Assembly: GCA_002256025.1 (NCBI GenBank)
Contig: NKIB01012799.1
Coordinates: 1 to 64,000, forward strand
Length of the DNA: 64,000 nt
Direction: 5' to 3'
Source of the DNA: Asterionella formosa
Taxonomy: Eukaryota
The position numbers were made by a program, and so were the translations under genes. Every line of letters starts with the position of its first letter. The first letter of the stretch is position 1. Of the stretch, positions 1 to 64,000 are shown piece after piece. Below the pieces are notes generated by a model. The model was given only the letters and a program-made list of their open reading frames with translations, had not been told where the DNA came from and made no database searches.

Positions 1-1096
1 AATGGTCCGTACTCCTTCCCGCGGGTTGGGTCTCTCTTCACGTAGACTCTTACGTGATCGTAGTACTACCTAGTACCACTCACTTTCTCTCTTGTCTCTG
101 CTTCTAGCCTTCCTGCTAGATAGACTACCGGTAATTGACCTTCCTGTCAATTAACACACTGTTTCCTCGGTTGATAATCTAAATCTCAAATTAAATTATA
201 AGCTAAACTAAATGTTTCCTTTCCATGCATCTTTGCTTCCTGCAAAGTCATTCTAAGACTCTCTTCGAGTTTCCACTTAACATTTCCATAGAAATCTTCA
301 ATCTCTGATCTTGTTAGACAGCTGATTGACGTGGCAATGCAATATTTGACTCGTTCGATTACAATCGAGTCCACAATCCTTGTGACTCGGGCTAATATTC
401 TTGACACACGTTGAAATCCTGTCTCTCCTCATTTCTTTCTACATAGGAGGAACATGTGATGCCGGTATATTCGTATTATTTGATTTCCTTTGTTACCGGT
501 AATAAAATTGATGGTACAAGTGAAATTACTTCGAAGCAAGCTGTATAAAGGGGGAACCTTGTTGTCAAGGAATCTGAAGAGGTGGAAACAGAGTAGTCTA
601 TGAAGGGTAGTACTCGCAAATAGGTTTGGGAGAACAGGTGATACACTCCCAGAACATGTTTGCTGGAGTTATTCCAAATCAATTGGCATAGACAGAGATG
701 GTGACCAACAGGAACCAGGTAAATCATGTAAAATTCATACCAATGAGAAGTGTAAATGGGTGAAGATTTCTGGCATGTAGAATTTGTGGTTGGGAGTGCT
801 AGTCATTTTGGAACTTGTGTTCTTAGCAGGGCCTAATCCGGCACTACATAAGACATTGAAGACAGGTCCGACTACTGGTATTAACTGAAATACCTGTAGT
901 TTCTGTAATCAGCTGATCCATGTTTCTTCCAATATGTAGCACCTCATAACAACCCTCGCACTCAATCAATTGCTACATATCTTGCTTATCTGTGAGTCAA
1001 AAAAATCTAGCCAATCATACTTTTTTGATCATTGGAATTCCAATTCACTCACAACTCTAAATGTAAGCCCACGACATGTTCTTGAATGGCCAACGC

Positions 1097-2809
1097 CTAT
1101 CTCACATTATCTCCACGAGTAATGTGATGATGCACACGACGAGCAGAAAAACTGCATTCCGCCTCGACGGTCATATCGTCACGAAAAGTCTCATAGTTCC
1201 CACCCATCAAAGACTGTAAGGAAAGGTCTGAAAAGGACTCTTTGCAAGGAACCGGAGACGTGATCTCCCATGCTGGTGTTTCTTCCAACAGTCTTGTGCA
1301 GAATGCTTCCAACGTGGGTTGCAGGCATTCATACTCAGCCGTCACCTTTGCATAGAAAGACTCTAAGAAATCTTCCAAGTTCTGGCCGTTTTGAATGTCC
1401 TGCTCGCCTCGGAGTTTCTCCCAAAGGGTACGAAAGAGATCCTTCCCAAGGAATCGGTGACAGGGTTTAACCGATGTGCCCATAAACTGTTGGCGAGCAT
1501 AGGAGATGCAGGATCCAGGATCACCAATTTGCTTTAAAAGTGCTTCCAACCAATGTCCTTGTTTTACCATGTCACAAAAGCGCTTGTCTAACTTATCAAG
1601 AATGGAAGTAGGCCTGAAAGGAGACCATCTTTTGGTACAATAGAATCTGATAAGATTTTGAACTGGCGTATCTTTCAAGAATGGAAAGTCTGTGAAGGCA
1701 ATATTGCAATCTATCAAAATATCGCACATTTCTTGAATGTTTGTCTTTACTGTGTTCCGTCTAGCGTCGGAGCATCGAGCGTTGGTGTATAGCTTCCACA
1801 GATGTTGTACAAAGAGGTTATGAAACAGGCGATCGAAACCATCTCCACAAGGATCCATGCGTAGTAGGTAGGTCGACCAAGTCTCAATAGACGTCCCACG
1901 TAGCCTATGCTTGATGCATTCTTCAAACTCGGGAAGGAGATCGCCCTTGCGTTGACGTTCAGCACATGCTGCTTCTCGTCGCTTTTCCGGTTGAAGGTTA
2001 ATGAAAAAATCAGAAGCAGATTCGTAAATTTCGAGGATTTGGACGAATTGTTCCTCAGTTGGCGCACGGATGGATGTTAAGTAAGCTTTTGTCGCGTCCT
2101 TGATCGTGCCCTCGTCCACAGGCCCCTCAATACTTTTCAAAATCGTCAAAGCATCTGCTAGAGTTACTAGTGGACCAATACGCATACCATTAGTTTCGTG
2201 GGGGTTCTTCCACATGAAGTACCTTGGCACGAAGCCATCTGAATATTGCTTGACTGTTGTAAAACTAAAATGATCTGGCACACTCGATTTCGCTTTGCCT
2301 TCGTACATGTGAGATTGAACCTCGGCGACTGTATCGACGTTCGCTATGAACGACTTGGAGCACTTGCTGCAAAGGAATGTGCCATAGCTGGAAATCGTAG
2401 AAGTAGAAACCTTTCGATTGTCGCAATGCTCGCATCTGTTGAGCGCGAGGCAGCGAAGAATGGTAATTGGGAGGGGAATGAAGACGGTCTGTCGCTTCAG
2501 GGCGCCACAAGTTTCTCCCAGAACAGATCCGCTATCAAACAAATCGTCTCTGTACGGATGATTGAATTTGGCAGCTGATATGGCAACGTGGCGATGTGTT
2601 AAACTCGATGCAACAATAGGGATCGAACTGACAAGATTCAAGAGGTCTGTTGGAGTCAATCCGAAGTCGATTATTTGAAGAAGTATTGCTTCGATCGCGA
2701 GAGCATGATGTCTATACATCGTTTCGGAACGATAATCATCATTATGGCGGGGTTGTTTATTCTCTGCTTTCTGAGGATAAGCAGTTCGTTTGCTCATCAT
2801 GCAGAGCAA
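1097..2809 (-). CDS. Hypothetical protein (570 aa) with paired CxxC motifs (RCEHC...FLCSKC), possible Zn-binding or F-box-like N-terminus
   Basis: Long uninterrupted ORF; CxxC...CxxC pair; GGTACCA array about 45 bp upstream, as for other genes. No family recognised with confidence. Confidence 0.7.
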   Translation of the reverse strand: MLCMMSKRTAYPQKAENKQPRHNDDYRSETMYRHHALAIEAILLQIIDFGLTPTDLLNLVSSIPIVASSLTHRHVAISAAKFNHPYRDDLFDSGSVLGETCGALKRQTVFIPLPITILRCLALNRCEHCDNRKVSTSTISSYGTFLCSKCSKSFIANVDTVAEVQSHMYEGKAKSSVPDHFSFTTVKQYSDGFVPRYFMWKNPHETNGMRIGPLVTLADALTILKSIEGPVDEGTIKDATKAYLTSIRAPTEEQFVQILEIYESASDFFINLQPEKRREAACAERQRKGDLLPEFEECIKHRLRGTSIETWSTYLLRMDPCGDGFDRLFHNLFVQHLWKLYTNARCSDARRNTVKTNIQEMCDILIDCNIAFTDFPFLKDTPVQNLIRFYCTKRWSPFRPTSILDKLDKRFCDMVKQGHWLEALLKQIGDPGSCISYARQQFMGTSVKPCHRFLGKDLFRTLWEKLRGEQDIQNGQNLEDFLESFYAKVTAEYECLQPTLEAFCTRLLEETPAWEITSPVPCKESFSDLSLQSLMGGNYETFRDDMTVEAECSFSARRVHHHITRGDNVR

Positions 2810-3022
2810 TTCTTTGCTGATTTTGTTCTTTCGCTCATCATATCATTACATTCTGGTACCAGGTACCAGGTACCAAATACTCCGTATTATCTATTATCAT
2901 TCGTGATCCTTAAGATCATCATAAAGCTCTCGTGAGGAAGGGCAGAAGAATGCGGAGTTTCGGTGCTGTAGCCCAAAAATAGTAACGGTACACTACCAGT
3001 ACATACAAGCACACATAGTACT

Positions 3023-3884
3023 TACTATCATGAAAAGAGGACGCTCGTGTAAATAGCCATCTATAGCCACAAAGCATTTTTTATCCTGTACGTGAGCGAA
3101 TCATACATGCTATATTGGTGACCATGATGAAAATAGCAACTATCTCCACGAAAATTGAGAATGATGCTTTCGAATTTGGTAAATATATCAAGCACAACAT
3201 AGGCAGTACAATCATGAAGGAATTATTCTAATAGCACTATTATTGACATGGAAAATGAAATCGCCAATAGCACATTTTTTAAAGATTATTAAGGGATGCA
3301 AAAATTTTAAAACGACGATTCTACAAGCTGGCCATCCATTTCACCATTTCCATCATTGTCCCTTTTGAGGTTGCGAAGCGACCAATTAGCGATATATTAG
3401 CTATCATCGCTGTTGTGGTGTCAAGCCCTTCTTCTTATATCTATTGACTAACAAAGGGTCAACGAAAGGGGGGATTGGTCCGGAGCAGCAAACATTCCAA
3501 TCAGGGCGCAATTCTACAAAAAAGGCGAGGAAAATAAAAGTCGATCATGTCAGGTTTACCTTTTTCAAGTATAAGAACTAGAACAGATGTTATAAACACC
3601 ATTCAGTTCAGAATAATTTTTTAATGCTAGGAGGGGCTATCAGAGCTTGCGCTTCATGAGAGGCAGTGACCAAAAGTTTGGTTGCAACTATAGTACAACG
3701 AAAAAGAATTGCGTGCTAGTCATGTGAACGTGAATGGTAGTAACATAGCCACATTTCACAGGTGACATATACCTAATACCCGTGTATATTGAGCAATTCT
3801 CTATGTTGAGAGTAAGAATTAGTAATATACCGTTCTTAGTCTTTGTAGAAGGGCCTATGATATTCTTGTATTTTCATGATAGTA
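3023..3884. mobile_element. Putative MITE (~860 bp) with 14-bp TIR TACTATCATGAAAA
   Basis: TACTATCATGAAAA at 3023-3036 and its exact reverse complement TTTTCATGATAGTA at 3871-3884. CT flanks both sides (or ACTT/TA, depending on the boundary). Non-coding interior with repeated AATAGC motifs. Confidence 0.55.
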
Positions 3885-4281
3885 CTTGTATCATCTGCTT
3901 AGTAAGTAGGTCTAGCGAACTAAATATTGTACCATAGGTCACTTCACGGGGTCATCATTGAAACTGAAAGATAGCCATATGGGCTTAGCGTTTCTTCATT
4001 TGATGCGATGGTGGTATAGTTACATGTTTTAATGACTAGCTATATATTGTTGTTGGCTATCAGCTAGCTAGTTCAAAAGCAACGATAAGTAGAGGAGACA
4101 TTTGCAGTTTAAGCAACACGACGACGAGGCAGGAAAGTGTAATATTAGATGCAAATATATAATAAAAGTTAGATATTTTTGTAAATGTCATGCCACTATC
4201 ATTTCGATTACAAAGTCATTGCATACTCCTCTGGGACATATTTTAATTCCTATTTCAAATATATATATATATATATATATA

Positions 4282-4340
4282 GGGGAATGGATTAATTGGT
4301 TAGCACACCTTTGGAGGTGGCGGGTTCAATTGCTTCCCAC
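4282..4340 (+). repeat. Degenerate tRNA-derived (SINE-like) head next to an (AT)n tract
   Basis: GGGGAATGGATTAATTGGTTAGCAC...GGGTTCAATT resembles the A-box and B-box and the heads at 56643, 56952 and 62432. Confidence 0.4.
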
Positions 4341-5370
4341 ATTCTCAAAACTGCTTTCTTTATGCAGTCCTTAGGGTTCCGGGTGGTGAGGCAGAGAACA
4401 AGCAGGTCTAAGGCCCTCTGGGGGGCCAAGTGCGACTTCATAACCTCCACTATTTTGAGTTCTTCAACAATAGCATACTATAAAATTTATGTAATATTAT
4501 ATAATGTATGTAAATAAGACATGAAAAGTCTCCTTTGTGCATTGTCTTTTCACCTATTATTACCCATCAATTCTTTGGGTGTTTGGGTTTTGAGAGCTTA
4601 TGTCTTCTGTGCATCTGATCACCTCCTGGAATCTTGAAAGTTTAGTATATAAATCTGAGATTCTTTGAGAAAAGTTTGACAAAATATTTTCAGAGCAGTT
4701 TTGCGTTAAATATGCTTAATTGTTTTGCACACAAATTGAGTCGAAGAGAATGGAATTGTCATGAATGAATGTACAAGAGAATATCTGAAATATCCAAATC
4801 ATCACAATTCTCCATTATCAAAAATATTGATGAATTTGAACAACAAATGAGAGAACGGTTTTCTACTTATTTGTGCCACCACTGACAAGGGAAAGAGACT
4901 AGCTACTTAGCTACATAAATACCTGCTACCTATTAAGTGTAGCATAAAAAGAGGAAAAGTAGAGGGAGGTCCTCCAGGATGCTGTTAGTAGTAGAATCTG
5001 CTTATTAAATAGTTGAAAAGAAGTCAGAACATCTTCCATGGTGCCAGTAAAGAAGGCATCCGAAAATAGAATTTTAGAAGAAAACACCTTCAAGTATACC
5101 AGATAACCTTGTACTTTGAGGACAAAAATCGATTAAGAACGTACAAAATATTGGCAATACAAGGTATTTTCCTTTCCTGTGTGTAGTTTACATACAGTGG
5201 AGTGGCATACCGGTACATATGCGTGTACATGCACCGGTAGACCACCATGGCATTATTTTTATCTTTTGATATACCGGTATACCGCCATTCATTTTATGTA
5301 CTGGCTTAATTATCCTGATACCTCTGATCATCACTCCGCCGCTGTGCATTGTCCTTGTAATACTTCAAAC

Positions 5371-6320
5371 ATGTTGCTCCGATTGCTCTTGTTGAGCTTA
5401 CTATTCGTAACGCTGCTGATAGAAGGCGCATCGGCACAATCAGGATGGTCTGGTTGCATCAATCCTAATGATCTAAGCAGTCCCAATCTTATTACGATCG
5501 GTCAACCGACTACTATTTGTTTGACAATTGGACCTGGCGGTGCATGGGGTGGAAATCAGAAAAGTGACGGCTCGTTTGTTGGTGTAACTTATCTGCGATA
5601 CACTTGGCAGGTCACCGCAGATCAATACTCCAGGTTTCACATTCCCTATTGTAAGTGAAGATTCGAATAAAGAATAATTTTCCTTGGAATATTGGAAATA
5701 AACAGCTAACAATACATATTTGCAGCCTACGACCAATTGATTGCCAACCGAAGCACTACCGTTACTGACATTAACTTGTACAATAAAAACTTGACTGTCT
5801 TTGCTGCTTCTCAACAACTGTAAGTGTTTGTGTTGCTTGGGGTTTAAGCATGTTCCAAAATTTGTTGGTCTCATTTCGCCCTCGTCATTTTATCCCAAAA
5901 AGTCTCTCCTTTCTCCGAGTCTACTACGACGAAAAAGAAGGCCGTGTCTATCCTTTCTTGACTATGATTGTGGATGCTAAGAAAGGTGTAGTCCAAGGTA
6001 TTTCCTGGGATGACTCTTGCATCTTTTGCAGCAAGAATAAATGTCTGGAAAATATGTATAATTTCGACGGGGTTTCCTCAGTGGAGCTTGGTATTGACCA
6101 GCCAAGCAAAGGATGCTACTTTACAACGGAACAGTGCAATGTCCTTGTAAAAGAAGGAAAAACTGATTGTGATCTCACCTTTTATGTGGTGTGGACTGGA
6201 TCGGACGTGAACAACAGGCCATTCACGTCGGCGCCAAACCGATTTTCGGCCTTCCCACTTTCAAATCTTCAACAGTCCTTTAAGAATTCTTTGCCTGACA
6301 TCAATGTCCCATTTCTTTGA
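5371..6320 (+). CDS. Secreted Cys-rich hypothetical protein, 3 exons (5371-5650, 5726-5819, 5903-6320)
   Basis: Signal peptide MLLRLLLLSLLFVTLLIEGASA. GTAAGT donors at 5651 and 5820 and AG acceptors keep the frame. WDDSCIFC and CDLTFYVVWTGSD blocks. Confidence 0.75.
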
Positions 6321-6411
6321 GGAGACTGCCCAGCCGGTTTCTATGCATTTTAAAGGTGCGGGAAGAGAGTATAGTACGGGAAGAGAGTACAGTACTTCTA
6401 AATTATTATCT

Positions 6412-7407
6412 CTATGTAAATATTTGTTCTTCTTTGGGATCGTGCATATGAAGCACTCCATTTTCTTGCGCTAACTCAACTTGATGTTGGCGCTCTTCAA
6501 ATCGTTGACGTTGCCTTTCTGTAATAGTAGATACGCAAAAGGAACAACTCAGTCCTTGTCGATAATCTGCATTTTGTCGATCATTCAGTGACAAGGGATG
6601 GCGACAGGCATGACACGACGTATAGCTGGACGACGGGGCTAGTCCATGTGTCACAGCAACGCGTTGATCAAAGACGTAGCATTCCCCATGAAACATGGAC
6701 TCGCTCGCAGGTAGCGTGTCGAGATAGGCTAAAATCCCACCCTCCAAATGATAAACGGGCGTATTGGGGAAGCACAATTTGGCAATGGCAGTGCTTTTTT
6801 CACACCTGATACCCCCAGTGCAGTACATTCCGATTCGCTTCGGTTGTTTGGTGACAGCAGTCTCAAACCATTTTGGAAATTCCGAAAAGTGGGTCGTCGC
6901 GGGATTGATGGCGTTTGGAAACGCGCCAACGTATATTTCGAAGTCGTTCCTAGCATCAATAACAACACAATCTGGATCTTTCAAAAGATTATTCCATTCG
7001 GTAGGCTTCACGTACTCTCCTGATTGTTCCGTCGGGTCCACTTGTCGACCTGCCATAGTTACGATTTCTGCCTTGACCTTGACCTTGAGCCGGGCGAACA
7101 CATGGCATCTATGTGCGGATAGTCGAGTCTTCAGGCCAGGAAATGCCTGCTCGAAAAATTGTAGGAGCACATCATGCTCTCCATGCATTGGGTAAGAAAT
7201 GGTTCCGTTGATCCCTTCCGGAGCAATCAGGATGCACCCTCGAGCATGATGGGCTCGACAGGTTCGTTCGATTTCCACTTGCAGAGATGCGAGCTGGCTA
7301 TTCTGAAGTTTGGGAGCGACGAATCTGTAAAGTGCCAGAATTTGGTAATGGCTTTGTTCTTGTGCTTGTTTCATCTGCAACTGTGGTATCACTAGCTGCT
7401 GGTCCAT
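6412..7407 (-). CDS. trhO: Rhodanese-domain tRNA U34 hydroxylase TrhO / UPF0176 family
   Basis: EGINGT, DARNDFE, MYCTGGIRCEK, HLEGGILAY and CYVFDQR motifs, plus a C-terminal CHACR...SCSFC. Confidence 0.9.
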   Translation of the reverse strand: MDQQLVIPQLQMKQAQEQSHYQILALYRFVAPKLQNSQLASLQVEIERTCRAHHARGCILIAPEGINGTISYPMHGEHDVLLQFFEQAFPGLKTRLSAHRCHVFARLKVKVKAEIVTMAGRQVDPTEQSGEYVKPTEWNNLLKDPDCVVIDARNDFEIYVGAFPNAINPATTHFSEFPKWFETAVTKQPKRIGMYCTGGIRCEKSTAIAKLCFPNTPVYHLEGGILAYLDTLPASESMFHGECYVFDQRVAVTHGLAPSSSYTSCHACRHPLSLNDRQNADYRQGLSCSFCVSTITERQRQRFEERQHQVELAQENGVLHMHDPKEEQIFT

Positions 7408-9021
7408 GGATGGAGTGCTTTAGTGCTTGGTGATGGATGACAAGTGTCAATAAATAGCTATTCCGTGATTTACACTGCTGGTGTGCGATTCACGATGTAA
7501 TGCTACTGGTAGTATCATTATTCCGCCGTGGCCGTTGCCGTACCAGGTACAAATGGTACCTGGTACCAGGACCTGAATACTGAATACTAAATGGTAAAAA
7601 GTACGAGCAAATTGACGGCTACGTATTGACAGTGGTGCATGCCTGGACGAAAGGAAAAGTGCAATGATGTCATGGCGAACTGCTTGGTGGCTGGCTGGAC
7701 TCCATGGTGACTTGTGGCAAAGAATTTGGCTGGTGTTCTGAGAATAATTCAAATCAACAAATCTCATCATTAAATCATTACAGAATCATTGTAATAACCT
7801 AATATTGACAACGAAAATTGAAGTTACCAATGGTGCAATTTCTCATGTAATTCAGAGATGCACAATTCAAAATGGCAATGTTTTACACAGATTTGACACT
7901 TTCACATTTGCTGCACAACAAATACGACGACTAAACAACAACATGATAAGTTGAAGCAAAAGGTGTAAAAAAGATGATTTATCAACTGAGAATTGATTGG
8001 TTGTACCAATGCAGGTATTGTCGCCTCTGAAACATGCACAGAAGCATCAAAGATTGGGAGCTGTGGTACTACAAGTTGTTTATGTGAGCCACTTGTCAAA
8101 GCCAGCAAGATGAAGGCCCATCAGAAGGAACTCAGAAAGGTGAAGGACCATGGTAGTAACGCTATGAGGGTAAGATTTTAAAATACTATTTACCAGTATT
8201 CTATCTTCATTAGCCATCAGTCATGATTCTGGTTAAAATTATAAGTATGAACCTGCAAGAGCTATATTGGGTAGTTGGTATGATGACACTTTCAGTTACA
8301 AATTTCAAATCCCAATGACTTTGCATTGACCAGTGTACCGGTAGCTCAGTTGAAAAGGAGTGTATAAAACATGCACTAATGGACCACTGTCGAAGTGTGT
8401 TACCAGGGTACCTCATGCCTCATGCCAGCCAGCCAGCCGGAGATACCTTATACAAGTACTACCAGGTACCTTGAACGTACCAGGAGAACCTGGTACCGGT
8501 AGTAGGGTCTATGTAGGGAACCAGGTACCTTTTACCAGTACTCCGTACCTGGTAGCAGGTCTCCCTCTACTCCTTGTGGCGTTCCCTTGGATAAGGATTT
8601 AGTAGAGTACCGGTATGATGGAAAGTGCGGACGCAATCAAGAACCCCGCTGGCAGAGTCAATCGGGTGTGTTGGCTTACAGTAGTCTACGGTGCTTGTAC
8701 CAGCCACCAGGTGGTACTTGGTACCTGTACTGTATATGTATCATGCATACATCATGTGTACCGGTAGGTACATACAAGGTCTTGGTCTATGTGCACTTTT
8801 TACTCATTGAGGTGTTCCTTCCATGCCGTACCAGATACCTGGTACTTTCCTTATGGTACCGGTAGGCACTATATGCTGTGGAGGCAGGATAGTAGTGTGT
8901 GGTGGCGGTGTTTGAGCCATTTAGAATCTGATTCCATCAGAGATTGCGATTCGCAAAGCCTCCCGTCTATCTTTTCTCTTCATTCGTCGTTGCGTGTGAG
9001 ATCCTATACCTAACGACAGCC

Positions 9022-11620
9022 ATGAGCTCCAAAAAAGAGATTTCGAAACCGAAAGGGTACGTTTTCCGTCGGCGTGGTGGACGACCTACCGGCGTAGCTT
9101 CTACGGTGGAAACGTACGGAGGCATTGGAATCAGAAGCAGATCGATGCGAATTTTCCCATGAACGTCGGCAGCAGCTTGACGTTTCAGAGGCACGCAACA
9201 AATGCAAGCAATCAGCAAGCAGGGTGCGGCCGGCGAAGGAGATGTATTTGTTGAGCCCGTTTGCATATTTCGCCCGCCGAAAACGTCGACTCACCCACGC
9301 TTCTCGTCTTGTCCATGAACTCTTACAGATCAACCACCAACGGCGCCGGAGGAAAGCCAACACCAAACGCATGGTCCCGACCCCTAAAGACTCGCCCCCC
9401 TCCTGGTCTGGTCGTCCCAGACAAGGCCAAATCGCTTAAGGAGCAAATTTTGCGCGAACGATTCCTTCACCTTTCCTTGAGTTTGGTGGGCCAAAAGGTC
9501 ACTTTGACACAAACGAATGGAGCGGTTTTGGATGGAATCTTTCATACCTTCACACCTTTTGACTCTCAACCTGACGACAAACGGAATAAATACGTGCTAA
9601 AAGCAGTACAAGTTATTGCTCCAGGGTCGGCAGATTTTAGTTCGCTTGAAAAAGGCAGCACTGTCATTATTCCAGCTGAAAAGGTGGCCTTTATCCATGT
9701 CAAATCGATGCGCTTGGAGGCTGTCAATGGTAGTAAAGAAGGCTTCCGAACAGACACCGAAATTTCATCACAGCAAAGCACGAAGGGTAGAGAATTGGTA
9801 TCGGCAGGAAACGCTTGGACAAACACTGCAGCAACTGCAGGAAACGCGAGAGCAGAGGCACTCGTAGGCGGATTGGAAGGATGCGCTCGTAAACAGCCAA
9901 GCACAACGCCTCTCCGTGGAAATATTGGTGAATGGGATCAGTTCAGAGCAAACGAAGAGCTCTTCGACGTTAGAGCTACTTACGATGAGAATTTGTACAC
10001 AACTGAGTTGGACAAGTCATCAATTGATCGGTCAAAACTGAAGGAGGCAGAGCGTTTAGCTCGTGAGATTGAATCCACTATGTCAACCAATATTCATGTG
10101 GCCGAGGAGAGAAATCAAGTGATTGGAGGGGACTTTGACGAGGAAGATCGGTATTCTGGGGTCTTGGACAGCAACCTGGTAGCGCGAAACAAAGATAGCC
10201 CGAAAAAGATGAATTACGCGGCCGCTGCAGCCAAGGCCAAAGTGGATACGAATAAACCTGCCCCTCCTGGTTTCGTGAAGGTGAAGGACGAAGAAGAGAA
10301 GAAGGAGACAAAGGAATCGTTCACATCGACCAAGGGAGCAGAGTCGCCAACAGCGATCAGCACCACGAAAGAAGAAATGCCGGCGGACGAAATAAAAGCT
10401 ATCGAGGAAATCAAGGACGATCCAGAAGGAGAAACTTCGCAAGCTACTGAAAGTAATACAATGGACAGTGTTGTGCCGAAAGCTGAGAAGGAAGAATCAA
10501 AGGATACCGAAAAGCAAGAGGCAAAGGCTGATGCTCCCAAACCCTCGTTGAACCCAGAAGCGAAATCCTTTAGCTTCAATCCTGGAGCAAAGACATTTAC
10601 CCCTACTTTTGGTAATGCCCCCGTTCCGGTACAAGCTCATGAGCTACAAATGATTGATCCGAGCACAGGAATGGCAATCATGCCCCACCATATGATGGGG
10701 TACTTACCTCATCCATCAATGGGTCAACCAGGTAAGAAGTTTTTTTAATTCAAAGTTTCTGTTCTCCCTCTTTGCTTTCGTTGTCTAACCAATCTTTCAG
10801 GTATGATGCAAATGATGAATCCTCAGTTCGCAACAATGCGATTTCCCGGACCATACCCGGGAATGGAACAGCACATGGGTCATGTTCTTCCACATCACCA
10901 GCCACAGCACCAGATGATGCCTGGTCAAATGCCTTTGTTTGTCCCGCCAATGCAAGATGGTAGTGCAATTTCCCCACCCATTGGGGATGACGAGACTCAG
11001 GCAGGAGAAGGCCAACCACCTCTCCAACAGCAACAATCCCAGCCGCCACCTCCACAGCCGGGAATACCCATGCAATACCCGCCAAATCCATACTACACAG
11101 GAGGGATGCAAATGCACCCTGGACAGCCAAGGGGACCACAAATGGGTGGATATCATCCTCAAATGGTAGGAGCACCTCAGCAAATACCGGTATGTTCTAT
11201 CCCTTGTTATGCAGTCACCCTTTGCTTGCAATCCACAACTAACATCATTCTTACCACAAACAGGGTGTAACAGGGCGCAATCCTTACCAACAAATGTATG
11301 GCATGCCGCAACCACCTCCTCAGATGCTGGGACCCAACGGTGCACCTTACTATGTATCTCCACCGCAACTGTATCCGCATTACATGATGGATGACGAGTA
11401 CCGTGGAGGTAGAGGGGGTCGTGGTCGTGGAATCAGTGGGCGAAGGAAACCCAATGGCAGAGGGGGACGAGGTGGCCGTGGTTATCAAAACACTTACAAC
11501 CCCAACAGCGGACGGCACACCCCGCAGAATGGTCCTCCAAATCCTGATGAACAACCACCTGGCTCATCATCACGAGAGGGGGAGACGTCAGAGCTAAACC
11601 AAGATTCCATTGCAGAGTAA
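9022..11620 (+). CDS. ATXN2: Ataxin-2/Pbp1-like protein (LSm, LsmAD, PAM2, Q/P-rich, RGG); exons 9022-9056, 9329-10731, 10801-11189, 11264-11620
   Basis: FRTDTEIS; LsmAD motifs WDQFRANEELF..TYDENLYTT.LD and DEEDRYSGV; PAM2 SLNPEAKSF. All introns are GT-AG and in frame. Confidence 0.9.
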
Positions 11621-12219
11621 TATCAGAAAAAGAAATTAACAACATAAAGATCACGTAAAGCTATAAATTAATCAATCTACTGCAATGTGCATGTCTGAAT
11701 TTTTCTTCAGAATCGCAATCATCATTCCTAGTAAGAAGCATTCGAATTTGTCAGAGACGGTGAGAATATAAGTCAAAGTTTGGTTCGGCAAGAATTCCCT
11801 TCCACAGTATCAGCATTGCCACAAGCAAAGCTTTGCATGAGCAGTGCGCCGCCTTCCAACAAATTGTGTTGAAATTGTCTTGGGTCTCTTGCCCAATGCC
11901 CGACTGCTCGATCGAACTTATTAAATGCATCTGAGTATGCATACAGGCCATCGGGCAAATGTATGTTCGAATGATTTGCTAAATGACAAATGATATTTGT
12001 TCAAGTCGGTGTTCCATCCGGCTTGTGATGCTCCATCCCGACCTAGAGTGAGACACTCTGATTCCATGCCAACTGATGTATGATACAAATGGAGGAGATG
12101 TGACCAAATTATCAAACGTGATTGATTGCAACTTGGAATCAGTTGAAGTGGAATCATATTCACCCATAAATGGGGAATGTCTTTAGAATCGCCAACAAAT
12201 TAAGTATTCCAGTCACTTT

Positions 12220-14028
12220 GTGGCCATCCTAGAAGGGGAGCAAATCTTGTGCCAGGTGGGCTTGCTTATTTGGTAATGGAAGATCTGAACAAGAAGAATC
12301 GACCTCAAGACACAATTACAAGAGTTGAGCTCAGGCAGAAGCTTAATAAAGTGGCCATGAAGAAAAATCAAGACCCTGCTACATTGTTTGAGCAAGTGAG
12401 TAGTATTGAGAATCAATACAATGCTCCAGGGGTCAAGATAGATGAAGTTGATTTGATTGCTGTCATACTTGATGCAGCACCAGAAGAATATCATGCAGTA
12501 CTTACATTGGAACAGAGGCTTTGCAGTGATAAGTTAACTTTAAATGACTTGGAGACTGTGATGAATCAATTTTGGAGACAAGGGAAAACCCCAAAGACTA
12601 ATGATGGCAATGATGCTGCAGAAATATCATTGAGCGCATTTCGAGGTGTTTGCTATAATTGCAAGAAAAGGGGAATAAAGCCAATAATTGTCCTGATAAA
12701 GAACATAAAGAAGGAAAAGGAACAAGACCTAAAGGAAATGGTGAAAAGTTAAATGGAAAATGTAGCAACTGTGGAAAAGTTGGTCACAAAGAAGCAAATT
12801 GTTGGGAGAAGGAAGAGAATAAACATAAAAGGCCAGAGGGTTTTAGGTCCAGAAGTGCAGAAACTGCCGCGTTGGCAGTTGATAATGGATCAAGAGTTGA
12901 GTTTCTAATGTGTGGAATGACATTTCCTACTGATCAAGCAATATTGATGGATCCAAATGTGTGGAAAGCAGATACTACTGCTGCAACAGTCCACAATACT
13001 CCACACATTGATGATATGACCAATTTACGTTATGCAGAAAAATCAGATGCTATCACAATGGGCCAATGGGGTAAGTGAAAAAGCTGTTAAGATAGCAGAT
13101 ATTAATGGTGTCATGTGTGACAAGCATGGAGTTGAAATTGCCAAAGCAACCATGCAAGATGTGACTTTGTTGCCTATGGGCAAGTACAATATATTCAGTT
13201 TGACAAAAATGATGAAAAAGGGATGGAAATTAAGTGGTGATGATAATGAAATTGTGTTGACAATGAATTATAAAACAATAAAATTTGACATCAAAATTCA
13301 AATTCCAAAAGGTCTGTTGTATGCAATGTACATGAAGAGGGCGGTGACAGAAGTTGCTGGTGCAGGCACAGATTGTGGCGCCAAATTATCAATTACAGAA
13401 GTACATGATAAACTTGGACATATGAATGAAGATATGGCAAGGAAGACAGCAACAGTTATTGGCTGGAACTTGACTTCAGACGGCATGAAGCCATGTGAAG
13501 CTTGCGCTGCAGGAGGGAAGGCAAAGCAAAAGAACATTCCCAAAGAAAGTAAACACGAAGAAGCAAAAGAAAACAATGAACGAATTATTTGGACATAGCA
13601 ACAGTGAAAAGACAGGACAATGACAATGAAAAAGACATGAAATTACTCAAGTAAACTGGAGAATTATGGTTGATGAAAGGACTCAAATGAAATTCACAGA
13701 TTTTTTGAGATAAAAAGTGGTATGGATGAACCAACGTGTGAGCAGCTGTTTAAATGGAAGGCAAGTGGAACGCCAGTGAAGTTCATAAGGCTCGAAAATG
13801 CAGGAGAGAACCAACTGCTTAAGAATCGTTCAGAGAGCAGTGATTGGAAGATAAATGTGAAGTTTGAATTTACAGGAAGAGCCACTCCACAATGTAATCA
13901 TTTGGCTGAGTTAGGTTTTGCAGTGATTGCAAACCATGGGCATGCTATGATGCACAGAGCAAATGTACCATTGGCTGATAGGTACAAACTGTTCCAAGAA
14001 GCATTTAAAACAGCAACATTGTTGAATG
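12220..14028 (+). mobile_element. Degenerate Ty1/copia retrotransposon, gag-PR-IN part (5' truncated, frameshifted)
   Basis: Gag region with Zn knuckle CSNCGKVGHKEANC; protease-like W.ADTxATVH; GAG-pre-integrase HDKLGH...CEAC; integrase DIATVK, WRIMVDERT and IRLENAGEN. Confidence 0.9.
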
Positions 14029-15051
14029 CATCTGTAAAAAAAACTATCATGAATATATGATCAAGGGTATTGTATGCTAAGTGGCACAGGATTTTTACAT
14101 ATATGATAGTTTTTCGATCAGAAATGTGATCAATGTATCATATAATTATGATCATGCAGTAAACTTTTACCGAGCTTGAAGTATGATGATACTATCATAG
14201 TTAAATACCATTGCATCATATAACAAGTTAAACATGGTCCTATGATGTGTATACTTTTGTCATACATCTATCTTAGCATGATTGTAATTCTCATCGATAT
14301 TACTGTCTAAAATAGGATGAAATTGATCGAAATTTTGAACTATATTTAAGAATGGTTTTATGTTTCTATATCTTAAGTGGCTACAGAGGAATGTTCTACA
14401 ATGCTCTCATCGCAATGATTGGTGCTTCAGCTTTCACTTCCGCATTCCCCCCAATCCATTTCTGAAGGTTGTTGTACTGGTTGCCTTGCTGTTGTTGGCC
14501 TGCGTTGTTCCATTTCCTCCTGACGGATCTGAGTTTGTATTCACGCATTTTCCTATTACTATTGAATCTGTTTAGTTGTTCCAATCAGCCATACTAACAA
14601 AGAGAATCAATTCATGATTGTTAGCTGTTCATGTTTTGCTTACACATTAACATGCATTTTGCTTCTTTCTTCACTTACCACAAATTGAGGAAGTAACTGA
14701 TGCATATTTCTGTAAAATAATGTGCGTGTCAGTTGAAGATTAAATGAGAAAGTATTGACCAATAAATGGGCTCCAACACTGCTGTTTGTAACTTACAAAT
14801 ACTGTTTGTCTACCATCATCCTGAAAGAAGCAACACATATGTGTCAGTTTTTCTAACAGTTGTGGGTTGATCAAAAGATGGCTGATAGCACTTACCGATT
14901 TCTTTTGTCCACATTGATGGTTGGCCAACCACCGAATCGAAAAGGAGCTATTGAATCACTGAAAGGGGACAAGTCATTCCGTATTTGTAATCCCAGCAAA
15001 TGATCATCCTGACATTTGCTCTTGACAAACCGTGATACTATGCACAGCTTG

Positions 15052-15362
15052 TTGATTCCGCCCTTTACCATCATATTCACTCATTCTTAGCCGCATGGTG
15101 TATCATCGTGCTGTATTGTCACTTCAGTTTTTCGCATCATGTGTTGCTTGAGATCCTTCATTTCAGGAAGTGAATGCATGACAAGGAACATGAAAGGCAT
15201 TTGCTCTTGACTTGTTACCATCAATTGATTCCGCCCTTCTCTTCTAAGCCGCAAGTATCGCTCATTGTGCTTTATTATCACTTTCGTTTTCCGCGTCATC
15301 ATGTGTGATGATCCTTCATTTCAGGAGCAAAATGCTGTATGCATGACAAGGAACATGAAAAC
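15052..15362 (+). repeat. Imperfect tandem duplication (~170-bp unit) inside the nested transposon
   Basis: TTGATTCCGCCCTT...GATCCTTCATTTCAGGA...ATGCATGACAAGGAACATGAAA occurs twice. Confidence 0.7.
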
Positions 15363-16342
15363 ATGTTTAAATGTTTCAGCCATGAATACATATATATAAA
15401 AATTTGTATGAACATTTGCATAGTTTTAAACATGCTCATTATACGGCACATCCTGTGTATACTAATATCAATTTTGATTATACATAATTCAAATATATAC
15501 AATGCATGATGAGTTCATAGTTTTCCATGACCTGTTGAAGTTTTTCAACTTGTTTTGTGTCAATTCTTGTACCTACAAGTCAGTGGCTGATTTAATTAAG
15601 CCCCTTAATAAATGGGAGTCATCACCAATTTTTCAAATGGTCGAAATCATACATTTATGTATATAGACATATTGACCAAAATTCATATGGCCTACCAGTA
15701 GTACTGTATACTTGCTGGGAAGTATTTCTATCATGGAAATACCACAATAGTGCAGCTGAAAACTGAATATGCTCATGTGTGTAGGATCATTTGATCATAT
15801 TTTTAAGATCAATTAATCCTGATTCTTGAAAATAAATCTTCTATTTTCTCATCAACGACACCGTTTATCATATGATCAAAGGTAAAGAATAAACGAATCA
15901 ACATTGATTGATTAAAGATCATAGTTTATACCGGAGTAGTTGCTCATGCATGCAACCCCTTCCCCCCCTGTATACAGTACGGAAGTGATAACCCCCAAGC
16001 TACCAAATTTTTATGTCTTGTAAGAATTATCGCAGCATGCATGCATACATGACTCCTACTGGTAAATAGAATGCGGAAATGATGACCACCAGACTACCAA
16101 TCCTAAAGGTTGTGTAGAATTGTCGCAACATGGCTGCATATCTAATGAAAGGGCGGGAGGAGTCATGATCCATGCACCTGTATGATATGAAATATGGATA
16201 TGATCAAATATAGTCTACAAAAGGAGCAGTGCATCATAGATGCCCTGTTATTTTAATTCCTATGAAATCTCGCTCTTGATCTGTTCTGCGCTTTTTCGAC
16301 ACAATTGTTTTCATTGGCTGGCTGTTTCACTGGACAGCATTC

Positions 16343-17414
16343 GAATTGATTGTGCTTCGAACAAAGCAATGATCAAAGTCCACCCCATTGCAGAATGGTA
16401 GCTAAGTCTCAAAACTATGAATCAGCCAGGCGATTAAAATGGGGCTGTCTTTTTGTGCACCCTTGCTTGTTGTGTTTGTACATTGACTTGGCAACTGTCA
16501 GCCAAGGTATGTCACCATTTATTGTGTATACGATTTTTCGAATGCATTCAGCTATGATAACTTTTGCTCCCCCCTCCTAAACACTATCTCACCACCCTTA
16601 TCGTAGATTTTTCTTTATCCTTTGGCCTCACAGGCCCAGGTTACTCAATGCCTTCATCTGCAAGGAGTTCAGCCAATCAGGCCCATGTTGGCATCAAGAA
16701 AACCTCAACCCCGATTTTCCTCACATGCTCCACCCATTGACTTCTTCATTGATCAAGTCGAGGTAGTTATATTGACGACATCAGGTGGCGCAGGCTTGTG
16801 TATAGCTAGAATGATGATGCCGAAAGCATTGCTTCCTTTTCCCGTAGGTACCTATTTGTCGACATTTTTTGGATTCAATCTATTCTTGTTCCCGCAAGAC
16901 CAGAAGCAATTATCCCTTTACTTCTCCTCCCATGAACCTTTATTTCTCTTTCACAATTGTCCTGATGTTTGCAGAGCATTTTTAGTTCCCTTTTGATTTT
17001 CCCACTGGTTTCGATCCCTTATGCATTCAAGTCAAGAAACAAGCAACTCAGTTCTGGAGGTTTTGGTCAAAGGCACCATGCTTACAGCAAGCAACAATCA
17101 ACAGATCATGGTGGCTGTTCTCCATTTTCTGTAGCAAGTGACAAAGTGACATTCAAGAAGGGTCTGGGATCATTGGGGAGAAAAATTAGTAGGATTCTCT
17201 GTGTTTGCCCCGCCCGTTTGGCAGCCATTCTACCATTGCTTCCTCGCACCAATCAATACTAGCTAGTATAGCTAATGAAAACCGTAATTAGATGAAATGT
17301 GACTTCCGGTTTCTAATATTTTACATTGTTGCACTACTGAAACTTGAATCCATAAATGGGCATTCAATTTGTGCTTCTTGCATTTTTGAAGTATAGACTG
17401 GCTGGTGGTCAATA
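16343..17414 (+). repeat. Dispersed repeat, copy 1 (inverted copy at 32557-33350)
   Basis: Shared blocks such as AAGCAATGATCAAAGTCCACCCCAT, GTTTGTACATTGACTTGGCAACTGTCAGCCAAG and GTATAGACTGGCTGGTGGTCAATA. Confidence 0.85.
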
Positions 17415-18454
17415 GGCCAAAGTGTCTCGCTTTTCATGAACATCTACAAAGTACTAGTACTAGTGCTTTTGTCAAGGTTTGTGTCTAAATCCAAATGTTG
17501 CCATCCATTGAACCATTCTAGATACATCAAAGAATACTCTACTGTCTTCAAAGGTCAGGAACTAGTAAGATGACAAAGGAAATCTAATGAGACATGAAAA
17601 TTACGAAACCAGAATCACTCTGTTACTATAAATAGATGGCACAGTCTAATGCTTCTTTGTGCATATCACCTGCTATGCTGCGTTTCAATTCTAGATGTAT
17701 TATGTTCTTGTTAGAGAGACGATGTTACAGAGAAGTAGATTGTGCTGTTCTATAATGGATGTTGTTTAGCTATGATTGAGGTTGTAACACTGATTGATGC
17801 TCTGGTGACAGACCGGAAATATTTGTCTTGTGTGATGAGCCATTTCATTTTCATTGGATTTCTTTTCAAGCTCTTAACGGATTGCATAGTACGAACATAC
17901 TGTGCAATGTAGATGATGATTCATCGAAGACATGTGATGACTTGAACAACAAATGAAGATTTTATCACAAACACTCGTTCCTCTCGACAAGGCTGGTTTG
18001 TTGTTGTTGCTGCAAGAATCAGAGTGAGGACTGGTGAGGATGATGAGCCAAACCACATTACTCTAACTGGTACATTATCCTACAAAGAAATTTAAGTAAA
18101 GGAACCTAAATGAAACAATACATATAATAATTAAATTTCCATAGTCAAAAGGGTTGCTAATTAAATTACGAGGGCATTTATCAAAATTATTAGATAATAT
18201 AACGAAAAATTATGATCAGATGATCATAATCCTATGATTCATCATAGGAATATGATGGTTTTTATTTGCAGACGATGGCTGCTTGGAGTAGACTGGTAGA
18301 TAGAATGAAAAAAGTATTACCATTACATCATAGTTGCAGTGAAGAAATGCAACACACAGTCACAAGCTTCAATGAATCAGAACAAATCGCAGTTTCCACC
18401 TGCCTCCAAATACGAAACTACTGACAAAACACCAGAAGACCATCTCTCCAATTA

Positions 18455-18838
18455 TGTGTTAAATTATCTGTGACAGAAGCAGAATTGGTTGCAACCATGC
18501 AATGTCCGCAGGATATGCTGTATGTCATGAGGGTTCTGGAGTCAATGTAACTCAACAAGGTGAAGAAACCAATGAGACTAAGCATCGATAATAAAGGTGC
18601 AGTCGATCTAACAAATAATTGGAATGTTGGAGGTCGACTGGATGTGCGATATTATTTTTTTACAGGAATTGAAGGAAGAGAATATCATAATCTCTGAGTG
18701 GATTGGTACAGAAAACAATCATAGTGATTTATTCACAAAGAATTTGGCAAGAAATTTATTTGAAAAACATACTGCAACGTTCTGTGGTCATGATAAGTAT
18801 ATGAAGAGCCATGAAGATAGAGACTCTCAAGGGGAGGG
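18455..18838 (+). mobile_element. Copia RNase H remnant and polypurine tract
   Basis: Translates as LSVTEAELVA..Q..QDML, IDNKGAVDL and N.SDLFTKNL (copia RNase H). PPT AAGGGGAGGG at 18829-18838. Confidence 0.85.
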
Positions 18839-19092
18839 TGTTGGAGGTTGTAAAGACTCCGGGTGACGTTGAGAGTCTGATGAGTCAAGTCGTGAAATGT
18901 CTCATGGGACTGAAAGTGGGATCAAAATTAGTTGGAGTGGAAGTCTTGAATTGTATTTGGTAAGATTGAGTTTCTTCAGGATTAAGTTTGGCAGGACCAG
19001 TTGGCAAGATTGATAGTTTAGAAATCATTACAATTAGTTTACAATCTGAGAAACCTTAACATGAGTAAGGTAGTCTTTGGAGCCCTTCAACA
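18839..19092 (+). repeat. Putative 3' LTR of the copia element
   Basis: Begins TGTTG directly after the PPT and ends CAACA at 19092 (alternative end TTAACA at 19061). No matching 5' LTR seen. Confidence 0.6.
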
Positions 19093-20322
19093 CAGGATTT
19101 TTAAGCAATTGATACTTTTGCATTTATATGGTTTAGCATGATTAATACATACTATACGTATGATCATTCAATCATACGTAAAGAAACATTACTTTCAATA
19201 ATTTGTCAGAGATGATCCTGATGCATGGAATAAGCATCATGATTTTTGCAGCATATTTCTGTTTAAATTATTTTCATTCATTGTACAATAATATGCACAA
19301 TTCATTAATAATAATTACACATAATCATCATAGTAAATATCGCCCCACCTTACATGGGCCATGAAGCACAATGAAGACGCATCTAGAAACAGACAAGCAA
19401 TAGCTAATGCGCTATAAAAATGATTAATAAATATGGTACAACAATTGTTCAACAATTCTTGTTAATATGATCAACATTTGCATTCATTCTTATTTCTTAT
19501 GCATGATAAATGAATATAAATTGTCCTTAAGACACATCATATAATTAGCTAAAGAACACTATCCAATTCTTTTTTCTTTCATTATATATCTATCTTAACA
19601 TGATTGCAATTCTAATCAAATTCACCATTCAATCTATGTTCCAATGGATCGTAATTCAACTATGATTGATAAGGACAACATCGCCCGCTCAAATCTCGTT
19701 GTATCGTCTCTTGTATGAAAGACACAAAATAATTTGCATTGGAAACAGGATGGCTGCTCAAAGGGAATATCATGCCAGCTGAGCAATTCATGTTGCCATA
19801 CAAAGTAGGATATAACAATAGAACAACGGTAACTTGTCTTCGATCATGGAATGAGCAACTGCGATAGTGGCGATGATGGCAAAAAAGAAAATGACGGAAC
19901 TCATTTTGATGATTGGAACTGTTACATGTCCGATGGTATGGTCCATGTAAGTGCACCAACCGTAGAATGTATATGAAACAATATGTACTCTATTCGTGTT
20001 TTATCATTATCATAGTGACATGATGTTGCATTCAGTTTCCCGCAAATATTTGAGTGGCCAGCCAATGTAAAACAGCATTTGGCGATATGTACATGTTCGC
20101 TATCAGTATATTTATGTTAAATTGGTTTCGAATAATTTATATAGATGCTAAAAGCTTAATTAGTGATTAAGAGTTTTTACTCACATCTAAATAACTAGTA
20201 ACAAACTCATTTTTTCGAGTAAGCCGACTCTCACTTAGAAAAATGGTATATTTTCTACGTATTCCGTCCTAGAAATAAGTACATCACTAAGTGGTGATCA
20301 CCATGCGTACAGACGGTTTTAA

Positions 20323-20759
20323 GGTTGCGGCCCCGCAATTACACATCACGAGGTCTGTTTTTTAAAAATAATTTTATTATGTACTTCAATCCACACAGTA
20401 CGAGCAACGAAATAAAATAGCTGGAGGTAAAATTAGCTTTCACCAATACGACCACTTTGCTAATGCTTAGATACAGTCATGCAGTTGGCACATTGCTTCC
20501 TGATTTATATACCGGTATGTGTTTTGGCGTTGAGCAAAATTATGTCTACATACAGCAACGTAGAAAAAGTATAAACGTTTAAATATCATAATTTTTTTAA
20601 ATGGAACTCTATCAATCTGGCCCCGATTCCTATTTAATTCAAATATTCAAATGGACACTCGAATCATGAGAATTCATAGTAGGAAATTCCCTGTTCCACG
20701 CCGTTTTTACAACCCTAGCGATATTTTCTCCGAACTAGGGTTAAGCCGGGGCCGCAACC
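20323..20759. mobile_element. MITE (437 bp) with 13-bp perfect TIR and TTAA TSD (Kolobok-like)
   Basis: TTAA|GGTTGCGGCCCCG ... CGGGGCCGCAACC|TTAA. Confidence 0.8.
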
Positions 20760-23177
20760 TTAAAGAGTGAATTGAGGACATTTTCTATGTAAGTAAACGC
20801 CTGTCCTGCATCACGTTATCCATTTCAGCAAAATGACTGCAACTTGCAGGTACTGCTATGTTTTGCATCTCAACCATTGCATAATAACCCAGCTACCGGT
20901 TTCATTTCCATGTGGCTAGGTCTACCAGCAGTTCATTATACTAATATATAGTATACTGGAATATTATAAATGTTTCACGTACATAATTAAATTTGATTTT
21001 GTTCTGCCCTGGTATGCTTTATGTAGTTTTATGATTAAACATCTTTGTCTCGACCATGACGAACTCATTAGAACAAATATCTCAAAGACAATTGACAATG
21101 AAGCAAGTATTGCTACTTCATACATGTATCTAGCCTAACATAGATAATTTTAATCGTTCAATAATATTTTTTGCATTCATTGACAACAAAAATTGAAATT
21201 GCTGCTAGAATTTGTTTTTGTCGTCGTTTTCTCAGTTTCGAGGATACCAACAAAGTAGAGACATCATTGATTCCACAGTGGCTCATTGATAACTTTTTCT
21301 AGATAGTTATTCATATCTACTGTAATGAGAAAATTTGAACCAACAAAATCGCGAAAATGGTGCAATAGCTCAAGATGCAAGAAAATGCCTCAACTTTTTT
21401 GTACTGATTTTCATGTATGTACTAATTTGTTGTGGTTATTAATTCTATGGAATCTTGAGTAGTTCATTCTCAAGCTAAATATAGACATTCATGCAGACAT
21501 AACGCATTGCATCGCTTATTCTTTACTCGCTAGAAAATTCGCATTGTGTAAATAGTCATGAATTCGCGGAACTAACTCATTGTGCGTTTTCGGACATCTT
21601 CTGCAACAAAGACAATTTTTCGGAAGTCCTGTGAGTGCAACTCATGATTGGAAGTTACACAATTGGCAATCTGAAGGACAGGCATATGAGCATGGGTGGG
21701 TTACCAGTGCGGTTCAAGAAATGTCCTCACATTCATATTCTCTTTCCAATTGATGAGGAATGAGCGATGTGTTTCTTCAATCAAATTGTGTTCTCACTGA
21801 CAACAAAATGAGTGGCAGCAGTACCATGTGTAAATAGAGCTCCATGTAATTTCAGCTTGTCGGCCTGCTTCAACAGCCAAATCAAGTAAATGATACCTGA
21901 AAACTGAATATGGAATCTTGAACATGCGTCTGGATCTCTTGGTTTCTCTTCCATTTGGTCCCCCCCCCCCAATGTATGGCCTTAATGGAAGGATCAAGAA
22001 AAATTGTGCATGATTCTTTGGATTTCTTCTTGAGTTGAGTTCTGTAAAACTTGTGCTTTTCAATTGTGTTGTCCTCCCCAAAAGAGGAGGATGACAGGAG
22101 TATGCTGTCATCACCACCGTTTTCCTTGTCCCGCCCCCTCATCCTTGTCACTTTCATGAATGATGGAAATGGCTGCATTGTAGAGGTTTAGGCCGATTGA
22201 TTCTGCAAGCTATTCTGATGGCTGCTGCCTGCTGTGGTGAGTAGAGGAACAGATGATGGAATGGTGGGCAAGGACATGCCAAGTTTGAAGAGGAAGCAAC
22301 ACAGTGAATGGCAGAAACGAGCGTGAATGCAACGATGAGAACAGTGAATGCAAGAACAAAATTGCTAATAATATGTAGTGTAGCTACTAAATATGTGTAT
22401 ATTATCAGGCGGGAACACAGCATGTCTATTCATGGTAATCTAAAATTAAAATTGAACATTCTATTTGATTCTTGATGTGTGGCCACACCAGAAAATTGGC
22501 TGTTTAAGCTGTGTTTTTTTTGGCTATGATGACTGACACGATAAAATGTGATGCCCAGACACACAAAAACATTTTTTAGTTGAATTGGAACAAATCAATG
22601 ACGTAGTGGCACCACAATGTTTCAATCTAGTACTCCGGGCATATGTATGATTTCTTGATGCGAGTTTGTCTCTAATCCATCAAAGCACTAGTATCATCAA
22701 AACAAATATTTCTGTATCCAAATGTTACACTTTACCTTTGAAGGATTCTCCTGCCAATGTTGGACATATCTGCAATGACATTTCAAAGAAATGCATCATA
22801 GAAATGATGCTGAAAATGACAGTGAGGATGTCAATAGAAAGAACAATGTGCCATACAGCCATTTCATGATGTTTATCATTGGCTATATAAGATAAAAAAA
22901 TATGCTATCACAGATTTTCTAATTTACATAGGAGTTTCCCATTGCCCAATTCTCAAATCATTACATATGCAAATGTTGCCTGGAATACAACTTCATCAAA
23001 AGTATGGAATTCGTGACAAGCATTTTCAGTGATAACTCATGCAGTTACAGGGAAGGACTGCAGAAAAACCAAGAATGCTATATTTTTTATAGAGTTACTT
23101 TTTTGCAATACCACCAAATTTCCATATAGGAAAATGATATTTCGTCTCCCATTAGGAGCTATTTCGATATTTAATTC

Positions 23178-23200
23178 CCCTAACCCTAACCCTAACCCTA
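23178..23200 (+). repeat. Short interstitial (CCCTAA)n tract
   Basis: CCCTAACCCTAACCCTAACCCTA, about 3.8 units. Confidence 0.8.
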
Positions 23201-23570
23201 GACTCTTCCAAGGTACCACTGAATCATGGTCATACATACGGGGGCATCTGCAGAAAAAGGGAACTTCCACCTGGCAGACTTGTGATGGACGATGACATGA
23301 TAATGAGCAATCATACCTTGAACATAATATGGACACACGATACCATACATAAACGATCTCTTATTAGTATATATTTTATACAGCACATATTGCTTACCGG
23401 TATACATGTATCAATTTACATTACTATAGGTACCTGGTACCAAAAGTTAGTCTAAATAACAAGGATAATCGAGGTGCGTCTAATTGTCTTTATTTTGTCC
23501 ACAGTCGGCCGTCCAGCAAAACGTCAATTGCTTCCGTCGCTTGTTATACTCCTCAGCTGAACGACCTACC

Positions 23571-24321
23571 ATGCTGGAGTTTCGTGCGGCGGCTCTGCCG
23601 CTCCTCCTGCTGATATTTGTAGTGTTATATGCTGATGCATCAAGCAATCAAAACAGATTAACCATACCTTCATGCGTATCGCCGCAAACATCAAAAATAG
23701 TGAGGTTACCATTTGTACTGACAAGGGGAGGCTCCATCAGCGATTCGGATGATGACGAAGTTGACCTAGATGAGGAAGGAGAAGAAGAAGACGACGACGA
23801 CGAAGAAGAAATCGAAGATGAAGTAGCTGAGCTAGATCCAGTGTTGGTAAAGGCTGCCAAAAAGGCTTCTCACAAGTCCAAGGAAAAACTGACTGCAGCT
23901 GTCAAGGCGAAGGTATCGGCGAAGCTGGCGGCGCCTGCACTAAAAACGAAGAAATCAGGCGGCCTCTTCAAAAGTATTCCATATATTATTCGGGCTTCCC
24001 TTAATCCGTTCACTTTGATTGCCATGACAAAGGCGTATTTTGAGTCTCTGTTCAACCTCAATTACCTCCAAGAGGTGCGATTTTGTTGTGTTAAAATCTT
24101 TCGTTTCGCTCCTTCTGTCAATAAAATTACTGTTAATTCGAAAATTGTCCTCTCAACTGTGTTTTTTTTAATTACAGGATAAGTCACAAGGATTGCGATC
24201 AGCACTGGAAGAAAAGGCAAAGCATGCTGGCTCAGGCGGATTGCGCAAGGGGAAGCGACAAATGAAACCTGGGCAAGCAAAAACTCTAAATGACTTGCCT
24301 CAACTCAGCACCTGAGGTTAA
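23571..24321 (+). CDS. Putative selenoprotein, SelK/SelS-like (215 aa, penultimate Sec); exons 23571-24074 and 24178-24321
   Basis: Signal peptide, D/E tract, hydrophobic segment ending YFESLF and a G/K/R-rich tail. In-frame TGA at 24313-24315 is followed by GGT TAA, with a SECIS about 70 nt downstream. Confidence 0.75.
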
Positions 24322-24358
24322 AGGAGGACAGACTGGATTGACAGTGGGGAGGACTCAT

Positions 24359-24452
24359 CGCATTCATTTTGTTCGAATCATATCGAACTTGAATGACGAG
24401 GCCGCACTCAACCATCTATATATGGAGGTGTGGCTTCTGAGAAGAGAATGCG
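24359..24452 (+). promoter_or_regulatory. Eukaryotic SECIS element (type II) in the 3' UTR
   Basis: ATGAC (24393-97) and TGAG (24438-41) form the quartet. 11-bp helix GAGGCCGCACT:GGTGTGGCTTC, apical AA (24410-11), mini-helix CCAT/ATGG and lower stem CGCATTC:GAATGCG. Confidence 0.8.
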
Positions 24453-27400
24453 TTCCAACTCGTGCACCTGCTGCCAATAGTTCCTGGACTCCAAAACCTT
24501 ATCCTACGTGCCATTATAGACATAAGATAGCTCCTTATTAGTTTTCATGTACACGTATTTTGATACCCACGCAGTTACTTCGAAACTCTCCTTCTCGATG
24601 ATTTTCTCAGCAACGTTTCTAGGCCATGTATTTTGATCTTATCCAGGTTATCACCAAGTTCTACTATTTCGACTTTTAAATTGAAAAACATACTCATTAA
24701 ATGACATTAAATGACATTAAATGAGATGAAAAAAGCTCTATCTTTCTCTGCGCTGGTATAATTCATTGTCATTGCAACAATATGGCCTTCACTTCTCACT
24801 CGAATCTCATCCACTTCATGTTCATGTTATGTTTGAATCGCATTTCCCATTTGGTTATATGTTAAATTATATTTCTAGGGTTACAGTCATTGTGCTCCAT
24901 GGCCTATAAAAGGTGGGGAGGTGAAATCTTTGAGTGGTGGTCATTTCCTTGTATGGAAGTAGAGGTAAAAAAAATTTGTGGTAGCGTTGTTCCTAGTTAT
25001 ATTCTCTATGACTGCACTTGTTCTCATGTCGGCCTGAGAATTGGATTGTGATTGTTGAAAGTTTAAATATTTCTTTCTTGGTCCCACTTCTGGTTTTATT
25101 TGGAGTATATATAACATATGATGAATGTGGGGCTCCCCTACCTCGCTCATTATTGTCATTGTTGTCATTATATTTGTCATCATAGAATATTTCTGTGAGC
25201 AGCACCTCCATCTCTGGCTCAATTTCTTCATCAGGGACTCTTTTATTTTTCTTTCCTCGTTATCCTTTTCGATGTCTATCACATAACCATCCTAGTTTTC
25301 TTCTTCGCCTTGATCTGTGGTATTGCTTTTTTTCATTATTTTCTAGTTGCATTGATGTCATTTCCATGAATTCTCCCATTTGCAGTGTTTGTATCAAACG
25401 CCAAATTGACATACATGCAATTGTCATTGTTCACCGCTCCTGCATTAAGCTTTGTCTGCTTTTCCACCGCCTCCGCTTCTTTCTGCATTCTCCTTCTATC
25501 AGATTTCATTACTATCTTATTGATCTGTCCCACATTACTGATTGCTTCTTTTGCGGCTTTGTCGGCCGCTTGCACAACACCTTTTGCCATGGTGAATCAG
25601 CAGTTTTTAGGATTATTTACTAGTGGGACCTGGAGGTCTCCATAGCTAGAATGCCTTTAAAATTGTGTGATCAGTATTGCAGTATTGTTGTACTGTAGCA
25701 GTCTTTTGTGAACTCGCCTTTAAATTACTTGGCAAAAAATTTTACTCTTATGAATTATAAAATAATAGACCCTTTTGGTTTAATTCACAAAGTTATTCTC
25801 GATGTCTGAAGACTTGCATTTCTTGTTCGATTTGAAAAACTCGTGCACCAACATAGTTTCGTTTCTTCCTCCCTTGTGTTTTCTACGGCATTCATTAAAT
25901 CGACTGCCTCCACTTTAGACACAACCAGCTCACTCTTCGTTGTCTTATTTACCTCTTCGTCGTTCATATGTTGTTTCTATAACGACGTGGGACTCTAGCG
26001 ACGGAGACCGAGCTGCGATCTTCCATGATTGGCACATAATCACTAGGCGTTCACAAACCACCATCTGGCATATCCAAGGCCTGGGGATATACTCGAATTA
26101 GAGAAAGAAATATCCCAGTTGGATATTTGTGACAGGCAAGCCAATGAAATGGAAGTGAACCGCCTGCTCCAATTGTCTTGGCTGCATCAATGTTTGCTTG
26201 TGATACCGCAACAAATACTCATGCGGAGGGAAGAGAGCTTCGGGTGCAGCATCCGACATTTTCAGGCTTAAATAAAATTATGTTATCAGTTGACTGGGAT
26301 TTGGATTCGGTCGCGATGGTAGCTGACCCAATTGGCGCGTTTCTTTGGAGTTTTATTTTCGGATCCAAATTGGAAACGGGCATGCATTACACAGTCAAAC
26401 GATGGCACTTTCTGTGATGTTTCGTCCAAACCCCATCAAGTCTAAATATTTATTGTTAAAGCATACTATTCCTTCCTTTTCATCAAATCAATTCGTAAGT
26501 AAGTTTGCTTCTGAGAAAGCCTCGTCCATCGTCACCGCGTTCACCTCAATGTACGTTATCGGAACTCGCTCTCGCTGACAGGCACTGTCAGGTGGCCGCA
26601 CATTGCATTCAGCACCTATGGGTTTCCACAAGAAGCAGTAATAGCAAATTGACCTGAGCACGAAGGAGATTGTTGGCGTTGTTCGTCCATCATTGCATCT
26701 TTTGACCATTTTATCATTTTGTATTGGTCACAATTGCATTCGAGTGATTCGGGGCGATTCAGGAAATGTTTTGTGAATACTGACTGTATGTACCAGTACT
26801 TACGGTAGTAAAATGGAGCAACGAGTGGTTGGCCGTTATCAAAGTTTCCGTTGCAAGGTCGTTTCAATTCCCTGCCTGAACCCTACATTAGTGACAAAAT
26901 GAATGACAACGTAATTAACAAAACTACCGGAGGTAAAATGATTTCATTCGCTCAGTAGCATATTCGATATGTAAATACGTAAATGGATATTGATACATAA
27001 ACCTGAACAGTATTATTGGGATTTTTGAATATATTTACCGGTAAATGTATCTGAACCGTTATCTGATGGAGAATACCGGTACTGGCCGGGATAAGTAACA
27101 GTAAATATATTTCATAATTGCATACTGTAGTGCCGGTACGTACACACCAAACTGCCAAAATGTATTATGAACCGGTACATATAATATATATGTAATATGC
27201 ATTCCGACAAAAATATGGACCATGCAAATGTGCAGTCTGTTTTGGTGTACCGATATATATTTTAATAGAAACAAGACTTGTTGTCGGATTATTTGATCAG
27301 ACTTGTGTTCCCAAACAAGATTGGAACGAGCAATCGACAGAAGAGACAAGTGATTGATCATTGTTCCATGAGCAATCGGCTCAAGCAAGAAGAAGCCTGC

Positions 27401-27466
27401 GAACGTGAAAGGGTTCCTTCAAAGACGCTTGATGAGTAATATCCAATTCTTGTTTTATTCATCATC

Positions 27467-30400
27467 ATGAGCGCAGCTGCCGGTAGTAGTCAAGAGCGAC
27501 CGGGGAAAAAGCGAAGCAGACCACAGTGGTCTACTGCCAATACTATGACAATTATTCTACTGGCATTTTCGATCATGTCGATAGCGGAAGGGCAGAGGCA
27601 AAGTGTGCGATCATTTGGGTATCCGACTGAGTCGCCCAAACCCTCGCCCAGTCCCTCTTGGTTTCCTTCTTTTCACCCCACACGATCTGTTCCGACTCCA
27701 AGACCTACCTATTCGCCGACGGATACGATGCGACCATCTCCTTCACCGTCGTTATCGCCATCTGAAACGCAACCTCCCACACCGTTTCCTACCCCAACTC
27801 CTACACCGGCGCCAGTAGTGCCTCCTACACCAGTGCCTTCACCGGCGCCTGTAGTGCCTCCTACACCAGTACCTTCACCGGCGCCGGTTGTACCTCCAAC
27901 ACCAGTGCCTTCACTGGCGCCTGTAGTGCCTCCTACACCAGTGCCTTCACTGGCGCCTGTAGTGCCGTGGACGACCGCACCAACACCGATTCCGGTTGTT
28001 GCATCTACGCCTAGTCCTTCTTTGGTACCATCAACAGATTTCCCTTCATTCCTTCCGACTACACAGTTGCCCACAACATATCCAACAATATACGTAACCT
28101 CCTGGGCCCCGGTCACAACAGCAACTGAAACGCCGACATTTATGTCTAGTGAAAGCCCCACAGATGACCCTACCGTAAGTCTTACACTATCCCCTTCTGT
28201 TCAACCTACCAACAAAATCTCGGTCCACCCATCGGGAAGAGATGCTGCTTCACCTGTAAACGGGAGCCCAACAGAAAAACCTTCCACTGGTACTTCATGG
28301 AGACCCTCCCCCGCACCAACTAAACCTGCTACATCTCCCATACCACCACCGTCCAGCGATAAAATTCCATTGACACCTTTTTTTGTAACATTGACTTACG
28401 CTACCCCTCTGTCGCAGAATGAAATTGATGAAACGGCCAACCAGCTGCAGGTCACCGTCGCTGATTATTTGTACCAGGAATTGAGCAACACGGACTTTGG
28501 AACAGGTACAAATCTGCAGGGGTTTTCCTTGGATGTGATTCCTCCCTCTTTAAACAGTTCAACGCAAAACAATGGTGGGCGTTTGAGATTTCTCCAGTCC
28601 ACTCAGAGTCTCAACTTCACTGTCAACGGAACTGCGAAGTTTGATGTTGTGGATGCGAGTACAGTAGATACATCTACACTGACGAATCAAGTGGATGCAT
28701 CGGTTAACCAAGCTTTTGCATCGCCAGAGAGCCAAGCGCAATTTTCAGAGTATTTGCAAACTTCCGGTCAGGACCCGTTGAATATGACACAAGGAGCGTC
28801 AGTTGAAACACAAAGTGCAAATGATAATACTGTTGGGAGACCGTCGACTGCGGCCATTGTATGTGGATTCGTGTTGGTCGCTCTTGCTGCGCTAAGTCTC
28901 ATGGGCTATTGTTTCGTATGGTGCAAAAGTCGACGAAAGACGGCTGCACAGCGCAAACGCGATCGTGAAGGAATACCTGCGACTTCCAATAAGTTTCCCG
29001 GACCGGTATCGAGGCCTTCAAAAAATAACCGTCAATTTGTTCCACCACCTATGGTGCCAGTGATGACACAGGCAACTCGTCTGGACGAGGATTCATCGGA
29101 AGGATCCTCGTATGAAGGGGTAGACAGCGTGTCCGAGGAGTCCAATGACCTTTTTGCAAAGGAATTGCAATTGGCTGCAAATTTGGACCGACAAGCATGG
29201 GAGGACTTCCAGCAGCAACAAAAATCGCTGGATGAGAATGAAGTAGTAGTGAGGGATGTAGAGACCGGAAAAGACACAGGAACAGCTGAAGGGTCAGCAG
29301 CTGCAGTAGCAGGTGGCGCGGTTGCTCTTGGGTTATACTCAAAGCAATCCAAAGACGAGGACGAAGGAATGGAGATTGTGGACATTGGATCTCAATCTCG
29401 GTTAATTATCCGGCCAACTGGTGACAATGATGATTTTGAGCCATATGGCGATTCAACAGCTAGAGAGATTGTCGCTTCTTCGTCCTTTCCATATGGCGAT
29501 GAGAATTCACAGGTCCAGCAGTCACCGTCTCGCCAAGATCCCCCTGCTCCCCGAGGGTCAACGAGAGACTTTGACGTTCGGCATATGGATCCCATCGGTC
29601 TTCGAGCATCGCAAGTTGTTACTGCGTATCAGGCAGAACAAGGAGTGGAGTGGACCACTGCCGGTATTGCGACTGATTTCGAACATGGAGAGTCTATCGA
29701 AGATTGGACTGCTGACAAGGGGTCATATCAACATGGGCCCTATGGAAAGGCAAGACATGAAGAACGCCGTTGGAGTATAATAGATAACACCGGCGAAGAG
29801 GACAATGATGCAGCTTTAATGCTTATGAGTGCTCTAACTGCCGGTACGTCGCTCAGAAAGAATAGTAAACACGGCAAGGAAAGCCCGACCACTTTTGGAG
29901 ATGATCCCGCACAGGAAGCTGCTGTTGCAGGTCGGGCTCTTGAAAACCTACGAGCGTCACCGAACAGTTCTTTCACTGGATCTGCTCCATCGAATCAAGC
30001 TGTCCGGATGTCACCGGACCATGCGCGGCAACCAAATGTTAGTGCCATGACAGCTCCAGTGTCCTCAAGTAGAACAATCAGTGATTCTATCACAGAAGAT
30101 TTGCCACAGAGTAAGGGATCGTCACTTCTGACTTTAGACATTGTAAAAGAAGTTGAGAAGCTTTCTAGATTTGTTCGTCGATACGAGCGAAAACGTGAAA
30201 AGAAGAAGGGGAACGGAGAAATTCAAGATAAAAACGCTGTTGCAGAATCTCGATCTATTCCGAGTGTGGGATATGATGCTTTTAGTGATTCTGTCAGTGC
30301 AATGAAAGTAATTCCACCACCTGACAATTATGGCGCTGATGAAGACCGCTCAGGTCTCAGGGCCTCATATGGTGTGAAAACTCTGAATATACGACAAGTT

Positions 30401-31423
30401 GAGGTTGATCCATCTGAAACAGATGAATCGTCGCAGAACAGCTGGTCTACTCATTCTGAAATTGAAAGGCTGCTCGACGACAACAACAACAACGATAATG
30501 ATGAGCCCCTTATCGATGAACAATATCAAGAGCGGATGGTGAAATCATCTCAATTCGAAGGAGTTGACTATGGTGAATCTGAGGACGACGACCAATCATT
30601 CGATAATTCAGAGGGAAATTCTGATGATTCTAGATTGGGCATAACTCCATTCAATGTACAGCAACTGATGGCAAATCATAATGTAGAGATGGGTTCCTTT
30701 CCGGTTCCATCGAAGGCCGACGGTCCGCTTCGATCTGATAGACTACGAGAAGTGCGCGTGTCAAGACCTCCATTAACAGGGAACCCCTTGTCGTCCACAC
30801 TGCTTTCTCCTATTGCTGGTACACCTGTGAGCGCAGGGGAGTTCACTCCCAAGTCGAGAAACTCTCCCTTGGCTGATGTTACCAGACACATAAATTCAGA
30901 CTTTAGTGAATCGCCTCCGCTGAAATGGCATAAGTCACCAAGCAGTCCAATCGATAGCGAGCCAGTGTCAAGAGTATTGCATTTCCAGGAATCTACAATG
31001 CAATTTGGCCAAAAGCCGAATGAAAGTAAGAATGCCATGAGTGAGAAAGGAGCAACTGTTGACAATAGCCGCAACGGGGAAGACAAAATAATGCGGGGTA
31101 ACCCTCGGCAACCCACTGGCAAGACAAGGACTCTCAGCGAACTTCGAATGAGAGACGCAATCCTTGATGAGGCGGACTCTGAAGTCATCGTGGGTATCCC
31201 GAATTCAAATCCCGATGTCGCGCCACTTTCCCCTCCAGTTATTTCTCCAGCATTAGGCACACCAGTGATCCCAAGTCCTTCAACGAAAGGAGGGACACCA
31301 CGAAAGATGAGGAATCAAGGTTTCAGCTCGATCCTGTCAATGTTTGAGAATAAACAAAAGGAGGCGATTTTTCCTCCCAACGAGAATTGGCAATACAACT
31401 CTTCTGCCACAAAGCGGAAGTAA
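27467..31423 (+). CDS. Mucin-like single-pass membrane protein (P/T/S-rich repeats, globular ectodomain segment, TM, long disordered tail)
   Basis: 1318-aa ORF with an N-terminal hydrophobic segment, 12-aa PVPS(P/L)APVVPPT repeats and TM AAIVCGFVLVALAALSLMGYCFVWC followed by a basic stop-transfer. Confidence 0.85.
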   Translation: MSAAAGSSQERPGKKRSRPQWSTANTMTIILLAFSIMSIAEGQRQSVRSFGYPTESPKPSPSPSWFPSFHPTRSVPTPRPTYSPTDTMRPSPSPSLSPSETQPPTPFPTPTPTPAPVVPPTPVPSPAPVVPPTPVPSPAPVVPPTPVPSLAPVVPPTPVPSLAPVVPWTTAPTPIPVVASTPSPSLVPSTDFPSFLPTTQLPTTYPTIYVTSWAPVTTATETPTFMSSESPTDDPTVSLTLSPSVQPTNKISVHPSGRDAASPVNGSPTEKPSTGTSWRPSPAPTKPATSPIPPPSSDKIPLTPFFVTLTYATPLSQNEIDETANQLQVTVADYLYQELSNTDFGTGTNLQGFSLDVIPPSLNSSTQNNGGRLRFLQSTQSLNFTVNGTAKFDVVDASTVDTSTLTNQVDASVNQAFASPESQAQFSEYLQTSGQDPLNMTQGASVETQSANDNTVGRPSTAAIVCGFVLVALAALSLMGYCFVWCKSRRKTAAQRKRDREGIPATSNKFPGPVSRPSKNNRQFVPPPMVPVMTQATRLDEDSSEGSSYEGVDSVSEESNDLFAKELQLAANLDRQAWEDFQQQQKSLDENEVVVRDVETGKDTGTAEGSAAAVAGGAVALGLYSKQSKDEDEGMEIVDIGSQSRLIIRPTGDNDDFEPYGDSTAREIVASSSFPYGDENSQVQQSPSRQDPPAPRGSTRDFDVRHMDPIGLRASQVVTAYQAEQGVEWTTAGIATDFEHGESIEDWTADKGSYQHGPYGKARHEERRWSIIDNTGEEDNDAALMLMSALTAGTSLRKNSKHGKESPTTFGDDPAQEAAVAGRALENLRASPNSSFTGSAPSNQAVRMSPDHARQPNVSAMTAPVSSSRTISDSITEDLPQSKGSSLLTLDIVKEVEKLSRFVRRYERKREKKKGNGEIQDKNAVAESRSIPSVGYDAFSDSVSAMKVIPPPDNYGADEDRSGLRASYGVKTLNIRQVEVDPSETDESSQNSWSTHSEIERLLDDNNNNDNDEPLIDEQYQERMVKSSQFEGVDYGESEDDDQSFDNSEGNSDDSRLGITPFNVQQLMANHNVEMGSFPVPSKADGPLRSDRLREVRVSRPPLTGNPLSSTLLSPIAGTPVSAGEFTPKSRNSPLADVTRHINSDFSESPPLKWHKSPSSPIDSEPVSRVLHFQESTMQFGQKPNESKNAMSEKGATVDNSRNGEDKIMRGNPRQPTGKTRTLSELRMRDAILDEADSEVIVGIPNSNPDVAPLSPPVISPALGTPVIPSPSTKGGTPRKMRNQGFSSILSMFENKQKEAIFPPNENWQYNSSATKRK

Positions 31424-31567
31424 ACAGGGGAGGGGGAGTAGGCGTGATGTTGCCTTCAATCGAGTAATTGGGGTTGGGGATTACTCTAAAACAATTTTTC
31501 AAAGACATAGAATTGATATTAGTTGTACATGGGGCATATTGCAGTAGGAGTTTTCAAGGGGACGGCT

Positions 31568-31963
31568 TCATATCATCATTGTTTCCTTAAGAGAGTCGCA
31601 TCGGAATATGGGCAAGTGTTTCATCTTGGACGCCAAGCCGGGTGTTACGCACAAACCAAATATTGGTTCAGCGCACCATACACAGCTCCTGTTATTCTCG
31701 CAGGAAATCTGTTCAGATCCAGCCATGAGACAAGCCCAAATGTCATTGTCTATTATTATGGACGGGTGGTCTTCGTTGCAAACCCACGAAGTTTCAATGA
31801 ACGGCAATATTTTGTGTGGAACACAAAGGTCTTGTAGGCCTTCGTAATGACAAGGAATACATGTCTCGCGAGAATTGTGATCCCCGGATATGGCTCGACC
31901 AAGGCGGGTAGCTGCCAAAGTAACAGGGAAAACGATGAGTGAGGATGTATGGAACAATTTCAT
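31568..31963 (-). CDS. Small secreted Cys-rich protein (~131 aa)
   Basis: Likely start MKLFHTSSLIVFPVTLAA, which is signal-like. Repeated C..C..C.WC...CV...C pattern. The upstream part of the 254-aa ORF looks non-coding. Confidence 0.6.
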   Translation of the reverse strand: MKLFHTSSLIVFPVTLAATRLGRAISGDHNSRETCIPCHYEGLQDLCVPHKILPFIETSWVCNEDHPSIIIDNDIWACLMAGSEQISCENNRSCVWCAEPIFGLCVTPGLASKMKHLPIFRCDSLKETMMI

Positions 31964-32556
31964 CCTGGTGAATGGTGAAAGCACAAATTCTAAATGAGTT
32001 CTATTGTGTTCATAAAACAACTTGCTTTTATAGGTACCGGGAAATAACATCCGAACCGGCGGGTGTGCAAAAGGCGCAATATTTGGATTCGAGTTGCCGT
32101 TATGCAAATCTGAGCAAATCCCACTCCAGCTATCGTCTTGCCATTCGGGTAATTCAAAGTAATTTTTACGCACTAAGTAATTTCTTAAGTATTTTTTATT
32201 TTGGGGCATTATGGGGCACATCGAATTTTTCGGCATTAAAATTGCCGATTTTAGCATGAAGAAAAATGGTAAAGCAAATACAGAGAAATGGTACAACAAG
32301 CGTAAAACGCATGAGAATGATTGTAACCGCATGCAACATCAATGAAAATTGAACATGATGTTTGGAGCAACCAAAGTATGAAATGGCTGCGATGTAATAA
32401 GTAGCATCAAATGAGAAATAGAAAAAATTGTTTTGGGTTAGAAATGAAATTAAAAAAATAGGAGTTTCAATTGAAATGTATGCATTGTAGCACTTACACA
32501 GGCAAAAATTTCTTTCCATCACACCATCAAAGAGCAACATCTAAGCTGCGAAATAG

Positions 32557-33350
32557 TATTGACCACCAGCCAGTCTATACTGCAAAAATGCAAGAAGCAC
32601 AAGTTGAATGCTCATTTATGGATTGAAGTTTCAGTAGTGCAATGTAAAATATTAAAAGCCGGATGTCGCATTTCATCTAGTTAGTATGGTTTTCATTTAC
32701 TAGTAGTATTGATTGAGAGGAAGCAATGGTAGAATGCCAAATGGGCAGGGGCAAACACAGAGGAGCCTTATCTTTTTCCCCAATGATCCCAGACACTCTT
32801 GGATGTCACTTGCTGCAGAAAATGGAGAGCAGCCGCCATGATCTGTTGATTGTTCCTGTATGGTGGTGCCACTGACCAAAACCTCCAGAAATCTCAATGA
32901 GTTATTTCTTGACCTGAATGCCCAAGTGATCAAAACTAGAGAAAAAAGCGAAAGGGAACTAAAAATTCTCTGCAAACATCAGGACAATTTTGAAAAAGAA
33001 AGGAAGGTTGGCTGGGAGGGGAAGTAAAGGGATTATTGCTGGTCTTACTGGAACAAGGATGGATTGACCCAAACAATGTTTACAAATAGATAGCTGAACG
33101 GATTCGAAAATTTTTATGGACAATATATATTGGCATACCATGGCTGGTGCTCTTGGCTGACAGTTGCCAAGTCAATGTACAAACACAACAAGGATGCACA
33201 AAAAAAAAAGTCAATGTACAAACACAACAACAAGGATGCACAAAAGATGGTCCCATTTTGATCAACTGGCTGATACATAGTTTTGAGACTCACCATTCTG
33301 CTAGTATGGGGTGGACTTTGATCATTGCTTCGCTCGAAGCCAATCAATTC
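32557..33350 (-). repeat. Dispersed repeat, copy 2 (inverted relative to 16343-17414)
   Basis: Reverse complement matches copy 1 at both ends. The central part is shorter, and there is a local duplication at about 33170-33245. Confidence 0.85.
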
Positions 33351-34680
33351 AAGCCGCAGTACTAGCGCTGTTGGAACAACTGTAGGCAAGTACCAAAGTA
33401 GTATAATTGTGAAAGGGGTAAATAACTCGGAAAGTTCAACGTTGTGTTGTTGAAAAAGTAAATATTTCGACATATATCTAATTTGTGTCTGAACTTTAAC
33501 CACATTTACAACAATATTGATTTTGTTTTGGTATTGAATTGTACAGAGATGGCAGATGATATTGGCGCGCCTACATATGATTGAGGATTTTGATATATAT
33601 GAGAGAAGATGCAAGGCACAAAATAGATCCTGATGATCATGCAAGGAAGAAATGAAAGGAAACAGCACAGGCTGCAATAGATCAACACAAAGCAAAGGAT
33701 TAGCTACTGCTGGACTTGTCCATAACTTTGGGATCATGCAAAAGAGCAAAGTTATGAAAATACAACAGGTTGCACAAGACTAAAAGTAAAAGCGAGCAAA
33801 TATTCGATTTCAGAAAATGGTGGACAAGGTTGATGCTATGACGAGAGCAACTGGTGGTGGAAAGCTGATTGAATTTTGAATCATAGTACAATGTGACTGA
33901 ACTCAGAACTCTTGTAATTTGGTATAAATGTGAGAGTGATGCACCAGTCCCAATTACAAGACAACAGATTCTTCAAAGGTTCATCGACACTTGCGATCCT
34001 GGGGAGCAGATTCCATGAAATGCACTTTCTGTGGCAGCACAGCTTCCTGATCCTCAGCATGATGCTGTTGCAGGTGCTGCTGCCGGCCAAGGGGATCACA
34101 ATGATATGACCATTGGACTTGAAAGTTGGAGGAGCATAATGAATATATGTTTTTTGTAAAAAGGTATAATGAAATAAAAGTGAATTAACACATGACCTAA
34201 TCCATCCTCGAAAATGTATATAAATGTATATACATATATCTAGCAGAACAAAAGTATATACTGCCATGACCCACTGAAATCACTCCTTAGCTGTTTTATT
34301 ATCATTGTATCTTCTGATGTAATTGTTCAATTAGAATTTCAACATGACAGATTGATTGATCGATGCTGTTCTAACCCAATCCAACAGCAGATGGGTCTGA
34401 ACTTCGATAGAATTTGCCTTTAGTCGGAGAAGTCAAACAAACACCCTACTCAATGGGTCATACCAGTTTTTAACTGGTACCTGGTACTTACCGCTAGTTG
34501 TAATACCGGTAATCCTCTGCTAACGATCACTCTGTTCACTCTCATACCGGTGTTTAAACATTGAAAACTTTTGTTCCTCCTGTGTAGTAAATTGACGAAC
34601 ACTCCTCGCTTTCCTGTCATCCATACCATACCTTACCACCTTACTCCTGTTATTGTTAGTCAATAATTCCTAGCATAAAT

Positions 34681-35206
34681 ATGGATCGATATGGTTCCTA
34701 TTTGACACCTTCTGTGGTAGTTTCTGAGGTAGTCTTTCAATTTATTCGAGGATCAATGTTCGGAGCAATCTTTGGAATGGTACGACAACGCAAGATGGTA
34801 TATTAATTGCTCCGCTACGATGCGCTTTCCATCGTTGCATATTCGGACTCACTGAATTCAATGAAACTTCCAGGTAACACCATTTCATCCACCGGGATCC
34901 GCAGGTGCACTTTTAGAAGCCAAGACAGGAGTTTTCAAGCCAGCGCCTCCTTTGTCATCTTGGCGAGCAATACCCATGAATGCTTCCATAGTTGGGGGCA
35001 CCTTTGCTGTTCAAAAGCTAACTAGTAAATCGCTGGAACTCATACGAGGAAAGCAAGATTGGATCAATGAACTAGTCGGTTTTGCCGTGACTTATAAGTA
35101 TTGTACGTACTTCCTGTGGGGTGCCGAACGAAGGCTTATAATGCATAACCGAGTGGTTGGAGGTCTTGTCTTTGGAACAATTGTATATGGTTCGTTCATA
35201 GCATAG
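34681..35206 (+). CDS. Tim17/Tim22/Tim23 (NDUFA11-like) family membrane protein; exons 34681-34779 and 34874-35206
   Basis: G.MFGAIFG helix and RGKQDWIN motif (R.K.D..N of the Tim17 family); in-frame GT-AG intron. Confidence 0.7.
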
Positions 35207-35447
35207 CGAATAATTCTAGCTACAATGATTTTGTGCTGAAAGATGCAAAAAGATAAAAACCATTTTCCTTATAGACAGATACGACAGATATGTCTTATTC
35301 AAATGGGGGAATCAATATCCTCCCGCCGTTCTTTGAGACCATTAAACAATTAAATCCATATTCATGCACAGTTTCCTTCGCTCACTTGAAGTCCTCGACG
35401 ACTAGCAAGACTGCAGGATTACGTAGCTCGTTCCAATGTAGGTGACA

Positions 35448-38400
35448 TCATTGATTAGTCTCCACCAACTGTGAGTCCTGATTAGCAACAGCGTTGCTAG
35501 ATGTCGGTTCTTGGTCAGCCGTTGACGACAGGGGCCCTTGACCTTGCGTCGATGGTTGAGGAAAAGAAACGGCATTTTGGCCCTGTCCAGACTGAAGGAG
35601 AGGTCTCGGTGGACCAGGCGCCTTCTTCGTTCCACCTCCAAGTTTCTTAGCCTTGGCCTTGGCTAACTCATCACGTTTACGATCCCACTCGCGTTGCATC
35701 TCGTCGATCCGCCGTTGTTGTTCGGCCTCTTCTTGCTTGGCGCGTCTCTCAAATTCAATCCGTTCCTTTTCGTGCTTTTCCAACGTCTTTTGATGCTGGA
35801 ACTCCTTTTCTAGCTTTGAACGTTGCAAATTATCCATTCTGTTGTCGAAAACCTTCTGAGCTCGAAGCATGTTCTTTTGGAAGTCTTCGTCTAACCTCCT
35901 GATTTCTTCTGCTAACTCTTCTTCATCGTCCTCTTCTTCATCATCCGTCCCTGGAGTCTGCACATCTTCAATCTGCCGAGCAACTTCAGCATGAAGATCA
36001 GATGCACCTGTGTCATAGTTATTTTGTGACATGACTGACTGTGACATAACTGGTTGCGCCACCGAAAGCACCGTTGGCAACGGTGCAACTGATTGATGCG
36101 AAGGTGGAACGACTTGGTTTGAACTCAGAGATTGCACTTGTTCAGACTGTGGAGCAGTGGGAGCCGTAAATTGTTGGGAGTATTGCGGAATGGTTTCGGT
36201 TTGAATCACATGTGAAGGTGGAGGCATCATGTCGATTTCCCCATTCATATTTCCTGTACTCGGCGACGTCTGTGAATGATATAGCAATGAGTTTAACGAT
36301 GAAGTTGATGACAGCAGAGGATCATTTCCTTGAGGAGGAACTGGCACATGCTGATGAAAAAGAATTGAGGACGATTCTTCATTGATTGCTACGGACTGGG
36401 CTTGCATCTGATGTTGCCAAGCCAACTGCGAAGCATTGCCAGACACTACACGATGGTCTAACTCAGTTTGCAAAGATATTTGGAATTGAGATGTACTTGA
36501 AACCTCGCTGGGTGGTCCTGATTGGCTTGGCTGCTGTGTTTGGTGGTACACGTGCACAGACTCGGTTTGAGAAGGGTGATGAAACTGGAGTGCACCAGAA
36601 ACCTCGTTAAGTGACTGCTGCTGCGGCTGTTGGTACGCAAGTGATGATTCATTTTGAGATGAGCCATGAAACTGTGGAATACCAGAAGAATCGCTGGATT
36701 GGCCTGCCTGATTTGGTTGTTGTTGCTGCTGCTGATGGTACACAATCGCCCCCTGTGGTTGCTGTGTCGGTTCTGCTTGCTGAGGTTGGTGATATAAGTG
36801 CATCGGTTCAGTTTGAGATGAACTTTGAAACTGAACCATAGCAGCGTCTTCACTCGACTGCTGCTGTTGCAGGGGGTATGAACGTGCCGAAACGCTTTGA
36901 GATGACATCTGACTATGTGCAACACCAGAAACGTCACTGGATTGGCCTGATTGATTCGGCTGACTTGTTTGCTGTTGATGGTAGGCAAGCGTCTGGTGTT
37001 GTTGCTGTTTCAAATCTGATTGCTGCGGCTGGTGGTAGATATGCATAGCCTCAGCTTGAGAAGATCCTTGAAACTGGACCACTCCAGGAAGATCGTTCTT
37101 TTGGCCACCCTGGTTGGGTTGCTGCTGTTGGTGGTACACAGCTGCCGAATCGGGATGGGACGACCGTTGAACCTGTACCACACTAGACGAATCGCTGGAT
37201 TGGCCTGACTGATTTGTTTGCTGATGATGATGGTACACAAGTGCCTGATGTGACTGCTGCGATGATTCTGGAAGTTTGTGTTGCGTGATAACACCAACTT
37301 GTTGCTGACCCTGCTGCACCGGGCCTTGCTGATTCTGCCAGCGGACACTGTTGTATTTGTCTTGCTTCATTCTAGCTTGGCGTGCAATTCCACTGATTGT
37401 CTCACTAATTTCCAAGATGGCCTCCTGTGGGATGCTGAGTTCAGCGACCATCTCTCGCGCAACTTGTACAGGATCATCTTGTACGAGGTGAAAGTCGAAT
37501 TGAACATTTTGAGGTTGCCCCTCGACCGGGAGAGTGATGATCAGCTTTAACATGTCGTCTTCGTACGGGACAAACTGAGGAGAATCTTCTTCAATGACAG
37601 CGGCTGCAACGAGATATTGCTGATGAATGTCCGATACCCGTTGCTGATCGAACCTCTGCCCTTCAGAAGCCGATGTCACCACGAAACCAGTGGCTTGACT
37701 AATAGAATCTACCCGCTCGCTTCGCCTACTAGCGTCGCCATCATTGGTTTGCATTTGAGGCGTCATCAAAGCGTTGGTGTTGCGAAGATTTGGGGAAGCG
37801 TCATCATCTTCGGTTTCTATCAGCTCCTGTTCTTTATCGTCCTTGAGTTCTTCTCCTCGTCCCATCAATACCGTCACCCTTTTCATGTTGACTTCACTAT
37901 CCGGCATTTCGTCAAAGCGATCCGATTCCTCTTCAAGGCTATTATCAGATGGCCAATTTGTCGGTCTCGCCACTTCAGCCTTGTTACGTTTTTCATTGTC
38001 GGATTGGGGTTGCCTCAACTCCTGAGAATGTGAGTTTGGCTGTCTGGTATCACCTGGTGACTCCATAATGGGCCGTTCCTGCATTCGCTGCAAGACTTCG
38101 ACTTCGTCGTCGTCATAATCACTTTTTTGCAAAAAAGGATTCGTCAATAGTTCCGCTGCGCTTGGCCGGATGTATTTTCCGTGTTCATCCTTATAACCAA
38201 GACATAACATGATAAACTCTCTGGCATTCTCACTCTTTAGTCGATGCAAATTGCTTGGGAGTTCCCCTCGCAATACTTTCTTGTAAATTTGTGCAGCGTT
38301 ATTACATTCTCGGTAAGGAATTTCTTTCGTAAAAATTTCTAGTAAACACATTCCAAATGCGTAAATGTCGACTTTTTCGTCATAAGCAGACTCCTCGTAC

Positions 38401-39416
38401 ACGTCAGGTGCCATGAACTCTGGCGTACCCAAGACGCTGAGCACTTTGCCGTTCCGATGTACCGTGCTCAAGCCCAAATCGCCGATTCGCAAGTCGCCAC
38501 TGGTACCATTTATAAAGATATTATCACACTTCAGATCACGATGGATCACAGGAGGTTCCTGAGAGTGAAGGTAGTCGAGTCCCTTGAGGATCTGAATTGC
38601 CCAACGTTTTGCGATTTTCCACCGAATGACTTGGACTTTCTCGATGAAACTCTTCAGTGTACCAGATGACAATATCTCAGTGACGAAATTTACTTCTTGT
38701 CGCTCTCGATTCACCCAGGAACCATGAAAACTTATGATATTCTGGTGATGTAGTCTTTCCAACAATCGAACTTCATTTACAATCCGATTTCTTTCATTTT
38801 TTGGTACACCTGCTAGATTTACCACATTCCAAGCCACTTCAATGCCTTCCGTTGTGTCATATGCTCGATAGACGTCCTTAGATGCACCAGATCCAAGTTT
38901 TTCCATGAATCGCACATATCTGCCTTCCGGCGATTGTTCAACGATCGCATTTTGGCCCCTGGGACTATTGATAAACTGAACAAAATCTTCTCTCGCAATC
39001 GGGGTATCTACAACTTGATTTGATGTATTTTTCGATATGGTTTGCGGAGGTAATTCAGCAGATGGTTTCAGACCTGTTGCCGTCGAACTTGTCATTCCTT
39101 GATTCGATGTCCTGGCAACGGCCTCCTCATCAGAGTCCTGCGACAACAGCTTCCTTGGAGGCGCTTCCAAAGCCGAAGGGGTAGAGGGCATCCTTGATAT
39201 TATACGTTGTTGAATAATGTGGCTTGATGTCTCAGTATCTGGTAAAGTGGATTGAGTGCTTTGGCCTTCGACATTGTCGCCTTGTTCTGGCATGGGGAAA
39301 TTTGAGTCTGCGGTACATTCTTCCGTAGAATTGTACGTGGAAGTAGTTGGTGGCAATGGCGGAGGGATTAGAGGCTCATTTTGAGCAACCGATTTGATAG
39401 CGGATGAATCTTCCAT
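35448..39416 (-). CDS. WNK: WNK-family Ser/Thr kinase with a Q-rich low-complexity C-terminal half and coiled coil
   Basis: GSGASKDVYRAYD (Lys in subdomain I), EVAWN, IHRDLKCDNIFING, DLGL, GTPEFMAP and an autoinhibitory-like FDFHL..DD...VA.EMV. Start placed at MEDSS (ATG 39416). Confidence 0.92.
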   Translation of the reverse strand: MEDSSAIKSVAQNEPLIPPPLPPTTSTYNSTEECTADSNFPMPEQGDNVEGQSTQSTLPDTETSSHIIQQRIISRMPSTPSALEAPPRKLLSQDSDEEAVARTSNQGMTSSTATGLKPSAELPPQTISKNTSNQVVDTPIAREDFVQFINSPRGQNAIVEQSPEGRYVRFMEKLGSGASKDVYRAYDTTEGIEVAWNVVNLAGVPKNERNRIVNEVRLLERLHHQNIISFHGSWVNRERQEVNFVTEILSSGTLKSFIEKVQVIRWKIAKRWAIQILKGLDYLHSQEPPVIHRDLKCDNIFINGTSGDLRIGDLGLSTVHRNGKVLSVLGTPEFMAPDVYEESAYDEKVDIYAFGMCLLEIFTKEIPYRECNNAAQIYKKVLRGELPSNLHRLKSENAREFIMLCLGYKDEHGKYIRPSAAELLTNPFLQKSDYDDDEVEVLQRMQERPIMESPGDTRQPNSHSQELRQPQSDNEKRNKAEVARPTNWPSDNSLEEESDRFDEMPDSEVNMKRVTVLMGRGEELKDDKEQELIETEDDDASPNLRNTNALMTPQMQTNDGDASRRSERVDSISQATGFVVTSASEGQRFDQQRVSDIHQQYLVAAAVIEEDSPQFVPYEDDMLKLIITLPVEGQPQNVQFDFHLVQDDPVQVAREMVAELSIPQEAILEISETISGIARQARMKQDKYNSVRWQNQQGPVQQGQQQVGVITQHKLPESSQQSHQALVYHHHQQTNQSGQSSDSSSVVQVQRSSHPDSAAVYHQQQQPNQGGQKNDLPGVVQFQGSSQAEAMHIYHQPQQSDLKQQQHQTLAYHQQQTSQPNQSGQSSDVSGVAHSQMSSQSVSARSYPLQQQQSSEDAAMVQFQSSSQTEPMHLYHQPQQAEPTQQPQGAIVYHQQQQQQPNQAGQSSDSSGIPQFHGSSQNESSLAYQQPQQQSLNEVSGALQFHHPSQTESVHVYHQTQQPSQSGPPSEVSSTSQFQISLQTELDHRVVSGNASQLAWQHQMQAQSVAINEESSSILFHQHVPVPPQGNDPLLSSTSSLNSLLYHSQTSPSTGNMNGEIDMMPPPSHVIQTETIPQYSQQFTAPTAPQSEQVQSLSSNQVVPPSHQSVAPLPTVLSVAQPVMSQSVMSQNNYDTGASDLHAEVARQIEDVQTPGTDDEEEDDEEELAEEIRRLDEDFQKNMLRAQKVFDNRMDNLQRSKLEKEFQHQKTLEKHEKERIEFERRAKQEEAEQQRRIDEMQREWDRKRDELAKAKAKKLGGGTKKAPGPPRPLLQSGQGQNAVSFPQPSTQGQGPLSSTADQEPTSSNAVANQDSQLVETNQ

Positions 39417-40814
39417 CGCTCGTATAAAACAGAAATCCAGCGGAGACGATGAAAGCTGTTTTGATGCAGAATAAAGCCCAGCAACCGGCGCTGGAGCCCT
39501 CAAGGGGCACTATCTTCGGGCGTCCTTCAGCGTTTTCGAATTCTTTTCGGTCGAATAAAACCCTATTTGAACCAAAGATGGTCGGTAAAAGGGGATGATG
39601 CCTTTTGGTTGAGAATTGTCGAGAAGGAGTGATGTAAGGACCGCAAGAGCTCTGCCATGGGATGAACGTGTCCTGAACAAGAGGAGACGAGAGGCAACGT
39701 TCGAATTGTTCGATACGACGCATGTAGCACGCCGGACAAACGTAAGACAATGGCCCCGAATAACTACTATACATTTCACACCAGATCTAATTTTATTAAG
39801 TCCAGTCACCTATTAGTTAGCAAAGTCGAAGCATTCTTTTATTTGTATGATAGAGTATTCACCGTGGTACACAGTACATGGTACCCAGGTACGCTTCATA
39901 CTACAGAGTTGTTATGCAGTAGACTACAGGTATATGTAGCTCTGTACAGTACCAGGTACTACCGCTCGCTCATTGAGAAGATGCATTAACGAAGGTGAGC
40001 TTCGCAATGTGTATACAAAGTACTCCGAATGATGTATGTTAGACACAGAAATACCGGTACAGTCTTAGTTACTATGTATAACTGTGGTCATTGGCATTTT
40101 ATTGCCGTGGTACCTGGTACCTGGTACCTGGTACCAGGTACCAGGTATTACAGATTTATGTATCGCTCGGATATGGTGGCGGGGGGTGGCTACACTACTT
40201 GTACCTGGTAGTACATTTAGGCAAAACGGGGCTCGTGACGTATGCCGTACCAAGGGATTACTGGTAACCCACCCGCTGCCACCACCAGATTCAGCCAGGG
40301 GCAAAAGTCACGACAGCAGAACGCACATGGCCAGAAATGGCATTGCTTGGTGTGAATTGTAGCTTTGTTAGATGCCAAGAATGTATAGTGACTGAAGTCG
40401 CGCGCCCTTTCCATGCCCTTGTCTTGTCACGCACATGCTAGGAGTAGCTAGGTGAGGAGTTTTTACATACTGGACAAAGCTGAGGGTATTTTTGGATTTT
40501 CTAGGCCAAACCCACCAAGACTCATAGCTATGCTGGTCTTGGCACCTGGAAGGTCCGGAAGCGCACATTTTATGTGCATCTATTCAGTTTCCACGCACTC
40601 CCAATGGATTGTATCATGCCTGCTGGAAAAGATAGGTCAGTTTTTGATGAAAATAATATTCCTTAATTAAATTTAGGAAAACGTTACTCTTATTGACCGA
40701 TGAAGATTTGCAGAGTGAGTCAATGAACACAACTCGGATATGCTGACTGATGAACAGGTTCAGCAAACCGTCTTCTAGCTTTGGAATCCACTTAGGAATC
40801 CTACCTTTCTACAT

Positions 40815-40930
40815 TTAGAACTTGCTGACAATGACTAGAATTTGCTGAACAACAACTAGAATTTGCCGACTATGACTAAAACTTGCTGGTACTAGCAACT
40901 AGAATTTGCTGACAACAACTAGAACTTGCA
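40815..40930 (+). repeat. Degenerate ~20-bp minisatellite (CTAGAATTTGCTGACAACAA-like)
   Basis: About 5-6 imperfect units seen directly. Confidence 0.7.
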
Positions 40931-40989
40931 AATAAGAATAGATTTTCTGAATGACCCTCATGTCAATGAACTATATAAATGAAAAACAC

Positions 40990-41550
40990 AACCACTTCCC
41001 CCTGATTGGTGCCTTGCCAATACTACAGCCCATATATCGCTCATTGGGGGTCAGAGCAGCTCCAGAAGGCACGCACATTAAAACAAGAATTCCAATTCAG
41101 ATTTTATCAGGCTATCACATGGGCAGCCAATATCTCGAAAACTCCCCTCTCCCGCGCTGAGGTGTTCACTGCCTTTAGTGCCATGTGGAGTCCAGCAATA
41201 GACTATCCACTTGCAGTCACTTTCTTTTCCAGTGATAAATGTTCCACTGCCTATTCAACATGTTTACACTGGCGTACTTTCTCGTAAAATTGGGAATCGC
41301 CCACACAACTTCCTGTACAATTATCTTTGGCCCCACATTATATAGTGGTTTCAACCTCCCTGAACTGTGCGTAAAGCAAGGCACCAATCATATTACCTAC
41401 TATCTACTACTAGGTCATCTATGTGCGCAGGACAATGTTGGCACTCTATTACAAATCACTTTGGATACTCTCCAACTCCATCTAGGCTACCCCAATCATC
41501 CTCTTGCTTATTCCTTCCAACAAGTCTCGAAGTACATAGAGCTCACATAG
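40990..41550 (+). pseudogene. Non-LTR (LINE) retrotransposon RT C-terminal remnant
   Basis: Frameshifted fragments YRSLGVRAAP, PAIDYPLAVT and KLG..T...IIFGP..YSGFNL resemble post-RT segments of non-LTR elements. Confidence 0.6.
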
Positions 41551-42237
41551 GGCTAGGATCAGGGGTACTAGGAGCACTAGTAGTGTGGAGGGGAGGAAAA
41601 TTTTGAGCTTGTCCTCTGCTGCTTTCAGTTCGACAACACACACTCATAGCGCTAGCACTGGCACCAAGGTCCCAGGCCCTGGCCACATCAATTAGTTGCT
41701 CAACTAGTGTACCCATGCCACCAGATGCCGTGTTGAACTCAGATGCTCCAAAGTCATAGGTCTCAATGGAGCAGGCAGCAATTCCAGTTAGTACCCAATG
41801 TCCCTTGCCATGCAGATGGTCACTATGGGGGCTGTTGTGGTTGCCGCCCACTTCCAAGCCGCTTGCAATGAAAGTTTTTTGCAGTAGCGTCCTGTCTTGA
41901 GCCATGCCCTTGCCATATGCCTGTTTCCTAGTAAAGTTCCCCATGATGCCTTCAAACTCACATTGTAGCAAGGTAGTTTGATGATACTGACAGTATCTAC
42001 CATGTTATATTAGGCTAGCAAAGTCTACGTGCTTCAGCAAATAAATTGACCAAAGTTAACTAGTTAGTCAATATCTCAACATAGGAAATCTTTGATACTG
42101 CGATGCTCCTATCTTCGAGCCAATCAATCAGTTGTGCTTTAACAAATATATGTGTAAACACCTGTATACATTTATGTAATGGTTGATATCTTGCTACTTT
42201 GTACAAGTATAGGATAATAGGGAAAAGTCAAGCAATG

Positions 42238-44406
42238 CTAGAATCGGGATACTGCTGCCTTCTCAATAGTTGATCGATTCTCAAATTCTGTCACGCCTCT
42301 TGCCCCAGCATAGCTTGTTGGTCGAGTGTAGCCATTGCGACTGTACTTGCCGGCCTTTACCATGGCACCGCTGCTAACAACACTTCCATCTAGTGTATCA
42401 TCTGGGGTTGAATGGCAACCATAAGGATCCTTGTTTCGCAACTTTCTTCCTTTCTTACCATGTTTCTGTATGCTCTTGTGTTTGTTTCCTCGTTTGCCCC
42501 CATTGGCTTTCTCGCTAGTTGCTCCCTTACCTTCCATGAAGTCTAGGAGGTCAAGATCATCTTCAGATTCATCACCATCATTGGAAGAATCATTGTCTGA
42601 ATTATGATCCATTCGATGTTGTTCTTCTTCAATAACTGTCTCGAACTTCTCTCGTAGCTTCTTGGTCCGTGACAATGCCAATAGAATTGTTTCACGCTGA
42701 AACATTACTGGATTTGCATTAGGAGGTGAGTGACAGAACAAGAGCTTACCATCAGCATAATCCTTGATAATTTGACGAGCAGCCATTTGATAATCAGGGA
42801 TACCACTTGATGCCGCAATCATACTGCGTGCAATGCAATAAGTGGTGAGCAACTCCTCAGCAGTTGGAGTGGGAATTGTATTTGGGTCTAAATGTTCCTT
42901 CGAGTATGGGAGCTTAAATCCATACTGAGCATTCAAAATTTCCCTGGGAATACGTTTGCAAATCAGTCCTACCACGGGCCAATGATCTCTCATTTGAGCA
43001 ATAGGGAAAACTCCAGCTGCAATCAAGTCTGCAGCTGATGAGACAAATGATGGAAAAACCAATCCAGGACAATCACATAACATGACATCATCACGATCTG
43101 GCAAGAACAATGTTTGAAAATGCTTTGTCTTTCCAGGCTGAGCAGCAACTGCAACTCGAACAACTCCATGTGCATGTTTGGCAGCACCAACGAGTACATT
43201 AATGACACTTGACTTTCCGACATTGGGAAAACCCACCATCCCAAACTGAATCTTGTCTTGAAAGCGTGGGTCGGGCTCGCATTTGTATTGCACTGCAAAT
43301 GCGTGAAGCCAATTTAGAAGCTCCAGACGTGTCAAAGGATTTCCGATCCCAATGTTTTGTCTTGCTGCCACAAGATCTAGAACCTTTTGTGGTTCTGGTG
43401 CTGTGGCCCCTTGTGCTTGCTCTTCTTCTCCTTGCTCTTCGACTCTGTTGACATCTTCACTCTCGTTCATTTCATCCTCATCCTCGTCAACGTCATCCTC
43501 TCCTTCGACTATCTCCTCGTACTTATCATATGTGTCGTCATATTGTGGAATTTCTTCATCGCGGCGATCCGCCGCAGCAGCTTCATCCAATTTGGCTTGC
43601 TCCATATGTGCAGAAAAGAACAAGTGATCCCATCCTTGTACAGTGAAGTATTCATGCCATGCTTGTCTTTGCTTCTTTGAAAGAAAGTCTGACTTGTTGA
43701 TGAGCAAAAGCATGGGTTTTCCAAGCTCCTCGGTCGCATATGATCGCAAGTCACTTGATAAGTAGAAGAGTGGATTTCTAGCATCGACAATTTGCAAAAT
43801 ACACGAGCAACGTTCCATGACACGCCATAATTGTCGCCACACTTCCAAGTTCTTTTCAAAGGGCGTAACTCTAGCACCATGGTCATGAAGGAGTTGTTCT
43901 TCCCTGGCTGCAATAGCACGTCTCCATGCCAAAAACGCCTCTGCTTCCTGTTTATTGAGTTCGTCTACTGACATGGTTTCGTCCCAAGGAGGTCGACGGG
44001 GCACACTAAGTTCCTTGAAAACAAAGGAATCATTATTTTCTTGAGGCTGATCAGACCAAGTGACTCTAGGCTCTAAATCCCGCTTGTACTCGCTTCCGCG
44101 GTCGTCCAAGACAACAAACTGCTCCCGTTCCGACAAAAACTCACGATTCACCATTTCCGCTTGTCCCAGAAAATCCGCCAGGTCGTCCATTTCCAATATG
44201 CTCTTAGTTTTCTTTTCAGCGGTATCATCAAGGATATTGATCGACGATGTGCCTGGGGCCATGTGCATTCCTGCGCCTCGACTGCTTCCATTGGATTTGG
44301 GAGTGAATTTCACCCTTTGTGTCTTGGTCAAGGCTCGTCCCATTCCGGCTTCACGGTCCTTCTTGTTGGGCTTTCCCTTTCGTGAAGTCCCTTTATTAGA
44401 AGGCAT
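42238..44406 (-). CDS. LSG1: Large subunit GTPase 1 (circularly permuted GTPase, 60S maturation)
   Basis: TPFEKNLEVWRQLWRV, IVDARNPL, NKSD, GFPNVGKSS, PGKTKHFQT and DCPGLVFP motifs. Confidence 0.95.
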   Translation of the reverse strand: MPSNKGTSRKGKPNKKDREAGMGRALTKTQRVKFTPKSNGSSRGAGMHMAPGTSSINILDDTAEKKTKSILEMDDLADFLGQAEMVNREFLSEREQFVVLDDRGSEYKRDLEPRVTWSDQPQENNDSFVFKELSVPRRPPWDETMSVDELNKQEAEAFLAWRRAIAAREEQLLHDHGARVTPFEKNLEVWRQLWRVMERCSCILQIVDARNPLFYLSSDLRSYATEELGKPMLLLINKSDFLSKKQRQAWHEYFTVQGWDHLFFSAHMEQAKLDEAAAADRRDEEIPQYDDTYDKYEEIVEGEDDVDEDEDEMNESEDVNRVEEQGEEEQAQGATAPEPQKVLDLVAARQNIGIGNPLTRLELLNWLHAFAVQYKCEPDPRFQDKIQFGMVGFPNVGKSSVINVLVGAAKHAHGVVRVAVAAQPGKTKHFQTLFLPDRDDVMLCDCPGLVFPSFVSSAADLIAAGVFPIAQMRDHWPVVGLICKRIPREILNAQYGFKLPYSKEHLDPNTIPTPTAEELLTTYCIARSMIAASSGIPDYQMAARQIIKDYADGKLLFCHSPPNANPVMFQRETILLALSRTKKLREKFETVIEEEQHRMDHNSDNDSSNDGDESEDDLDLLDFMEGKGATSEKANGGKRGNKHKSIQKHGKKGRKLRNKDPYGCHSTPDDTLDGSVVSSGAMVKAGKYSRNGYTRPTSYAGARGVTEFENRSTIEKAAVSRF

Positions 44407-44957
44407 CTTTGTTGGATCGATCTATTATGTCAAGGAATAAAAACTAGAATTTATTATTGTTGCACATCACCATGAACGACAACAGATAGGGTAGGGTACC
44501 AGGTACCCTGGTACCAGCTACCACTGATGTTGAAATTTTGGTTGGCTGAAGCGTCGAGCGTGTCACAGACAGGCTGAATTTCAGGTCAGCACCACCATGA
44601 AGCAGCAGCGAGCGAAGCAGCCAGCCGCCGTCAGGTACTAGGTACCTCGTACCAGTACAAACTATGATTTTAAGATATGGCTGTAACTTACGGTATCATA
44701 CTCTACATCTCTACAAACCGGTTGCCATCATATTGCCGGTAATCTATAGGACATAACGTACCGGTACCTGGTACCAGGTAGTCGCTGAAGATATTACCGG
44801 TACTACCAGTATTATTACGGTGTGCATTCATGTCATACGACAATACGTATTGTATATTCAAATCGTCACCAGATCAAATCCACAAATAAAAACTACCGGT
44901 AGAAGATCCCCCCCCCTCCTGTAAATCATTGTCGCCGCACTTTCATCTTTGCTCCCC

Positions 44958-47900
44958 ATGGTTCAAGAACCTCTTGAGAGTGTAGAAGCTTTCAGAACTA
45001 AAGGCAATGAGCATTTTCAAAAGGTACGATCAAACCCGGCGTGAAATCCACTTCGCCCCCGCGCATTCTCATTGCTCACAGGACGGAGAATTCCTCATCC
45101 TTCCGCCGCCACCACCACCACAAGGCTGAAACTGCGCTAGCCATCGAAGCTTATTCAAATGCCATAAATGTCTGGAATGATTCTTTTGACATCAACGTCA
45201 AGGCGGTTTTGCTGTCGAATAGAGCTGCATGTTATTTGAAGCACCCACAAACCATTCAGTTATGCATTGATGATTGCACAGAAGCCCTGGACATTCTCGA
45301 CCATGATGACGCTATTCGGTGTAAAATATACTACCGTCGAGCAAAAGCGCAATTTTTACTCAGCGAGCAAAACAATGCAAACACTGGATCATTGCTGAAT
45401 GACGCAGCCAAGGACTTGTTGACCTTGTTGTCCATAGATGGTGGAAACAAGGACGCGGCCGCACTCTTACGGGCTGTTCGGGCCAAACATGGACTTACCA
45501 AGGGGACTCCCATTAGTCAAACTTTGGTAGAACTGGAAAAGGCAACAGATGATCAGGATAGAGTTCATCAGCTCAATGTTTTGTTGGGATTGCTGACCAA
45601 CGATGCGTCGACCTCGTTGGAGCTGGGCCGACGAGGCGGAACTTTGCTGTTGCTTCGCATTGCTTCAGTGAAGAGCATTCAAGTTCTTTCGTGCGCGTGC
45701 TCGAATCCAAAGTTTGTGCGAGAGTATGGAAAAGATATTGATCAAGCTAGACTTGTAGCAATCATACAAAAGGGCGATGAAGATTTAGCCCTTGCCGCAT
45801 TGTCGGTGCTGCTTCGATTGGTGCTCTACCTGGATGATCTAGAAAGCTTAGATGATCAATCGCTAGTGGGTGAGATGATCGTCGTACAAGCGTGCTTGGG
45901 TATTTCCCTAACTTCCAACAAGTTGTTGCCGGCGACATTGAATGTTTTGGGCTCATGGACGGCAGTGGACAGAGAAAATCTAGTCCAAGCGTCTACGGAA
46001 GTTTCTCTTGTGGCAAAGAAGACAGAAGCAGAACTGCGATCCATAAAGCCAAGGGAGGTTGCAGCGTACAAGAAAAAACTGTTCGAACGGCTTCAAAGAG
46101 ATCGAAAGTGGGCAAAGGAACGATCCTTGGGTTTTTTAAATAATGGTGGACTAGAAGGCTTGTTGTCCGCAGCAGTGCACTGCGAAGACCACTCAATGAG
46201 AAAGCAAGTGGGCATAATGCTGGGCCGAATAATGGCATCTATTCAAGATAACGAGGACATTGAGAAAGTCGCCAAGGGATATTTAGGAAGCAACAGCCTC
46301 GTTATAGAGGAGCTGTCCGACGAGAAAACTGAACAAGAAACGAGTCAAGAATCCCTTATAATTTCTATGAAAAGAGCGCAGTTAACATCATCGTTGCTGC
46401 TTGGGACACCAGAAGTCGGAACTTGGGCATTGGAGCAAACAAAGGACGAGCTTCGGAATTTAATCACGTCTGGTGATGCTAAGGCGATGGGTGTTGCGTC
46501 TGAAGTTGTATCAGCTGCAGCGTCTATTGAGAAATCCCGCTCGGCCATTGCTGTTCTTATGAATAATGGAGTTTTAGATTATCTATTGGAAGATCCTAAT
46601 CAAGACATTCGATCCGGAGCTGCATCTGCTCTTGCAAAGCTCGGGCTAGCAGATAAGGTCCTCTCGGCGAATGAAGGCGAAGTTATGGGTCTTTTGCAAA
46701 TCGCGGTTGAACTGTTGGATCAAGAACATGAAAGTGTAAGAGGTAATTTGATTGCAAGGGACGCCACTAAATTCGTTGGAAACTCTAGTGCAACTACTGC
46801 AGTTGAGCGTGGGGTCGAAATAATTGGTTATTTGGCATCAAAAACACAGGTCAAGGATGAGCTGGCCCATGGCTTCAAGTATTCACCATTGGCTGCCTCG
46901 ACTGCACTCGAGCATCTCGTCGAACTTGCAAATCGTGAAGGAGCGGGAGAGTCAGTTTCGGCGTATGCCTTAGCCACAGTATTTGGCATGATATGCGTGT
47001 CTTCAGAAACGCTTCGGAGAGAAGCTTTTGCTGGGAAGGAAATGACTATGGAGCAATATGACGAATTACAAAAGCTGGGTAAAACAGAAGAAGAAAAGGA
47101 ATTGATTATAAAAGAAGCTGATGACACACAAGAGGCTGTCGAGGAGAGAACGCGAATATTGGCACACGCAAACGTTCCACGAGCGCTAGTAAAACTTATG
47201 AATGGTGCGAGCGAATCAACTTTGGAACAGATTGTTACAGCTTTGAATCGAATGGCAGGTGAAGTATCAGTACGTGGACTCCTGATCCAGCAAGGAGCTC
47301 TATCTGCATGTATTAAGATTGAGAGAGGGGTAAGTCTTGACATCAGTATCAGTGCAAATCAAATAACAACAAAAAGTTTCTTGCTCACCGTGTTACACAA
47401 AACTGCAGGCACATGCTTCTGAGACAGAAATAAATTCAGCTCGTCAAGCGCGCCACTGTGTGGCAAAGATTCTCGTGACAACAAACCCGGGTCTTCTTAC
47501 AACCTCGCAACGAATGGGGAGCATCAAGCCGTTGATTGATTTAATCAAAGACAATGATTCTTCAAGTTTGCAACAATTCGAAGCGCTCATGGCAATTACA
47601 AATTTAGCGAGTACCAGCGATGAAACGAAAGATCGTATAGTTGCGGAGAAGGGAATATCGACTTTGAGCTATGCTATGTTTTCTGACCACGAAATGGTTC
47701 GAAGAGCAGGGACGGAAGCCTTGTGTAACCTTGTGCCTCACCCAGCTATGATGAAATACCTCGCCAATCCTGAGAATCTTCGCTTGTGGATGGCATATGC
47801 GGCGGATTATGAAGGTAACTTTGATTGTGCGCGAGCGGCCTCAGGGTGTTTGGCTATGTCTACCCAGGATTCTGCCGTCGCAGCTACATTAGTAGGGCTG

Positions 47901-48173
47901 AATTCATTCAGGGAAGCAACTACGACACTTCTTGAAAGTGGTGATCTGGAGTTGATGCACAGGATCCTTGTGATGATTGAAAACTTGGTTGAGCAAGGTG
48001 GCGAAACCAAGGAAGCTGTGATTTCAGCCGGTCTGGTAGCCTTTTGCACTGCATATGCTGATTCGTATCATGGTGTCGGTGACGCAGCCAGTCTAGGCTT
48101 CGATTCTTCATTACAAGGACAACTGGCCGTCACAGTCGAACTGGCGAAACGAATTGCTTCCTTTTCGGAATAG
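44958..48173 (+). CDS. UNC45: UNC-45 myosin co-chaperone (TPR + central + UCS); exons 44958-45023, 45125-47329, 47409-48173
   Basis: TPR motifs KGNEHF and LLSNRAACYLK; UCS motifs RGLLIQQGA, AKILVTTNP, LQQFEALMAITNLAS and EALCNL. Confidence 0.9.
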
Positions 48174-48426
48174 AAACCATTCGTTGATGCAAGTCAGCTA
48201 ACCTCGACCTGGGTACTATGCGAATTAGAGACTGTGAAATTAACGCTTTGCTACTGAGCCGCATACATCGCAATGACAATTATTTCAAGTATATTGTGCA
48301 CTAAAATACTACTCCCTTCCAAAACACTCAGGATTGAAATAGTGTTCTCTTCCCACAATATGGTCCTCGACTTTACATGTTTATGAAACGAAAGCTATTG
48401 CTTTACGGCTTGTTTCTATATCAAAA

Positions 48427-49003
48427 TTAGTGAGTCTTAGTGTAGAAACCATCGTAAAGACCCGTTGGCATTTCTTCAATAACTTCTTTGACGTTTGTCA
48501 TCTGGCTGAGCCCAACATTTCCTCGTTGACACCATCGAACGAATCCTTCCACCATTTTCCTGGAACCCTGAAATATATCCACAAGTTAGAATATTTCTTA
48601 GCAGGTAGGGCACGTAACATTTATTCTAGCTCACCTCGACATAGATCTCTGCTTCCTTTGTACTATCAGGTGGTGACATGGTGCCAACAAGACGTCTAAA
48701 CCTACTAGCCTGTGAAGTAATTAATGTGTGAGCTACCTTGACAATGGGAACCACCAGAAGGGGAAAACCTACCTCGTTTAGGACACATGATCTGTAATAT
48801 CCTCCTTGAACGTCACCAATTACAATAATACGCCGGGCAATGATTTCTGAATTGTCTGCAGCGGCATGATCATTATTAGTGGAAGCAAGCAAATTATTCG
48901 CAAGCGCCCCTCGTGTCGTTGCCACTCGATGTGGAGTAAACGCTCCAACTTGGGAAACGGCCAGCGCCATAATCAAGGCTATAATTGGGTTCACTAGATT
49001 CAT
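48427..49003 (-). CDS. Plastid-targeted acylphosphatase-family protein; exons 49003-48773, 48709-48635, 48567-48427
   Basis: Signal peptide with VGA-FTP (ASAFAP-type) cleavage; GDVQGGYYR acylphosphatase motif; exon 3 GSRKMVEGFVRWC joins in frame. Confidence 0.8.
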
Positions 49004-50029
49004 CGTGATTTTGTCTTGGGTTTTATTGATTGCTGTTGATAGTTCTCTTGCTGGTACTGTATATCTTTAATTAATAATGAATGGACCGAGATTGGCTTTT
49101 TCGTTTTGTTATGATGTACCGGTATGAACACCGGTATGTTGTACTCTCAGCCATTACGTTTTAATTTACATGCATGTGTGTGTCTGTCAGTCACTGTCCT
49201 TTTGGGTGATGATAGTGTGTAGAATTTCTGAGCGATGATCATCCTGAGGTTGGCCGTGCGTGCGTGAGGGGGATGCGGCTGGAGTGCCTTCTGATCGCGC
49301 GATCTTTCTCATCAACAACATACCGGGTACGGTAGCATTCATTGATTCATTCGACTAAAGAGTTGGCGTGTCATCCCCGACTCGTGGTTTGATCACGGGA
49401 AAACATGAATTTACTACTTTTCCTGTACCTGGTAATAACTGTACATTAAAAACAGAGTATGAACAGTATGTAGACCTCCAAGAAAGGGTGGGAGGAGCAA
49501 GATCCGAGCAGAAAGGATTACTGGCTGGTATTAAGGAGAACCAGGTGAAGCATCAAACTACTGGGTAGAAATAGTAGTATTTGTTGAAAAAATGAGCTTA
49601 TTAGTTAATCCTTGTGTGCAACTCGATATCCTAGGTTGACACTAAAGTATTCAAAAAGGTGTCAGTTGAGATCTCTTCTGATAGTGTTCTGATATATCTA
49701 GTATGTGAACCTAACCCTTTAGGTATGTCTGTAGTTAAGTGAGATTGGCTGCTCACCAGGTACCGGTACCTGTAAGTTGCAGTAATAGTGCTGAAACTAA
49801 ACCTTTAGCTCTCTTTATCCCATATTAACTTGTTTATCTAAGCAAAATGACAGCAACTTCCTGTGATTCCCTCTGTCCAATAAAAGTTGCATCGATAATT
49901 CAAATTGATCCTGGCAATTTTGTCGCCTACAATTTTCTACGACTCAATTGCCATATTGAGCGGCTTGCTCTGAGCTAACAAGCAATCAATACAGACAAAA
50001 TATATCGAAAGATTAAAACTGACAATTAC

Positions 50030-51140
50030 ATTTGAAAACAACCTTTTTCGGCTTTTCGACTTCCATTTTTGTGCATCTCGATCAAAATGCAGATGACCAG
50101 ACCCCCCCTTTTCTTGCCAGCACCTCTTCTCAACAAGCATATGAGAAAGTATCTAACACCAGAAGAGCGTCAACTTGTGTTGGATTATTGTTTACAGAAC
50201 CTCAAAAGAGGACCTGATGGAGGGGATGAAATAGACGGTCAGATTGTTTTAGTGCATGAACAGCAGGATAGTTCAAAGTTGAAAAAACAGCTATACAAGG
50301 AATTTGGAACCGCATGCTCAAACCCTATTACCAGGGTGATAGTGACGTGGTTGCATCACTTTCCCGCTGGCCGTCCTCACAAATAACTTTCTCTGCTTCA
50401 ATTGCTGTATTATCCGCCTTGCTCTACAAAGCTACAGATCCATGTATAAAATTCAAAAATAGAAAGGTTAAGGCAACTATATTTGAAAAACAATTTCGTG
50501 CTTTTTCGACTGTTGCTTTGGCCATCTCAGGCAACTTTTGGCGATGTATGAGGACCCTTTGTTGTTTGTTTGCCATCACCTCCTCTCAACAAGCATTTGA
50601 GAACGGATATAACACCACAAGAGCATCAATTTTTGTTGAATGTTGGATTATGTTTTGTAAAACTCAAAAGATTACATGGTAGAGAATCAAAACCGTTAAA
50701 AATTTGGTGACAAGAATCCATGTACAATAGCAATATAGCCCGAATGGAACTTCGCACTTAGCTACTAGGTCATTCTATAATTAAGAAAGTAACAAAATTG
50801 CATCACTTTCCAACGAATATTTGAGTGGCTGGCCATTTTGGAAAAGGGGATGATGATATAAAAATTTACCCAGAAAATATCATATGTATGTCAAATTGGG
50901 TTCAATTAATCTACTATATCAACCAACTGTGGTAGAAGATGGTTGCTACTAAATGAAAGTAAAATAAAGCTAGGTTTCTTTAAGGAATCTCGATTTTTTC
51001 CACCATTTCGATTGGCCATTTGGCCATCTCGAGCAAAATGCAGAGTTATGAGGTTTTTTGGGCTAGCTACGCCTAGTATTCTCCTCGACGAGGGTGCAAA
51101 ACCGTACGTGAGCCAAGAAGAGCAACAGATGATATTGGAA
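50030..51140 (+). repeat. Three degenerate direct repeats (~50030-50209, ~50480-50671, ~51005-51139), TE-derived
   Basis: Shared blocks ATTTGAAAA.AA, CATCTCG..CAAAATGCAGA, CTCAACAAGCAT.TGAGAA, AAGAGC and TTGGATTAT; the third copy is the most diverged. Confidence 0.55.
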
Positions 51141-53766
51141 CAGGACGTGACAGATATTTTTCTTTAATTTTTATTTATGCCTAGGACTGACAGACATTTC
51201 CTGACTCAGACGACATTAGAGATCAAAGTTTGAAATTAACTTTTAATGATTGGCATATGTTGCCATAAAAATGAAAATATTCGATATTTTCAAATATTAT
51301 TTCACAAACAGGTTTTTATGGAACTGTTACTTCAAATAACGTAGCTATTTCAGGACTATTTCATATTAACAATTTCAATCAACTTCGAATAACAACTTTA
51401 AAAAACAAAGTTTGCTTAAACTAGCTGATCCATTGAGCTGTAAAATAAATCTCATACTGGCAATTGCCCTGCAGTTGTCAGGATTTAACAAGTAGGTTCT
51501 GGGTAATTGTGAGCTTAATGATTAGTTTATCGATATTAGCTCCTAGTCCGAGGGGAGGGGGGGGGGACTCACAAGGGTCTTGATGAGAAGGGTATGTTCT
51601 AGGTGTCAAGAGTCCATGCTAGGTGTCATGCATGTTTTAGCCTAGCATTGGTACATCTATTCTAGAGATACATCTGTACCAATAGTTATCACGTAACATA
51701 TAGCTGAGGGTACATAATGCAATATGTACTACGAGCTACATAGATACTAGTAACCGTGTGTATAGCATCACGTCCTTATCATGATCACTCTCGTGTACAT
51801 GTATATGTACTACGTATGGGTTTCATGGTAGTCGTGTGCGTAATGTAAAAAGGGTACACCTTTCAGTTATGGTTGAAGTGGTATACATTCACAGTGTGTA
51901 TTGTGTAAATCTCTTCAGTGAGAGTAAACAAGTACCGTATACTTTATATGGTCTGTATAGAAGAGCCTATAAGGTTAATGTTATATAGGACTTATACCAT
52001 CTAATGATATACCAGTAGTATACTATCTAGCGTGGTACATACTGTACCATAGGTCATTATTTTTCAATATTACTTCTACCTGTAATCACAATGATTTACA
52101 AGTAGTCCTTCTATATTGTATACTCCATGTCGATTACCAATACACATGTAGAAGAATATGCTGATATATAGTGGAGAGTGAAATTTGTCTTTCATCATTG
52201 TTAGTTGAGGATAATCAGATGTGACATATGAATATGTAAAATAAATAAATGATAATCCATTTTATTGCTCATTTGTACTTGATCACTCATTCTAGGCAAG
52301 TAGTCGTTGTGTTTACTGCCAACAAGACCTGTGCTTCCCTAGAAGTGGCCACCTTAGCCGAAGCATTAGGGGAAACGCCAACACATAGGAAGGCAGCATG
52401 CGCTGCTTCGGGGTGCATCCACTATTTCCTGCACACTTGACAAGACCATGACCCACACAAAGTATGTGTATTATTATTACTATGTATGAAGGTGGAAGAA
52501 AAAATTTATAAAATCAATCACAGAATTTGGGATGAAGTTGGTATACAGTTTGCGATTCGACTGGTGGCTTTCACCACACCATGATTGAGAAGGGCGCTGG
52601 TCTCCATCTGAGAAGGGGGCTGGTCTCCATCTAATGAGTGACACCAAGTGTGTCATCATTTTTGCTACTTCTCCCGATGCTCCAAGCCACTATTTACGTC
52701 ATATGGATAAAACAAAAGCCTTACTCTGGAGCAACTATCTTGTTGAAAACATCCTGTACTCAGCTTGCTTGCCCCCCCCCCCCAGCTTGCCAAGGCTCAG
52801 GTTTAGAATTTTGGAAGGTTCACATGACCACCATTCATGCATCGATGTCATCTCCACTTGTTGTCGCTGTATCTTTGAGAAAAGCAAATCCTGACATAGA
52901 AGATGATCCTCCTTTAATTTTTTTATAAATAGGAGTATCAGGTAACAGTGAACTGTTCTTTTTTGGTGGTATGTTTACTTCAACTTCAATCTTGCTTATG
53001 CATACTGGTAGTATCATTACATTAAGGGTGATGACAATCGGCATGAAATATTGATGTCATGCATTTAAGCAAAGTTAGATAGGGCAACACATCCCTAGAA
53101 CTTTAAGCATAAATAATGGGAGCAAATGCAATTATAAGCAAAACAGATGTGTTCCTATATTTTTAGCTAAATCCGCTTAAAGCCAAAAATAATTTGGATC
53201 AACAAGGCTGCCAGGATGATGGATAAAATGAAATAAATATGAAAGGTACAATAAGTTTGGAACTGATATCATTATAGCAGGAAAGCAAATGTACATAGAA
53301 CTAGACATAGAAAAATTATGACAACTTACTCGTCCACTCACCATTCAATAATAAAACCCTACATAAAATTAAAATATATGGATATGATGTTATCCTTTAC
53401 ATAACAATAATGCAATGCTCTATGATTTACCAGTTGGTCTACCTGCATATATGGGTGAGTAAATAAAATAGAGACACCACAGCGCTTTAGAGGTATCTGG
53501 AAAGCAGAGAGATTTTATGAGTGTCAGCAGTACAGCATGGCTTAGCTACCTGTACCTCTATGATACCTGATTTCACTAAATGTAATATTTTTAGTAGGAA
53601 CTGTTGGTGTCAAATCGGGGCTTACCACCAGATCCTACCAATAAGGAGATGGGCCTCAGGAGCACTGTTGAAGAGATTGTTTACTGTATAATATAGAAAG
53701 GATATTTTCCTTGCTGAGCATGATCCTTTGTGTACGCCGATGTTCTCTACTTTACTAACTAATAGT

Positions 53767-55310
53767 CTAGCCACCATATCGGAAGTGAAATCTTTGTCCT
53801 CCGCCATGTTGAAACTGTTGGTTGAAAAATTGATGGGCGTTCTGATGGTGTGCACCACCTCCTTGATTCTCAAATACTGGTTCCCCTCGATCATATTTGG
53901 CGCGAAGTTCCTTGTCTGACAAAACCTCATAGGCTTCACTAACATCTTGAAACTTCTTCTCAGCTTCGTCCTTGCCTTCGCCAAGGTTCTTGTCAGGATG
54001 CCACTTGAGAGCCATTTCACGGTATGCTTTTTTTATTTCTTTCGCGTCAGCGTTTCGTTGGAGGCCAAGAATTTTATAGTAATTCTTCTCTTTTGACTGC
54101 TTCAATGCCACTTCAGCTTCTCGGATCTTTTGCTGGGCTGCTTGCTTTCCTTCTTGAGGCTGGAATTGAAGTTTACGAGAGTTAGTGACAGGGAGAGGGT
54201 TTGCAAAAGTTGAGAAAAGTGAGAAGTACCTTTCATGTGCCATTGTTTACTTTGATAAAGAATGGTACGTACCGAAATTTCTTCAGCCCTTCTGAAGGAG
54301 CGTATGGCATCCTCGAAGTGTTCAGCCTCCACTTGTGCCTCTCCCAAAGCAAACAAACCCTCCACGCTCTCCAGGTTTTCGATGTGTTTCTCGGCTTCTT
54401 CAATAGCCTTGGCGTGCTGGCCTAATTTAGTATGCGCTTTGACAATCTTGAGCAGCGTTGGTCGAAAGAAAGCAATATGAGTGCCATCAATATTTATAGC
54501 CTGCCACCAATTCCCAATAGCCTCTTCGTACTTGCCAGCATCAAAGGCGGCGTCTCCTTTTTTGTTTTTCTTTTCTATCCCTTTGATGAACTTGTGACCA
54601 GCTTTGCAACCCTTGTGCTCAGGGTCCAACTTCAAACCTTCTCTGTAGTGGTTGATTGCAGTTGGATGATCGCCTAGTTTCATGTATGCATCACCTCTTA
54701 GCTCGTAAGCTTCGATGTGGTTCGCGTGTGCCTTCAATACGCGACCTAGGTCACCAATGGTACCGTAGTAGTCTCCTAGATGAAACATAGCCTCGGCCCT
54801 TTGGAATGCAAGACCGGAAGCCTGTTCCACATGCTTCATAGCAGCATCCAACTGATCCACTGCTAAAGCCCAATCCTTTTCGAACATAGCCTGTTGCGCC
54901 GCAGAGATCGAGGCAAAGCAACTAATGACTTCACCTTTAAGATCCTCCTGGCCTTCGAGCGATGCTATCTCCGCCGATGCTTCTTCGCACTGCCCCAATG
55001 ACTTCAGTAGCTTGATCTTCTGGATCTTGTAGTCATCCGATTGCGGCTTCAATTCTGCGCTTTTAGAAATCGACCTGAGGGCATCCACATACTTTCGCAT
55101 TCTTTGTTGAACCCGAAATAGTTTGTAGTGATTGAGCGCATTCTCTGGCTCTAGGTCAACAGCAGCTTGGTAATATTGCAGCGCAAGTTCCGGCTGCCCT
55201 GACATCATGGCTTCCTCTCCCTGTGAGCGTAGCTTTCCAGCAGAAGCATCTTGGGCGGCAGCGGAAGCAAGCAAATAAAGGAGCGATACAATTGTCCTGC
55301 CAGCCATCAT
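53767..55310 (-). CDS. DNAJC3: ER-lumen TPR/J-domain co-chaperone DNAJC3 (P58IPK); exons 55310-54273 and 54159-53767
   Basis: Signal peptide, multiple TPRs ([13 protein letters not shown]), and a J-domain with NYYKILG and HPD. Confidence 0.9.
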
Positions 55311-55758
55311 GATGGTCCTTGTATGCGTGAGCTGTCTTGAGACTACGAGCAGGAATGCGCTTTATTGTTTCTATGAAGAGGATGCCGTGAGGGCTAACAA
55401 TACTTCAACGACAATGTTGCAATGTTGCAATGTAGAGGGCCAGTAAGGCGGCGATGACCAATGATGATTTAAGTCATAAACCGTTCGCAAATTGCCACGA
55501 CGCAAAACTATATTGTTAAAGCCTAAGATGTATACCGGTATACACCACAGCCATCATATCATAGACCGGAACCAGGTACCTGAACCAGGTACCAGGTACC
55601 TGGTACCACGTACCCTGGTACACCTTATGCTATCCGGTATGACGACAAACGACACGAGCGCGCACAAGCAAGCCAGTAACACTAGGTACCTGGTACTGGT
55701 ACCTGATGCTGGTACCAGGTAGCTAAATCTGACGAATGATACAGATGAACCGTAGGAA

Positions 55759-55825
55759 GGGGGGGGGGGGGGGGGGGGGGGGGTTGTGTGGGGGGGTGGT
55801 GGGTGGGGGGGGTGGGGGTGGGGGT

Positions 55826-55887
<62 letters not shown>

Positions 55888-55930
55888 GGGGGGNNNNNNN
55901 NNNCCCCGGCCCCCCCCCCCCCCCCCCCCC
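55759..55930. other. Assembly gap: poly-G / 10 N / poly-C
   Basis: Ns at 55894-55903 flanked by homopolymers. Confidence 0.9.
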
Positions 55931-56642
55931 AGACGGTATTACTGGCACTCTTTTTTACCAATACAATACCAGGTACCAGGGTGGTACCCAGTGGGTACAA
56001 GGGTGACAATGACCAGCCAGCAAGCAATGTAATAAGCAGTACTGTAATCCGCAAAGTAAGCAAGTTTTGCTTACTTGTTTGCTTCCTATTCTCCAAACTC
56101 AGACTGCAGGGCGTCCTTCCAGGATTTCCCAGCATAGGGCGAGGTGGAGCCGAGCTCCATCTCCTTGAATCAGTGTCCATGTATGATACCACGCCTAAAG
56201 AGAAGTTTCCACTTTCTTGATCCACAAAAGCTTTTGGGACAACACGTGCCGCTTAATTCGAATGGCACTTGGCAGTTGGAATAACTATATCAGTCTCATT
56301 TCCCATGATGTGGGCATACAGGAGTGCTTCACATTCATCAGCTTGTTCCTCGAGAACTCTATACAAATTGACAATTTGCGATCAATCAATTCTCAGTAGA
56401 TAATAACCTCATTTCACATCTTTTGCTTTGATTATTCGCTCATTTTATTGCTGCAGTCGTAGTCTTATTTGTACTGTAGCTACTGTAAAAGTGTCATATT
56501 TGCTCATTGCACCAATATTTAAAAATTGCTACATCTCTAATTATTACATGAAAAAATGTGCTATTGGCGACTTCAATTTTCGTTCTCAATATTTATTCTT
56601 TTATTATTTTGAACGGAATGGTGTATATGATATATGTTCTAA

Positions 56643-56793
56643 AGGAATGACTTAGTTGTTGTGCATGTTGCTTGCCTTTGAACTGAATTTGTGCGGTTCA
56701 ATTCCCGCAACTTTTTTGAGAAGAAATTGTTGGGTTCGACTCTCACACTTCTTAGTACCATCCCACAAGTTCTTGCCTGAATGCAAGAAAATA
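56643..56793 (+). mobile_element. tRNA-derived SINE-like element, copy A (3' truncated)
   Basis: Aligns with copies B and C: A-box-like TGACTTAGTTG, GGTTCAATTCC, T6, second box GGTTCGACTC, then CTTGCCTG..TGCAAGA. Confidence 0.7.
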
Positions 56794-56951
56794 ACACTTC
56801 TCATAGAGCAAAACAAACATGCTGTCTACCGATATTCATTGGCCAGCCGATGTACAAGCTAAGAGCGCATTTGGAAATATGTTCATGTACCCGGTCAATA
56901 TGATTTCGAATAACGTAACTATTGATTTTGAGTTTAAAATCAAGTCTAAAT

Positions 56952-57101
56952 AGAGAATGGCTTAGTAGTTTAGCACATTGCTGTTGATCTAAGGTTGTGA
57001 GGTTCGATTCCTGCAATTTTTTGAGAAACAATTCGGTTCGACTCCCACACTCTTTAACTTCCCGCATAGTCTTGCCTGGTGTGCAAGAGATAGTGGGTTC
57101 C

Positions 57102-57157
<56 letters not shown>

Positions 57158-57178
57158 GCCTTTCTAGGCGGTTGGAGT
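56952..57178 (+). mobile_element. tRNA-derived SINE-like element, copy B, with internal (AC)n at 57103-57156
   Basis: TGGCTTAGTAG A-box, GGTTCGATTCC B-box, second B-box GGTTCGACTCC and 3' hairpin CCGCC-TTTCTA-GGCGG. Confidence 0.75.
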
Positions 57179-58294
57179 AGCAAAAAACGCAAATTTCGAG
57201 CAAGCTGACCTGTCCAGGGACTCCCTGCCTACTCTTGGGGTACTATTTAATTTATCAAAACACTGGGGCTCAGAAATACTGGAGGAATCCGAGGAAACGA
57301 GCATCTCCATGGCCCATAAATGGTCATCTGTAGCCATCCTTCCTTCAACTGTGGTCATAGGCTACTACACAGGCATGGGATGAAAGCAATGGCTAAGGTG
57401 CTTCATCATGTTAAAAATCAAAGTATATTGCCTTTGGAATTTGATGTGCAAATTTCATCTTTCTACACCAGAAGGGATGAGATATGTGTTCGAGGAGATG
57501 CACATTTGTTTCAGGGCCCACTTCACTAACTTCTCAAATCAAGAGTGCGATCAATAGCAGTTCTTGGCAAAGGCCAAGTTTTTGTTCAAGGAATCAGCGG
57601 CATTGGCTAAAACAGACAGCAATATTTGAAAAAAAATCTCAGAGTATCAGCAAAAAGGGAGGGTGTTAGACCACCACTACAGGCAATGGGGGGGGGTTCT
57701 CATTCTAGAACAAGCAACAGTTCAAACAAAGTTACATAAGGGAAAGAATGAATATATAAGATACCACACCACTGTCCCACCCACCAAGTATCCTGCTCGA
57801 CTCCCAGTCGAGGGAATACCCCCACCTTTTCCCAGCATTCCAGCACCCAGCACAGTCACCACGTTTGTTGGGTTCATTCTGATACTGGGTCGGTAGGTAA
57901 GTCTGCACACCATGGCTGGCAATGCCAGGGAACACTACCCGGTATGCAAGCTCCTCTACTGTTCCTAGCAATAGGGTCGTTTGAAATGAAGTTATGATAT
58001 AGTACTTACTACATACTCCGTACCTGGTACCTGGTACCCCTCCCCCTGGCATCATCATTAATGATGAGCGATACTCAATTCGGTTGCTTCGCTCCCATGC
58101 ATGTACCGGTAGAGGTGGTTCCTGGTACTCCTACGGAAAATGATATCATGATATCGGAAAGCTAGTACCAGGTACCAGGTACGTCGTACAGGAGTACCAG
58201 GTACCAGTACCTGGTACTCATACCGGTATTGTAATTTGGAATTACCGGTAAGTCCATAAATATATCAAAAGCGTCATAACGAAAGAAAACCAAC

Positions 58295-59032
58295 ATGACA
58301 ACTGTCGGGCTAGTCCTAACTTCTTTATTGCTACTGTCACTACAACCCCTTACATTTTCATCGTCCGATAGTGTCGCGCCACAATTGGCTTTTGTTCGGA
58401 AAACGCAAAGCCTCCATAGCGGCAAGCATAACACCAGCTCAACAGTATCCACAACGCCGCATGGATACAACATTGTCGACGAGAAAGTCGTGTACAGTAA
58501 ATGGCGAATCTTGCTGCAACGACTGATACAATTACCCAACGGTAAAGTGGCAGACTTTGATATCGTCAGTCAAAAGGGGGCTGGAGCTGCCATTGTTTTT
58601 GTTTGGGATAGCAACACCAAGACCGCTACATTGGTCCGCGAATACAACCCTGGACCTCACGAAATACTTTACGGTTTGGCTGCTGGCTTGATTGAGCAAG
58701 ATAAACACAATGATTCTGATCCTAGAGTTGCAGCTGAATATGAGTTGAATGAAGAATGCCATTTGGAAGGAGGGACGTGGCATATGCTGACTGACAGACC
58801 TATAGCTATGGATAAATATGTGGACTTCAGGGTACATGCCTATCTGGTCATTGATCCAACGCCTGTGGAATATCCAAGACCATTGGACGATGAGGAAATT
58901 ATTGAGATTATACGTGGTGTTACACTGGATGAGATAAAGCGAATGCTACGAGGAGGAGAAATGAACATGGTTGCAAGTTGGGCTTCCCTGTTGGCATTGG
59001 AAAGGTTGAGAGATTTGGGTGAAATAGAGTAA
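58295..59032 (+). CDS. Nudix hydrolase (ADP-ribose pyrophosphatase-like) with N-terminal signal peptide
   Basis: LVREY..G and the variant Nudix box AAGLIE...AAEYELNEECHL; LDDEE.IE. Confidence 0.85.
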   Translation: MTTVGLVLTSLLLLSLQPLTFSSSDSVAPQLAFVRKTQSLHSGKHNTSSTVSTTPHGYNIVDEKVVYSKWRILLQRLIQLPNGKVADFDIVSQKGAGAAIVFVWDSNTKTATLVREYNPGPHEILYGLAAGLIEQDKHNDSDPRVAAEYELNEECHLEGGTWHMLTDRPIAMDKYVDFRVHAYLVIDPTPVEYPRPLDDEEIIEIIRGVTLDEIKRMLRGGEMNMVASWASLLALERLRDLGEIE

Positions 59033-59048
59033 GTAGTCTAGGAACTTT

Positions 59049-60911
59049 TCAGGTCAGCTCTTGAAGGACTTCCTGTAATGCATGCTGTAATAACTCAGGA
59101 TCTGCGTTACCAAGACTTTCCTTCATTGCTTGGCCAATGAAGAATCTCTCCATTTTCGTAACATCCTTGCCACCCTTGCGATACCGCTCCAGATGCGAGT
59201 TGTGTTTTGTATCATAAACCACTTGGATGCAAAGATCTTTCAGTTGTTTGAGGTCAGAGACGACCTTCCAATTGCGCTCCGCTGCAATAATTCGAGGACT
59301 CTTACCCGCCACTTCTGTGTACATCACCTCCAGCGTTTTCTTTGCCATGGTAGTTGACAGCGTTCCATCAATAATTAGGACCATCAATTCACCTAGCTGA
59401 ATCCCACTTACCAAAGATTCTTGGACGGTAACCTCGATTTCCTCGTCCACCATTGGCAAATGTCTTTTCACAAGCGCGAACAGGTCATTGCATAGCCAGT
59501 TGGCCGTCATCGTTTCAAGCCTGGATGCGGATGGATGGTCACCCAATGTTCGCCTGGCTTCTTTAATTGCTTCCTCGTACAAGGCAACAGCGGAGGGATC
59601 ACTTGTGATAACCAACGCCACAGACTCTTGTAAACCATACTCATGCATCAACCTCAACGTAGCCTTTTCTGGTAATTCTCGGAGATACGTGTCAAGGAAT
59701 CCCTTCAGGTCGTGTCCACCCAAGGTATCTTTGTCTAAGGCAATCGGTGGCAAATCCGGCTCGGGCATGAAACGATAATCTACAGCACCCTCTTTTGACC
59801 GAGTTGTTACGGTCGTGAGTGTACTAGGATCAAACGTTCGGGTTTCTTTTTTCGTGGGGCAACCTTTCGAGAATGCAATTGCTTGTCTAATGGCCTCGTA
59901 TTCGGCGGCTTGGGCAACTTGTTTGATGGAATTGAGATTCTTTACTTCCACCCGATGGCCTGTACCTGGTGGCAAGTGCTCCCGAAAAGGATTATCAGGG
60001 TCAACTTGAATTCCTGTATTTTCCCCCAAGGGTGCAATTGAAATGTTGAGATCACATCGAAGCGAGCCCTCTTCCATTTTTCCATTGCATGTTCCTATGT
60101 GCCGGACAAGGTTGCGAAAGGTTGCGAGAACTGCAGAAGCGTCGTTAGCTGACCGAATATCTGGGAGAAATACAATTTCGATCAAAGCAGACCCTGCTCG
60201 ATTAAAATCGACTATTGATTTTGTTATGAACCTGTCATTCTGTGTCGAGGAGAAAACGAGGATGAGCGACTATGATGGTTGTCGTACTGTTACATGAATG
60301 CGCCGATGCAGGAAACGTACCACTTTCCTTGTCACTGTCGTAGTCTTCCCAGTATCTTGCTCGAGTTGAATTCGGTCGATGCCGACAGCGATAAACTTTT
60401 CGCCGCCACACTGTTCCTTCTTTCCCGGCAGAGCGCGCTTCCTGCTTTGTAGTCGCCCATTTCGGGCCAAAGGCCAGCGCTGTTGCGTCATTTGATAGCC
60501 GAGGGGTTGATCGGCGTACGCATAGTGCTTCCGCTCAAAACGAGAAATGTGCTGTAGCTCGCAGTTGCAGGCCGCTGCTGTTAGGACAGCAGCTTGTAGG
60601 GCGTCGGCCGAAAGGACTGGCAAGACGCCGGGCACCGCCACGTCCAGGGGATGGACGGCTTGATTGGGGTTGGCGTTGGCAGTTGAGGCTGCCGAAAAGA
60701 GCTTGGTTGGTATGTCCAGTTGCGCATGGATTTCCATCCCAATTATAGTTTGAAATAAAGGTTCTGCGTGAAAGGAGACTATCCCGGTGTCTAGGTCGAC
60801 ATTCCAGTCAACTGATGAGAGTGATCGAGCGCCGAATTTCTGGCAACAATTTTCGGTTATGGAAGACCATTTGGCTGATGAAACGAATCGAAACATTTTC
60901 ATCGACGACAT
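59049..60911 (-). CDS. gatB: Organellar glutamyl-tRNA(Gln) amidotransferase subunit B; exons 60911-60321 and 60239-59049
   Basis: IGMEIHAQL, FERKHYAYAD, IQLEQDTGK, DFNRAG..LIE, EGSLRCDLNIS, VEVKNLNS and DYRFMPEPDLPP motifs; transit-like N-terminus. Confidence 0.95.
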
Positions 60912-61511
60912 GCAAAGGCGCTGTGATCAAGTGATTTTTGGTCGACGCTCTCATCGTTGTCGATGTTCAGCTTGGAGGGAGTAGGCAGGGGAACCATCAA
61001 GCTTGACCTCGCGTTTTGCGTTCGGCGGGGCATGTACCGTTCGTTTTGTGGTCCAAGATACAAATGTACAGTAAGCGTTGATGCGTGTGTGGCCTATTAT
61101 TAATCTACCGGTACATAACTATTACATACTGGTAATACATGAGTTTTAATAATAGTTATGATAATTTTTTACTAAATTTACCGCTTTTAGGTGTACGAAT
61201 GTACCCGTATACTTATATGTATATTGTAGAATCTATAATTTTTAGCTTAAATGTATTCCGTTGTTGTAAATACCGGTAAGCAAATACAATTGATGTACCG
61301 GGTCTCCAGGTGCCAGGGGTACCAGGTTAGCATCACCGTGTATTTGTTAGGGAGGACCAGGCCCCAGTACCTTATGGTTGATGTGGCTTCGCTTCTGCCT
61401 CGTCGTTCGTTGCTTGCTGAGGCGCTATGATGTATGATTCTCATGATTATCGTGAGTGACATCATTCCCATTGATTGTACCCAACACATCAAGAAATAAC
61501 ATACAAACACC

Positions 61512-61889
61512 ATGCGTTGCTCACTATTCCTTACTCTCCTTGTTGCTGTGTCTACCGCAGTTTCTTCAGCCTTTGTTGTAAAGGCTCCGGCTCGTACATC
61601 AGTGGTTCGTATGGAAGCTCAGAGGAACAAGTTCGTCGAGATCGCCACTACAGCAGCTATTGCTTTGTCGGTCTCGCCTCTGGCTGCTCTTGCCGATGAA
61701 GATTATGAATATGGAGCAGTCAGCGCCCCCATTGGCCTTGCCTGGGGTGTTGGCGTCTTGGCAATCTTGACTGCTTTACTTCCCATCGTTCTACGGGGCG
61801 GAGAAGAGGCCTTTGAGGAAATGAAGGACCGTGACAGCGATAGCTGGGGATCCGGAACGTCTGATCCTTTGGGCAAGAAGAAGAGATAA
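61512..61889 (+). CDS. Small plastid/thylakoid single-pass membrane protein
   Basis: Signal peptide with SSA-FVV (ASAFAP-type), basic transit region, second hydrophobic segment ending ALA (lumen-targeting-like), then YEYGAV, a TM helix and GGEEAF. Confidence 0.75.
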   Translation: MRCSLFLTLLVAVSTAVSSAFVVKAPARTSVVRMEAQRNKFVEIATTAAIALSVSPLAALADEDYEYGAVSAPIGLAWGVGVLAILTALLPIVLRGGEEAFEEMKDRDSDSWGSGTSDPLGKKKR

Positions 61890-62431
61890 ATGCTGAATTC
61901 TCATTCTATCGAAAGAGCCTGACAACCATCGTCCGTTCTTCAAACTATAGCAAATGGTGGAATTACTGTACCCCACAATATGGACGACCTTTTTAGTCAA
62001 CTAGTTGTGGAATGATCTACATAGCAATAAACTACTGCGCACTGATTGTAACTTTTTAGTGGCTTCTACAAAGTATTTATAATTGTGGAAGTGTCTCCAA
62101 CAGTACGCGATTGAAAAGATGGCATCAAACCTGCATTGATTTAGGTTAGTACACAATCACCTAGTCATTGTTTACTAGTGATCGAATCTTTCCCACGAGC
62201 TCATGTATAATGGTATTGAAGAGTTCTGAACAAGAAGTGTATTGTTGAATATACATATAAATGTCTTAATTAAACTACAAAATGACCTAATTCAAATTCC
62301 ACAAAAATGTGAACCACAACATCAAGTACATACACGAAAGTCACAACAAATGAGGTATTCTCTTGTATTTTGAGCTGTTGCACCCTTTTCGAGATTTTTT
62401 TCTCAATGTTTCTCATTAATTTGTACAGAAA

Positions 62432-62628
62432 AGGGAATGGCTTAGTGGTTAAGCACGTTGCCTTTGATCTGAGGTTGTGAGGTTTGATTCCTTCAATTTT
62501 TTTGAGAAGCAATTGATGGGTTCAACTCCCACACTCCTTACCGTCCCGCACGGTCTTGCCTGGTGTGCAAGAAATAGTGGGTTGCCCCCCTACAAGAAGC
62601 TTGTGCCGCCTTCCTAGGCGGTCGGAGT
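62432..62628 (+). mobile_element. tRNA-derived SINE-like element, copy C
   Basis: TGGCTTAGTGG A-box, GGTTTGATTCC, T-run, GGTTCAACTCC, body shared with copy B and hairpin CCGCC-TTCCTA-GGCGG. Confidence 0.75.
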
Positions 62629-64000
62629 TTCCCCTAACACTGCGGCTAAGACAATCACCTTTCGCAAAAGGTGGTTGGGGACTCACCTACGCTAACAAAA
62701 CTTGGGAAGCACAGGTCTTGTTGGCAGGTAGCACAATGAAATATTTGCCTTGAAAGAGGGGAGTACGAATGGGCTGTAAAGGATACTAACTTTTAATTTT
62801 CACAGAAACTAGAAATAATTATATGATAGAAATTATCAAACTACTCACTGCGGACTCAACAATGTCTCTACTTTTTCGTATCTTTCAAACTGATCAAACG
62901 CTGGCGAAAACGCATTCCAGTAGCGGCGATTTCAATTTCGTTGTCAATATCATAGACCATTCAAATGATTTCAACCCCATGGGTTTGGAACAGATGTATT
63001 TTTGCTGAAGGCAATACATTCCCGAGGTGGTCTCATGCCTGCGAGTATACATGTGTTCGAGGCAGGGTGGCGCCAGTAGGTTGACTGTACAAGTGGCGCC
63101 CCTGCTGGCGCTGTGAGACGAAGGTCACCCTACAAGTGCCATCCCAGCCAAGTACACATGTGTACGAGAAGGCATGTAGCCACCGAGAAGGGTATTGCTG
63201 AGGCAATTCACAAACTAGCTATCGTTGTGCCATTCGCTTGCCTAGCTACTGCCCACTCATCGAGTGTAAATGTCAATTTAAAATATATTTCGTATATTTC
63301 CTATCTTCACATCGAAATTTGCAATGGGTCCGATATTGCCCATGATTAAAATATATTTTTCATATTTCCATTTTGGCATTACAATTTGTAGCGATTGCCC
63401 CTCGGTTGTCCAGCCCTGGGATTGCCGAAATTGGCAAGGGGTCTACTTAAGGAAACCATTTTATATACTCTAGAGATTTTAATAATTTATATCTAGAATT
63501 CACCTCGTTTTTGTTCGTCTCCTGAAAAGTGGACTCCCGTAGTTCACCTTTCACCATGCCGATCGTCGTCCATCATTACTGGTTTGAAGAAAAATCAGTT
63601 CAGTGATGACGCCAGTAGCGATTCGTTGTCTAACTGATGCTGTTGGTTGTTGGATTGCTTATCTTCTCGAGGGATTCATGTAGTCGCATCGTCCATATTT
63701 CCACAGACGAATGATGATATTGATACATCTGATGTTGGCGGCAAGTTTTTGCTCCGGTCATGCATGTGAGATGCTTATCGGACATTCTACCAGTAGTCAT
63801 CTAGCCTACATAAGTACATGGTACTTGAAACAACCATGGATGGTTTAAGCTAAACTTTAATGCTTACTTTAAGCACGTTATGATATTATCTCTGTAGACT
63901 CGGTATTATCTTTATGAAACCAAAGAATGTTAAATTGTATCGTTCACATATTGATTGATTTTACGTACCAAATGCCCGATTTCGTCCTCACAATTAAAAT

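Follow-up and report, generated by a model that had tools for sequence, protein, structure and literature searches.

A conserved diatom gene ending in TGA-GGT-TAA, with a SECIS element in its 3′UTR, as a probable selenoprotein gene of SelK/SelS-like architecture

Does the TGA that closes an open reading frame of the diatom Asterionella formosa, one glycine codon ahead of a TAA, terminate translation, or does it encode selenocysteine in a protein that gene finders cut short? The question was raised by an earlier note on the 64,000 nucleotides analysed here (contig NKIB01012799.1, the 64-kb window in what follows), which had proposed a spliced gene, a UGA-Gly-stop ending and a type II SECIS-shaped hairpin downstream. 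All of these sequence elements were found in place, and our verdict is that the gene is a genuine selenoprotein gene. In the reading that we prefer, with a probability of roughly 0.85, this is an expressed diatom nuclear gene for a 215-residue selenoprotein, in which the SECIS recodes UGA and the product offers an exposed selenol in the membrane-associated manner of SelK and SelS.

Much of the primary production of the oceans is carried out by diatoms. A selenium requirement has been reported for 33 photosynthetic microorganisms from six phyla (PMC6254913), and diatoms are credited with 20 to 44 selenoprotein genes (PMC7539508). A 2007 inventory of Thalassiosira pseudonana, which included the sequence of its Sec tRNA, recorded 16 selenoproteins and lists neither SelK nor SelS (PMC2375036). 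Among the papers listed by literature searches, none names a diatom family of the kind reported here.

This diatom gene is real and expressed; its two exons and its other parts are as follows.

23507..23570, + strand: 5′UTR (RNA contigs start at 23507-23510)
23571..24074, + strand: exon 1 coding, from the start ATG at 23571; 168 codons
24075..24177, + strand: intron, GT..AG, 103 nt, phase 0 (RNA contigs X1, X4 and X6)
24178..24315, + strand: exon 2 coding, ending ...DLPQLST, through Thr213
24316..24318, + strand: in-frame TGA, taken to encode selenocysteine (residue 214)
24319..24324, + strand: GGT (Gly215) and the true stop TAA (24322-24324)
24325..24547, + strand: 3′UTR to the poly(A) site (end of the X4 contig)

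With the TGA read through, the predicted protein has 215 residues, and the 5′UTR holds no ATG upstream of 23571. RNA contigs from runs X1, X4 and X6, drawn from two studies (P1 and P2), lack the intron and skip exactly 103 nt with GT..AG ends; the joint in these contigs is placed at 24072>24176 with a cut of +2, so that 24075-24177 is removed and the splice acceptor is the one originally proposed. The intron occupies the same position in genomic relatives. At the 3′ side, the X4 contig matches the window up to 24547 and then continues as A14, which puts polyadenylation downstream of the SECIS and not upstream of 24393. RNA contigs span 24176-24547, including 24380-24487, and the hairpin is therefore located within the 3′UTR of the mature mRNA. 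The contig from run X7, which is unspliced and 90-95% alike, probably represents DNA or pre-mRNA from a related strain and is uninformative on splicing.

The end of the reading frame was then compared across relatives. TGA-GGN-TAA/TAG was present in 77/77 related metagenome loci reaching the C-terminus as well as in the window (78/78), and neither TAA, TAG nor TGY was found at the first-stop position in any of the 77 related loci. The second stop was TAA in 76 and TAG in 2 of the 78 sequences, and the codon between the stops was GGT in 63, GGC in 7, GGA in 5 and GGG in 3. This retention of Gly through all four synonymous codons is the signature of translation. Among 124 database relatives carrying the DLPxLxx motif, 117 end immediately before the TGA, 4 read ‘WG’ at the C-terminus, their callers having taken TGA as W, and 2, known as protein sequences only, have Cys at the Sec position (P0079, ..NTCGG; P0107, ..NTCSG). 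Public protein sets have thus ended the protein at the UGA, translated UGA as Trp or extended the frame into the intron. Gene finders routinely shorten members of this diatom family by two residues, as had been foreseen from the window.

The hairpin downstream of the TGA has the shape of a type II SECIS, as judged from its fold and its conservation.

24359..24452, + strand: SECIS element, type II shape
24359-24365 with 24446-24452, + strand: helix I (lower stem CGCATTC/GAATGCG)
24371-24388, + strand: extra 5′ hairpin, between helix I and the core, in the 5′ strand
24393-24396 (AUGA) opposite 24438-24441 (UGAG), + strand: core
24398-24408 with 24427-24437, + strand: helix II, 11 bp
24410-24411, + strand: unpaired AA
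24412-24415 with 24422-24425, + strand: apical mini-stem CCAT/ATGG

All helices of the hairpin described in the earlier note were recovered in an unconstrained minimum-energy fold (-36.6 kcal/mol, z = -3.24), and 0/200 shuffles were as stable. In the window, the element lies 77 nt behind the in-frame UGA. The SECIS core quartet has been defined as UGAN / KGAW with tandem G.A/A.G pairs (PMC3753652); the element of the window, with AUGAC on its 5′ strand and UGAG on its 3′ strand, fits except for the last letter, which is G against the consensus W (A or U). RNA contigs also carry a strain variant, 24404 G>A, that turns a G.U into an A-U pair within the SECIS.

Conservation of this structure across relatives was assessed by alignment and by covariance. 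ATGA, AA and a 3′ A were invariant in 39/39 aligned elements, and the 15-pair structure formed by the two helices had 86.2% of its cells paired, compared with 75.6% in shuffles and 37-48% when partners were slid. Double changes occurred at 11 of the 15 pairs, with a covariation score reached by 0/500 shuffles, and the outcome was unchanged on 62 distinct rows. Helix II alone had changes on both sides at 9/11 pairs, and the CCAU/AUGG mini-stem was paired at 94% across the alignment. Support for the outer part was modest: whole-element folds contained the extra 5′ hairpin in 51/59 cases, a flank-to-flank helix in 41/59 and both in 36/59, with a mean of 7.4 and 8.0 pairs, respectively, against 5.0 and 6.0 in shuffled flanks. 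The duplex energy of the helix I flanks did not stand out from shuffles (median z +0.54, z<=-2 in 1/62), but with the 3′ anchor off by one in about half of the rows this comparison is uninformative.

A strict SECIS pattern scanner matched 13/78 loci, compared with 1/78 reverse complements and 8/390 shuffles, and was replaced by a covariance model (R1). This model returned 72 matches at E<=1 in 209,530 bases, comprising 71 related loci and the window, all on the + strand and 73-270 nt downstream of the TGA. Its single match in the 64-kb window was at 24379-24457 (53.7 bits). The SECIS models of Rfam release 15 gave no match at E<=10 in 23000-25200 or in 20 related loci, where the scans produced only chance matches to unrelated families; we attribute this miss to a library that is insensitive to elements of this kind and do not count it as evidence against a SECIS.

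Taken together, these observations leave scarcely tenable the explanation that the TGA is an ordinary stop, with the protein ending at Thr213, GGN-TAA as a back-up stop context and the hairpin as some other 3′UTR element such as a kink-turn protein-binding site, since the silence of Rfam and the 117 gene calls that stop at the TGA are set against an invariant TGA-Gly-stop arrangement, Cys at that site in two relatives, and a hairpin with all SECIS marks (AUGA, AA, GA) and covarying helices. It is almost certain that the in-frame TGA specifies a penultimate selenocysteine. The diatom set thereby gains an expressed, conserved selenoprotein that standard annotation misses, and ...DLPxLxx-TGA-GGN-stop, combined with the family-specific SECIS model, offers an annotation marker for diatom genomes and metatranscriptomes.

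By analogy with the established eukaryotic pathway, an mRNA spliced once, polyadenylated near 24547 and bearing the type II SECIS in its 3′UTR would have its UGA recoded through SBP2, eEFSec and Sec-tRNA; the window itself holds 0 tRNA genes in 64 kb. The C-terminus would then read ...Ser-Thr-Sec-Gly in place of a stop after Thr213. Because this UGA is located in the final exon, failed recoding should yield a protein two residues shorter and not lead to decay of the mRNA.

To describe the product, the two exons of the window protein were analysed separately, and spliced orthologues served as stand-ins for the full-length protein. Exon 1 encodes a signal-peptide-like hydrophobic start, an S/T/R-rich linker ending in LTRGG, a D/E tract, an A/K-rich helix and the moderately hydrophobic IPYIIRASLNPFTLIAMTKAYFESLF, while exon 2 contributes a conserved helix (LRSALEEKAK), a basic tail rich in G and the MKPGQAKTLxDLPQLxx motif. 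The family has 279 representatives at E<=1e-3, and 54 aligned proteins share one order of domains. Its members follow a fixed plan: a hydrophobic signal, an acid-poor S/T/R linker leading to RGG, an acidic tract, a long A/K helix, a moderately hydrophobic helix with a kink, LRSALEEKAK and a basic, G-containing, disordered Sec tail. The signal peptide, LTRGG motif, D/E tract and A/K-rich helix first remarked on in the single sequence are therefore family traits. Every named source of a relative is a diatom; the family appears to be diatom-wide and was seen here only in diatoms, so that the suggestion of a stramenopile subfamily is broader than the range observed.

The Sec tail (31 members, median 43 residues) contains 12.4% G, 6.2% P, 24.7% K+R and 6.2% D+E; its glycine content is moderate. 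Cys was found in the tail, apart from the Sec site, in 0/31 members, and Sec is preceded by Thr, Ala or Ser. Hydrophobicity is strong in the N-terminal stretch, where the 10-residue Kyte-Doolittle mean reaches 3.34 in the window protein (median over 127 relatives, 2.83), and this stretch looks cleavable. The internal segment has a 19-residue mean of about 1.0-1.25 in relatives and below 1.0 in the window protein. An AlphaFold2 model of protein P0007, of low confidence (pLDDT 65.1, pTM 0.27) and used for helix boundaries only, splits the presumed membrane segment into helices 142-147 and 150-165 (16 residues) with a proline kink between them. Given this weak hydrophobicity and a 16-residue kinked helix in a low-pTM model, the segment may not span the membrane.

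If the protein works in the mode of the SelK/SelS group, it would be a membrane-associated protein on the secretory or complex-plastid route and would present one exposed and highly reactive selenol on a flexible basic tail. Since the tail has no partner Cys, Sec would be expected to act intermolecularly, through a selenenylsulfide or a diselenide. It would react with partner proteins or with small oxidants, the mode that has been put forward for SelK, and not through an internal Cys-Sec pair as in SelS and thioredoxin reductase.

Where the protein goes is a separate matter. Diatom plastid presequences are described as having Phe at +1, hydroxylated residues, few negative charges and a net positive charge, with 14-95 residues removed (PMC4329603). 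Across 127 full-length relatives, a median of 43 residues separates the hydrophobic start from the acidic tract, and this stretch contains 4.1% D/E, 10.5% K/R and 19.8% S/T; [A/S/G/C]-F follows just after the hydrophobic core in 50/127 (e.g., ADAF, VDAF and SHAF), a crude pattern counted with no control set; and an RGG-like motif stands directly ahead of the acidic tract in 109/127. The N-terminus of many relatives thus resembles, in its sequence features, a plastid-targeting presequence. On these grounds, the protein could be carried by a bipartite presequence to the periplastidal compartment, the envelope or the stroma of the complex plastid, with a mature start near RGG, and not reside in the host ER. 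We regard this as unlikely, though worth keeping in view, given that the window protein and its nearest relatives have no F/W/Y/L where cleavage is likely (..YADA|SS), so that under the ASAFind rule the window protein would count as non-plastid.

The periplastidal membrane has a protein-import machinery derived from ERAD, known as SELMA. A bolder proposal would make this family a diatom-wide SelK/SelS-type selenoprotein re-addressed to the complex plastid, where its exposed C-terminal selenol would play for SELMA the part that SelS and SelK play for Derlin/p97 in the ER of animals; we consider this a long shot. Were plastid targeting true, the case would be considerably more interesting, and the SELMA reading, if true, would link the selenium demand of diatoms directly to plastid protein import.

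A selenoprotein of SelK/SelS type in architecture remains the reading that we prefer, and its most serious competitor accepts the selenocysteine and disputes the kinship. The protein could belong to an independent, diatom-born family that acquired a penultimate Sec by convergence, as in thioredoxin reductase, and functions outside ER-associated protein handling. No Pfam family reached its cut-off across the scans, Selenoprotein_S (PF06936) was not matched in any of them, and a PDB profile search found nothing meaningful, and hence no solved relative (best E-value 0.15). The two exon translations of the window gave acidic low-complexity matches only and none to SelK_SelG. Added to this are an N-terminal part of 130 residues that has no SelK counterpart and the weakness of the hydrophobic segment.

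Against an independent origin, three weak signals name SelK_SelG. The best Pfam match to that family is from P0008, at 18.8 bits (E=0.0026) under a gathering cut-off of 23.3 bits, and its alignment covers the hydrophobic segment and the G-rich tail (profile positions 28-72 of 86). The same family was matched below threshold in 3/31 C-terminal modules (best E 0.011), fewer than the 5/31 that matched DUF2828. The other two signals are the language-model neighbours of two divergent members, both SelK_SelG clusters, although a third of shuffled proteins also reach Atlas scores of this size (0.81 and 0.76). Moreover, what defines the SelK/SelS-like group is architecture and not significant similarity of sequence; in SELENOK and SELENOS homologues, Sec occupies the second or third position from the C-terminus (PMC10650576). 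Two of the three features of that group are present here, namely a tail rich in G, P and positive charge and a Sec second from the C-terminus. We give an independent origin somewhat less than even odds. The kinship with SelK and SelS is architectural only: the resemblance claimed by the earlier note stands as architecture and does not extend to Pfam membership, given the sub-threshold SelK_SelG score and the lack of any Selenoprotein_S match. The family provides a tractable case for studying what a lone Sec does at the C-terminal end of a disordered tail, a question that SelK and SelS also pose.

Set beside known systems, the RNA element shares with the eukaryotic type II SECIS its AUGA/GA core, 11-bp helix II, unpaired AA, apical mini-stem and 3′UTR location, and differs in escaping the Rfam models, in the G that ends the core of the window and in the extra small hairpin on the 5′ side, between helix I and the core, in the window and many relatives. 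At the protein level, the C-terminal centre of thioredoxin reductase is alike in placing Sec-Gly-stop at the extreme C-terminus on a flexible tail. That enzyme has a Gly-Cys-Sec-Gly redox centre, whereas both the adjacent Cys and the flavoprotein domain are absent from the diatom family.

SELENOS (VIMP) comes nearer in several respects, with its penultimate Sec, a long helix before a disordered basic tail, and the arrangement of a membrane protein with such a tail. The VCP-interacting motif has the form RX5AAX2R, and none was seen by eye in LRSALEEKAK. Human SelS, in which Sec is residue 188 of 189, pairs Sec188 with Cys174 (PMC3628699), whereas the diatom tails have no Cys to take the place of that partner.

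With SELENOK (PF10961, SelK_SelG), the family shares a hydrophobic segment followed by a disordered, basic and Gly-containing tail, a single Sec and a tail free of partner Cys. SelK has about 90 residues, with Sec at the third position from its C-terminus. In the diatom family, Sec is penultimate, some 130 residues (signal, RGG, acidic tract and A/K helix) are added at the N-terminus, the hydrophobic segment is weaker and the Pfam score stays under the gathering cut-off. SELENOK is nonetheless the only named family that recurs in the weak results of both sequence and feature searches.

The gene is expressed as a spliced, polyadenylated mRNA that carries an in-frame UGA and, in its 3′ UTR, a conserved and covarying SECIS element. 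Its features, whose description in the earlier note (intron, TGA-GGT-TAA and hairpin parts) matches the region exactly, are as follows.

Features of the gene and its 3′ UTR
23571 (+), start ATG, by sequence reading
23571-24074 (+), exon 1 coding, 168 codons
23715-23729 (+), LTRGG motif, directly before the acidic tract
23767-23817 (+), GAA/GAC-rich repeat coding for the D/E tract, from RNA contigs
24075-24177 (+), GT..AG intron, 103 nt, from RNA contigs
from 24178 (+), exon 2 coding, its end reading ...RKGKRQMKPGQAKTLNDLPQLST
24316-24318 (+), TGA, followed by GGT and then TAA, by sequence reading
24371-24388 (+), extra small 5′ hairpin, from minimum-energy folds

Contigs of three RNA libraries from two studies (X1, X4, and X6), which match the window at ≥99% identity, skip exactly the 103 nt bounded by GT..AG, and the intron and acceptor are those the earlier note had proposed. 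Transcript 5′ ends fall at 23507-23510 in the RNA contigs, and no upstream ATG was read in the leader from there to 23571. The contig of X4, a poly(A)-selected run, has 24547 as its last base, followed by fourteen A, placing polyadenylation downstream of the hairpin. Because the RNA contigs fix the intron, the acceptor, and the poly(A) end, the hairpin at 24359-24452 lies within the 3′ UTR of the mature mRNA. A 1615-nt contig from another RNA library, X7 (23300-24812), is merely 90-95% alike, retains the intron, and probably comes from the DNA or pre-mRNA of a related strain or species; it was left out of the splicing evidence. The GAA/GAC-rich stretch acts as a repeat at which X1 and X6 contigs break, and was skipped in contig mapping.

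Judged by sequence conservation, the UGA-Gly pair is treated as coding. A word-indexed search with exon 1 residues 88-168 gave 97 candidates, from which 19 proteins were accepted as relatives. Five of these, all transcript-derived (P0007, P0008, P0010, P0011, and P0013), are spliced as in the window and end with the residue that precedes its TGA; in the remaining 14, which we take to be gene calls on genomic contigs, the open frame continues into the intron. Scanning JGI metagenome records with an alignment of the relatives yielded 78 loci, including cross-sample duplicates (62 of the 72 SECIS rows are distinct), and the C-terminus was reached in 77 of them, L058 being excluded since it ends at a contig edge. 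The TGA-GGN-stop arrangement, whose retention in orthologues the earlier note had proposed to check, is kept in all 77 and in the window, with no TAA, TAG, or Cys codon at the first-stop position. With the window counted (n = 78), the Gly codon is GGT in 63, GGC in 7, GGA in 5, and GGG in 3, and the second stop is TAA in 76 and TAG in 2. An invariant TGA, together with synonymous-only drift of the Gly codon and a second stop, forms the pattern of a translated UGA.

The C-terminal module (alignment A4, 31 sequences), used as a HMMER query, returned 279 cluster representatives at E ≤ 1e-3; of 166 stored proteins inspected, 124 contain the motif DLPxLxx. As had been predicted, gene finders miss the Sec: 117 of the 124 terminate right at this motif. 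Four public records (P0034, P0036, P0120, and P0132) end in WG, which we take to be a gene caller translating the Sec codon TGA as Trp, two protein records carry Cys in place of the Sec (P0079, ...NTCGG; P0107, ...NTCSG; Cys codons inferred), and one continues differently past the motif.

The hairpin opens with ATGAC 68 bases 3′ of the TAA and comprises the helix GAGGCCGCACT/GGTGTGGCTTC, an unpaired AA, a CCAT/ATGG mini-stem, TGAG, and the outer stem CGCATTC/GAATGCG. Folding 24355-24465 without constraints recovers the hairpin's helices at -36.6 kcal/mol (z = -3.24, with 0/200 shuffles as stable). In an alignment of 39 elements, ATGA, AA, and one 3′ A are invariant, and RNAalifold, unaided, called 9 pairs, with compensatory changes at 8. 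A 15-pair structure written from the window left 86.2% of cells paired in this alignment, against 75.6% with shuffled partners and 37-48% with the 3′ partner slid by 1-3 columns; double-sided changes occur at 11 of the 15 pairs, and the covariation score was reached by 0/500 shuffles. A covariance model built from the alignment and run over both strands of 209,530 bases confirmed the conservation that the earlier note had wished to see checked, with 72 matches at E ≤ 1, all on the coding strand and 73-270 nt 3′ of the TGA, 33 of them in loci outside the seed. The 64-kb window contains exactly one, its own element (24379-24457, 53.7 bits). The model-fitted alignment was 86.7% paired, in agreement with 86.2%, such counts being biased towards the model. 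No match was found in seven loci (L005, L013, L042, L043, L058, L071, and L077), of which L013 and L077 have <190 nt of 3′ sequence and L058 is cut ahead of the C-terminus.

The window core fits the SECIS core UGAN/KGAW, as defined in PMC3753652, bar its final 3′ letter, which is G. A scan of the window region and 20 related loci with Rfam release 15 gave no match to any SECIS family at E ≤ 10, which we read as a limit of the library because the best-conserved members were missed too. Minimum-energy folds give 51 of 59 elements a small 5′-strand hairpin that separates helix I from the AUGA core, its excess over shuffled flanks being modest; this extra hairpin lends the SECIS a three-way shape, seen in loci such as L041, L051, L015, and L056. 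In X6 RNA contigs, G>A at 24404 turns a helix II G.U into A-U, a strain difference that preserves structure. Three loci (L001, L062, and L066), whose proteins resemble Thalassiosira-named relatives, have a type I-like SECIS without the apical mini-stem and with AA in the apical loop; their scores against the covariance model are low (22-28 bits).

Named sources of the family are Grammatophora, Thalassiosira, Tryblionella, Stephanopyxis, Attheya, Coscinodiscus, and Chaetoceros, all of them diatoms, from centric as well as pennate lines. One domain plan is kept in 54 aligned full-length proteins, including the N-terminal features picked out in the earlier note. The proteins begin with a hydrophobic segment and a linker whose terminal RGG is almost invariant; a tract of D/E(Y) and a stretch rich in K, A, S, and T come next, then the motifs IPYIxRAxLNPxTxxAMTxAYFxSLxNxxY and SQxLRSALEEKAK, a Gly-containing basic stretch, and finally MKPGQAKTLSDLPQLxx-Sec-Gly. 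A low-confidence AlphaFold2 model of P0007 (pLDDT 65.1, pTM 0.27) places helices at 5-21, 96-126, 142-147, 150-165, and 174-189, with the remainder disordered. Genomic relatives have this intron position in common, their last exon beginning at the same ..SQxLRSAL. The last open stretch likewise starts at or just before ..SQxLRSAL in L043, L050, L054, L060-L064, L066, L067, L071-L074, L077, and L078, loci taken to be genomic; since window exon 2 does so too, the intron position looks old within the family.

Across 127 full-length relatives, a median of 43 residues (4.1% D/E, 10.5% K/R, 19.8% S/T) separates the hydrophobic core from the acidic tract, [A/S/G/C]-F follows the core directly in 50 (ADAF, VDAF, SHAF, and similar), and an RGG-like motif (loose pattern, alignment A5) immediately precedes the tract in 109. 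These features correspond to marks of diatom bipartite plastid presequences described in PMC4329603. The RGG, for which no known motif was identified, could mark a presequence processing site. Where cleavage is likely (..YADA↓SS), neither the window's protein nor its nearest relatives have an aromatic residue; the protein may be destined for the ER, the secretory route, the periplastidal compartment, or the plastid. A plastid destination, if true, would raise the interest of the family.

No Pfam family covers the protein, and source records label the relatives hypothetical or uncharacterised. In the literature searched we found no paper naming such a diatom family. A 2020 algal selenoproteome survey (PMC7539508) predicted selenoproteins by SECIS; its classes include SELENOK, SELENOS, and 'Hypo', and its database may already list the family under one of them.

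By the established pathway, Sec would be inserted at codon 214 via SBP2/eEFSec, with termination at the UGA giving the fallback product. For Sec machinery in diatoms we rely on published work: the Sec tRNA of T. pseudonana has been sequenced, and the 16 selenoproteins reported from that species include neither SelK nor SelS (PMC2375036), and 20-44 selenoprotein genes are given per diatom genome (PMC7539508). The architecture suggests a membrane-associated protein whose basic, flexible tail would display a single selenol for intermolecular Se-S or Se-Se chemistry.

In our reading, the gene couples a C-terminal Sec module of SelK/SelS type to a conserved N-terminal part of 130 residues. The SelK/SelS-like group, as PMC10650576 presents it, is defined by architecture, its two founders having no significant sequence similarity. 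Members have a single transmembrane domain and a tail with a high content of Gly, Pro, and positive charge, and their Sec is the penultimate residue or the one before it. The earlier note's assignment to this group holds for the Sec position and, moderately, for the tail (12.4% G, 6.2% P, 24.7% K+R). For the internal segment, a possible transmembrane domain, the Kyte-Doolittle mean over 19 residues is at most ~1.0-1.25 (<1.0 in the window's protein). By sequence, Selenoprotein_S matched in no Pfam scan of family sequences, and SelK_SelG stayed below its cut-off of 23.3 bits, the best match being P0008 (18.8 bits, E = 0.0026, its alignment spanning both the hydrophobic segment and the G-rich stretch), with L042 at E = 0.074. 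Sub-threshold SelK_SelG matches occur in 3/31 C-terminal modules, against 5/31 for the unrelated DUF2828, and in the language-model comparison two divergent members have SelK_SelG clusters as their neighbours (0.81 and 0.76, scores that shuffled proteins often attain). Because three weak signals name the same family, a distant link to SelK is plausible at roughly even odds, short of proof. In SelS, Sec188 pairs with Cys174 (PMC3628699), whereas the tail of the diatom family has no Cys to partner its Sec.
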